A DNA stretch of 61,943 nt, the filler included, from Rhabdomonas costata (lineage: Eukaryota), in NCBI GenBank assembly GCA_019059605.1. It is 25 parts of 25 records of this genome, joined end to end, with 100 filler letters (N's around TTAATTAATTAA, not from the genome) between each part and the next. Parts side by side here need not be neighbours in the genome. Positions count along the whole stretch, not along the records: positions 27,312 to 29,694 come from JAHMHO010003696.1; 24 more parts are not named here. The stretch is one strand, 5' to 3'. Every line of letters starts with the position of its first letter. Position 1 is the first letter of the stretch. Shown here in pieces: positions 1 to 61,943 of this stretch. The notes beneath the pieces are model-generated. The model ran no database searches and was not told where the DNA came from. It saw only the letters and a program-made list of their open reading frames with translations. Both the position numbers and the translations under genes were made by a program.

Positions 1-712
1 GGTGTGGGGGTAGGGAAACTTTTGCCGGAAGAGCGTCGCGTTTTTGTTGGACGATCCATTAAAGACAGAGTACTCGTGGTTCCCTGTGAGAAAACAGTCG
101 ATTCATACATTTGGAAGGGGTTGCACGCTGCTGCTTCTTGGGCTGCTGGTTGGGTTTCCCGTGAGCGCTGAAGGCTCCAGGATCGTCACCTGCTCGTGAT
201 GATGACTGTAGCCGCAGATTGTGGATTGCGTTTGGGAAGGCTCCGTTGCGGCTACGACTATACTACGTCACTTCTGTTGTTTTTTGTTGCTTTGTACAAC
301 AGTTTCGTGAAGGTTCGAGTGTGGGTTCCTGTACCGCTGCTTCCATTCCAGTGCCTCCTACACCAGATGTGTCGGTCTCCTGTTTGCACCATGCGGTTGC
401 GGTTGTGTGTTTGGTGCCCACGTGCGTGTATCTGGCTCTGCTGCGTTACTGGACTTTGAGTGGCATGGAAAACTGCGAATCCGAGGGTGATGTTCTGGGC
501 GGAGCTTTATGTTCATCTGCTTCGGTTTGTCTGAGGATGGGAACTGGGTGTTCTTTGAGCAGTGCGCGCCCGTCGTGTTTCGTGGCGCTAAGTTGGCGCT
601 AGTTTAGTGCTTGAGTCTGTGAAGGTGCGTCTTAGTTAGGTTTGTTATTGAATTGCGTGTGTTGGGATGTGATGTGATGTGGGTGGCAGTGTATCCCTTG
701 TTCCTAGCACAC

Positions 713-2357
713 CCATGCAAGCCATATAGGGGATCTGCGAAAGGAACTGCTGGACGTACGGCGCCTCCTTGGGGTTGAAGAACTCGTCGTACCAAAAGTA
801 CTCCGTGCCCCCCTTTTCCACCAAGTCCCCGGACACCAGGGCAAAGGTGCCGAACGAGGGAGTGGCCTCCACCATCGAAAGCATCTGAATGGCCTGAGCA
901 AAACACAAGAAGGTTCATTCATCAGCATGAAGGTACCATACCAGGAGACGGTCTTGACCACAAGGAGAATCTCCGCATCGTGCCAAAAGCTTCAACGGAA
1001 TCCAGAGGTGAGACGGAAAGGCGTGCACCAGTTATCAGGGATCTTGAAAACTATTGTTGGGGAGGGGGGCGGGAGCCCGGCACCAGTGGTAAAGAAAAGA
1101 TCACGGGTTTAGAACGAAGCAAGCTTGTATCGAGCAGAAGACTTAAAGCCGGGTTAGGTGGAGCGCGGTTCCCCACAAACCCCAATGAAAGAACTGGCTT
1201 GAGGGCTGAGGGCTGAGGGGAGCACACGCAGACGTGAGGGTTGGTTACAACATGTCAAGGTCAAGTCCTGCATACTCCAGATTGGTAAGGTGGAGATAAA
1301 AAACCCAGCATTCGACGACAATACCAAACAAACCTGCACCTTCGTGGAGATACGTGGGGACGATCGGGGATCAGGTTTTCGGCTGTGGTGGGATATACCC
1401 ATTTCGGCCTGGAGCCAGACGCCTTTCTCAGAGGCCTTTCTCAAGGTCGTTCGGGGGCTCGGCCTCTGAACTGTACCCCGCTCTCTGGGGCCGAGTCTCC
1501 GCAGGTTTGGCGGCAGCGGTTGGGCGCGAACTTGGCTGGGCAGTGTTGGGTTGCCTTCCTTGTGAATGCTAGAATCTACACTAGAGGTGTGTTTCGGTAG
1601 AGGTTACCCCCGTCCACATCTTCGCCATGTGTGCTCGGTCCCCAGACACACCTTTTTGCACACCTCATTGAAGCACTGAGCTGGATGCGTGTTCCTGTTG
1701 CCCACCCGACTATGACCCTTACCTCCAATCGGTGTCGCTTATTGCCGTTTTTCTCCATCACCCACTTGTCCTTTGTAAACTTTATGTGGCTGTCTTGCGG
1801 TACCTTGTGCGTCCTTCCTCTTCCTCGCCCCGCCATCCCTGCCTTTGCCCTCTTCCGGTTTCCGGTCCCGTTCCGTTCCACATTTGCCTGTTTTTTTTTA
1901 GTCTCTGCGTTGTGACACAGTACCGTGATTTAGCCCCCCAGAAACCAATGTTTTCATCATCTCCTCGCCAGAGAACAGTACCGAAGCAAGGGGAGGGGAG
2001 CCAGCGCAATCGAAAAAGCTTAGAATTCAAAAGAACCAGTTTGTTGTGGGTTTCAGGATGCGAGCGGGTGTCCCCGTACGCGAAGAACCGCACACTCGAC
2101 GGTGCAGTGGCCGTGCTGGTGGTGTCCGGAGGCGAAAGGAAGGAGCTCGACACCGACACCCCGTCGCACGCCACGGTGTAGTTGTAGGCCGCCTGAGCCT
2201 CCAACTGGCACAGATCCACAGTGTGACGGTGGGTATCGTTGTTGATGTTGGTCTCCGTGCTGGTCAGGGAGTTCGCCAGAGGGGAGGTGGTACCCCACCA
2301 TATAGAAAACAGGTGGGGAAATGCAGGCGGTTTTGGTCTACAGGTCGTATTGGAATC
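713..2357 (-). CDS. Metallophosphoesterase (purple acid phosphatase-like, FN3-type N-terminal domain), partial; exons ~2357-2037 and 893-713
   Basis: Spliced reading ...WWGTT...HTVDLCQLEAQAAYNYTV...VRFFAYGDTRSHPETHNKL|AIQML...ALVSGDLVEKG...IPYMACMG contains the GD, GDL and G(NH) calcineurin-like motifs. GTTCTT donor at 2036 and CAG acceptor before 893 are in phase. The 5' exon boundary is approximate. Confidence 0.85.
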
Positions 2358-2383
2358 CTGCTCGTGGAGTAGACAACCACAAC

Positions 2384-2483
2384 NNNNNNNNNNNNNNNNN
2401 NNNNNNNNNNNNNNNNNNNNNNNNNNNTTAATTAATTAANNNNNNNNNNNNNNNNNNNNNNNNNNNNNNNNNNNNNNNNNNNN
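2384..2483. other. Artificial contig spacer (44N-TTAATTAATTAA-44N), first of 24
   Basis: Identical 100-nt spacers with stops in all six frames also start at 4868, 7351, 9834, 12316, 14801, 17284, 19764, 22246, 24729, 27212, 29695, 32175, 34656, 37138, 39620, 42101, 44582, 47063, 49543, 52024, 54504, 56985 and 59465. Confidence 0.99.
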
Positions 2484-2613
2484 AGGTGCAGAAAAGAACG
2501 AAAATTATTCGGTATAATTTCAATCTTTTTCGGCTGTGCGAAGCTGCAGCTTCTATCCCCCCGGATCGGGAACCGCTCACTTCGTTAACTGCGTGGTGTG
2601 CCGGTAATGTTTA

Positions 2614-4776
<2,163 letters not shown>

Positions 4777-4983
4777 CTACAGAAAAATTCGATTTTGGAA
4801 CTAAAGAACCGAAAGGAGCCTCCAAGCAGACAACACATCCCTTCCCTCTCTCCTCACCCCCCACAACNNNNNNNNNNNNNNNNNNNNNNNNNNNNNNNNN
4901 NNNNNNNNNNNTTAATTAATTAANNNNNNNNNNNNNNNNNNNNNNNNNNNNNNNNNNNNNNNNNNNNGGTTGGTGTGGCAGAC

Positions 4984-7056
4984 CTGGCCCGAGGCGGCGG
5001 CCTCCACGGCATTGCCGATGCTCACCAGAGGTCGGCCGGCGAGGAGGTACAGGCTGCGGCCACCGCTTTCGATGAGAAAGCCTGATGATGTGTTGGTTTG
5101 AGTCAGGGAGATTGTGCCTCACTGGGGTTCACACGGCGCGTTTCATCTAAAAAGAATTTATGCTGGAAACATCAAACGCAAAACCCCGGGGAAGTCAACG
5201 AACGATTGCTTTCAGTTTCGCAAACAATATCAGCAAAAGGTTTGTGTGATTAAAAAGAGGAAAGCAGAAACACAGTGAGGAAAGGAGCGTGCTCGAAAAG
5301 GAAGCGCCCTGCCTTATCTAAGATACCCCCAGGGATCCCACAGATAAACACGGGCTTACAAAATGATTCTTCCGTCCATTATTGTGAGTACCTCATACCA
5401 AAAAATTGAGCCATATGCCACAACGTTGTAATATACAAGGTCAAGGAACCTCACCTACGACACGCGCAAGGAACTGGAGGACGAAGATGAGGTGATATTC
5501 CAGCCGAAGTAGCACGAATCTTTGTGTCTACTGGCTGCGAGGGGGAGGAGGGCGAGAACGGTGTGGTGGAATATCCACACTGGAACACTGGAACCATTTG
5601 CGCCCCAGCGAACACTCAATAGTGGGAAAGCAGACGTTTGGGAAACCTGGCGGAGACGGATCGCGCCCATTGTCCGTTTGTTCTGTCGTTGCACCATCGT
5701 GTTGTACAATTGTGCCCAGCTCACTACGGCGCAGGAAAATTTCAGCGTTAATTTTAAGGCGCGAGATTTCCTCCTCACTTTGCCTTATTTCTATGGCATA
5801 CCCAGGAAGCTGCCGTAGTCCAGCCCAGCGTGGATCTTCAGAATAATTCCGGTACCGGGCACCCGGTACTTGCTGAACTTCTCCTGCAGCTTCAGCACGC
5901 ACTGCGTGGCGCGAAGCAGGGGTGCCCTCTGCGTGTCCTTTGCAGGGTGGTACTCCCAAAGAGCCAAGAAGGCGTCCCCGGCGAAGGCCACAATGTCTCC
6001 GTCCGCGGCGTACACCACCTCAATCAAGCAGGTGAGGTAGTCATTGATGTACTGCGAAAAAAGCAGAAGCGAACAAGGACGCTTCGGAACAGCTCTGCAA
6101 GTTCAGACTGACTGGCTGTCTCAGTAAAACCCGCAAAGTCTGACAAACAGAGGATCAGAGTTAGATAGTAATACACAAAAAAAAAACTACGCCCACCTTA
6201 GACATCAGCATCGCCCCTTTGGCGCCTTGGTTGGCCAAAGCATTGGCCAGAGCGCTGAAGCCGCTGATGTCCACGAAGGCAATCGCACCCTCCACTTGGG
6301 TGCAGTCCTTTGGAAGGGAAATAAAAACGAGATTAAATGGGAAGGATAATCGCGAGGAGAACAGGGGTGGGGTGAAGAGGTGAGCTGCAAATGACTAAGT
6401 ATGTGGCAGGGGATGGAATAGGATTTATGGAAAAGGTGTAGGCTGGTCCCCATAGGATGGTATGCATAAAGATGGATGACCTTGACTTCGCAAGGGGGAG
6501 GGGGGTGCCAAAGTTTTCTCTGGTAACAGTTTAAGCCGGTCCTAGTATCATTACACATATAAGTTGAGGCGAATGCAGTGAAACATTCATACAGCGAACC
6601 CCACAACGAACGTTACGCCATCAGCCAAAGCCATCGTCAAAAAAATCCCGAAGATAATTACAAATGCAGTTAGAATTGCCGCAACCCTAGACGAGCCGGC
6701 ACCCCAGCCGGCTCACAAAGCTGAGCCATTCCGAACGAGATGCCCCAGAACCATTGGCCTGCAGCGTTCCAGGATCCAAGAAATGCTGGACCTTGAAGAA
6801 AGACCTTGGGCCTGGCACACCCCCCCTCCCCCCGAGTCCACCAAAATCTGGGGAGCACAAGGAAACAAATCACTCAAAAGTCAAAAGACTCGGCGCAGAG
6901 GAAAGCAACAGGAACGGGACGTGGGGATACCTTGTCGACGGAAAGCACCTGGTGTCTTAGGCAGCGAGGCTGAAACGGCAGCAGAAACCTCCACCGCGGG
7001 TCCACGGGCTTCTCAGGCGCGTGCTGCAGCTCGGCGCGCACGTCGTCGATAATGTG
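4984..7056 (-). CDS. Soluble adenylate cyclase ADCY10-like class III cyclase domain, partial; exons 7056-6949, 6307-6197, 6051-5802, 5081-~4984
   Basis: Motifs AFVDISGFSAL, YINDYLTCLIEVV..DGDIVAFAGDAFL, LKIHAGLDYG and YLLAGRPLVSIGNAVEAAASGQ match the sAC-type C1 domain. GT-AG junctions are in phase. A further exon near 6715-6790 is possible. Confidence 0.88.
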
Positions 7057-7702
7057 CTGCGCAAAAATGAGGTCGGGGTGCAAATCATGGCAATGCAATA
7101 CGGGGTATCGAAGCACCGCAGTTTCTGTCCGCAGTAATATCGCGTTTCCTAGGATGACCCAGAAATCAGAAGGAAAAAACGTCACTCCCAGAAAAAAAAC
7201 AGGAAAGCAAACCATCCAAATCCAAACTTTACAACGATTAGAGCATCGCTTGCTCTCACACACTTGATCCTGATCAAACTGGTATGGATACAAATATTGC
7301 CAGCGTGAAAAGGCCACAAAAAAAGGGGAATTTTTTTTTGCCCCCAACACNNNNNNNNNNNNNNNNNNNNNNNNNNNNNNNNNNNNNNNNNNNNTTAATT
7401 AATTAANNNNNNNNNNNNNNNNNNNNNNNNNNNNNNNNNNNNNNNNNNNNGGGGTTGGGGGTTGCGCACAGCAATCGCGCTCAGGCATGGGGGTGGTTAG
7501 GCAGCGGTGAGAGAAATGGTGAATGCTAGCATATTGACCGGTGCCTCTAGATGACTGTGAACAATGGAGACGCATAAGGAAACATGTCGCACTCATGGTT
7601 GTTTGCATCAAGTCCGGGGATAGGCCTCTCTCTTCTCTCCTTTTTTCCGCCTCTTCTGCGAGGCTCCATCTCTACTTCTACTGGCTGGTGTCCTTCTCCC
7701 AG

Positions 7703-9622
7703 CGAGAGAAGGAGAAAGCCGTTGCGGAGGTCCGTGAGCTGACGTCGAGGTTGCAGCAAGTGGAGACCTTGCGGGGCCACGTGGAGGGGATGCAGTGTGA
7801 CCTGCAGAAGCAGCTCGCCGAGAGGGACCGGGAGCTCAGCGAGCTGAAGTCGCGCCTGGCCTCCTCACAGGCCGCACAGGCGTGTGTAAAAGGGCACCAA
7901 GGGCGGAAGGGTGCGGCTGTTATGGTAAAGAAAGCAAAGTTCGATTACAATCATTATCATGACAACAAATATCAATAGAACGATAGACAGCGATAGCGCT
8001 GGCAATATATCACAAAAAAACATATCACAAAATGAGGAGGAAGTCAAGGGAGGTGAGAGAAAAGCAGTGACGCAGGACCCAACCAAGGCATGGGTGGCAA
8101 TCTACATGTAAGGAAAGATGTGATTTTGAGAGGAAACTCAGCTGGGCTTTTTTTTTTGGTAAAGTTCATGTTCGCCTGAGTTGTCAAGACCATCATTCGC
8201 GGTACCCCGCTTGATGCGCTTACCTGTGTATCTGTCCAAAATGACCTGCCCTTTGAGACGGACACGCAGGCTGAATCAAAATAGGTGCATTTGTTTCATG
8301 TGCAGTGTGGCGCTTCTTGAGAAAGGGACTTCCCTTCAGCCGCAACCGTGACACTGAAAAGCCCCTCTCTCTTGCAAACCATTGCATAGGGTCAGCTCTC
8401 GAAGGCCCTGGAGGGGGAAAAGGTGGCTCACGCCAAAACCAACGCGCAGCTCCTCAGTACCGCCGCTCAGTTAGAGGAGACACAGGTGCCCTCCCCTGTT
8501 TTGGATATTGGAAATGGGGGACTCTTTCTACACCGGTCTTTTTGTTGGTGCAGTTTAGATCGGATCTATGAGAGCTGGACGCCCTTTTAAGGGCGTAGAA
8601 AATGGAAAGGGCACCATCAACGCACATACAAGGGACGCAAAGGACGCGAAATTTGAGACGTTGGTGCATGTTCTGCAGCATGTGAGAGGAAGGTTCTACC
8701 ATCGCCTCGGCGAAAGGTCGACTTATGTTGGGGCTGATTTATTTCTGTATCTTTCACTTCCACAGCTTCTCAAGCAGAAGGCCGAGGGGTGCATGCAGGC
8801 GCTTTCCGGTAGGCTGACCCAGCTGCAGAAGTCGGTGCTGCAATCCTCGAACTCCTCGGAAAGCATCGTCATTGAGCAGATCAACGACGAGAGTGAGTCT
8901 CTGAAAACCCAGCTGAGCAGCTTGGAGAGGAAGCAGGTTCTTCGCAATGCCCTGCGGTGCTGGTGTGGTGCTCGGGATTGGCCCTTGCTGCCTTGGAGGA
9001 CGGTCAAGTTATGGACAAATGTTAGTGCTGGAGTGAAACCACCCTGCTTTCTGAATGTGTTGGTCCGCTGTTTGTCTTCACTGTGAGCTTCCGAATGAAG
9101 TTACAGGTTGAGCAGGTGATATTTTAACTGTGTACATAAAGGAAGCCTCTTTGACAATAAATAGCCGAAACGGAGGAGCCGAAAAGTTCATTATAATTTC
9201 GAAGGACATCAGAAACAGGAAGCGCTCCAAGAAGGCATGCAGTGATGCATTCATTTTGCTCATTGCCCTGACCTAAATTGCGAGGGAATGATCTGATGCC
9301 CACACTTCATTGATTGCCCCCCCCCTGTCTTGTCTCGTATTAGCAAGGTATGCTTTCTGGTTATAGCTTAGTAGGGCTCTCAGAGTCTGTTGTAAAACCA
9401 CGATCCAAAGGTTTATTTGACAAAACATAAAGGAAAGGGTTGCCTAACCTGGCTTCTCAACACTGTTTTCCAAGTACCAATACCTTCCTACAGCGGAAAG
9501 CAGAGCAGGCAGCAAAGGCTGATGCCGCCGCTCGTGCGGCGGCTGAAAAGGAGCGGGACGCGCTACGGCAGCAGCTCGAGAAGCTACAAGAGGCCTACGA
9601 CTCGATGAAGACCACCGCAGAC
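7703..9622 (+). CDS. Coiled-coil protein of unknown family, partial; exons 7703-7879, 8766-8936, 9494-9622
   Basis: Three E/K/Q/R/L-rich heptad-like exons, each preceded by a pyrimidine tract plus CAG, all phase 0 (177, 171 and 129 nt). Confidence 0.75.
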
Positions 9623-10044
9623 GTATGTGGGCTTTCGGAGGTTCCTGGGAGGAAGTGAAGTGCCACCGAAAAGATCACTGCCAGTGGAAGTTGCGATGAA
9701 GTCTTTCATCTCATTGGCGAAGTCCGCGCTGCTTCCCTTACGGGTTTTGTTTCCGACAGAGAATCTCTCACCATGATGCGTCGAAACGTTGGACTGGATA
9801 GATTCCGTTTCTGAGACGTTTGGGTTACTGCTGNNNNNNNNNNNNNNNNNNNNNNNNNNNNNNNNNNNNNNNNNNNNTTAATTAATTAANNNNNNNNNNN
9901 NNNNNNNNNNNNNNNNNNNNNNNNNNNNNNNNNTGTGCGCCTCGATGACTTGCGGGCAGGCGGACTGTTGCTCGGGGGTGTGTGTGTGTGTATATTTGTG
10001 TGTGAGCTGGCCCTGGAGTGAGCAGAAGGGGAACGTTCAAGAAC

Positions 10045-12128
10045 CCAAGGGTTCACCAACCCGGCAAGGGTGAGGTAGAAGCCGGGCAGGTCACCGACCG
10101 CCAGCTTCATGCTGGCATAACCTGCAAGGTTGCAAAAACACATAAAAATGTATACAACATACTACAACAGGACTTTCGAATACTCTCTCGCTGCCTCCCG
10201 GGTGAGGGAGGACACAGAGTTTCTTTCGCGCATTTTTGCGTATAAGCCTGGGACACGCGAAGCAGGCGGAGGGTCTTGGCTTGCAGTCTGATGAGCCGGC
10301 ACACTACGTCCGACAACAGTGCTATAGGACTCTCCGTGCGAGCACCCACAGGCTGCGCGCGCGGAGTGTGTGTTAGTGAGGTGAATGGGGTGAACTCTGA
10401 GTTGAGCAGCAGATGATAATTACTGGAGTGACTGGCGTGAGAGAGAGAGAGAGAGAGACAAAGCAGCGAAGAAGCTCGATTCTGAGACAAAAAGTCAACG
10501 GAAGGATGTACAGTTCTCTTCCGACTCAAAGAAAAAAAACGGACGGTGAAATTTCCCCACACCACCGCCAAAAATCTCTGTCCAAAACGTTTTGGACGAA
10601 AAGATCACGCCTATGTGACGGCTTAAAACGTTTGCCAACTAAAAAGCATCCACAGCGATTCATGTGATAGTCAATGGCATTGGTACGAGGGGTAGTGATG
10701 GAATGGAACGGGATGCGATCCGATAAGATGGATGGGATGGGATGAGATGAGATGGAGTTGGTCAAGAAAAGGCTGTGAGAGGTGTGCGTTCTGATCCACG
10801 GCGGAACGTGGAAGGGAGGAAAGGGGACGCCGCACCACGGCTTGAGGAAACGTCAGCCGCGATTTAGGTATTTCCAAGAGGTCCATCAAGCCTCCCCTCA
10901 CAAGCCGGATTCTTGCCACCCACAAACGATGACTTGATGGCAGCCACCCTACACACGACGCCTTGAGGGGGAAGGGAGGGCGTGAGGGAGGGCGTGAGGG
11001 AGTGGCGGGCTTGTAGCAAGGCCCCAAGCGGAGGCCAAGGGGCGTACCCTGGGAAAGGCCCTCCGTGGTGGTGCGAATCCTCAAGCACAGCACCAGCAGG
11101 GTGACCAGGAGCACGTCCCGGGTGTCCAAGGGGTGCAGCAGCGCAAACCACGCCTTCGCCATCCGGCACCCCGGCGCCACCACCCAAAGTACTGCGGGGA
11201 GGCACACATCACATTCAGAAATTCTCTTTCTTTTTTCACTCACCACCCATTTCACTGAATCGGAATGGACCGAAGTGAATGGAGGTCCATCTCACGGCGT
11301 GAAGAGTACTCCCCCGCACTGAAGGGAAAGATGTGGAAATAGTTTTGGCAAACGGAAAGCTAACGGAAGGGCTGGCTTAAGGGTCCTTCATCTGGGTTAA
11401 TAGCCCTCCATTACGGCCCTCCACTTTTAATGGGCACCATGACTGAGGGAGATGCGCAAGCCTCCTGTGAATCCGATCAGCACAAAGGCACAAAGGGGTT
11501 TGTGGGAGAGAATCAACGGTCTCTCTTGCCGCTGTGAGGAACTGCCTTGCTACAGCTTGAATGCATCTCTGGAGGTCTCGCTCGCCAGGCAGAAGACACC
11601 GGGAAGTGCTTCACGAAACCGACAAGAAGAATACGGAGGAGAAGAATGGAGACGGACGAAGGAGAGAATGCTCGCGTGGCTATTTTTTGGCGTCTTGACG
11701 AGTTCATTCCAGACGTTTTGAATCGGGTCCCTGCAAAGGACCTGGAACCACGCTTATGCGTCTGAAGATTAAGCTTTAGGCCAGGACTGCTTAACGTATG
11801 TACTGCCCCCGCATTACTTCACTACCGGTCTGTGGTCTCTGGTTGCCTTCATGATGGCAATATGCGTTTGACCTCTTTTTCGGGGGGTTCCAGCAATTCA
11901 CTGGCCTAGAGCGACAGTGTTTAGACCTCTCCCGAGGCTGCATCGCAAGCTAGGACCATTTGGGTGTTTTTTTTTCGGTTGGGATGGGGTGGCGGGGACA
12001 TGCCGAGGATTCCGGCCCACTTCAGCAGCGGCACCACCACCACAAGGGCCAGCGTGAGGGTCCCCAAGACGCGCCCAGCGGGCTCGTGGAAGAGGTCCTG
12101 ATACAAGCCCCCCATAAGGTGTCTTCTT
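10045..12128 (-). CDS. Paraquat-inducible protein A (PqiA)-like membrane protein, partial; exons 12128-12004, 11191-11048, 10321-10259 (tentative), 10121-10045
   Basis: Reads GLYQDLF..GRVLGTLTLALVVVVPLLKWAGILVLW...LDTRDVLLVTLLV...AVGDLPGFY. This resembles the recalled PqiA pattern FSVVxPxLK / WSMxDVxxVxLLV / PGxGFY. The phase-1 junctions agree. Confidence 0.62.
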
Positions 12129-12784
12129 CTGACCACACACACACACACACACGACACGCAAAAGACAGGCCCTGAACGCGAACCGTTTCACCCGAACCCT
12201 GAGCCCCAACCCTGAAACCCTACCCTCATCTCCCAACACCTACAACACTCATCTCCCAACTCCGAGCCCCGTGGAGAGAGGGACTCACTACTACTACGAT
12301 CATCTTCATCTTCCGNNNNNNNNNNNNNNNNNNNNNNNNNNNNNNNNNNNNNNNNNNNNTTAATTAATTAANNNNNNNNNNNNNNNNNNNNNNNNNNNNN
12401 NNNNNNNNNNNNNNNGTGTGCCAACCTGTGGTGTACGTCAATGGCTCGCCCTTTACCACTTGGTTCAACGTCAGCACGTACGCTTGAGCAACCTGTGCCG
12501 TTCACGTACAGCCTTCGTATCGCCATCTCCCAGTGGCCTTCTACTTGCTTACTTTAGCGTTGCCTCATGTGCGTGGGGGCGTCTGGATTCCAGCCTGCCA
12601 GTTCCATTCGCATGCATGGGTCGTAGTTCAACACAGTAGGAATCACGGCCTCACATGTGGGTCTCACATGCTGCCAGCGTAGCGGTGGGTTCACGTGTCC
12701 GTAGAGAGGTGGTTTCACTCATGATTTCAGTTTGATATGGCAGTCTCAGTAAAGCTTCCAGGGTCTTCTCGGCCTTCCCGTTTG

Positions 12785-13660
12785 GAGATCCCGAAGGAAA
12801 TCCGCGAATCCGAATACCGACACCAACTCCGAAGAGTGAACCCGAAGACCAAACCCAAATACCCAAACACCCGAAGCACTCAAACCCCCGACTCGCGAGC
12901 ACTAACACAGAAGGCCTCGAATACCGAACTCAGAACCCAACTCCTGACCCCAAAGACCGAATACCTAACCCCGAACCCCGAATGCCAACTCCGAACCCGA
13001 ATACCTGAATACCTGAACTCAGAAACCAAACCCCAAAGTCCAAAAGACAAAAACACGAAACCTTAAAACCAAAGACCGAAATCAAAAACCCCAACGGAAA
13101 TTGAAACCCGACCCTGAGGATGCCCGCAAGGTGAGAATGCATACCCTACCTACGGTGTACCCGATACCCTACCCTATTCCGGGTGCCCGCTACGCGACCA
13201 CCCTCCATACCCTCAAAATACCCCAGCCTACCCTCGGGACGCAAGGGCACTTGAACCCACCTACCTGCATTGAATACCCTGATGGTAAAATACTCTATGT
13301 AAAAGCGAAGATGAGAGATGTGAGGGTAAGGGTACCTGGGGGTATCTGGGGGGCTCCTGGGGGTAAGAAAGAGAGAGAGTACCTACCCCTCCCGGGGGGC
13401 TGAAAGTGGAGATGCAGGGGGGATAGACATACTTGCAGCAGATATGGGCTAGTGGGTATGGGGCCCCCCTCGCAGGGGCGTATGTTGGCAGGTCGCATAC
13501 TCGCTGATGCTCGTATGCTCCCTAAATGCTGAACCCCGAAGAGAGAACCCCGAATACAGAAGACCAAATACCAAATACCGAACCCAAACTCCGAATCCAA
13601 ACCCCAAAGACCAAAAGGCAAAACCCAAACACCAAAGACCGAAATCCAAACCCAAGTGAG
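12785..13660. repeat. Degenerate 6-8 nt A/C-rich satellite (CCGAAxx/CCAAAxx units) in two blocks, ~12785-13115 and ~13525-13660
   Basis: Recurrent ccgaa/ccaaa/cctgaa words with strong strand asymmetry. Overlapping ORFs are low-complexity P/K/T or F/G/W readings. Confidence 0.7.
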
Positions 13661-15231
13661 GACAAAACAAAAGGAGAAAAACCAGAGAGAAAGAATCCCA
13701 AGCACTCCCTCCAGCTCTCATATGGAGACGAAGATGTTCTCAGTAACTGTTTTTCAAATAATATCGCGATACCTGCAAACGCGAGCGGATTCACAAGCAG
13801 TGTACAAGAGTCTGCTGCACCAGGCAGGACACCGAAAATCGAAGGGTGCGAATCAACCCGCCCCTGAGCCGACCGCCCAGGGGCGAAGATCGCCGCAACG
13901 CTCTCTTGTTAGAGACAACTTGAAAAAGGGAGGGGCATGGAAATGAAATCCTCGAAACACAGCACGGGTGCTCATGCGTCACGGTCTCGGCCCATCCAGG
14001 TACCACATGGAGTAGTCTGGAGGTTTGGAGACAGAAAAAGGGCACGAAAAAATCACACATCAATGCGCGACGAAAGTCGTGATTTGCCCCAGCGTGAAGG
14101 CAGTGAAGGAATGCCGTCAGAACCCGCAACCTTTGGAAGTTAACAAATCGACGGAAAAAGAAAAATACTTACCCCAAATCTCGTCCTCCACACGAGAAGT
14201 AATGTGGGATTCTCCAGCAGTGCTGGCAATGATGGAAAAAAACACAAAAACGCAAAAACACAAAATACACTGGTCCAATGGACAGTCGTAAACATGAATC
14301 AGAAACTACATTTAGGGAGTGAGAGAGCGTAGCGATCTCACGACCAGGCATCTTCCTTCTTTCTCATTCCCCCTGTGCCTCAGCTCTCAGTGTATGGCAT
14401 CATCTCACCACCACCGGCATCATCCTTGCGTCTCGGTCACGCTAAGGCATCGGCACTGCCACATCACTACATCATCCCTCGGCATCACAGCGTTGGGTTC
14501 ATGCAGTAGGTGGGTTCAGAGGCATTGGGTATCAGCATCGGCATCAGCGTTACCATCAGCCTTCAGCGTCAACCTTACGCCCTTCACCCTCCCTGACACC
14601 CTTCGCATGGTTCCTCTGAAGCGTTGATGCGGTGAGTGCTTACACTAAGGATGGCTTCAACGTACATGTCGGTCCCTCCACTTCGCATCATTCCACCATT
14701 AGGCATCACACCGGTAAGCATCATCGCTACCAGGATCAACCATGCCCTGACCACCAGCAGTGGGGATAGCAGCCTTGACACCTTCAGCATAACAACATTA
14801 NNNNNNNNNNNNNNNNNNNNNNNNNNNNNNNNNNNNNNNNNNNNTTAATTAATTAANNNNNNNNNNNNNNNNNNNNNNNNNNNNNNNNNNNNNNNNNNNN
14901 GCATCATCTTGCCTGCAACTCGTCCAGGTACTTCATAGGCCGCCTACCGTTTCCACTGGAGGGGCTATTATTACATGCATTTCAATCACTCGAAAGTATC
15001 ACCCAAAATGTCCCCCAGACCTCTGAATTACACCATCATGAGTTGAAAAGACTGGGTGTTAATATGCGGTGTTTGTCGGCGTGCTGGCATTATCATCATC
15101 ATCAATACAGTCGCTAATCACTGACACTGAATGCATTCGATGCATAGAGGACGATGTGGAACAGTAAGCGAGTGCGAGTGTGAGTTATTGGGCATATTAA
15201 TGTTTTCACCCTCACCCCGCAAATTGCATAC

Positions 15232-17003
15232 AGTGCGCCAATTGGCCAGCCGCGCCGCCGGTCGCACCCCCTCCAAAGTGAGTGTTCAGGACCTGAGCGG
15301 TGCATGCCGGACAGAATATCAACCTTTCCCATCGACGGTGCTCCAAAACAGACAACGTGAGACTGAGGTGCACAACAGAACCTCAGACTTCGCTGTTTGC
15401 CGGTGAAAGAAGAAAAAACTGTTTCCGAGAAATTTAGCAGCGGCAAAGGAAACGCAAACTCGGGGGGGGGGTGTCAGTCAGAGGTGTCTGTATGCTCCTT
15501 CCCTCTAAACATATCGACACACTGATGCGCCAGTCAACTTGCTTCGCACTCCTTCGAGCACATTGCGAGTGTTGCAAACTGACGGCTTGGAATAGAAAGG
15601 ACTGTATAGTGTGGCACCAAGGGATCTACAGCGTGAAAGATACGCCTAACCCGATTGGCTCACCCGACCCAATACAAAAACCAAACAGTGCAAGAAAATT
15701 CACCCCTCTGCGAGCTGGTCAAGGAAGCGATGGGTGGGGATCGAGTCATACGGGATCGAGAACGGCCAGCTTTCGGGAGTCGATGTTAGGAAGGAGCTGC
15801 CGAATAATTTCCTCGTCCTGTGAAACAGCGAGACGCGATAACGGCATCACCAACACAGCGTCCAATGATCGAACGAATGATCGAACGAATGATCAAAGAA
15901 TGATCGAGTACATGGTGCACCAAAAAATGGAATTCCAAAACAGAATATGGGGGAACATGCGAGCCTAGCTGCATCATAGGTTTAAGAATCAGCGGGGTAC
16001 CAGAGAGGGGGGGGCAGGCATTCCTTGAGGGCAGGAAAATAGCAGCCGATTACGAAAAATCTACGTCAAAATATGTGTGTGTGGGAGGGGGGGGGGGGTG
16101 TGAAAGTGTGGGAAATTGTCCCACGACCAAATCTACTCAAAGGAGCTTGTGACCGTGACTTAGGTCCCAGGGGGTCGGACGTCGGCACCACTTATCTCGT
16201 TCCGGATTACTCCAGACACTTGTAGGGGGGGCACACCGTGGTGGCAACAATGCGGCAGGTCTCGGAGTACAGGCGAATCCACCCGAACAGGTTGTTGCAG
16301 ATGTTCCGGAACACAGCGTAGGGCCTGTCATGGCAACAATGGCGGCAAGTGTACTGCTTCTCGAAGCCCACAAATGGCCCCAATAAAATGTGCAGGGTGC
16401 CGATAGGATGCTGGGGTGTGTAACTCCATAACACACGCAGACACGCACATACCGTAGACACACATGAAGCAATGAGAGGCTCTGGCTCTTCACTGGAGAC
16501 AGGAACTATTTGCCTCTCAGCGGATTTTGCGATTTGATCCCTCTGAGCCATTCCATTTTCCACCCCCATAACGATGTGTCGAGAAAAAGATTTAGACCAG
16601 TTGTCTCTCCGAACGATGCTCGCTTTCTCGGCCCCTGCACTCGCGTCAAGAGAGACACTCCCTTTGCTGACCCAGGGGTTCCTCTTTGATTTCTTGAAAA
16701 ACGAGGTACCCGCGGGGTCTAGGTCATCCATTGTTGTTTTTGTGAGAAGGTGCAAGTGACGAATGTGCCACGGAAGGAACCTGCGCTCGTGCTCGCTGGC
16801 CGTAACCACCATGATGGGCAGCAGGGGCCACTGGTTCTGCAGGTCCACGGCCAGGATGCTTTTTCCGGCGCCCATCCGGCCCTCGAAGATCACCATGGGC
16901 TCCACCTCCGAGCCCAGCTCCGCGCCGTCGGTGCGGGCGGTGGGCCCGACCAGCTGGAAGGTGTTCAGCTGCCGCACAAACCCGGGCCCCGCGGCGTGGG
17001 TAC
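15232..17003 (-). CDS. P-loop NTPase (AAA/STAND-type, as found C-terminal to ADCY10-like cyclases), partial; exons 17003-16781, 16324-16237, 15817-15752, 15292-15232
   Basis: Walker A in MVIFEGRMGAGKSIL, then SEHERR|PYAVFRNICNNLFG...|DEEIIRQLLPNIDSRKLAVLDP|VLNTHF. All GT-AG junctions are in phase. Confidence 0.65.
15864..15907. repeat. 12-bp tandem repeat (AATGATCGAACG), about 3.5 copies, intronic
   Basis: aatgatcgaacg aatgatcgaacg aatgatcaaag aatgatcga. Confidence 0.85.
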
Positions 17004-17571
17004 CTGTATCACAATTATCACTGCTTAGTAATGCGGATTGCGTGCCAGGAAAGGGGTTTTTACACTCACTCAATATTCCTGGGCCGCAGAGCGCAGCAAG
17101 AGCGGAACGCTGGCATCGCCCTGATAACCCCTTTCACTCATATTTATTCATATTTATTCTGTTCCGTCCACTTCTTCCCAAAATTCTGTGGTGGGAAGTG
17201 GAGTGTGCGTCCCCCTGCTTGCATCACACCCCTACAAGGGTTTCTCGCCCCGTGTTGGGCGCTTTCGCGCGTTTTTGCTCATGNNNNNNNNNNNNNNNNN
17301 NNNNNNNNNNNNNNNNNNNNNNNNNNNTTAATTAATTAANNNNNNNNNNNNNNNNNNNNNNNNNNNNNNNNNNNNNNNNNNNNTGTTTTGTTGGGCTGCT
17401 GACGTGTTTCGTAAAAAGCATATTGCTATGGTTTTTCCGGCTTAATTCGATCTCCCCCACTTCCCTCGAGTCACAGAATCTGACGGTGTGTGCTCGAAAT
17501 ACGGTCCTCCCTCTTCATTGTGAACAGGACACTGTAGTTGGGACACACTTCCGCTGTATTGCTGTGTGCAG

Positions 17572-19660
17572 GGCCAGCGTGTCCAAGCATCAGTGACGCT
17601 CTGCTCCTCAAGCCGGCTGCAGCTGTGGCTGCAAGCGATGGATTTCGGGCTGCCCGTTCCAGAGGAGCCATCCCCTCGACCCCATCCCAACGGAAACACC
17701 ACAGAAATTCCCAGGTACACGGTGCTGGTGGCGGAGACTTGTTGTTGTTCTATAAGCGTTTGCTCTGAGTGGGATTCTAAAGTTTTCTGTATAATTTGAA
17801 CACACATAGAGCTAGTGTTGTTTCAACGTCACTTGGTCACGTGGACAGGACCTTCGCCTGGCTGGGTTTTGGGACCACGATATTGTTTTGTGCTGATTCC
17901 GTCCGCTGATTCCGTATTGCCACGCACTCAATTTGTGTGGCGTGAGGTGATGAGAATACGATTTAGTTTGTTTTATACCCTTTGTCTTCATTTGGTGACC
18001 TGTGCCATGTGAAGTGCACGTGTGGTCCCTCGCTTTTCTGCAGTGGCGACCGTGACGGCGATCCGCGCGGGGGACCCGCGGACGCTTGGGTACGACCCCG
18101 CATCTCTCTCTCATCACATTGGCCCCAACCAAACTCGCACAGGATTCCTTTCTGTTTCTGTGGGGCTTCAAACCTTTCGGGTCCGTTTGAAACGTTCGAC
18201 GCTTGTGTTACTGCTTCCTTCCCTCCCTTGATGTTGCGGAGACACGTGTACCGTATATACATATGGGATATGGGATATTGGGCTACGGTGTCTGAATACT
18301 GCCCCATCAGTGCTTTTGTCACCTGTGTTTCGCTATGCACTGCAATATGTACTGCCTTCTCTCCCCTTCTCTCGTCCTTCCTTCCTGACTTCCTTACTTT
18401 CACTTTCCAATTATTATGCGCACAGTTTGTAACCGCGCTCTCACACACCTGTGCAGATGCCCCTTTCGAGTCTCCCGGCGCGCCGCACACGGAGTGGGTT
18501 GCTTCAGCTCCGCCGGTGCCGGGTCTCCTGTGGCGAGGATGATGCCGAGGAAAGCCTGGACTCCGGGAGGACGTACCTCCACGGGGCCTCGTTGAATCTT
18601 CACCCCCGCCGGGTTGCTGGGCTTCGGTTCCAGCTGGATGTCCCCCAAGGGGTATGGCATGTGGTCGGGTTGCTGCAGCTGTCCATTCTCACCGGGGGGG
18701 GGGGTATGGTGCATGTCTGCGTCCGATGACGTCAGATGGTTTACGATCCTTGAAAACATTCAATTCATTTTAATTCATTTTTTATCTCACATCAAGTATG
18801 AAAGTGTTGGATACATGTCGGATTTAGGGAAGATGGTCACCTCTCCATGTGCATGCTGCACTCCTTGCCTATTTTTTCCTTTGACAGGCGACTGTGGTGT
18901 GGAGTAGGCTTCATGTGATTCCCACTCGGTCTGGCAGCCGACCCTGCGACCTGATAGTCAGCGCTGAGGCCTCAGACAACGCTCCAGCGATGCTCGGCGA
19001 GCTTGGGAACCTTACCGCGCGGCAGAGCACTGTCAAATCCGTGACCGCCAGCGTCTCGAGCTGGAAGAGAGCCAGGGTATCGCCTCCCTCCTCCAAGCCT
19101 GCTCTAATTTCTTTCTGGTAGGTTGCTGAACTCTTGAACTGTTGCTGAACTCTTGTAAACAGCAACCCCAGTACCCACCCCGGTGGTTTCACGTGTTCTC
19201 ACAAATTTCTACGTATCGTGTCCGTAATATTTTTCCCATTGACTACGCACTGGCGCGTATCCTTCGTTTCTGGTTAATTGCGTCCGCACCCCCTGTACCA
19301 ATGTGCAGAACTATGTGATCAGCGGCTTCGAGACCGTGGTCTCGGAAGTAGTGCAACGCCCCCGCTGGTGCCCTACCAACTTCTTCCTGCTGCTCCTTCG
19401 CTGCACACTGGGTGGCCGCACCATCCAAGCTTTCGATGCTGATCCCGCGGCAGTTGTTCAACTTGAGACGGCCTACTACCCTGCTCCACTCACGGCTGCC
19501 TCCGTGACGATCCAGCGAGCGCGGAGGCGTCAGTTGCAGCGGCGGCTTCGTGCCAACCACAAGCAAGATCACCCCCAGATCCATGACCAGGAGCCTTGCT
19601 CCTCAAAGACTACCACCACCCCCGGTGGCCTCGATGAAGTGGCCTCAGCTGCATGGTCGG
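17572..19660 (+). CDS. Protein with a bacterial-type extracellular beta-sandwich ('DDAEE') domain; exons 17572-17714, 18044-18089, 18457-18651, 18888-19076, 19309-~19660
   Basis: Reads GEDDAEESLDSG...VAGLRFQLDVPQG|ATVVWSRL...LIVSAEASDNA...NLTARQST..VT...W..|..VVSEVVQRPRWCPTN...RTIQAFDADPAAVVQLETAY. Five exons join in phase through GT-AG introns. The 3' end is uncertain. Confidence 0.7.
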
Positions 19661-20426
19661 CGGGTGGGGTGGGCTCCCCAGGAACTCCCAGCTTGTGCTG
19701 GCTCGCAGTGAGCTCACTCCACAGCCAGCACAAGCTGGGAGTTCCTGGGGAGCCAACCCCCCCNNNNNNNNNNNNNNNNNNNNNNNNNNNNNNNNNNNNN
19801 NNNNNNNTTAATTAATTAANNNNNNNNNNNNNNNNNNNNNNNNNNNNNNNNNNNNNNNNNNNNGGTGTGTTCCCACAGTGAGTCTCGGTGCATCAAAAAC
19901 CGCCGCACCACGCTTCTTTGGGAACACACGGCAAACCGGGGGACAATGCAGCAATGTCGAGTGCTCTGTTCAACGGAGCGGGAGGCATCCAGAGGCAGAG
20001 AGAAGGGCATTGCTAAGCAAAAAATTCATGGCAGAAGACGAAAAAAACCCACTCTAGTGATGGTTGTAACACTCAACAGACATCGGGTCAAATACCACAG
20101 CAAACGAATACCTGAGGGGGCACGCCAGTTCACCCAAGCCGGTTTAGAAGAATTTTGCAGCTTTCGCTGCTCCAGCGCTCACGGAACAAGTGACTTACAA
20201 CAGCAGTTGTGAACATAGCTGTTCTCGGAAATTTTCATCCACCAAGCAGTGCAGTTCTTCCAGGACAGTGTGCACTTAAATCCTGTGAAAAATGGTACCC
20301 AGTTCCAGCCACGGACGGCACATAACGTAGTTACGGAAATAGAAATCGGTGAGAAAAGAAGAAAAAGGTCCGATTGCTGGTTACCGCTGGTTGCGGGAAA
20401 AATTCTTTGCGCACAGGAAAAATCAC

Positions 20427-21901
20427 CTGGATGATGTCGCTGCCGTTCTTCAGCACGATGTGCTCAGGGGTGTTGAACTGCTGGTCCAGGGCGTCCGCGC
20501 CGGCCTGGAGCTGCACCCCAGGAGTGATCACCAGGAGCTCCGGGTGGGCCGGGGTCAGCGACCGCTGCGCGATGAACCCGATCACAAAGTCCTGCATAGG
20601 TGCAAAAGACAGAACGAAGAAGAAAACCCGTGCGTTCGTCTGAGCACAGGAAGTGGAGCATGAGCAGAAAGAGACCGCCTTGGGCGGGTTCTCTTCTACC
20701 TTCTTCGCATTCTCGAGTCCCCTGCGTTGTTGCAGTTTTTGCAAGTGAAAATAGAGAACGCCATGGGCGGGTTCCCCCCTTGCTTGTTTGTGCTTATGCA
20801 CACCATGGTTTCATGGTGGACGCGTTGATTAAGGGCCGGGGGTGAGACGACCCAAGCGAGCTTAAAGAATAAAAGAGAAGCCCCCTTGAAAAACAAAGAC
20901 ACTTCGAACTGTGCACATTCACTGCGACTGGGCCATGGTTTTTCGGGCGATGTACACATTTGTTGTACCCGTTCTGTATCCTATCACCGGGCCCAATAAC
21001 AAGTCCAATCATTCAGTTGCTGTTTAGTTTCGGTCCCCTGGATTTTCCAGGATGTCTTGGGCCGCGGAGCGCAGCGACGATCCTAGGTGAAACACGTATC
21101 CCTCGGAGGATGTTATTTGGTCTCGCAGGGGGTCGTTATAAACGCATAACGCCGTTACACCTACAACGGCAATATACACGCGTTATATCACTCTTTCTCA
21201 CAAGGCTTTTACACCGCACAAGAAAAAGCAGAACAAGAGCAAAGCTTCGTCAGGGTACCAAACCTGCACGATACAAACGCAGGAATGTCACATTGGAAGA
21301 AAAAGCAGTTCGGGCTTCTGCTTTGCTCATTGTCCTCCAAAGATCTTGCACTGTGCTTCCAGCACCCCAGCACGGCAGCCCGCACCGACACAAGGGCGAG
21401 GAGAAACTCATCAATTTGGAGACCACACTCAGTCCCCCAACGCGTATGTCTTCACGGAAAGGCGTGAAATCAACATGCTAGGCGATATGCAATTCACCAC
21501 AGGTATAAGGGGGAGCACGTCTTGCTGGTGCCACAGGGTCTTTTCGATGCACAGCAGACTGCGTGGTCGGTTTCCTGGCCTTACTCTCGGCCGGTTGCGA
21601 TGTCCCTCGGCGGCACTTTCGTATCCTTTGCTCCGCTGGAGGGTACCTTGCACTTGAGAGCCTCGGCGACGGTGCGGTCGGTGTAGTTCCCGGTGGCCAG
21701 GTTGCCCTTGCTGCTCATTTCCGCCAGCAGAAGCAGTGCGACCTCCCGCCCGGAGCCCGCGGCGGCCTGCCGCAGCGCCGTGACAATTCCCGGCCCAGGC
21801 ACCAGGTGGGCGTTCACGATGTCTGCCCACCGCGCGATCCGGAACACCCCGCTGGTGAACTGCAGCTGCACGGTGTTGCCGATGTCCGCGAACTTCCGGT
21901 C
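20427..21901 (-). CDS. URA3: Orotidine 5'-phosphate decarboxylase (eukaryotic type, stand-alone or UMP synthase domain), partial; exons 21901-21647, 20591-20427
   Basis: Motifs [50 protein letters not shown] and [10 protein letters not shown]; phase-0 GT-AG intron. Confidence 0.95.
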
Positions 21902-24900
21902 CTATCGCACCCCCCCCCCAATTGTCTTTCTGCATTTTAGGGGGCTTTCCGTTTCCCAGCGCCTTCTCGCCACTCTTTTCTATTGCTGAACGGAAATACT
22001 TGAGACAGCACTCTGTGCCAGCTCACCCAGACTTTTATGACATGGAAGCCTCTCTTTGCCACTTCTTTCCTCTTCTGTCTTGGATGGGATCCTCACGCGA
22101 TCTTCTTTCCTATGCAAGTTAGTGAGTCGCGTCACAATAGCATGGCAACTGCCTTGCGTTGCAGCACAATAGCATGGCAACTGCCATGCTATTGTGACGC
22201 GACTCACTAACTTGCATAGGAAAGAAGATCGCGTGAGGATCCCAANNNNNNNNNNNNNNNNNNNNNNNNNNNNNNNNNNNNNNNNNNNNTTAATTAATTA
22301 ANNNNNNNNNNNNNNNNNNNNNNNNNNNNNNNNNNNNNNNNNNNNGGGTGGGGTTTGAGGGTCAAGGATGCTTTGCTGAACTCCGGTGGGGGTTGGGGAC
22401 TTTTGGCACGCCTGAAGGAATTGCATCAAGACACATTCTAAGTGCTTGCTAACAGGAGAAAGCCCAACTGCCACTTCTGGATACCCGTGAAGGGCAGCCC
22501 TCACATAGCACATCTCGTCGCTGGCGAAGCTGGGCGGGGAGGCGCTCGTGGGCGGGAAGCAGTGGTAGGTCACCCCAGAAAGGCCCGACAAAAGTCCGGA
22601 AGATCACCCTTTCCGTTTACAAAATAAATCTCTGGTCCCGCGTTGCAAAAACGGTAAGCATTATTCCTCAAACACAGCAATGGGCTAAGTCCCCACAACA
22701 ATCCAACTCATGTGCCTCACGAATCTGAGAGGTTGCAGCGGTTTTGTCCCTATGTGATGATCAAAGAGAGAGGAACAGCTGCAGCATGGGTGAACGCCCC
22801 TACATATCCCCGTGCCCGTATATATCCCCTATATAGCCCCGTGTCTTTCGCACTTACCCCTTTGGCGGCTGGGTCTTCAAGGGCGGAGAAGACGGCGAAG
22901 TCATCAGAGACTCGCGGTCATTGGGAGGAGAAGGCATGGCGGGAACCACCATTCCTGCACACGTGCGGTGCGTGCTACGCCGAGTAGTATGAAACAATCC
23001 TCGAAATGGGCCACATGGGGGTGCTGAAATCACTCACGCAAAGCCAAACCCTGCTGCGGAGCGGGGGTTTGCAGAGCCCCATGGGCACGGGCAAGCCACA
23101 CAGCTGCTAAACTTCGGTGAAAACACCGCACCTTCGGACCACGCGGTTCACCACACCAGATACTGCATTTCGACTTAGACTGATTTCGATGACTCGGTTT
23201 TGACTGCATTCGTGTTTCGGGATTTTCAACCAGCAGCTTCTTCAAAACCAAACGAAACGGGGAGCAGGCCCCCTCTGTGTATGAAAAGGGAAGCAACCAC
23301 ACTTTCGTCTTTTGCATTGTGCGAGTTGTTCCGGTAGGACACACACCTTCAAAAGAGTACGGCGAGTGAGTGAATCGAGCGGCCATTGTCGGGCAAAAAA
23401 CGACAATACGGGACAAAAAAGACAAAATGCCGCCTGAGATGACATAAAAACGCATCTAGCACACCCTTGCCTTCTGCGGCCCTATGCAAACGATCAATGC
23501 TGCACGGTGTTGCAAAGAGAAGAGAGAGATCTGGTATACAATCCAAGAAACAGCACGGGTGAACTACAGAACCCATGACACAACCAAAGAGCTGAAAGTC
23601 AACCTGTGGCGCTGAGAGAAAAGGGAGCAGACAGGCCGTACCATCCTAAACACGGTTCCCTTTCCGCCCTCTTCGTGGACCCAAAGCCACCGCTGCTGCG
23701 CTTTGACCTTCGACGGGGAAACTCCTGTCTGAATACGACAGCAGTGGTGGCTGTAACTCAGGGTGCCGTACCGTGTACATATAAGAACCTCCTCCTATGC
23801 CTTTGTTTAAGAAGTTGGGAAGTGCTTGCTGCATGTTGTTTGTGCGGTGCGACTGCAGGCAAATGATTCTGGCCAAAACTGTATAAAAAACTACAACAAC
23901 TGCAAATCGGTTAAGCCATTTTGCATAAAAAGCAACCAAGCCCACGAAAAACATACGTTAGTATTCTCCTTAAATAGAACCCGGATGATTGGACCCAACT
24001 GTAATCTCATTTCAAGCCTTACAAGAACCCGCGTTCCTCCCTGTCACACAGTTGAATCACAGAAAGGCAACAGTTTCGGGAAGACAGTAGACAACAGGAA
24101 GGGCAAGCCGTTCTTGTTGGTTTCACAGAAGAAAAGAGAAAGAGAAGAGAAAGATTCGATGGGCGGGAAAGACCAAGCACTGTTTTGAGATGGAAAAAAC
24201 CACAAACTCTCCCAATACAAACGGGTACTGGCTTTCGGCGGAGGCGGCAATGTATATAGGGAAACACGTGAACGAGTGCACACAGCTGATGCACAGAGCT
24301 CAAGGCAGCCGAGAAAAACCAGGCACAGCTGTGAGGGAATTGCAATGTGTCTTCCTGTTTACTGGAGACTGTCTGTGCTGTTGTGTTGTCTTTGCAAAGG
24401 CGTCTGCATTGAAAAGCACGATTTCGGTTGGAACTGCAGGCTGCAAGCAGCAGACTGGCAGCAATACCAATTATTGGACAATGAAAAAAAACCTTTGCCA
24501 TCCAGGCAGGCAGGCAGGCGCACGCAGAACACCAAAAAATCAGCCCCCTCCCTCCAGGTTGAGCAAAAAAGATTTCCCTTAGGCAAGGCTCCAGCGAGGA
24601 CGGGACCCCGCCCCGCGAAGCACTCGAGCTTGCTCTCCAAGGTATAAAGTCCTGTTCGTTTGAAGAACTGCAACAGGTGTTTGTACTTCCTGTCCCAAAG
24701 TTGTCATTCCGCAGACTGAACCCAAACCNNNNNNNNNNNNNNNNNNNNNNNNNNNNNNNNNNNNNNNNNNNNTTAATTAATTAANNNNNNNNNNNNNNNN
24801 NNNNNNNNNNNNNNNNNNNNNNNNNNNNGTTGGTGTTTATCCCTGGGATTGCGTTTTGGTTGGTTGGATTTGCCTCCGTGGTTCCCTGGAATGTAAGCTT

Positions 24901-27470
24901 CCACCAGGTGTCAAAACGCAATGCTGTTTCGCTTCGATGCTGTCCGGGAAAAGGTTTTTGTCTCATTTAGTATGTGATTTTTTAACAAAACTTGTGGTAC
25001 ATCGCCAAGGTGGTTGGGTGTTCGAAGAATGGACGATGTTTGGCGAGGTGGTATAAGCAGTGTGAAGTCTTGTGTGGTGCTGCCTTCACCATTCACTGTT
25101 TCCATTGTTTTCCTGTTTTCAGTGGTACACACGCGCGTCGCGAGCTTGCCGGTAACCAGCAGTATCAGTGGGGCGTTAGGCTCGAGAGGTGAGCACCCTG
25201 GCTGCCAACGAGCGTTCTGTTTCGTTTGGAGTAGTGTATCACCTCCTTCAATTTATCAGCAAACTGGCCATCAGCGAGAGCACCACTTTCTGCCAACACT
25301 GCGTGCCAGTGAGTCTGCAGCGGTGACCAGCAAACAGTCAGGCAATATAAAGCCAGAGCGCGAATGTGCCCAACACACTCACTCAGCAGAACTGGAACGC
25401 GCGTCAAATCTTGGCCCCACTTCACCTCGTGCAAAATTTTCTAGCATTCGTGACTATGGACAATAAAATGCCGCATGTTCTTGCGTATGCTATGTAGGTT
25501 TTCAGTGGACATAAAATGGTGTCGCCAAATTATTTAGGCAGCTCGAGTGGTGGGAATGGGAGGGGGATACCAAAACCAAAAAATGGATACCGTCCTTTTC
25601 TGTGAGACCCACAGGAAAGGTCAGGTGTCTTTGCTGTGCCGCGTTGTCAACTTGATGGGTACGGTTTCCCTTGTCAAGCCTGTGTGAGGAGCTCGAAAAT
25701 CGTCTTTTGTTTAACGTGCTGTGTAACTAGTGGTTCCAAATATCATCGCCGCCGTTTGGAGTGAGCATCCTTTCTTGCGGACGGCTGCACTCCAATGGTT
25801 TGCATTTATGCCATTTGTCCAATATGTGTGTGTATTCCTGGAATGGAATTCCGATGGTTCGATTTCCTGTCTACATATCACTGCAGGAGGCCGCCCAGAA
25901 GCAGCTGGTGTATGGATCGACTGCCCTCAGCCACAGATGTGGCGACGGTGAAAGCGACAAAGTGTGTGCGGATGCGAGATGTACTTCAGGCTTGTTTGAG
26001 GACCAAAACCATTTATTGTGGACGCATACTCGAAGTTTCTTCGGGGCCAGCACCGATCGATAGTGGTGGATAGGACGACCCCAATTTGCCCCGATACTTG
26101 GACTGTCAATCCTTCCCGTTCCGCTGAGAGTCCGGATTTTGTGCATGGTGGTTTAGTGTTTCGCCTTTGTTGCTTTGCGTTTGATATACTACTGCTATTT
26201 ACTTTGCTTAGTTCTTCTTCAAAATTGCTATGGTTGGTATATTGAGAGGAACTTGGCACTTAGACGAACCACTCCGTATTCCTAAAGATGCAACTCTGCA
26301 GTGCGGAAACGTCGAATACTTCAAATTGGGAAATTCCATTTTACTTTTCGATTTCTTTTTTGGAAAAGAAATCCAAAAGTTACGAAAGGCTTTTTTGAAG
26401 CGGTCAGTTATACTACCTCGATAGGACAGATGCCGGCGCGGAGCCCCTAACCCGGCTCTACTCAGTCCCTCAGGAGGTTTATTGGTATAATTTCACTTTA
26501 GCAACATCTCTGACTCCAAAGTTTACAACGCAACTGAGTAACTGACTTTTTCTCCCGCTGGTCGTCTTGGTGTGTGCAAGATATCCCTCTGCTCTTCAAC
26601 GAAGCTGCGCAGGGGATACGTTGATACCGTGGTCTCAATTTTGGTCTCTCTTTGCGGTGCATTTCGCAAATATGGCATAAAAACGGTGCTCCTTCTTTTG
26701 ACGGTCTTCGTGATCTCAGGTGTTACCACATTCCTGTTGATCACCGTGCTGGCTTCCAATACTGTACAGCCCCCGGACGTACATGTTGCGCTTATCCTCG
26801 CTGTGGGCATTAGTGGCTCCCATTGCACCACAACGCACAACGTGCGATTCGTTGTCAAGCGTGTTTTCCCTCTGAGGTGCAGGGAGAGCGCTACGAAGCT
26901 CGCAATACCAATTGCTTACAGTGAGCCCCCCGTTCACAGACACCCATACCGTTTTTGCTCGTGTCCCACATCTGTGCCTTGTCTTTTCCGGATGCGTTCC
27001 CGCCATACCTTCCTTCCGACGGGGTCGCAGCGCAGCCCTGCGCAAGTACAACCTTTCTCATTGTGGTGTTTCATTTTTTTTGTCTTTGCAGCGGTGGTCT
27101 CTCTTCCAACCTCACCGGTCTTCTAGTCCTTGAAGGTCTCTTGCTGCCCACTCGAAAACCATGTTGGAGTGCTTTTCAAGCAGCTCCATCGGGCATAAAC
27201 GGAGAAACGGANNNNNNNNNNNNNNNNNNNNNNNNNNNNNNNNNNNNNNNNNNNNTTAATTAATTAANNNNNNNNNNNNNNNNNNNNNNNNNNNNNNNNN
27301 NNNNNNNNNNNTGTTTTTGTTCTTCCTACCGTGTGTCCATTTTTACCGACTTTTTTTTCAAAGGTTTTTGTTTATTTCTACCGCTTTTTCACCACCTGTT
27401 TCCATGGGGAAGAAATTCTTTTGAAAAGAGAACCCCCAAGCATCCAAGCATCTATACACATACGCTTCAG

Positions 27471-27576
27471 AGGTTCGCGCTGCTGGGAGTGCTGCAAAAC
27501 TGCAGCCCGGCGCCCGTCCGGGAGGACACCGTCAGGCAGATCTTCCAGGAGATGGACACCCACGGCACGGGCCGAG
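27471..27576 (+). CDS. Probable exon encoding the start of an EF-hand
   Basis: CAG acceptor, reading ...EDTVRQIFQEMDTHGTGR (helix plus DxxGxG loop), then a GTTTGT donor. Confidence 0.5.
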
Positions 27577-29043
27577 GTTTGTTTGTGCAAGTGCGGGTAC
27601 GAATTTCGGTCCTCTGCGAGCGCAGTCCCGCGGCCATTTCCACTATACTCTGTTCAAGCTCGCAACCCCCAAACGCATAGCGCTTTTCTGTTCTTTATCT
27701 TTACTTATCTTTTTTTTTTAATGTCCTGTCTCTGACTCCGGGAGTCGCCCTCCCAAGTTTCACTGAATAGTGAATCCTATTGTCCCTACACTGTGGTATC
27801 AGCTTCCGCGAGTCTCAGATTGTAGGCAACCGCACCCGTGGAGCTGGTGAAGCTGCCACTGTGCCATTTCAAACATAATCGAAACCACGACTGTTCCGCC
27901 GAGATCGGCCGCTGGGCTCAGCAGAGCAAATGTACCTAATGGCTTTTGCTGGGAAACCCGTTCGTGGGTGTCCCCAGCACCGTGCTCGGTTTCCATCTTC
28001 AGTGTTCGGCTTGCATCCAAGCATCCAAACACATACGCTTCAGAGGTTCGTACGCCCACAGATGTTTGTTCTGCACATTTGGCGGTGTGCTTTTCAGTGA
28101 CGTACCGGCAGTTTCTGAACTTTGTCGGCAACGCGTTTATGCGGACGTACGTTTTGACGTGTCCTTGGACGCCTCCGGAAGCCTCCTCTCCTTCCGCGGA
28201 GGCCTCCACGGCGGCCAACTTCCGCCAGTCCGGTGCTGTGGCGGCACGTCTCGTAGAGGGCACGCCGCCCCCCCTTCCCGTGCCTGTGCCACCTGTGCCC
28301 CCGGGAGCAACGTAGCGCTCAGGGACAGAGAGAGCGTGCGTTATTTGTCCCGTTTGTACAACTGCGACACGCTACCCAAACTTCGAACCGGACGGTGCCA
28401 GCGTTCGTTGGGCAGATAAAGAACTATCTTCCTTATTCTTTGGGAAGCGAGAGCTGGAGCGCGACCGATCCCAAGCCTATCACTCAGTCATATCCCCCAA
28501 CCCATCGCACGCACGTTTTCTTCCAAGATGTTCGACAACTTCTGACAATGAAACAGCACGTCCTGCACATGGCTGAGCCCGACACCGTTTCAAAGTGACC
28601 ACAATATTGGCTGTGCGAAACTTGGATCGGTTGTGCCCGGTTGTGCTGGATTGTGGTGCCCGAACAGTTGACTGTTCTGGCTGCTGAAGGGGCGTTCAAC
28701 CTCTTGGCAAAAACCAAAACATCCTGAACGTTACTCCCCGCCCTCTGCCGGAAAAACAAGAACAGCCGTGCGGAGCACCGGGTGGGAACAATTCTGGTGA
28801 CGACACATCCGGATGTGTTTGCTTGTGTTTGCTCCTAAGTCCATCGGTAATAAGGACATGCGGAAATTTTGGCCCCGAGAAACCGCACGAAATCCGCACA
28901 CAAAGGAGCACGGCACAACGCGTAGGAACAGCGCGTCATGCGCCATAGCCCACGGAAACGGCAGCGCCCAGCATCCCCGCCACCACTAAACACGCAGACC
29001 ATCCCACCATGGTGGGTGGTGGCATGCTCCCTTTTTTTTTGGT

Positions 29044-29694
29044 ACGGTCTTCGTAATGTCTAACCGGCCGACAAAATGCCCGGTTCATGAAAAAGAAATG
29101 TTAGCCTTGGTGGATTCTCTAGAGGCATGGCGTCATTACCTACTGGATGCCGATTCACCCCCTTGGCGTGGATTGGATCCCACGTCAATCCCAGGCACCA
29201 CCCCAGACGAGGTCGCGCGTTGGATTCGCACGGCTCGAGCATCAACCGAGGAAGAGGCCGAAGACGATGCGTTTGCCTCCGCTATCCAGACATCAATGGT
29301 TCCCGTACCAAGTCTTAACGCCTTGACTCACATTCAAGTCTCATTAAATGCAGTTCATACCGATGCATCCGTCGGTTCACACCGACGTGAAATGACACCG
29401 CCCACCCCCCTCATCGTTTTAAGCAACAGCATTGCTGTTTTTCCTTGCCTACTGGTTTGCTTCCACCGCCTCTAACGGAGATTTCAGCAAACCCCGTGTC
29501 AGTGGACAACTGCAAAAGCACATTGCCCCCTCGGTTAACCTACCGCATTCCATTGCCCTCTTTTCAGCCAGAAGAGGATGTCATGTTAACACCCCCCATT
29601 TTCCATGCCATCTGTCAAAATTTCTCCTTTGTTCCAGAAGTTGACCTTTTCGCTTCTGCGACCCACCATCAGCTTTCATCCTACTTTTCCCCTG
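29044..29694 (+). mobile_element. Decayed retrotransposon fragment: Ty3/gypsy-type RNase H motif followed by a Dam-like N6-adenine methyltransferase N-terminus; truncated by the contig end
   Basis: YGLRNV*PAD/(frameshift)KCPVHEKEMLALVDSLEAWRHYLL at ~29044-29145. EEDVMLTPPIFHAICQNFSFVPEVDLFASATHHQLSSYFSP at 29571-29694 lies in a different frame. Confidence 0.75.
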
Positions 29695-30305
29695 NNNNNN
29701 NNNNNNNNNNNNNNNNNNNNNNNNNNNNNNNNNNNNNNTTAATTAATTAANNNNNNNNNNNNNNNNNNNNNNNNNNNNNNNNNNNNNNNNNNNNGGTTGG
29801 GGGGGTGCTGATGGCGTCACATGAAGAAACATGTTGCATATAAAATTATTTACCAAGATTCCGGGGGTGTTTTTTTTCGTCCCAGTGTCACCTCTCATCA
29901 ATTTTGTAAATTTAAAGAAGGGTCCTCTCAGTGCCCTTGTGAAGATTTTGCATGAAGTAAAAGTGGGTGACGACCAGCTGATACCTCAAGAGCTTTTGTT
30001 GACTCAATCGTTGCACGCCGTTTTATTGATCACATTATGATTACTGTTGTATAATTAATTAGTGCTCTTTCATTTTAATTCATAGTAATGGCCTCGTGCT
30101 CTGGACTTTTCCCATTTTGATACACTTTTTTCAATCAAATACACGATCAGACATGGCATGAACTTTCTCGTGAAACTACTGTCGTGGATTTTTTCCACCA
30201 CACAATGCGCATTTCCATTATTTTCTCTTTTCCTTACATAGTAGACATCCATGTGCGCCGTCTCTCCACCAACGGTCCATACTCTGTATTTTCTAGCGCA
30301 TACGT

Positions 30306-30961
30306 CACAGTACATGATCTCCACAGCGCTGCGACATCTCTGAACTCAAATATTTGACAGGAACTGCTTTACACAAAACAACTATCCTATCTGGTATTGT
30401 GACAAAGAATTAACACTACCATTTTTATCGCTTGTTCAGTTACATTCAGCACATCTTCCATATCTTGATCGCTGGTAACGACATGACGTCCACTGACACT
30501 GAATCACACTTTCGTACAGGTATTTTTAAGTTTTGAAAGTGTGTCATTTTCAGGTGAGGGTACGCCTTTCCTCTCTGGCAGATATCGCAAGTCAGAACGT
30601 GTGCCCTCACTTTCACTTTATGTTCCTGAAGTTAAACATCCTCTTCAGCATACCTGCTGTTCTGGTCTCTCCCCAATTCCACGCGGCAGGTTAATCGTGA
30701 TACATCGAAATCACCTCTGCCTCTCTAGTAGTGGCACTGCAATGTTTCTATCATCCAAAATCCTACCATGGTGCCACTGCTCTTTGTCACTGAGTCGAAG
30801 TACTATGAGCCTCTGGGTCGGTATAACCAATAGTCCTCACACCAGTCTTCCGGACGTGTCAATTTAAATGGTGCGCACCGCGGAAGCGCAGCCACAGTAC
30901 ATGACCTCCACAGCGCTACCACATCTCTGAACTCCGATCTTTGACATGGAACTGCTTTACA
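30306..30961. repeat. Diverged ~68-bp direct repeat (30306-30373 and 30893-30961) inside a decayed minus-strand reading frame
   Basis: cacagtacatgaYctccacagcgctRcSacatctctgaactc...tttgaca(t)ggaactgctttaca is present twice. Confidence 0.85.
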
Positions 30962-33900
30962 GCTTGATATTTTCTTGCAAAGCCTGTCTCAACTGCACTC
31001 TTCCACGCCATGCCACTCTGATCGAACACCTCAAATGCAAAGCTTGAGTAGTTAGTCAGCAGTAACACTTGCCGACACTTGATCAGCATGCGCACACTGA
31101 CACACCCACTACACATCCACACGTCCACAATACACAAATCTCCACCATGCATAAAGCCTCATCTGAGATGAAAAACTCGTCTGGGTATCCTCTGCTTCTT
31201 CAGCAACTCCTGAAAAAGAGACAACAAAGAAACGGGTCATTCTCAAGAAAAAATAACACCGACTGCTCCGCCACAACCTCTATGGCTCAACTCTGAAGCT
31301 CCTTCTGCTGCAAAGCCCCACTCTATGGATCCGCAACTTCTCAATCCAAACTTCTCAAGGTTCCATTTACATTGCCTTTTGTTGCACAATACCATCAACA
31401 CATTAACCGGAAATGTACGAAAATAATGTCTGCAACATTGGCGGGTGCGTCGGCTCCCCATTGATTTGAAAAAAGAAGCTCCCTTTATATAAAACACCCC
31501 ACGCACTGTGGATTCCTCCAAAAGATGAAAGCAAGGTGCGTGCGTTCTTTTTGGGGTAACTAGCGCAGCAACACTAGAGCTTTATTTCTGCAAATCTTAG
31601 CAGCACCAGCGGTATTAAACTCCACAAGCAAAGCAGTGGAATCCAGTAAGCGATTGCTTTACAGCATGGCGCGGCCTCAACCAATTCACACGCAGTAAAA
31701 TTCCTTTGCAACGGTTTATGCATCTTAGACGTGCGCAAATATAGGCAGCATGTGGCAGGCCTTTCCATAAACACTATGCATAACCCCACCGCGTCTTCAT
31801 GACTGAAAACCGGATTAGAGTGCTCTCGTGGAAGCTTCCTTAGTGTCCCCTCCCCAAAAGCGTCTTCTATGACACCATCCGACTGCATAGGACATAACCG
31901 GGAACAATATGGACTTTCCGGGCCCGTCCAATCATCCTAACGGCCGACCCAAGCTTAGATATGAGCTGCTGATCAGCCGCTGGTGGGACATCGTTGGGTC
32001 GCGGCCCAACGCGCTGGCAGGCAAACGCCCCCCCTCGGGAAAGAGATTTCCAGATCCAGTATAAAGGGCGGATTTGGAAACACTTCGGGTTTTCGGCTTT
32101 CTTGCGAGGCCCCAAAGGCCAACACGCTTTGGAACACGCGGTCTGGTCACGGCGCGGCGGGGCCAACAAACACANNNNNNNNNNNNNNNNNNNNNNNNNN
32201 NNNNNNNNNNNNNNNNNNTTAATTAATTAANNNNNNNNNNNNNNNNNNNNNNNNNNNNNNNNNNNNNNNNNNNNGTTTTTTTGGTCCCCTTTTGAGTTTG
32301 CAGGGGTTAGGTTGCGATGCACGGTTCCCGAAGTTAAAATAGAAGCTTTTTGGGCTGCGTAGGGGTACGTGGCGAAGGGGGGGGGGATAAATGCACTTAT
32401 GCCAATACCGGATAACTATATTCCGCAGCGGAGACAGTAGCGGACAGTTTGTTTTGCATATGATCTGAGAATCGCACCTTTCTGGGTTTCGGAAGCTTTG
32501 CAATGAATTGGAAAAGCCTGCATGACAATTTTGTTGTTGTTTAGCATTCGAGTTCTGGTGCAGAGCCTGGGTGTTAATGAATGCGAGAAACTGCACAGGA
32601 TTGAAAAAGAAAAGAAAAGCGGAAAAGTTCGGTTTTCCACCGCACACAGTTTGGTTTTTTCATTGTGATTTGAGCACATACAGTCGCATCCCAGTCACCG
32701 TCACACACACAGCCTATTATTAGTTTGAATGCGTGGCTTCATTATCTGTGGTAACGTTGCTCTAAGAGATCTTTAAGCTCTGTGAAGCTTTGTCTCGCTT
32801 ACGGAATGTTGGCTGATTTACAGAGACGGGAAGGTATCCCTTTTTCCATTCAAAACGTTATTATGAAGAGTCTCATTGACTCTTCTCAAAGACCTGGCGA
32901 AGTCTGCATGTATTTGTCTTTCCTGTTTGCTTTCTTCAGATTAAACCGGTCTTAGCCCCCAAGACGAAGAAAGACGCCATTTGCCGAGCATGCCGTGGAC
33001 CCAAGTGCTGGGGACTTTGCCTTTGTCGCCATCCCTTCGCACTTGTGTGCGTTTGAGGGGGAGAAAGGGGAGTGCTTTGTTCTTTTTTTTTTGTTTCTTT
33101 GCCTTTTTTCTTTTGTTGAGGTTTGTTTGTTTGTTTGTTTGGATGCGGGCTTTGCGCTTGCAGTGGATCAGGTGGGCGTTTGCCAGCCGCTCAGCCACGT
33201 GATGTAAAGTTAGAAATATATACACCTGTTTGTCTTGTAAGTGTTTGCGGATTTAGTTTTTTCCTTCGGTGGGTTTTCCGGGGGGGGTCTTCTTTTTTTG
33301 TCGTTACCCTTTCATCGCTGACCCCGTGCCGTTTCAATTGTCTTGCCTCCTCCTCTCGGGGCTCGTTGTGCAGTGCCTTTTTCGTGCCGACTCGAAAGTG
33401 CACACAGAGAGATGCAGGAGCAACCCCGCCACAGCGGTGGCGGTGGGAGCTCGCTGCTGGCGACACATGTGGGCTCTTCAAAGGGCTCGCCTTTTCGTGG
33501 TTGCTGTGTTAGGTATTGCCTTGTGCCATGAAGCTCCCTTCTTGTTGTCCTTTGTTGATGAGGTGTAAATTTGTAAGATGTGTGACGGTGGAGGCTTTTT
33601 TATCCGAGGGTTTTGGATTTTTGCTTCGATGCTGTGAGCAATGGTCCCTGGGACGCAGGTTTTCCCCCAGCCCTCTCTCTCCCTAGGACGTTGTATCGGA
33701 AAAGTGTTCAACGGAAATGCTGCGGTCTCCCATTCCGGCGATCTTCCTCTCGCGCCTGACTTTTTCTCTCTCTCGTCTTCTCGCGAGCGTACCTTGTGTA
33801 GCTCGCCGGCTCATCCCGGTTTGGTGCCGCGCCAGTTGTCAGTCGACCCCTCATCCCTTACTGCGTTTTTCTTTTCTTTTCCTTTTGTTATCCTCCCGAC

Positions 33901-34278
33901 CCAAGGTGTCCAACTTTTTTTCATGGCATTGGATTCCCCACCCGCACCCCAACGAGACTGCTCTAGATTTTTCTTGTCTTACCCCTTCAACATTTACACT
34001 CTCACTCATGCTACTCGCTTCAGAGGCTCTTTTTCCCCAGGCAAGAAAAAGTCTGCGTGTTTCTCCAGTGCTGATCCTCTTTTCCTTTAATCTGCTTTAA
34101 CTTCTTCTGTGTCTAAACGGGATTTCAGCGTGATTCAGTGAGAACCTCTGGGAAAGGAGAAGGTACCAGTAATAAACCAAGACAGGTTGGCGACTGCCTT
34201 GTTCCTGTGCGTTGTGTGCGTATTCGCGGGTCACGTCTTGCCCACGGTGGTATATCGTATAATATAACCGTTGATCAA

Positions 34279-34404
34279 CTACGCCTGGATAAAAACGCTC
34301 TCCAGGATCACCTTCTGGCCGACGAGCCTGTTCTCTTGGGAGAATCGTCCCGATGCGGCCACCAGACCTTTGTCACGGGTAACCTTGTTGAGAGGGATTA
34401 AATT
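34279..34404 (-). CDS. Possible terminal exon of an unknown protein
   Basis: ttgcaacag acceptor followed by an open frame NLIPLNKVTRDKGLVAASGRFSQENRLVGQKVILESVFIQA* with coding-like composition. No family recognised. Confidence 0.35.
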   Translation of the reverse strand, partial: NLIPLNKVTRDKGLVAASGRFSQENRLVGQKVILESVFIQA

Positions 34405-35398
34405 CTGTTGCAAAGCAAAATATAAATGAAGGGACCGAAGCGCAGGATAATGTTGAGAAGCGGATCACCTCCAGCCCGAGTCGAATAGTGCGAATTTCCT
34501 TATCTTAGTATTATGGGGGCAGGAATGATGGTTTGCTGTGCCTGAAACTCTGCTCAGCGCCCCTTTGCTATTTTTCCCTCGTGGTATCCTTCTAGTACAA
34601 TGGAGATGAACGCTGGCAAGCGCAGCACCTCTTCCGCGCAGCCCCACACAAAACANNNNNNNNNNNNNNNNNNNNNNNNNNNNNNNNNNNNNNNNNNNNT
34701 TAATTAATTAANNNNNNNNNNNNNNNNNNNNNNNNNNNNNNNNNNNNNNNNNNNNGTGATAAACTGAGCATTAGATGAGGGCTACCGGGGTACCCCCCTC
34801 CGGCCTGTAGGCCCCCAGGGGCTTGCCCATAGGTCGGCTCATGGATCATGGTATTTCAGTGTACCCCCACACCCGGAACCTCTCAAGACCTCACGGCCCA
34901 GCCACGGGAGGGTTGTACAATGGTGCCGCCGTGGGGCTGTGTTCGCTCGACTAGATAGGGCCTGGAGAATGGACTCCTCGCATTCGTAGGGCTATGGCTT
35001 ATGGGCTGCCTGTGGACATACCTTATCGTGATATAGCTGTGGCCGAGGGGCCGAAAAAATGCCGAGGTGGGACGAAAGGGGAGGGGGGTTGCATGTGGTG
35101 CGAGCCCCTCCGAAGCTAGATTCCCCTAGGGGCCCGGTACGGAACCCCCAGCACGTGTTTGATTCAGGTGTGATATGTGCTTACCACCGATCAACGGGGT
35201 AAGTATTTTAATTTGTGAATTCCCGTACGACTCGGGCTATTAGGCTGAGCGATTCTTTTGCACCAAATGATTTCTTTGTGACCAGAAGAGTGATGTTGTC
35301 GTTTTCCATAAACTCTCTTCTCGTTCGGTTTTGCCGATGCCTTTGTCAACTGATTGACTTCTTGGATTCTTAAGTGATTCAGTGCATGCAGTGAACAT

Positions 35399-37137
35399 AT
35401 GAATGTACTGTGTAAAACTTCACGTTCAGGGGACTCGGGCTTTCTGCGGCCCCTGATCCTGCGGCTGTGCTCCACCCTGGTCCAGGGTAAGCTTCCCGTC
35501 AAAGAAGTGGGGAAGGAGAAGCCCGTCGGGGAGAATATGCCTCCAGTCCTTCTTTTGCCCTTCCCGGAAAGGCCCGGGTGGAGTATTCTCTTCCAGGTGG
35601 ATGTGGACTACTCCCTTCGTGATCCGCAAGTCCTTCGCCAAGTGTTCCGCGTGTGGGACGTCGCTCCAGAGAAAGCTATCCAAGACTCCTGGCTACCCTC
35701 CCTCATTCCCGCGGTGCATCGCGTTTACAGCAAGGGACGGATTGAGTGCTGCCGCAAGCCCCCAAAGTCCGTTTCTGGGATTCTCATTCCCTTGGAATTC
35801 CCTGAGCTCTCGTCCATCGGGAGAGCTGAGGATGCCGTGTTCCGGAGCAACGCAGCCGAGGGTTTGTTCGCCGAAAACCTGAGCTTTTTCCACACTTTCG
35901 AGGAGAAGCTAGTTTGGTTTTTGTCCTCCCCAGAGATTCGCCAGTCTGGGCTCATCAGCGTTCCATTTCGGGTCTCGCAAGAAGTGAGGATTGCGATGTC
36001 GTGTCCCCGCTCTGTGGTGGTGAAGGGCCGCTCGGGGACAGGGAAGACCACTGCATTGCTGTTCCGAATGTTTGAAAACCTCTCGCAGCCCTTCCTCGGG
36101 GAAACCCGGCAGGTGTTTGTGACGATGTCTCCTTTCCTTTGCCACCGGATCCGTGAGCTCTTTGGGCATTTCCAGCGATGGTTTGCTTCTGAAGAAATGG
36201 CAGCCTGGGAGGGCGCCACAGCCAGCTCCCGCGTGAACGTGACAATGCGGTCCATATTTGAAGACGACGAAGAGGCGAGCCCTGCGGTGGCCAACAAGCT
36301 CAGCGAAATCCCATTGGATCAATTCCCGTTGTTTCTGACAAGCGCTGACCTGATGAAGAGCATCGACGCGTGTTTTTCGGATTCCTTCTTTGCTCGTGTA
36401 GCTTCGGGTCAATATGAGGACCCTGAACGTGCCCACGAAGGGGGGAAAGATATGAATCTCCGGTTTGCTAACGGCTTCGGCGCGGAGTCCAAAAAGCCTG
36501 GTGAGCAGAGATATTCTACCTCAAAGGTGGATTTCCCTCTGTTTCGGAGCAAGTACTGGACAAAGTTTTCTGTGGAGCTGACCTCAAGGATGAACGTCGC
36601 CGTTGCGTATGCCCAGATCATGACGGTTATCAAAGGCAACAGTCGAAAAGTCATGGACCGCCAGGAATATGAAGCGCTGAACTCCAAGAAGGCGTCTTGC
36701 GTCTCCGAGCCTGGGCTAGTGTACGACCTTTTTGAAAGGTACGAAACGGAGAAGCGAATGAACCGTGATTACGATGATCAGGACATTGCGCGTCACGTTC
36801 AGAATCGCCTGAAGCACTTCCCTCAAAAGGCTCCCCGGCTCAGTCGAATCTACGTGGATGAGGCCCAGGATCTCTCCCCATTGCAAATCAAGGTGCTGCT
36901 GATGCTTTGCAGTGATCCAGACGGGCTGTTCTTTTGCGGAGACTGCGCTCAGGCTGTTTCCTGGGGTGCGTGCTTCAGCTTCGACCATTTCGCAAGGCTT
37001 ATTTTTGAGTATTACGTTGAGAAGCCGGAGGACAAGGGGATCGCCGAGGTTTCGAAGCCGGTCACGTACAGCGTATCTCACGAGAAGGTTCATCGCCTTC
37101 AGTACAAAGGAATCGGGCGCTCATCCAAAAAGGTTGG
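35399..37137 (+). CDS. TRANK1/LBA1-like UvrD-type (SF1) helicase, 3'-truncated, no introns in the visible span
   Basis: ORF of about 580 codons with VVKGRSGTGKTT, RQVFVTMSPFLC, IMTVIKG, VYDLFERY..K....DYD..D, IYVDEAQDLS and GLFFCGDCAQAVS. The true start codon is uncertain. Confidence 0.88.
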
Positions 37138-38345
37138 NNNNNNNNNNNNNNNNNNNNNNNNNNNNNNNNNNNNNNNNNNNNTTAATTAATTAANNNNNNN
37201 NNNNNNNNNNNNNNNNNNNNNNNNNNNNNNNNNNNNNTTTGTTTTTGCAGAAGGAGAACAAACGTCGTTAGAGGGAGAAAAGAGAGAAATGAAATTGGAG
37301 TGGGGGAGGGGGGGCACTGTGGTGTGAGACCTGCAAAAAGAATCCCCAGATAGGAAGCGAGAGTTGTAATCCTCAAGGCTGCTTGCAATTTTCACGGAAC
37401 AACTTTTCAACGGCTTGGTATCCCACCCGCCGCAGTAGCTCAGTTGTCTTCGTGACCGCGTGAATTGCTCATGTTGTTTGAGTCGTAGGAGGAGGTGAAT
37501 GGCATGTACGCGTTCAGTTGGATAACCAGAAACAAGAAATCAAATAGCATAAACTAACACCAAAAATTGCCCCTCCAAAAAAGACTTCTTTTCGGTGAGT
37601 TACCACTAAAAATAGCATAGCATCTTACAACGTAACACTCAGAACACATGCTTTTTAGCCTCAGTACCATGAAACGTTCGAAACATGTCATATGCATACA
37701 TAACACCCAAGTGGCATGTTATATCGTTCCGACTTCGATTGGAAACTCTATAAATACTAATTCTGAGTTTCTTGTAACAAAGATCACACCCATAAACTTT
37801 GAACCAAAATGACGAACCAAAAGGAAGTTCCATTAAAAGCATTTACCCCGCTCCCCAGCGCTCCAGTCACGCTCACGTTGTCACAGAAGGTCCGTTTCGC
37901 ACAATTCAAAAAGCAAAGAAAGCACCATAACAGCTACAAAAAACCCCACCCACATCCTTCGCTCCACCCCTGTTGGACAAGCAAAAACAAGCTCAAGTCT
38001 TTCAATGTGGGAAAGTGGTAAGGTCCACAAAGAAAAAGAGGCGAAATCGGCCCAAGGATGAAAAATAAAGTACGACAATGAGGCCAATTGCATTGAACAT
38101 AGCAGTGGAAGGTACCACTCGACAAAAAAATGGCACAACTGCTGCAACGCCTCTAAGAAGGTTATCATCCGCAGTATTAAGTTGAATGGGGGGGGGGCAT
38201 GAGTTCACCACCGAGAAGAGAATAAAGCAGAGCAGCAGTGCAACCGGGTAAAAAAACAACACCGAAATATTGCTATTTTTTGTTAACACAACGAGCAACT
38301 GGCCAAAGGACCTTCACGTAAATTACAAACGTGTCATTTCCAAGT

Positions 38346-39619
38346 TCACGTTCCAAGGGGCATCACTCTTCCATGAGTAATGTGCCCCACTGAACTCAGG
38401 CACTCCCCTGTGGCAGTGTCGAAGGCATAGAGCTGCTCAAAGCGCCCGCTGGGATCCGCCATGGGGCTGCAGTTCTCAATCACAGCGGCATTAATCGCGG
38501 CCTCGCTAGAAAACCGGCGCGAGCTCAGCCGGGCCAGTCCGACAAAAGCGTCCGCCAGAGCTTGAGCTACCCGCACTGCCTCACTGGTGTGAGCCAAGCT
38601 GTGCCCTAAACTCCATTCGAAGGCGCTCTTCTCAGGGTGAAACTGTGTCCCCAGGAAGGGCAACGTGCGGCCCTCGACTGCAGACACGAACTCCCGTCCC
38701 TTGCGGTCGAGGTTGGTGGCGAGCACGGTGAAGGTGTTGCGCAGGGCTGCGCTGGAGCGGAAGGATGCCGGCGCAGTCCCGCTGGAGTGGAAATTTGCCG
38801 TCAGCGGTTGAGACTGGACGGCCTTGAAGAGATCCTCCGGAAATAGAGAGAACATCGCGCTGACCCTCGCGTCGGCGGTGAGATTCAAAGGGAGGGCAAT
38901 GCTACGCGACACAGATGAAATCACAAAAAGTGAGGGCGAAGGTGGAGCTAATATTCCCTCACATCTTAGGCAACTGAACCAATCATAATAAACACCGCGC
39001 CCCCCCACCTTTACAGATCAACATCAGTATGCGATTAAAATGAAGGGTACTCCAGTTGAGCCGATGGACAAGAAAGTGTGGCCCCTGCACCTGCTCTCGT
39101 TCGCTCAGGGTATGCAGAATCCTCCACATCGCTCCTATCGAAGTTCATGAGCTCCGAGTCAACGGGCATATTTTTTGCCGTATGTATTGTGGCCATGAGG
39201 GAATTAGTTGCCAACAGGGAAATAGTGACAAAGTAAAGGTAAAAACCCAGAGTAGCGCTGCGCTACTTAGAGCCTTACACGTCAAGTCTTACACGCAAGA
39301 CTGGAAGAGGAATAGGGAAGAACCCCCAATGGTGCCCTCCCTGGGTTTGTCTCAAGATTTGGAAAGCGTAAAGCCTTTACACAGGCACACTTAAATACGC
39401 AACTTCTGTATAAGAAAAAAAGCTCAAGAATCGAACACACTCTTCGGCATCGAAGCATTTCGAGCACCGGACGTCCCAGGAGCCCGCCGCGGCAACCAAC
39501 ATCAGCTCAAACCCCAGGCACGTCCCCCACAGGGGGAAAACCTCCCCTTCTGCATTGGCCCGCACAGCAAGCTTGAAGATCTCCCACACGCGCCACACCA
39601 ACCGCAATCCCACCACCCC
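38346..39619 (-). CDS. GGH: Gamma-glutamyl hydrolase (peptidase C26), 5'-partial; exons ~39619-39441, 38901-38346
   Basis: FPLWGTCLGFE (catalytic Cys), LTANFH and GTQFHPEKSAFEW (catalytic His-Glu). A phase-2 GT-AG intron gives FDAED|IALPL. Confidence 0.95.
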
Positions 39620-40402
39620 NNNNNNNNNNNNNNNNNNNNNNNNNNNNNNNNNNNNNNNNNNNNTTAATTAATTAANNNNNNNNNNNNNNNNNNNNNNNNN
39701 NNNNNNNNNNNNNNNNNNNGGTGGGGGGTTGTTGTGGTACGTTTCGTGCGTATTTTTCGCAGTGGATCAGGCTCTAGGTTAGACAGTTTCCAAGTGAGTA
39801 ACGGCTGATTGTCCCGAAAAAAAAATCGACCCTTGCAAGATGCAAAATAATGCTGGTGCAGGATAGAATGGGATAGCTCTGAATAGTGAATAGCTCTGAA
39901 CAATGGATTCGGGCCAGTGATTCCGCACCAACATCTTGGGATATGTTTTCTTAGTGGGTGCCAGCTGTTTCTCTATTAAGTGTTTCTCACCTCCAGAATT
40001 CTTTATGGGCACGTAAGCGAGGAGATAGGGGCGGACGCGGGTTTTCTTTGCTCGTTTTCGGTTCGTTTGACCACCTCTTTCCGGATTTCTTTCAGCGACA
40101 AATGCTGAGGGACTCTCGTTAATGGAAATGGAAAAGGGGGATAAATTTTCTTGCTCGCCTTTTTTCGCAATATGTCGTCATCGTGTTTTGTCATTCAGTT
40201 ATGCACTTCAAACTACACAGCCGAAGAGAACATATATAGCATAGTCGTATATAGCATAGTCATGGTTGTGGGTCGGAGAAGATTTACTTTTCGCACCCTG
40301 ACCTCCTATCAAGCGATCAGTTGGAGCTGTTGGCCACCATTGCTTCTTGTATTTTCTGTGAACGGCCTGCCGTCTTCCTCCTCCTCCTTCTCTTCCTTCA
40401 CG

Positions 40403-42100
40403 ATGACCTCGCGAAGCGTGAAGACAAGGAACCTTTCCTTGATTGCCCAGCAGTTGCTGCTGCTGCTTATGCTGCTGTGTGCTGCTTGTGTTATCAGTGA
40501 CGCAGTTTCAGCCCCAGTGAGTACACACCCACTGAACCTGCCCGTTTCTGGCAACCCCATGGCGACCCCGGAGGCCTTCTTGGGTCAGCGGTGCTACACT
40601 CGGGGGAAGTGGACTGAGGGTCCGGTGCCGAAGGGGGGTGTGGCTGGCGATTACCTCTACAACTGCGACCGCACGCCTGAGCTGAATGCGTCGCTGCGGT
40701 GGCGGAATTGGGAGGTGGAGGATCCTCTCAGGTGTGGGATTGAGCCCTGGAACACGGCCCTGCTATGCATGGTGCTCCGCGGGCGCTCCATTGTGTTCTA
40801 TGGTTCGCGCTGCATATCGTTTTTCCGGAAATATCGGAAATTTCTTTTGTGAAAAGGGGAAACAAGCCACAGCTTGTGGAAAGGGTTCTGGCGATGTAGA
40901 CACCACGACAAAGCGGTCGTATGCATTTCTGCTGGGGTCACCATGGCCACAGCAGCCTCTGCAGAGCTGACTGTGTGCCAAATCAACTCCGATCCTTCGG
41001 TGCCTTTTTGCGTTATGACCCGCACATTTAGTATTCATCCAAAGTTGCCCGTGACAATCTTTCAGATCGAAACTCGCCCACGCAGTGAATCTGGCTCTCA
41101 TCTTGGTGTCGCCCTTTTGTATCTTTCAGGGGATAGCCTGTTGCAGGACATCGCGACCTCCTTCCTGGTTGCGGTGCATGGCCGGGCTGAAGGTGAATGC
41201 ACCCCCGATCCCTTCGTTCCTTCCTCCGTTATTTGCATCCTGAATCGGACGCAGGGCCGCTTCAACATGTGATTCTTTTTTCGAAACCCTCTTCCCTTCT
41301 ATATTTCAGTTTCTTAAGCCGCCGAGCACTGAGCATTCTGCGCTGTGGTTGAAATGTATATATCTTCCTCCTCGATTACTTTGGTACGCGCAGTGCTGAA
41401 TTCTTTGTCGTGTTGCTTCGTCGGGAAATTGTCGCAGATTGAATTAGGTGAACTTGGTCGGTGGATGGCTGTCGCATTTTTGTAGTTGTCCCCGCCGCCA
41501 CCCGATTTCTTCAATTCTGTGCCTGTATCCTCCATACCTCGCCCAATGCCCCTGCCAACCTTCTTCTCTTGCCCGTGCTATGCCGCATCTTCAGTCCCCT
41601 CCCCCCGGTGGCGCCTCCACTGCCACCTCACGAGCTAGAACTCTTGGAAGTGGTCGCCGTATTCCTGGTAATGTTTGCGCGGCTCCCGCAGCCAAACACC
41701 TCCGTGCTGTTCACTGTACCGCTCAATCCCGCGGGTGTAGTAAGAATGTGTGTGTGTGTGTGTTCACAACGCTACTACTCTATCTCGCCGATAAGCATAC
41801 TTGCGTCTCCACCACCTCTTCCCCTGTCAATTTCCTGCCTCCCTTCTTTTTTCTTTTGTGCCGCTGTTCTGTGGTGGAGGACTGTTGACGATTCGGATTT
41901 GCGGTTTCACCCCCCCCCCCCAGAGCGGGTCATCGAACTGCACCCTAGCCAGCTATACTTCGTCACTTCGCCCCCGCCTGAGCGCTACTCCAAGCTCAAG
42001 GACACTGCACAGTTCCCGCTCAACTGCGATGCCTACGGCTATGGGTCGCCGCGGCAGATGATGCACGTCGTGCGTGGGGCCACCCTGTTCGAGGACCGGT
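40403..42100 (+). CDS. Secreted or signal-anchored PC-esterase / TBL-like SGNH acyl-esterase/transferase, 3'-partial; exons 40403-40802, 41130-41192, 41924-42100
   Basis: Hydrophobic N-terminus (QQLLLLLMLLCAAC), Cys/Trp-rich region (CYTRGKW..C..WRNW..C) and LRGRSIVFYG|DSL spliced across a phase-1 intron. Confidence 0.75.
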
Positions 42101-42693
42101 NNNNNNNNNNNNNNNNNNNNNNNNNNNNNNNNNNNNNNNNNNNNTTAATTAATTAANNNNNNNNNNNNNNNNNNNNNNNNNNNNNNNNNNNNNNNNNNNN
42201 TGTGGTTTGGGCGTCAAGGGAAAATGGGTGTGCATCGGCGAGGGAGGGCCGGCATCTGCGCGCGAGAGACAGACCGACTCGCAATCATCAGGGCTTGCTT
42301 CCTTGCTCTGGAGCAATGTGTTCGGCATAAGAAAAGCCGGCACAACTGTTGGTGCTGGTTTAAACCATTCGCCAGCGTGGTGGCTCACAACTCAAGTGAG
42401 GAGGAAGGTCAGTTCCATTGGGAGAAACGGAATCCTTTGTGCAACCATGTGTGAGAACGGGTGAGAGCAGGAGGTTGGAAAGGAAGTCTTGCATCGACGC
42501 CTGATCAACGGGCAACTCAACAGCTCCAGACGGCAGTAGCTGTCGGTCGAGACAACGTCCTCCCAAAGAGACCAAAACAAGTAAGCGGGCAACAGCACCG
42601 ATCACCAAATCCAGGGAACTACCTATCAAAAGAGTGCCCCCGATACAGAGAACTAGGAGCAGTTGCGCTCCAGTAGGGGAATCGCGCGCACAC

Positions 42694-44211
42694 CGGGAGC
42701 CTCCGTGACAATCTTTGGAACAACGCTGCCGGCAGAGGAGGCCCCAGTCGTGCCAAGAAGGTCCATTCCCCCTTCTCGGCTGGTAAGGGGAGAGTTCAGG
42801 GCACTCGTCACGGCCATCCTTTCGAAGATCACCTCACTGGCCTGGGAAAAGAGCGTGAACAATGGGTGGTAGTGAGCATGCAGGTGTGCGAGAGCGGAGA
42901 CAAGCCCTGAGGTTGAACGTACATTCGGTAAAACCAGAGAAAACAAGGCCCACACCTATTCGCCACAAAAGCAGATGGTTTCTCATTACGGGCAAAACTA
43001 TCGCACGTATGCTGAAGTTCACAATATTTTGGGTGCGCCATCGCCCAGCTTACCAGCTTACACGGGATACGCCACTTTTGCACGCGAAAAGGCGACCGTG
43101 CATATTTTCCAAGGCGAGAGGCTCAAGAAGGACACGACACATTATGAGGAGGTGTGCGAAGCGGTGACTCATCTTTGTATAGTATTCGTACGTTGTCTGG
43201 TGCAGGTCTGTTTCACTGACGACCTCCCGTTTTGCACCCCTCGGCGATACGGGTGGTTTGCGGGCAGACCTGAGTGAGGTCGGCGCTGTAGCGGGGATCC
43301 GCCAAGGCCTCTGCGAATCCCCGGGTGAGGTTTCTGCGAGTTACATAGCCAACCACAAGCATGTCCGAGGTGTTGTTCACCACAGGGAAGCCACTGAACT
43401 CATGGGAACGGAGCAACTCTTGGATCATCTCTGCGAGGGAAGGGACACAATAGCCCTACTGCGAGCGAAGAAGGCGCGAACAATGAACTTCCATCAGACG
43501 TATTCCAGCACCAACCTGCCACTACGGCGCTGTCCTTCCCCACCTATTCCATATGCAGCAGTAATCTTGCCATTCCATGATGATGGTAGCTGTCATCTGC
43601 GGCCAACCCTTGCCTCAATCTTCAAATGAGACCCAAGGGAGATGGGTAACGTCTTCGTGGGCAAGCTGCAGTGTAGTCTCGCATTTTGTTGTCATAAAGT
43701 GTCGTGGGAGGTTTGCTATGCAGTCTGGTGGAGTGGAACTTTACCCTGGGCCGGTGGGCAAAAACCTTCCAGCCCGAGTCCAGAATTTTCGCGAGAGCGG
43801 ATTTTTCATACCTTTTTGTATTTATGAAGCGATTTTAAAATGGATGCAGGATCAGTCCGTCAGGTTCACGTCGTGGCCGGTTTACTCTTCATTTTTTCGC
43901 AGCCGTATGCATCGCATGAGCAACAGACCTGCTCCTCAACTCGAAGCTTATGGAGCCTCTTCATCACCAGTCCCATCCAATGACACTAGTCAGGATCTTC
44001 ACGAGTGGCGATGAAGTCGGGGGGGGGGAGGATGAGCACGCCACTGACCAACAGTCTGACCACGCTCCGTCAGGGCGACCACGGACTGCCCCTTCACCAG
44101 AACTCGGGCAAAGGCCGGGGTCTTGATGTCCGCCTTGGGGTCCAGGTAGGGGTACCCCCGAAGCTGAATGTGCCGTTCGTACACGCTGCTCTTCCCCACC
44201 CACTCCGCGAC
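42694..44211 (-). CDS. CLC chloride channel/exchanger C-terminal region with CBS domain, partial; exons 44211-44049, 43430-43270, 42841-42694
   Basis: VAEWVGKSSVYERHIQLRGYPYLD and ELLRSHEFSGFPVV....LVVGYVTRRNL are typical of the CLC-3/4/5/Gef1 group. Junctions are in phase. Confidence 0.9.
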
Positions 44212-44852
44212 CTGAGCCCATGGAGTGCGCGGAGGTGGAGCAGGGAATGGGAATGGACACACGGGTACCACGGGTGACAGCGCAGGAAGGGGGAAGGTGG
44301 GCCATGACGCAAATCCCCTGAACAAGAAATACCAAAGATGCATGAAAATCCTATGCAAAGGGCCAGGGGACGATGTAATTATACCGTAGATCGGTAACGA
44401 CAATAGTACAAGAAGAGGCGACGCGGACTGGACGGGCGGACGACAGCAAGACACCTCACTAAAACACTCAGCACAAGCACACGTCGGGGCTTTCCAAACC
44501 ACTTCCTGGCTTTTCTGATGGGAGCCAATGCTGTAAGGCAGAGCACACTCCACACCCATTTGCTTGAGATCACCACCCACCNNNNNNNNNNNNNNNNNNN
44601 NNNNNNNNNNNNNNNNNNNNNNNNNTTAATTAATTAANNNNNNNNNNNNNNNNNNNNNNNNNNNNNNNNNNNNNNNNNNNNTGTTTTTTTGGACATTGCA
44701 ACAGCGACTACAATTTCCCTAAACTGATGCAACCGCTTGCTTTATGTCCTTTCTTGTAAGCTCCCTCCAGTACCACGTCTCTGCACTGCTGGCGTATTTT
44801 TCACATTCTCCACATTTTCACCCACAACACCAGTCTCCTCCCCAAAGCATAC

Positions 44853-45920
44853 TATTTCAAAGGCCTGGTTGCGAGCCCTAAAGCACCGGGCCACCCAGAG
44901 TGCGATCCTCCGTACTCGGACGAAGTACTGCCGTACTCGCACCACGAACAGCCCCAAGGAGGAGCACGTGAAGCGCAGGAAGTTGGCCAACACGATGACC
45001 TCCTTCCGGGGGTTAAAGGCCTCCTCAGTAGGGAGATACCTGCAATTAATTAAGAAGTCCAGCCAGGAAAGCCTTGGCAAAACAATGGACCTGTGTGGAC
45101 CACTCAAACTAGACGGACGCATGTTCCCAAACTCAGCACCCCCATTAGGACCTGCCACAGCACCTGCTCTCATGCGTTGTCCACTTCACAAAAAAAAAAC
45201 TCATAAAACTCACAGAAGTTTGTGCGAAACCAGGCGTTTTCGGACTTAGCTAGCTAAAGCTATTGGGGGTGATGAAAATTCTGGGTTCCCCTGCATATAG
45301 GTTGTGCAGTCACCATGGCACAGCCCGATAGCAGTTGTAACGATAAAATCAAGCTGCACTCTTTCTTACTGAAGAATGGCTTCGTGGGGAAGAGCCTTCT
45401 ACTTGTCCCTCCTGTGACAGCGGGGTATGTGGGTGTAAGAGGCTTTCTGTATCCACAAAATAAAGAATAATGCTATCCTCTTGACTTATGGGGCTCGGGC
45501 TTATTATTATTGCCAAAAAAATGGTTTCTTTCACGACTACGTCGACTTCGGCAATGGTGCATATGCCAAAACTGTGACCATTCCTGGGAAGATGCATCGG
45601 TCCTTTCTTTCCCCTCCTTCCCCTCGACCTCCACAACGAAGTCAATTTCATGCTCGGACACGCCCACGCCTGTTCAGCAATTCATCACGGGAAGGTGAGG
45701 AGACGGGATTTAAGGAAAGAGGGTTTCTTTTTGCGCCGGTGTTATTTTGGAAGGGCTCCTTTTCGCTGCAGTTTGGTCTGCTGGTATGTGAGCAATACCG
45801 CAGCCGGTGCACAGCAGCAAAGTCCTGGATAAAGTCCTTCTGGACTTTCGTTGGACGGTGCATGTTTTCTGCCCGAAGCAGTCCCGTCGTGGAGTCCAGC
45901 AGCAAGTCCAGGTTGGCCAT
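44853..45920 (-). CDS. Unknown protein, probable first two exons (45920-45799, 45039-44853)
   Basis: MANLDLLLDSTTG...FAAVHRLR|YLPTEEAFNPRKEVIVLANFLRF...; GTATTG donor and TGCAG acceptor join in phase 2. Confidence 0.55.
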
Positions 45921-48900
45921 TTTCCGCCTTTCTCAGTCCCGTCCCCCCCCAAAAAAAGAGAAAGATGTGTGTGTGTGTGTCTGTGCGTGTATGTGAGTAT
46001 GATTCAGAGAGAGGACAAGGGTGTGGATCTCTGCACACGAAAACCACACCCACCGACGCAAACGGGAACTCAACACAGTCACAACCCACAAAAGGGCCCA
46101 AAAGAGGGAAAGGAGGAAAAGAACGTAACGCAAACGAAGGTACCAGAATAGAGCCTGAGAAAGGCGGGAAGAGGGGGGGGGATCGGCAAGACAAATGGGA
46201 TGCCTTCTCAGAGGAGAAACCACAAAACCAAGGCACACACGGCGCGCTGAGCACGTACACCCACACACACACACTTGGTGCACTGCGCACCTGGAGAGGG
46301 TGTATTTTTTTCTGCGGAGGACACAAAGTCCACCCCCCCACACACACACATGCAGACTGCGAGCAAAAGAAGGTTTTGGTGACCTTTTTAGCCTCCAGCG
46401 GTTTTCGCATCCCTGGTACGGATCACCCCTCTGCTGCTGGGTGGAGGCTCTTGGGAAACCTCAAGCACGCATTAACTTGCGGGTCTTGGGAGCTGCAACC
46501 CTCTGGGCGCGCCCCGATTTTTGGAACTGGTGGCCTCTGTTCGACATTCTTCACTCACGCACACGTACCCATACACAACCACTTTCGGGTTGTAGGTGGA
46601 AAGAATATCAAAAAGCAAAAAAGCAAGCACACGCTTGCACACACACATAAGCTCGCAATCTCCGTTCTCTTCTTTCGCATTTCATATCCGCACCAAACGC
46701 CTCATTTGCGCGCCCACTTCCCACCACATGTACCCCCTTCCACTTCAGTCTTTTCCCTTGCACAACTCTCCTTGCGCAGGAAAGGCCCCCGTTTCCCTCC
46801 ACTCCCAGCTTTAAGTCGTCGTAAGAGCAAGGTTTTGTGCAGTACGTCTAGGAAAGTGAGAGGAACGCACCAACAACAGTGCGAAGTGAGAAATTGGAGC
46901 ACAGTTGTGGTTTCATTACCTTTCATTAACATAACATGCACGACTTACGTATACTAACAGTGTCCTCTCCGCAGACGTCACCTGACATGAGAGCAGTTTG
47001 GTGTCAGATTCAGAGGCCCCAAGCTAACCTGGTTCTTTAAAGGAAAAGAAACGCTAAACCCCNNNNNNNNNNNNNNNNNNNNNNNNNNNNNNNNNNNNNN
47101 NNNNNNTTAATTAATTAANNNNNNNNNNNNNNNNNNNNNNNNNNNNNNNNNNNNNNNNNNNNGGGTTGGGGGCGTGTCGGTCGGTGTTGTTCACTTTGGG
47201 GGCGGTTACGGTTAGCAGTCTGTGAAGGTGTTATGCGTGCGGGAAAAAAACGGGGGATAACGTGCGGAGGAGGGCGGAAAGGTTCAATCAGGACAATGAA
47301 CGGCACCACTTGTGACCATCTCTGCTATTGGGCACTAAGTCATTCAAGCTGCGCAATGGACCTTTCCAGCCGATTTGCCAGCATCATTTTTACCGTGCAA
47401 ACCTCTGTGTGCGGACCTCTGTTGCCCCCCAAGTTCATTTGTTCCGGACGGTTTGCCTTATGGCAACAACTTTATTAATAACGCGTCACGTCAACGCTTA
47501 AGTTGCCCGCTGCGGCCATGCCGGATGCGCTCCGAGGCACCGCCCTCAGCCCCCAAAACTGATATATATGCCCCCCTTTGCTCGCTGGTTTTTGGCGGCA
47601 ATCCAACCTCAGCTTCCACCCGTCAAAAACATGGCAAGTAAAAGTGTCAGATTTCCAGTCCGTTTTCTGTGATCACTGGAAAGGCACCAATAGTGAAGTA
47701 ATGCTGAATTGCCACGCAACCGTTAAAATGTCCCGATTTGGAAATCCCCTTGCATGGCAGCCGGTGTGCGGGGAGACGGGGGATGGTACGCGAATGCATT
47801 TTACATGTAAAATCAGGTTATCCAACTCCGTCTCGTCTGCTAAGCAACTGAGGAAGGCATATCCGTTTATTGCACAAACTGGAGCCCTGCAGAAAAGGTG
47901 CTATACCAAGCGGAATGTGTCACAGGGTCTGGAAAGCAAACCGAGAGTAACCAGAGAGGCGTATTTAGCTCACCCTCTTTGATCGCAGCATGTTCCATGA
48001 CAGGTAATGCGGGCAGGCGTGGCTTCCGAAGGAGCTGCCCTCAGCTCTCAACGAGTTCAGCGAGGCAGAGGGGGTGTGCGACGGGGTATCTTCCGGCATA
48101 CTTGACGACCCAGCGAGGGCTGTTGGGCCATGGTGACCTGGAGTCGAACAACAGACGACTTGTGGCTGGAAAACGGCTGCTGAAGGGGAGGGAGATAAGC
48201 CTGCTGAGCAATGATGTGGCAGCGGGGTAGGAATTGGGTTGGGGAGAGCCGTGGCAAAGGTGGGCAACGCGATAGGCTGCGGCTCCAGAGACGGCTGCGC
48301 AAGATACTGGAACCCTTCGCAAGGGCAGGATAGGTATGCCCTGCTGTTGCTCCGAAGCCGAAGCTGACGAGCACGGATGAGGTCTGCATGAATCGCGGAG
48401 AGACTGGGTACGCAGAGCTTGGCTGGTGGGGCATCCGCGAAGCACGGGCGCAGGGCACCCTGCAGCAAATGACCGGGGGATAAAGGCATTCAATAAAATG
48501 AAATAAAGTGAGAGATGGAGCAATAAAACAATAGTAGTGGATAGAAGTGGATAAACCAGCGGCAGGGTGAGAAAGTAAAGGAAGACAAAGGTGAAACCGC
48601 TCAAAAGCCTGAAACAAAAAAGAGAATCATCGCCAAATACGTTTGGCTGGGTATGTGAGGGCAGCAACGGTGGGAAAAAATTGAACTGAGAACAAATTTG
48701 AATTTGCAGCAAAAGCAAATGTTAAATATCAGTGTTGCGAGGTTAGCATCCAAACCCTAAAACCAATTTCGCCGTGACCTTCGAGATGCCTTTCTGCAAA
48801 CGCACAAGAAAACAATTCCCGGGAAAAACAATTTCCTGGTGGTGGGAACTGCTGAGCTACGCACTGTCTGAAGCCACATAAGGATTCCCTTGAGGGACGA

Positions 48901-49930
48901 GGTCAAGAAACCTCCACGGAAGGAATGCAAGAAACATCAAAAACGTCACGATCGGCATGTTCAGGACAACAGATCGCGACAGTGATGCAAAAGGCATTGG
49001 CACGTGAGTTGCCCCCACCTAAAGCTTCTGGGGCAACGCTGACACGCCACTCGGGTTGACAAGTATATACGCCCGCAACACAGAGAGAAAACGTGGACGT
49101 AAGGGTGGCCTGCCCTGTCAGCGGGTGGGGACGATTATACATCACAAGCATAATCGTCAGTCACCCAGAGAGTGCTCACCGCGGAAACTCTGAAAGGCTT
49201 CAGCAACAAACAGCATGCTATACGTTGCGGACGCCAGAAAAGGGCGAGTGATATATAGAGGGGGGGGGGCAACGGGACCCGAGTGATTACGTGCACAATA
49301 CCATGTACAACACCCTCATCGAAGTGCGGTGAGGGGACAAATAGCGAGAGCAAGAGGGAGCATGCACGCAAACCTGATTCCAGGTGCTTCCGCACGACCG
49401 ACGTAAAGACTCCAACATTTGAACTCCACGCTAAACTTCTAACGGAAGAGAAGAGAGGAACGGTAGATGAATGGAAGTAGACGAAGAACGATGCCTGGCT
49501 TCGGAGAACGAGAAAGCCGCACACCGCGGGAGCCCAAAAACANNNNNNNNNNNNNNNNNNNNNNNNNNNNNNNNNNNNNNNNNNNNTTAATTAATTAANN
49601 NNNNNNNNNNNNNNNNNNNNNNNNNNNNNNNNNNNNNNNNNNCCACAACGCGCGCCGCTCCTCAGTCAACGCCTTAACATATGAAAGTGTTGTATAAGAA
49701 TGGTGGCATAAGGGCGGTAAGGGAACTGCGTTCGACTGTGCCTATGGGTGTTGGTTGGGTGTGGGAAACCCGACCTTTTTACGATTCTTTTTCATGTGAC
49801 ATGTACTCTTGTGACAAGTCATGCAGGTAACGCAGAGATGTGTGTTAGTTTTTGGTTGTGAAAATGCAAAAGAGTCTCTGTTGCATAAGGACACGTTACT
49901 TTCCTTGTAACTTTCCGGAGGAAGCCATAC

Positions 49931-50230
49931 TTGAGCACAACGTCTTGAACGAAGAGTCCGATACGTAGTTGTAAGTGGTATCCTGCACAAACCAGGGATC
50001 AGTAAGCAGGTCAGGAGTCATGACGTCCTGGGTGTTATAGGCGTAGTAGTACCCAGAACCAAGCGCGTACGAAATCCCCCAACCCACTCCAGTGAAGTAC
50101 AGGGTGTAGTAATTGGTCGAGCTGGAGTAGTACGTTCGGTTCCCGTGCATTCCGCTCACGTGGTAAGTGTCGACAATCCACGGGGTGGCGATTTCCTTGC
50201 TTCCCGTGACAGAAATGTTGCACGTAAAAC
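49931..50230 (-). CDS. Single 300-nt exon encoding an uncharacterised Tyr/Trp/Gly-rich, probably extracellular module
   Basis: Reads FTCNISVTGS...DTYHVSGMHGNRTYY...TLYFTGVGWGIS...YYYAY...TPD...PWFVQ...TLCS, with a GTGCAG acceptor and GTATGG donor, both phase 1. Confidence 0.65.
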
Positions 50231-53200
50231 CTGCACGAATACGGAAGAGGCATGCCGGAGAGGGGCACAATGACAGTGACAACATTTTTGGACTGATGCA
50301 GGTGCGCGAGTCATCCTGCCAGCATTTGCTGTGCCCCTGACTCCACATTTTCGCTGAGATGGCAATCCCTTCTGCCATCTCGCCGCAACCCTGAGAACTG
50401 GTGTGCGCCCGGGTGGGGCATACCACCAAGGAGCCATGTATTTCACCCAGCCATGAAATGGTCGATATCATGGCGAGCGAATTTTCCTATATCTGTGGCT
50501 TCACAGGTAAGAAACCCCCAGCCAGAAAACCAGTTGAAATGCAACACCGGCCTTTCGAATCCTACTTGTTTACGTAATTATCCAGCTCAGTGCTTGCATT
50601 TCAGAGGACTATTTCGCATGGCAAAATCCCAATATCCTTGCATCAAAAAGTGAGCAAAATATCGGTGTCGAAATCGTTAAATTCGGTGTGAGACTAATAC
50701 GCTTCGTCGGCTTAAAGAGTTTGCGCAGGCTGATCACGTAGACGAGGATGTGGTGTTGGGCCGCTCCTAAAACGCCCGCAACCCCATGCAAATGGTATCC
50801 AGAATAACAATTTCACCCTCTTCCCATCTTCCCGCTTGTCTTACGTTGGCAGTGTCGAGCCTCAATGCACTCTCCCGCCGAAGACCAGATCGAGCGGCCG
50901 CTGAGCCCGACGTTTTTCTTATGACAGCCGCTGTGAATGCCCCGATAACACTTAAAAGACTCTCACAGTGGGGCTAATCCGACTTCATCAGTTCCACCAC
51001 GATTCATTCAAGCTCCTATAATTCCGGCAGTTAGTCAGACTTTACCGCGTGCTGTGGGGTTTATCCAGGGGAGACGTTCAACGCCCTCAAGGCCCTCAAC
51101 AGGCCCTTTGTTAGTGTCGTTTGTGCTAATCGGTTCCCTCGCTTCAGTGCCAAAAAAACCAGTTCCTTGCTTGACCCACTCACCCCATACACAGCTTGGC
51201 TTTTCCACCCTCAGGCACACGGTTGCGGAGGCCGCCGTGAGCATTCTTCAAGATTTCGCCCCAGTAATATTCGTCGTGTCACCATCAGATCAAAGGGAAA
51301 TACCTCAGGCCAATATGGGATCCATGCTGATTGGTCGAAGGGATATAATACAATTCAGGGCCCTTAATTTTGGTTTCTCTCGTGAGGCATTTTGGGGCTG
51401 GTAGGCGGATCGTACGTACCCTTTGAGGAGTTTGAAATTGAAGTGCAAATGCCCATGGTCTGGAGTAGCTGGACGATCGTTCCAGTTCATAAGTTTATGA
51501 AGCTGAGGGACATGCTTCCAGGAAACAGAACAACAAACGCACATAATCATCAAAACACGGGCAGGACAACAAACCTTCAACAGCAGCTCTCGGAAGCAAC
51601 GCCGCCAGAACAAAGAAAAGGAGCACAAAAAGGCAACGCTCGAACGATGTCAATGTGTTCATAGCTGCGACAAAGGCAGACAAAGGAAAGTTGCTGAATA
51701 AGAAGTCATCATGTCGCTGTTGATGCCAGAGTCGCTGGCATGTGGAACCGAAAGGTAAGCGATAAAAAGACTCATAATACGTGATCAGGTTCTCATGATT
51801 AACGTCGGCCCCCACCCACCCGCATGCATCAGGAACCCAGCAATTTCTGACACACTATCGCCATTTCGTAAGTATCACTGTCTGATCCCTTGCATAACCT
51901 ATACCCTCTTCCAGTGAACAAGTACAACCATGTCCAAAGTAGGTGCCGAAGTTCGGGAAAGCACAGGAAAAAATGAGCTAGTCCAGCTGCGCTGGTGGAT
52001 GCACCCAACACAAAACACCACAANNNNNNNNNNNNNNNNNNNNNNNNNNNNNNNNNNNNNNNNNNNNTTAATTAATTAANNNNNNNNNNNNNNNNNNNNN
52101 NNNNNNNNNNNNNNNNNNNNNNNGTTGGTGTTGGACCAAAGCCGATGAACCCCAGAAGCAAAGCAAACAGCAGCAGATGAAGAAGAGCAAGAATACTTTT
52201 CGACCACAAAAGTTGGAAGTGGTATCTATTAGCGCTCGCGGACCTTGTAGTTTGAACATCAGTAGTGCGCACTGTTTTCCGCGCCTTTTTCGTCATTTTA
52301 TGATCCCGTGTGACAAATGGACCCAAGAAAAATTTGCATTTTGTGCTTCGGCTTTCCAATTAGGTGCGGGTGTTTGCAAGTGCTGAAAGTTTATTTATAT
52401 AACATAAAGGCTTCTTTAGGTAACCATATCACTAAATCTTCTGCGGCGTTGTATCGCTCACACTCCAAGATTGCAAATGTGAACAGAAGCCTCCCAGAAG
52501 TCTGCATCAACGTGTCATCCAAAAATTGTGTCTGTGATTGGTAGTGGTAACTCTCAATTGTTGCTCTTTTGTTGTGGGCGTCTAAGATGTAGTGATGGTG
52601 AAGAGTTTTGCGACGTAGTTGTGGATTTTAATAAAGTGGTAAGTCATCTTAAGTTAGAGAAATAAACAGCGTGAGCACTTATGGGAGCAGACATCCAAAC
52701 TTACATTAGTATTACTCCACACGTAAGTATCACTCCAAACGTTACCTGTTAGGTTAGATCCATCACACAATGTCGTATGTTTGGCTATAATAATTCGCTG
52801 ACGATGTTTTCTAGCGCTTAAAAATTGCTTTGAATGAATTATCATTTAAGAAAATGTTACGCTTTAAGCCGTACAGAGCCCATACAGAGTGAAATCTGCG
52901 TGCTACAGCGCCATTTGACTAGCACAATCTCTGATGCCCAGAAAAATGAGACAGTTAATAAGGGGAATACGTCCGCAAAAAGACCCGCAGTTCCACTATT
53001 AGAATCGTAACACCGGTAACGCTCTGCCTTGGGCACTAGATTTCCAGATTATAATGGAGCAGAGGAAGCTACGTGACGCCGCTGCAATCAAGTATGCTCA
53101 CATAGCCTTGGTGGAAAATTTCATTGTGCTGCTCCAGAATTACGAGGAGTTCGATACTTTTGATCGTTATTCCAGGAGCTTAAGCGCCACACATTCGAGT

Positions 53201-54926
53201 TGCAAATGTTGGCTGAGACTGAGCACTGGAGCATAAAAGACGACTGGCAGAAGTTCCATTCAGTTCATCCCTGCACACTTTTACAATAAAATTGTGGTGA
53301 AAAAGTGATGATCGAAGCACTGGGAACATATCTTCAGCGCAAGATAGTAAATATTACAAGCCATTTAGCTTAAAATACGCCATTGCTTTTAACACCACAT
53401 TGTTGCTGTCTGCGCCCGTTGCGCAGCAGTCGTACATGCCGTTTATGAAGTCTCCAGTGGCGCATTCTTCAAAGCTGATTCAATTCAAAATAGTAAGACA
53501 CACATTTTTGGATTCTACCACAACAACATTTGCCTTTTTGCAATCTCCATACAGCACTTTCTAATGTCTCCAAGTTAACAAAACGTTTGTCCGTATACGT
53601 TTCCGCAACGCTTGCGCGTAAACAGTGTGCATTGCAAAATTTAGTCACAAGGTAACAAAGCGTGACATTAGAGAAAACGTGAAGAGCGTAGGATTGGAGT
53701 GGTAGTTCATCCTCCAAGTCATTTGTTTCTTTAAGCACCATTGCTATACTGTACTAGCTCCATACAACGAGCAAACGGAGCGAAAACGCTTCCACATCAC
53801 GGACAATGTGCGTAGCAGAAGACAAAACGAAACGAGCGCCTATCGCGCCGTCTATCGCTAGACTTGAGAGAGCCGTTCTTCTCCTCACTATTCTCATGAA
53901 ACATGCTGCAGCAAATCTTGTTTTTACTGCGGATCTGAAGATTATTTGGCGGAAGAGAGTACACGATGAACCTCAGCTAAGAGATAAATGACATGAAGTA
54001 AATACTGGAGAATGCTATCGCGCTTTTGGCGTAGTCTTCTTTCGTGCGGTTGGAGTTCCTTGGGTAGATGGAAGTTATCTTTGTTATTGTAAACATTAAA
54101 AAGTGGAAATGGCGGAGCGTCGAAGCCGTCACTTTCAGATCCTTCAACATTCAGAGTTCCAGTTGCGTGCTGTAGAACTCTCAGTTAACTATAGTTGCAC
54201 TATAACTGCTAGTTAAGCGTGGTTATGAGGATGAGATCTCAGCGACGCCCACTTTTTATCGCCACACAGCTTTATCATATCAGTTTCAAAGAGTTGCTTG
54301 CTGAGTTTCATTTTGCTTCTCAAGTGACTGATATATTGTCAATCACACACTCCGTTACATCCTTTAGAGAACCGTAATTTTGCAGTACTGCTTGACCATT
54401 TTGCTCTATCCAGAAACCGTTATATATTACCGCGCGATGCAAACCACAAGTTGCAACGTTGCACCAGAGAAAATGTATTCCAAGGTGTCCTCACCAACCC
54501 ACANNNNNNNNNNNNNNNNNNNNNNNNNNNNNNNNNNNNNNNNNNNNTTAATTAATTAANNNNNNNNNNNNNNNNNNNNNNNNNNNNNNNNNNNNNNNNN
54601 NNNTGTTTTGTGGGTGGGTGGGGGCGCAGAGGGAGGCTCATGTGCACTTCCTCCGTCAAGCCATTCGCATTGTGGGTGTCATGCCACACCTCCAAACCTC
54701 AAGTTGTGTGGGAAAGAAGTGGAACAGCCGTCAAAGCGCTTTTATGCGGCTTTATACTCATTGCACAAGAACCGCAGGGGCTTCGATAAATGCCTGGTCT
54801 CTTTATGGACCTTTGGAAGGGGTATTTCATTCTGGAGCAGGAGTGGTCCGGAATCACCCACCAGAAAACTTAGGAAGACATCAGAAACCAGCCTGCAGTC
54901 CTTCGCTGTTTGCTGTTTGCGCTTAG

Positions 54927-55513
54927 ATGGTGCACCCCGTACTCCTCGCACGCCTTCCACTCCGTGGACGGGTTCTCCCAAGGGGTGCCCTACTACTTGT
55001 TCATCTTCCTGTTCCCCTTCCACAACCTGCTGTGGGTTTGCATGTTCCTGTTCGTCAACTTCTGGACCATCTCCATTCATGATCAGGTTACCTCCCTCCT
55101 CTCCTGGAACAACTTCCTGCTGCTAGCTGCACACTGCCAGGTTTTTTCAGCGAGCATGCAATTATTCTTTTTCCACAGCCTATTTGACTGACCCTTCCTT
55201 CAGAGTTTCAGGGTCCCAATTAATTTGCACAGGATTCACAAGCATACGACGTTGGGTTTTGATTTTCTCCAGCCTGACGTTGCCTATCAATAGTAGTTGG
55301 AGAAAGGTGGTTGGGGGGTTCATCCAGGTTGACTTTGGGATCATGAGCTGGTTCTTCAATACTACGGACCACCACACCATTCATCACACCGACTTCAACT
55401 ATAACTACGGGCAGTACCTCACATTCTGGGACCGCCTGGGAGGCACGTACAGGAAGGGCAGGCAGACCCACACCATCACTGGCCGCCGCGTGGGTGGTGC
55501 TCCAGCGGCCTAA
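54927..55513 (+). CDS. ERG3: Sterol C5-desaturase (lathosterol oxidase, fatty acid hydroxylase superfamily), 3' part; exons 54927-55086, 55328-55513
   Basis: [24 protein letters not shown] and the His box [25 protein letters not shown]; stop TAA at 55511-55513. Confidence 0.9.
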
Positions 55514-56352
55514 AGCAGAGGCCCTCAGTAATTGGCCATCACATCCCATGCGCGAGCAGAGTGCCTCTCTCTCTCTCTCTCGCTCTCTGTCCCTATCTCG
55601 CTCATTCTTTTTGCTAATGTTGCCCGTCAGCCTTTGATATGAAGGGGGCCCCTCCTGTTTTGCCTCAAAGCGGGTTTGACGCAAAGCAATGCAGAGGGGT
55701 GAACCTGTGCGGTCAGTTGCTGAGTGGTAGTGGTCAATATATACGTGCAGGTAACTTTCTGGGAGGTTCCCAGAAAGCTGGTGGGGCATCTCCGAGGATG
55801 TCGGATTTTGGATCCCAAAGGGAGAGGCTTTTAAGAATTAGTTGGAAGATGAAAGAAGGAAAGGGCTGTCTCTCGACATGAATGTTTTGGACGCCTTCAG
55901 CGTCCAATGTGTGCGCTTGTGTGCTGTCCCCTCTTCGAAAAACATCCCGGCCCTTCCTGTGCTATTTTTGCGTGTTTTCGATTTCTGGCAATGTTACCGT
56001 GACTGGCTTGAAATGTCCCCGGTTTGCTTGTGTTGAATTTTTGTCCACGTCTCATCGAACGAAGGTGACTGGCTTGCCTCAATTCGTTTCATGTCTGCCG
56101 AAACATCAATTGCTGTCCTTTCTGACGCTTGCATTGGTCTTCAGCTTTGCCTTGGACTACACGGCTGCCGTTGCGTCACATTTGGAATAGCTGTTTATAG
56201 TGCCTGAAGCACGAAGTGCAGGTGAAGTGAAACCTGTTCGTTTTGTCCGGGGACATCTCAGTGCTTGCTCCATGTGTGTGCTAGTGTTCCTGGGATTTTG
56301 AGACGGGGAATTTTCACAGGGACTTCGGCTTTCGTTGAGGATCTGCCGGTTT

Positions 56353-56422
56353 GTTATGCCGTGTTTTCCCTTCTTCGCAGCTGATGCGTTATGTCGTGTT
56401 TTCCCTTCTTCGCAGCTGATGC
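56353..56422 (+). repeat. 35-bp tandem duplication (1 mismatch) containing a pyrimidine tract plus CAG
   Basis: gttatgYcgtgttttcccttcttcgcagctgatgc occurs at 56353-56387 and 56388-56422. Confidence 0.95.
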
Positions 56423-56443
56423 TCAATCTCTCTTCTTCACTAC

Positions 56444-56984
56444 ATGGTCATGCTACAGCTGGCTTGGTGTATACTTTGGCCTCGAAAAGCTCCCCTGACG
56501 ATCGCTCTTCGGAGACTGACCCCCTCTATTGCTCCTCGCTCCCTTGCTCAGCTGTCGATTCAGCAGCGGCTGTTTTCATCGGGACATGGCACAAAAGTCA
56601 ACGGCAAGCGCCTTACATGGGATCTTGACCGATTAACAAAGATTCCAACCTCCCAGCGCACGCTTAAGGATCAGCAACGCCTGGGTGGTCTGGTGCAGCT
56701 GTTGATTCGGGGCTCCCAAGTTATGAACATGAAGGATGTGGTTCGTTGCGTGCGCACACTTTCCAGATCCCCTGAATTCTTGACGGACCAGACTTTGTGG
56801 CGTTCCCTTTCCAGGGCAGCCATTGACAAGATAAACAGTCAGTTGAACAAGAGGAATCCGGGGTTTTCCACACAGATTTTGGCAACCTTCGTGAACGGCT
56901 TCTCCAAGGTTACGATGCTTTACTCGGACAGAAGTCTTTGGGAATTGCTGGCTGAGGTGGCTGTCTTTTTGGGTCCCACACAAA
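56444..56984 (+). CDS. Probable mitochondrial helical-repeat RNA-binding protein (OPR/HPR/RAP-FASTK-like), 3'-truncated
   Basis: N-terminus rich in Arg/Ser/Leu, lacking acidic residues and ending QRLFSS (presequence-like). Repeats include DQTLWRSLS and FSTQILATFVNGFSKV....DRSLWELLA. Confidence 0.6.
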
Positions 56985-57359
56985 NNNNNNNNNNNNNNNN
57001 NNNNNNNNNNNNNNNNNNNNNNNNNNNNTTAATTAATTAANNNNNNNNNNNNNNNNNNNNNNNNNNNNNNNNNNNNNNNNNNNNGGTTTTTGGTTGGGTG
57101 CATACGGGATGTACACGACAGCAACAGTGGCGCAAAAGGGACAAAAGGGACTTAGGGACTTTGTGATATATGTTTGTATGTGTACCCTCTTCCCCGCACC
57201 ACCTCTTATCACCTCCGATAGCAGAAAAAATGACATACTTGCTGTCCTGGCGCCATGCCGCCAGTCAAACTCTCGTGCCATAATGTTTGCTCAACCGCCC
57301 TGCCCCAATTCCGCCGAGTTCCTTTCATGTGCTGCTTGCTACTGGGGTTGTGTACACAC

Positions 57360-57902
57360 TTTGGACAGTATCAGAGCTCGATGTGCGGGGACGAGGTAGC
57401 CCCACGAGGGATGGGCCTTGAAGATAAACACGACAAACTGCAGGAGCTCCCCGAAATTCTCCAGTGGAGACAGCTCTGGCAAAGGAGGAAGGCAGCATGC
57501 GCATCCCCCACCAGCACGGCGGCGAGGCGACGTCAGGTCTTCACAAAGAAAACTTTGATCTTACCGCACCTCACCGATCTTAAAAAAGCAGACAAGCGCT
57601 CAGACGGGACAAAAAATTGCCCACAGAAAGGGACACGATCTCAACGACCTCGGTGAAGCCCCCCCCTCACGGTGCCTAGGGTTAGCTCCACTGTAATAAG
57701 TACGTCCACGCCCACAGCGTCTCGAAAAACCTACGTGACAGATGTGGCAAGAGTGTCCATGCCCACCCTCTCAGTTGCAGGCAAACCTAGAATGAGGTCG
57801 AGAAGGGTCAGCAGCGTTGAGTACTGCTTAGCGGAAATCTCAGCAGCCAACCAGGTCAGTGAAGACGCCGAGGGGGCTCCGCCAGAGAACACACCAAGCG
57901 TC
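57360..57902 (-). CDS. Probable exons of an unknown helical protein (57902-57787, 57475-57360)
   Basis: Reads ...WLAAEISAKQYSTLLTLLDLIL|ELSPLENFGELLQFVVFIFKAHPSWGYLVPAHRALILSK across a phase-1 GT-AG junction. No family recognised. Confidence 0.4.
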
Positions 57903-60269
57903 CTGATATTGGGGGTGGAAAAGCAGAGAGAAACCCACACTCAAGCTTCACCATGGCCGTTTGCCGAAGGATTTGCTTACAGACAATCCTTGAAATCACT
58001 GACAAGAATGCAAGAATAGTTCCCATGGAAACAGTGAAGGGAGAGGAACGGAACGAAATAGCGCCCACTGAGAAGGGGTGAGCAGAGAGAGGATAGGTAC
58101 AAGTCGAGGTTTTGCAGACGAGCAAGACCAAAGTTGTTTTGCTTTGGATAAGTCAGAAGAAGTGGTTCGGCGTCGGGGAAAACCTTGATGGGAGTGGCTG
58201 CCTGTCAATGTTTCTGGGCACTTCGTGGTTACTTCCCGTGCTACTCATCCAGCGCACAACTCTCTAACCACCCTAGCCAGCCTAACTCTCAACTCTGCAA
58301 GAACAGCACAACCTTCCGCACACTCCTCGGGCGTGAGCCGACACCCGGTCCAGCACCGTCCCAGATATGATCTCGGGTACTTGCAGACAGCTGCGTAGGC
58401 ATTGCCATCCTCGATGGAGAACATGAAGCTGCATGTGCGCAAGGAGGCATGCCAGCCAGGCGAACGCAATAGGATTAAGGGAAACTGCAAAAACTCCAGA
58501 AATGTGCTTAACCATGAACAAGTGTCCTGCGACTGGCCAACACACCCATCTGCCACCGTGGCCACCGTGAGTGGTTCCACAAGATTTCTTTTGCGGAAAA
58601 CAACGAAGGCACTGAAGACTACACCAGAGAAACTGAGGGAAGGAAAAGGAAACGTCAGCCTGGACAAAGGAGTCCGGATGCACTTTCTTCTGACACGATG
58701 CAAAAGCCAACCTGGAAACCCACTTCAGTAACACTGCGGCGAGATACCTCCGGAGCGCTGCCCGTGCCGGAGACCGTGAAGTCTTTGCAGAGAACGTGCT
58801 CACAAAGAGCAATCACAGCAACTGGAAGCCTTCAAGCGACAGAAGCAAAAACTAAACTAGTGCAGAATACGCGTGTCTACAAACGCGGTCGAGCACACAA
58901 AAGAAGAATTTCTCAGTCATTTCATCGAGTCAAAATCGCCCTTCACAAGGCAAGGGACTGACGTATTCCGTTGGTTCCATCAGTACTCTTTTTATCCGAC
59001 ATTTCCAGCGTGCCCACGTACCCAAACCCTATTACGCGGCTGCACTCAACAAACCGTTTTTTAACGATACGCACCTTTCGTTCTTTCGTTGAAGAAAGGT
59101 AGGGCAGGCAAGGTTAAAGACTTACACTCAATGGGCTGACAAACAAACGAGAAATTGCTCGAGGTGAGGTTGAGCTCGGGCCGGGCCCCATAAGAACGAG
59201 GTGGAAGACGAAGACCAGACAGCATTGGGGAAGCACAGAGGAAAGCAACAAACACAGAGGGAGTCGGGTGCAGGATGGGGTTGCGTACTCCGGGCACCGA
59301 GCACGCTGACACTCCCCAGAGATGACTCGAGGGTCCCATCCTGCAGCAAGCGGCTGACCCTGTGCACCCGCCAACACCAAGAGACCAGCATATCCGTGAT
59401 GCACAAACACACACACACACACACGCAATATGACAGAATAGAAATACTGTAAATACAACCCCACNNNNNNNNNNNNNNNNNNNNNNNNNNNNNNNNNNNN
59501 NNNNNNNNTTAATTAATTAANNNNNNNNNNNNNNNNNNNNNNNNNNNNNNNNNNNNNNNNNNNNTGTGGTGGGGTAGAATCCACACACTATCAAAGCAGG
59601 ACTTATCGTAGGTGAGATTTTCAGCAGGACGGGTTTCCGACAGGACCCGGTTGAATGCGCCTATGAATACGTATGGTACGGTATGTTCTGAATGCGATTG
59701 AATGGTTATGTATACCCGTGGTTTTTCTGGAGTTGACCTACCTCAAGTCCGCCATTCGTGCTGTGTCATCCTTCTCTCCCAAGCTGGGTCCATCACGGAG
59801 CCTCTCAAACGACTTCGTCACCGTTCTCGCCACTCAACCAGTGACAGGAGTTTCATATTCACAGTTGGCCCCACCCCAACCAGGACTTCCCCTGTGAAAC
59901 TTGGGGCCAGCAGGTGCCTGGGTGGGGACACAAGTTGCCTGACTGCGTTTCGAGCAGTCGAAACTCAGAGAGATGATGGCTAAGAAGGTCACATACCTCA
60001 ACTCAGGCACGCACGCACACGCATACACATGTACAACGTGAAGCGCAGCTGCATAGATGCATCCACTGAAAACAACTACTACCTCTACTACTAACTCCCT
60101 CTCCAGCAGACACGACTGCAGCTGTGAGTACCAAAACAGGCCACAACGGTAGCTCTCTTCGGAGCACCCTTCATGTCTTTGCCATCAGGTCTGGTCCTCA
60201 CTCCACTGAAAACGCCTTGGGGAAGCCATGAGAAAGAAGCGGCGAAGCGCAAACAGGGGCGGGGGGAAC

Positions 60270-61572
60270 CGATGCTGAGCCGCTTCCTCTGCTCAATGGT
60301 GAGGTCCTTCACGCGCTCGTCCTCAATGGGGCGCAGCTCCAGCACCTCCAGCAGGGTGGCCAGCATGGCCTCCCTCTGCTCCTTCGGAGTGTCCTCGGGA
60401 AGCCGAAGCTTCCCGCTGAACCGCAGCGCCTCCGTCACGGTACACTATTGACATCCACACACACACATCCAATCACGCACGCACGCACCCACCCACACAC
60501 ACACATGTCGACGAGGAATGCCAACACATGTCCAGCGACAGCGATCCTCAACATCACACACATCGACGAGCAGCCATTCTGCATGAGTGTTTGTTGCGAC
60601 ACAAACGCCAGTCGGCAGCCGGTCGAGAAGGTATCACACCACCTCAAACTTATCGGCCTATTCTAACAACTTCTGAACCTTCTGAACCTCTCTGAAACGT
60701 GTCTGAGCACGCCATTGTGGTAAACGTTATACCGAGACAGCTGTTTGCATCGTCTGCGCCCATAGTGAATGTTTCATTCGATCACTCCGTTCCACTCAAG
60801 ATTCGAATCATGGAATCGGCGTCCGCAATACGCCCCTTTGAATGAAGTCGAGAAGGATATCAGTGGGTTGAACTCCAAAGCTGTGAGTTCTACTGTCCCA
60901 CAAAGTACTTGGGAATTGGGGGAGGGGGGCGACGTCTCAGCAGGAAAGCAGGTTTGAATGCAATGCAAACCGCAGGCACAAGCACACCTTGGGGCTGTGG
61001 TAATCCATCTGAGATGTAAAAGAGAAAGCGAGCTGACAGGCAGCTGAGGCGCTTCAAAAGAACAAGAACCATCGATTATTCCAAGAGAGTAGGTGCTTTT
61101 GAACTTTGAAAGGTTTGGCCACACAAAACGAATGACGAGGGCAGCGCGCAACAGAGAGAAATCGACGTGGTCGAAAGGATTTCGGGCAAATATGGAAGGA
61201 GAAAAAATGCAACAGGAAAGGTGGGGGGGGGGGAGACGTGGCAAGTCAGGGAATATTCAGAGTATCAGAAACTCGACATCGACCTCAGAATCACGCGAAT
61301 CCATGACTTCGACGCAATGAGCCGGTGTTGAAGTGTTGAAGTATATCACAAGCGCGGCCTAAAGGGCAACTATGGGGCCTCAAGTGCCTACTTTATGCCG
61401 TGCAAAGATTGCCCCCTACCTAGCGCCAGTAAAAGCACGGGCAAGACGATATAGAATGTCCTCACTTCGCAGACCTGCTCCACAAACCCGCTGTGCCGAG
61501 CAAACTCCACGTCATCCTTGGGGAGGCCGTTGACAAGGATCTCCCCGGTCACCGTGCCACCAGACTTGCGAC
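60270..61572 (-). CDS. ABCG/PDR-type ABC transporter, second nucleotide-binding domain, partial; exons 61572-61475, 61008-60988, 60444-60270
   Basis: Reads GRKSGGTVTGEILVNG...FARHSGFVEQ|MDYHSPK|CTVTEALRFSGKLRLP...LTIEQRKRLSIG, including the PDR NBD2 signature. Confidence 0.93.
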
Positions 61573-61943
61573 CTGCCGCAGGGCATCCCAGGCATCGTAC
61601 CAACCCAACGCAATCGAAAATCTCAACGGAAAAGGGGGACGGCAACGGGAATGTCTGAAGGCGAAAAGCAACCTGATACCCATGGCAAACGAGACGAGCA
61701 AGTCAACCGAAGCGAGTGAGGTAGCTGAGGTTGCTGTGCCGTAAAAAGATTCAACTTTTCGAAAACACTCAGTCAGCAGTTGATTTTCGAGAACAATTTA
61801 CCTAGAGTCAAAGAGAGATTAAAACAAGAAAGCACTGAATGAGAACGAGAGGGGAGAAGATGGTTTTTCGATTGATTCTTTTTTTCTGCGATCGGGAAGA
61901 ATGGGGGGGGGGGGAAAGGAAATGCCATTTCGAGCAAAGGTCT

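Follow-up and report, generated by a model that had tools for sequence, protein, structure and literature searches.

DIRS1-like elements, reportedly treated by Piednoel and colleagues in 2011 and by Goodwin and Poulter, are said to be tyrosine-recombinase elements that carry an RH-MT module in the pol frame. A preprint of May 2026 (Fernandez-Moreno et al.; bioRxiv 10.64898/2026.05.21.726589) reports, in its accessible text, 10,030 eukaryotic DAM proteins, which are located mostly in retrotransposons, and presents the 'first identification' of DAM domains in non-DIRS LTR elements, named DAM-LTRs. The same accessible text describes at least four transfers of DAM from DIRS into Ty3/gypsy elements and five DAM-LTR lineages, namely two green-algal/ochrophyte lineages, an ichthyosporean lineage, and those of Pyropia and Euglena. 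Further statements in it concern a conserved Asn-Pro-Pro pocket in eukaryotic DAM, the enrichment of DAM-LTR insertions in 6mA, the lack of a 6mA gain when DAM domains were expressed in E. coli, and a Chloro-Ochrophyta clade with DAM located between RT and integrase. According to the same source, it was in DIRS elements that the DLFAS...NPPW domain first became known. In some further papers, as far as their accessible portions go, the methyltransferase domain is mentioned only in DIRS or other contexts.

We compared with these systems a locus in a window of 61,943 bases, the window being the whole stretch of DNA that was analyzed. It is cut by 24 identical joiners (N44-TTAATTAATTAA-N44) into 25 contigs of 2379-2385 nt each, evidently unplaced ones, which run in descending size order. 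Since the window consists of concatenated contigs, adjoining contigs are not physical neighbours, and any feature spanning a joiner is a concatenation artefact. One of the contigs (27312-29694, 2383 nt), termed here the relic contig, contains near its 3' end an RNase H island and a DAM island, and we regard it as probably holding the dead, eroded remnant of one Ty3/gypsy-type DAM-LTR copy. The features of this contig, and the joiner that follows it, are:

27312..29079, no strand: contig part upstream of the RNase H island, without detectable RT, protease or N-terminal half of RNase H.
29080..29145, + strand: Ty3/gypsy-type RNase H island of 22 aa, PVHEKEMLALVDSLEAWRHYLL (Pfam RT_RNaseH, BLASTP, tblastn).
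29146..29555, + strand: spacer of 410 nt with no significant homology, which holds a frame change and a stop at 29473-29475.
29556..29693, + strand: N-terminal 46 aa of a Dam-like (DAM) domain, PSFQPEEDVML...VDLFASATHHQLSSYFSP (phmmer, tblastn, tblastx).
29695..29794, no strand: artificial, non-genomic joiner N44-TTAATTAATTAA-N44, 1 of the 24 identical joiners.

In a DNA self-comparison, the relic contig had no repeat in common with the other 24 contigs of the window. A 38-nt direct repeat of 95% identity (27440-27477 and 28013-28050, 573 nt apart) lies upstream of the relic. Two other contigs contain fragments of an OMP decarboxylase (20334-20810, - strand, E 4.7e-8) and of a class-I glutamine amidotransferase (38349-39017, - strand, E 1.9e-4), which look like exon-sized bits of a eukaryotic genome. 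An unbroken 586-aa frame with a UvrD-helicase domain (35378-37135, + strand, Pfam E 6e-10) was also present, and its closest clusters in the Protein Atlas are all bacterial UvrD-helicase; this contig may represent a bacterial contaminant or a transferred gene among otherwise eukaryote-like contigs.

The initial annotation of this DNA had placed a Ty3/gypsy RNase H motif and the N-terminal part of a Dam-like methyltransferase about 430 nt apart on the same strand of the relic contig. Both motifs were found at that place and both exceed chance, the distance from WRHYLL of the first to EDVML of the second being 429 nt. A Pfam scan of all 58 ORFs of at least 30 aa in the relic contig gave RT_RNaseH as the sole family match of note. 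This match covers residues 27-53 of P0001 (27 residues, profile positions 44-70 of 105) with an E-value of 3.2e-4 and a score of 21.3 bits, which is below the cut-off of 24.8. In pairwise BLASTP comparisons with metagenomic gypsy pols, the island matched P0003 (E 5e-13) and P0004 (E 8e-12), and by alignment count it agrees with P0003 at 20 of its 22 residues and with P0051, a pol that carries DAM, at 19. The same island was found by tblastn with aa 1145-1170 of the L004 ORF (E 3.6e-6). The assignment to the gypsy-type RNase H in the initial annotation agrees with these matches, and relatives reach E-values down to 1e-36 with RT_RNaseH.

The RNase H island spans the catalytic-Glu motif to WRHYLL, and the rest of the domain is absent. 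BLAST alignments had offered a continuation of RNase H in frame beyond WRHYLL with a 6-aa deletion. We rejected this candidate using a profile derived from the RNase H C-terminal halves of nine relatives, against which the residues after WRHYLL scored -1.0, with 474 of 2000 shuffles scoring as high or higher. The RNase H thus ends at WRHYLL, in line with the initial annotation.

In the second island, the starts of EDVML and DLFAS are at 29574 and 29643, respectively, and the DAM frame is open to the contig end. A phmmer search with the DLFAS stretch against 1.84 billion representatives returned 42 proteins at E<=1e-3. The top match, P0005, was rejected as a homologue and left out, being a translated satellite (53 aa) with a score made up of 55 weak repeats; the 41 genuine matches (E 3e-11 to 1e-3) align to query residues about 44-101. 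Using tblastn, the DAM fragment showed 61% identity to aa 917-962 of L008 and 59% to aa 2012-2057 of L004, and its identity to P0051 is 51%. A scan of metagenome contigs yielded 28 related loci, and all 28 were matched by the fragment in tblastx. Twelve columns of the family are invariant or nearly so within the 46 residues, and by our own reading the window peptide keeps 12 out of 12. Judged from these sequence comparisons, the DLFAS stretch is a true homologue of the family rather than a chance motif, as had been proposed.

The motif NPPx (mostly NPPW) is located 40-44 residues after DLFA in 21 of the 41 matches, and N71-P72-P73-W74 is conserved in alignment A2, from which L014 and L024 were omitted with stops within their DAM stretches. 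In the window, NPPW would be expected 28 residues, or about 84 nt, past the Y at 29682, and this position is beyond the contig end, in agreement with the initial annotation. Searches with the window protein P0002 gave no match to Pfam Dam PF05869 at E<=10 and no usable match in the Protein Atlas, and a word-based search for longer proteins produced 31 candidates, none of them at E<=1.

The two islands share a strand but not a reading frame, and the stop at 29473-29475 lies in the RNase H frame; together with the end of RNase H at WRHYLL, these features bear out the earlier description of the copy as decayed. The integrase expected between the islands is absent from the spacer. Homology of the pre-DAM linker to the post-integrase linker of P0051, P0006 or P0007 was considered and rejected as not significant, all eight linker-only BLASTP comparisons giving E>=0.02. 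The sole lead in the spacer is the stretch 29254-29409, to which residues 2-42 of P0006 show weak similarity (E 0.044). Upstream of the RNase H island, tblastn with the full pols P0051 and P0033 and with the L004 ORF returned nothing at E<1, and no traces of RT, protease or integrase were detected in the relic contig by Pfam on the 58 ORFs or by tblastn. RT and rve integrase in the order PR-RT-RH-INT are found in P0051, P0033, L002 and L004, but not in the relic contig. Since RT and integrase are absent from the relic contig, the window copy is a fragment and not a complete Ty3/gypsy member, and it is itself non-functional.

The domain order of the element was assessed in its relatives. Among the 41 phmmer matches analyzed with Pfam, 8 have an SH3_Tf2-1 integrase domain upstream of the match. 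The order in P0033 (1124 aa) is RVT_1 - RT_RNaseH - Integrase_H2C2 - rve - SH3 - DAM. P0051 (1763 aa, E 3.9e-50), the sole protein returned by a profile search for longer proteins, has the order PR-RT-RH-H2C2-rve-SH3, followed by a linker of ~270 aa and by DAM at residues 1615-1763. In 14 of the 28 related metagenomic loci, DAM is preceded on its own strand by integrase or SH3; the remaining 14 have too little upstream sequence or, in the case of L027, no match. Single open frames join integrase/SH3 to DAM in L004 (2237 aa), L008 (1075 aa), L010 (754 aa) and L016 (658 aa), and the frame of L004 comprises PR-RT-RH-H2C2-rve-SH3-DAM. Wherever a relative extends far enough upstream, DAM is located behind the integrase SH3 and 1.7-2.6 kb downstream of the RNase H motif. 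The expectation of the initial annotation that the methylase directly follows RNase H, as in DIRS, is not supported by this order.

The broader proposal made there was an LTR-retrotransposon lineage with its own methylase. It holds for the relatives, where gypsy RT-RH, rve integrase and DLFAS...NPP are found in one element (L004, P0051 and P0033), and it is thus right in kind; the window copy is a relic without RT, integrase and catalytic motif. The relatives constitute an existing Ty3/gypsy-type lineage that carries its own Dam-like domain. Separately, the metagenomic protein P0021 (429 aa) consists of a 5'-nucleotidase region (NT5C, E 1e-4) and a DAM N-terminal fragment with a frameshifted tail, and a chimeric gene call spanning an insertion may explain it.

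Co-occurrence of the two motifs in other copies, which the initial annotation had named as a check, was observed in L002, L004, L008 and L022. These are the loci with sufficient upstream sequence, and each of them matches both window islands on one strand. P0051 matches both islands as well, and within the L004 frame they correspond to residues 1145-1170 and 2012-2057. The separation of the islands is 1734-2605 nt in the four loci versus 405 nt in the window, and the 0.4-kb spacing would result from loss of the integrase from the relic. We infer that both islands derive from a single copy that underwent internal deletions. The intact polyprotein would have had the order protease - RT - RNase H - integrase (H2C2 zinc finger, rve core, SH3) - linker - Dam-like N6-adenine methyltransferase. 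Deletion would have removed RT, the remainder of RNase H and all of the integrase (about 1.3-2.2 kb), leaving two collinear islands (RNase H, 22 aa; methyltransferase, its first 46 aa) in a contig that stops before the catalytic NPPW.

An alternative explanation is that the islands are unrelated pieces placed side by side, whether by the decay of two copies, by nested insertion or by a short-read assembly chimera. It would account for the absence of homology in the 410-nt spacer and of any other pol remnant in the contig, the islands being linked by strand, order and family alone. DAM-related sequence is present in 2 of the 25 window contigs and the family looks abundant in small contigs, which raises the chance that fragments become neighbours, and the 123-nt terminal redundancy of L020, described below, shows that such repeats mis-assemble. 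However, the islands share their strand and their element family and have the order seen in intact pols, and P0051, L004 and L008 each match both of them. An unrelated origin is accordingly considered unlikely, and the derivation from a single eroded DAM-LTR copy is preferred.

The occurrence of the DLFAS...NPPW domain in DIRS elements raises the possibility that the relic belongs to an ordinary DIRS-like element (RT-RH-MT plus tyrosine recombinase) with an RNase H that is merely gypsy-like. One of the 41 phmmer matches, P0045, does have a DIRS-style RNase H end (ADWLSR) located 36 aa before DLFAS; however, it is among the weakest of the matches (E 8.6e-4), and the RNase H island has its matches in Pfam RT_RNaseH and in gypsy pols with H2C2/rve integrases. 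The tyrosine recombinase domain (Phage_integrase) was detected in 0 of the 58 ORFs of the relic contig, 0 of the 45 ORFs of the neighbouring contig, and 0 of the 121 ORFs (all of at least 110 aa) of the 28 related loci. Both features expected of DIRS, a tyrosine recombinase ORF and a DIRS-type RNase H directly followed by MT, are therefore missing, and a DIRS-like identity, which the initial annotation had listed as a refuting outcome, appears very improbable.

DAM-related sequence was also identified on the unlinked contig 29795-32174, which has the following features:

31382..31885, - strand: decayed DAM domain of another subfamily, with the NPP motif lost (tblastn with P0043, tblastx with L001).
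30408..30794, - strand: integrase zinc-finger and core-start remnants in three frames (tblastn with P0051).

The second DAM was matched by residues 21-134 of P0043 in tblastn (E 2e-10) and by three collinear tblastx pieces to the DAM of L001. The integrase remnants correspond to residues 968-1101 of P0051 in four tblastn pieces with a summed E-value of 5e-17; tblastn is the sole evidence for them, as Pfam on the 45 ORFs of the contig did not detect an integrase in the broken ORFs. They are located ~0.6 kb downstream of DAM. Intact relatives have the opposite order, and this contig, with DAM upstream of the integrase, is a point against the canonical layout assumed for the single DAM-LTR copy. 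The reversed order may reflect tandem or nested copies, a variant architecture, or misassembly. Direct repeats of 54 nt (30306-30359 and 30893-30946, 89% identity) flank the integrase piece.

A genuine variant architecture, RT-RH-DAM-INT, with DAM between RNase H and integrase, would cover both contigs with one hypothesis, since the relic contig has RNase H and then DAM 0.4 kb on, and contig 29795-32174 has DAM and then integrase ~0.6 kb on. The P0006 N-terminus weakly resembles 29254-29409, upstream of DAM (E 0.044), and the accessible text of the preprint describes a clade that has DAM between RT and integrase (bioRxiv 10.64898/2026.05.21.726589). In contrast, RNase H is found beside DAM in 0 of the 14 informative loci, and integrase or SH3 occupies this place in 14 of 14. 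The closest relatives, P0007 and P0051 for the relic contig and L001 for the second contig, have DAM following integrase or SH3. The RNase H of the relic is a 22-aa stump and not a domain end abutting DAM, and both window copies are full of stops and frameshifts. In L020, which apparently has this DAM-to-INT order too, positions 1-123 and 2099-2221 form a 123-nt terminal redundancy with 100% identity, and the INT-DAM-INT layout of this locus is therefore a circular or tandem assembly of a ~2.1-kb unit. Taken with this evidence, the variant architecture is improbable, and an eroded copy of the canonical order remains the preferred reading of the relic contig.

LTR-like repeats were not found in the two window contigs or in L002, L003, L004, L007, L008 and L010, all of which are too short for both ends. 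Because no LTR was found, the term 'LTR element' refers here to the pol architecture only. A conserved ORF of up to 588 aa that belongs to no Pfam family was observed in L004 (6747-7841), L003 (1279-3042) and L007 (1056-2075). It begins 36-129 nt past the stop of the pol-DAM frame in these three loci, which leaves no space for an LTR between them, and in L007 a pre-RT-like stretch is located after the conserved ORF.

The fold of the domain was modelled on the relative L008, not on the window fragment. The L008 model (built on 24 sequences, pLDDT 89.7) has a class-I SAM methyltransferase fold. Foldseek gave DIMT1/KsgA and PCIF1 as the best matches, with an E-value of 6e-5 for DIMT1 and KsgA and an overall range of 6e-5 to 3e-4. 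In a VIA-align comparison with 48,161 chains, PCIF1 had a Z-score of 11.0 (rmsd 3.0 over 138 residues), RNA adenine methylases about 9, T4 Dam and EcoDam 8.1, and M.TaqI 7.6. At the sequence level, Pfam Dam PF05869 was matched at E<=0.01 by 5 of the 41 phmmer matches and by 14 of 24 relatives, all below the gathering score, which weighs against a DAM-LTR assignment; the first relative, the only one with a given score, reached 18.9 bits versus a gathering score of 28.1. A profile of the DAM alignment compared with PDB sequences returned nothing relevant, the best match being a DUF4827 protein (E 0.047).

Because the model has the class-I fold with N6-adenine methyltransferases as its best structural matches, the relatives' domain is assigned to the amino-methyltransferases of the N6-adenine kind, with which the sequence evidence is consistent, though weak. 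DLFAS is plausibly the SAM-binding part, as it is located at the model's first strand-loop. In intact elements, the relatives, the fold model and the accessible text of the preprint suggest that the C-terminal class-I SAM methyltransferase would place N6-methyladenine on nucleic acid of the element itself. This mark may in turn associate the element with transcriptionally permissive chromatin that is marked by 6mA. The absence of a 6mA gain in E. coli, as stated in the accessible text (bioRxiv 10.64898/2026.05.21.726589), is a point against this explanation. Since PCIF1 and the rRNA adenine methylases are closest in structure, T4 Dam and EcoDam score lower, and 6mA was not gained in E. coli, the domain could instead act on RNA (e.g. 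by marking the element's own transcript) or on the RNA:DNA replication intermediate and not be a DNA methylase, a possibility to which we give a small chance.

A retrotransposon equipped with an adenine methyltransferase of its own may mark itself as 'active chromatin', and such elements are a lead on the exploitation of host epigenetics by mobile elements. The class was deduced correctly in the initial annotation from 70 residues of a dead copy. The novelty that was implied for the lineage does not stand, as DAM-LTRs are described in the accessible text of the preprint (bioRxiv 10.64898/2026.05.21.726589). With the class in print and the copy non-functional, the value of the locus is limited to one more genome that hosted such elements; in addition, the nearest intact relatives were shown to carry the methylase after the integrase.

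Compared with known enzymes, the relatives' domain has the cap-specific adenosine-N6 methyltransferase PCIF1/CAPAM and the rRNA adenine methyltransferases KsgA/DIMT1 as its best structural neighbours; these act on RNA and have a sequence identity of 8-16% to it. With the prokaryotic and phage Dam (PF05869), T4 Dam and EcoDam, the relatives have in common the class-I SAM fold and the NPP[WYF] motif, whereas the eukaryotic domain, according to the accessible text of the preprint (10.64898/2026.05.21.726589), lacks both the first catalytic subdomain and a portion of the target-recognition region. DIRS1-like elements share the DLFAS...NPPW methyltransferase-like domain. They differ in that the RNase H of the window is of the gypsy type (EKE...WRHYLL), and in that the relatives encode an rve integrase without a tyrosine recombinase, with the domain following the integrase and not RNase H. 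The closest known system is that of the DAM-LTRs, which, as far as the accessible description goes, share a Ty3/gypsy-type RT-RH, a DDE integrase and a DIRS-derived Dam-like domain with the NPP pocket, include many orphan or degenerate copies, and in some lineages have a conventional Ty3/gypsy layout without a chromodomain. Of these features the window copy, a relic with 22 and 46 aa remaining, keeps the RNase H and DAM islands only, on one strand, whereas the relatives L004, L008, L010, L016, P0033 and P0051 combine gypsy RT/RH, integrase and DAM in one element.
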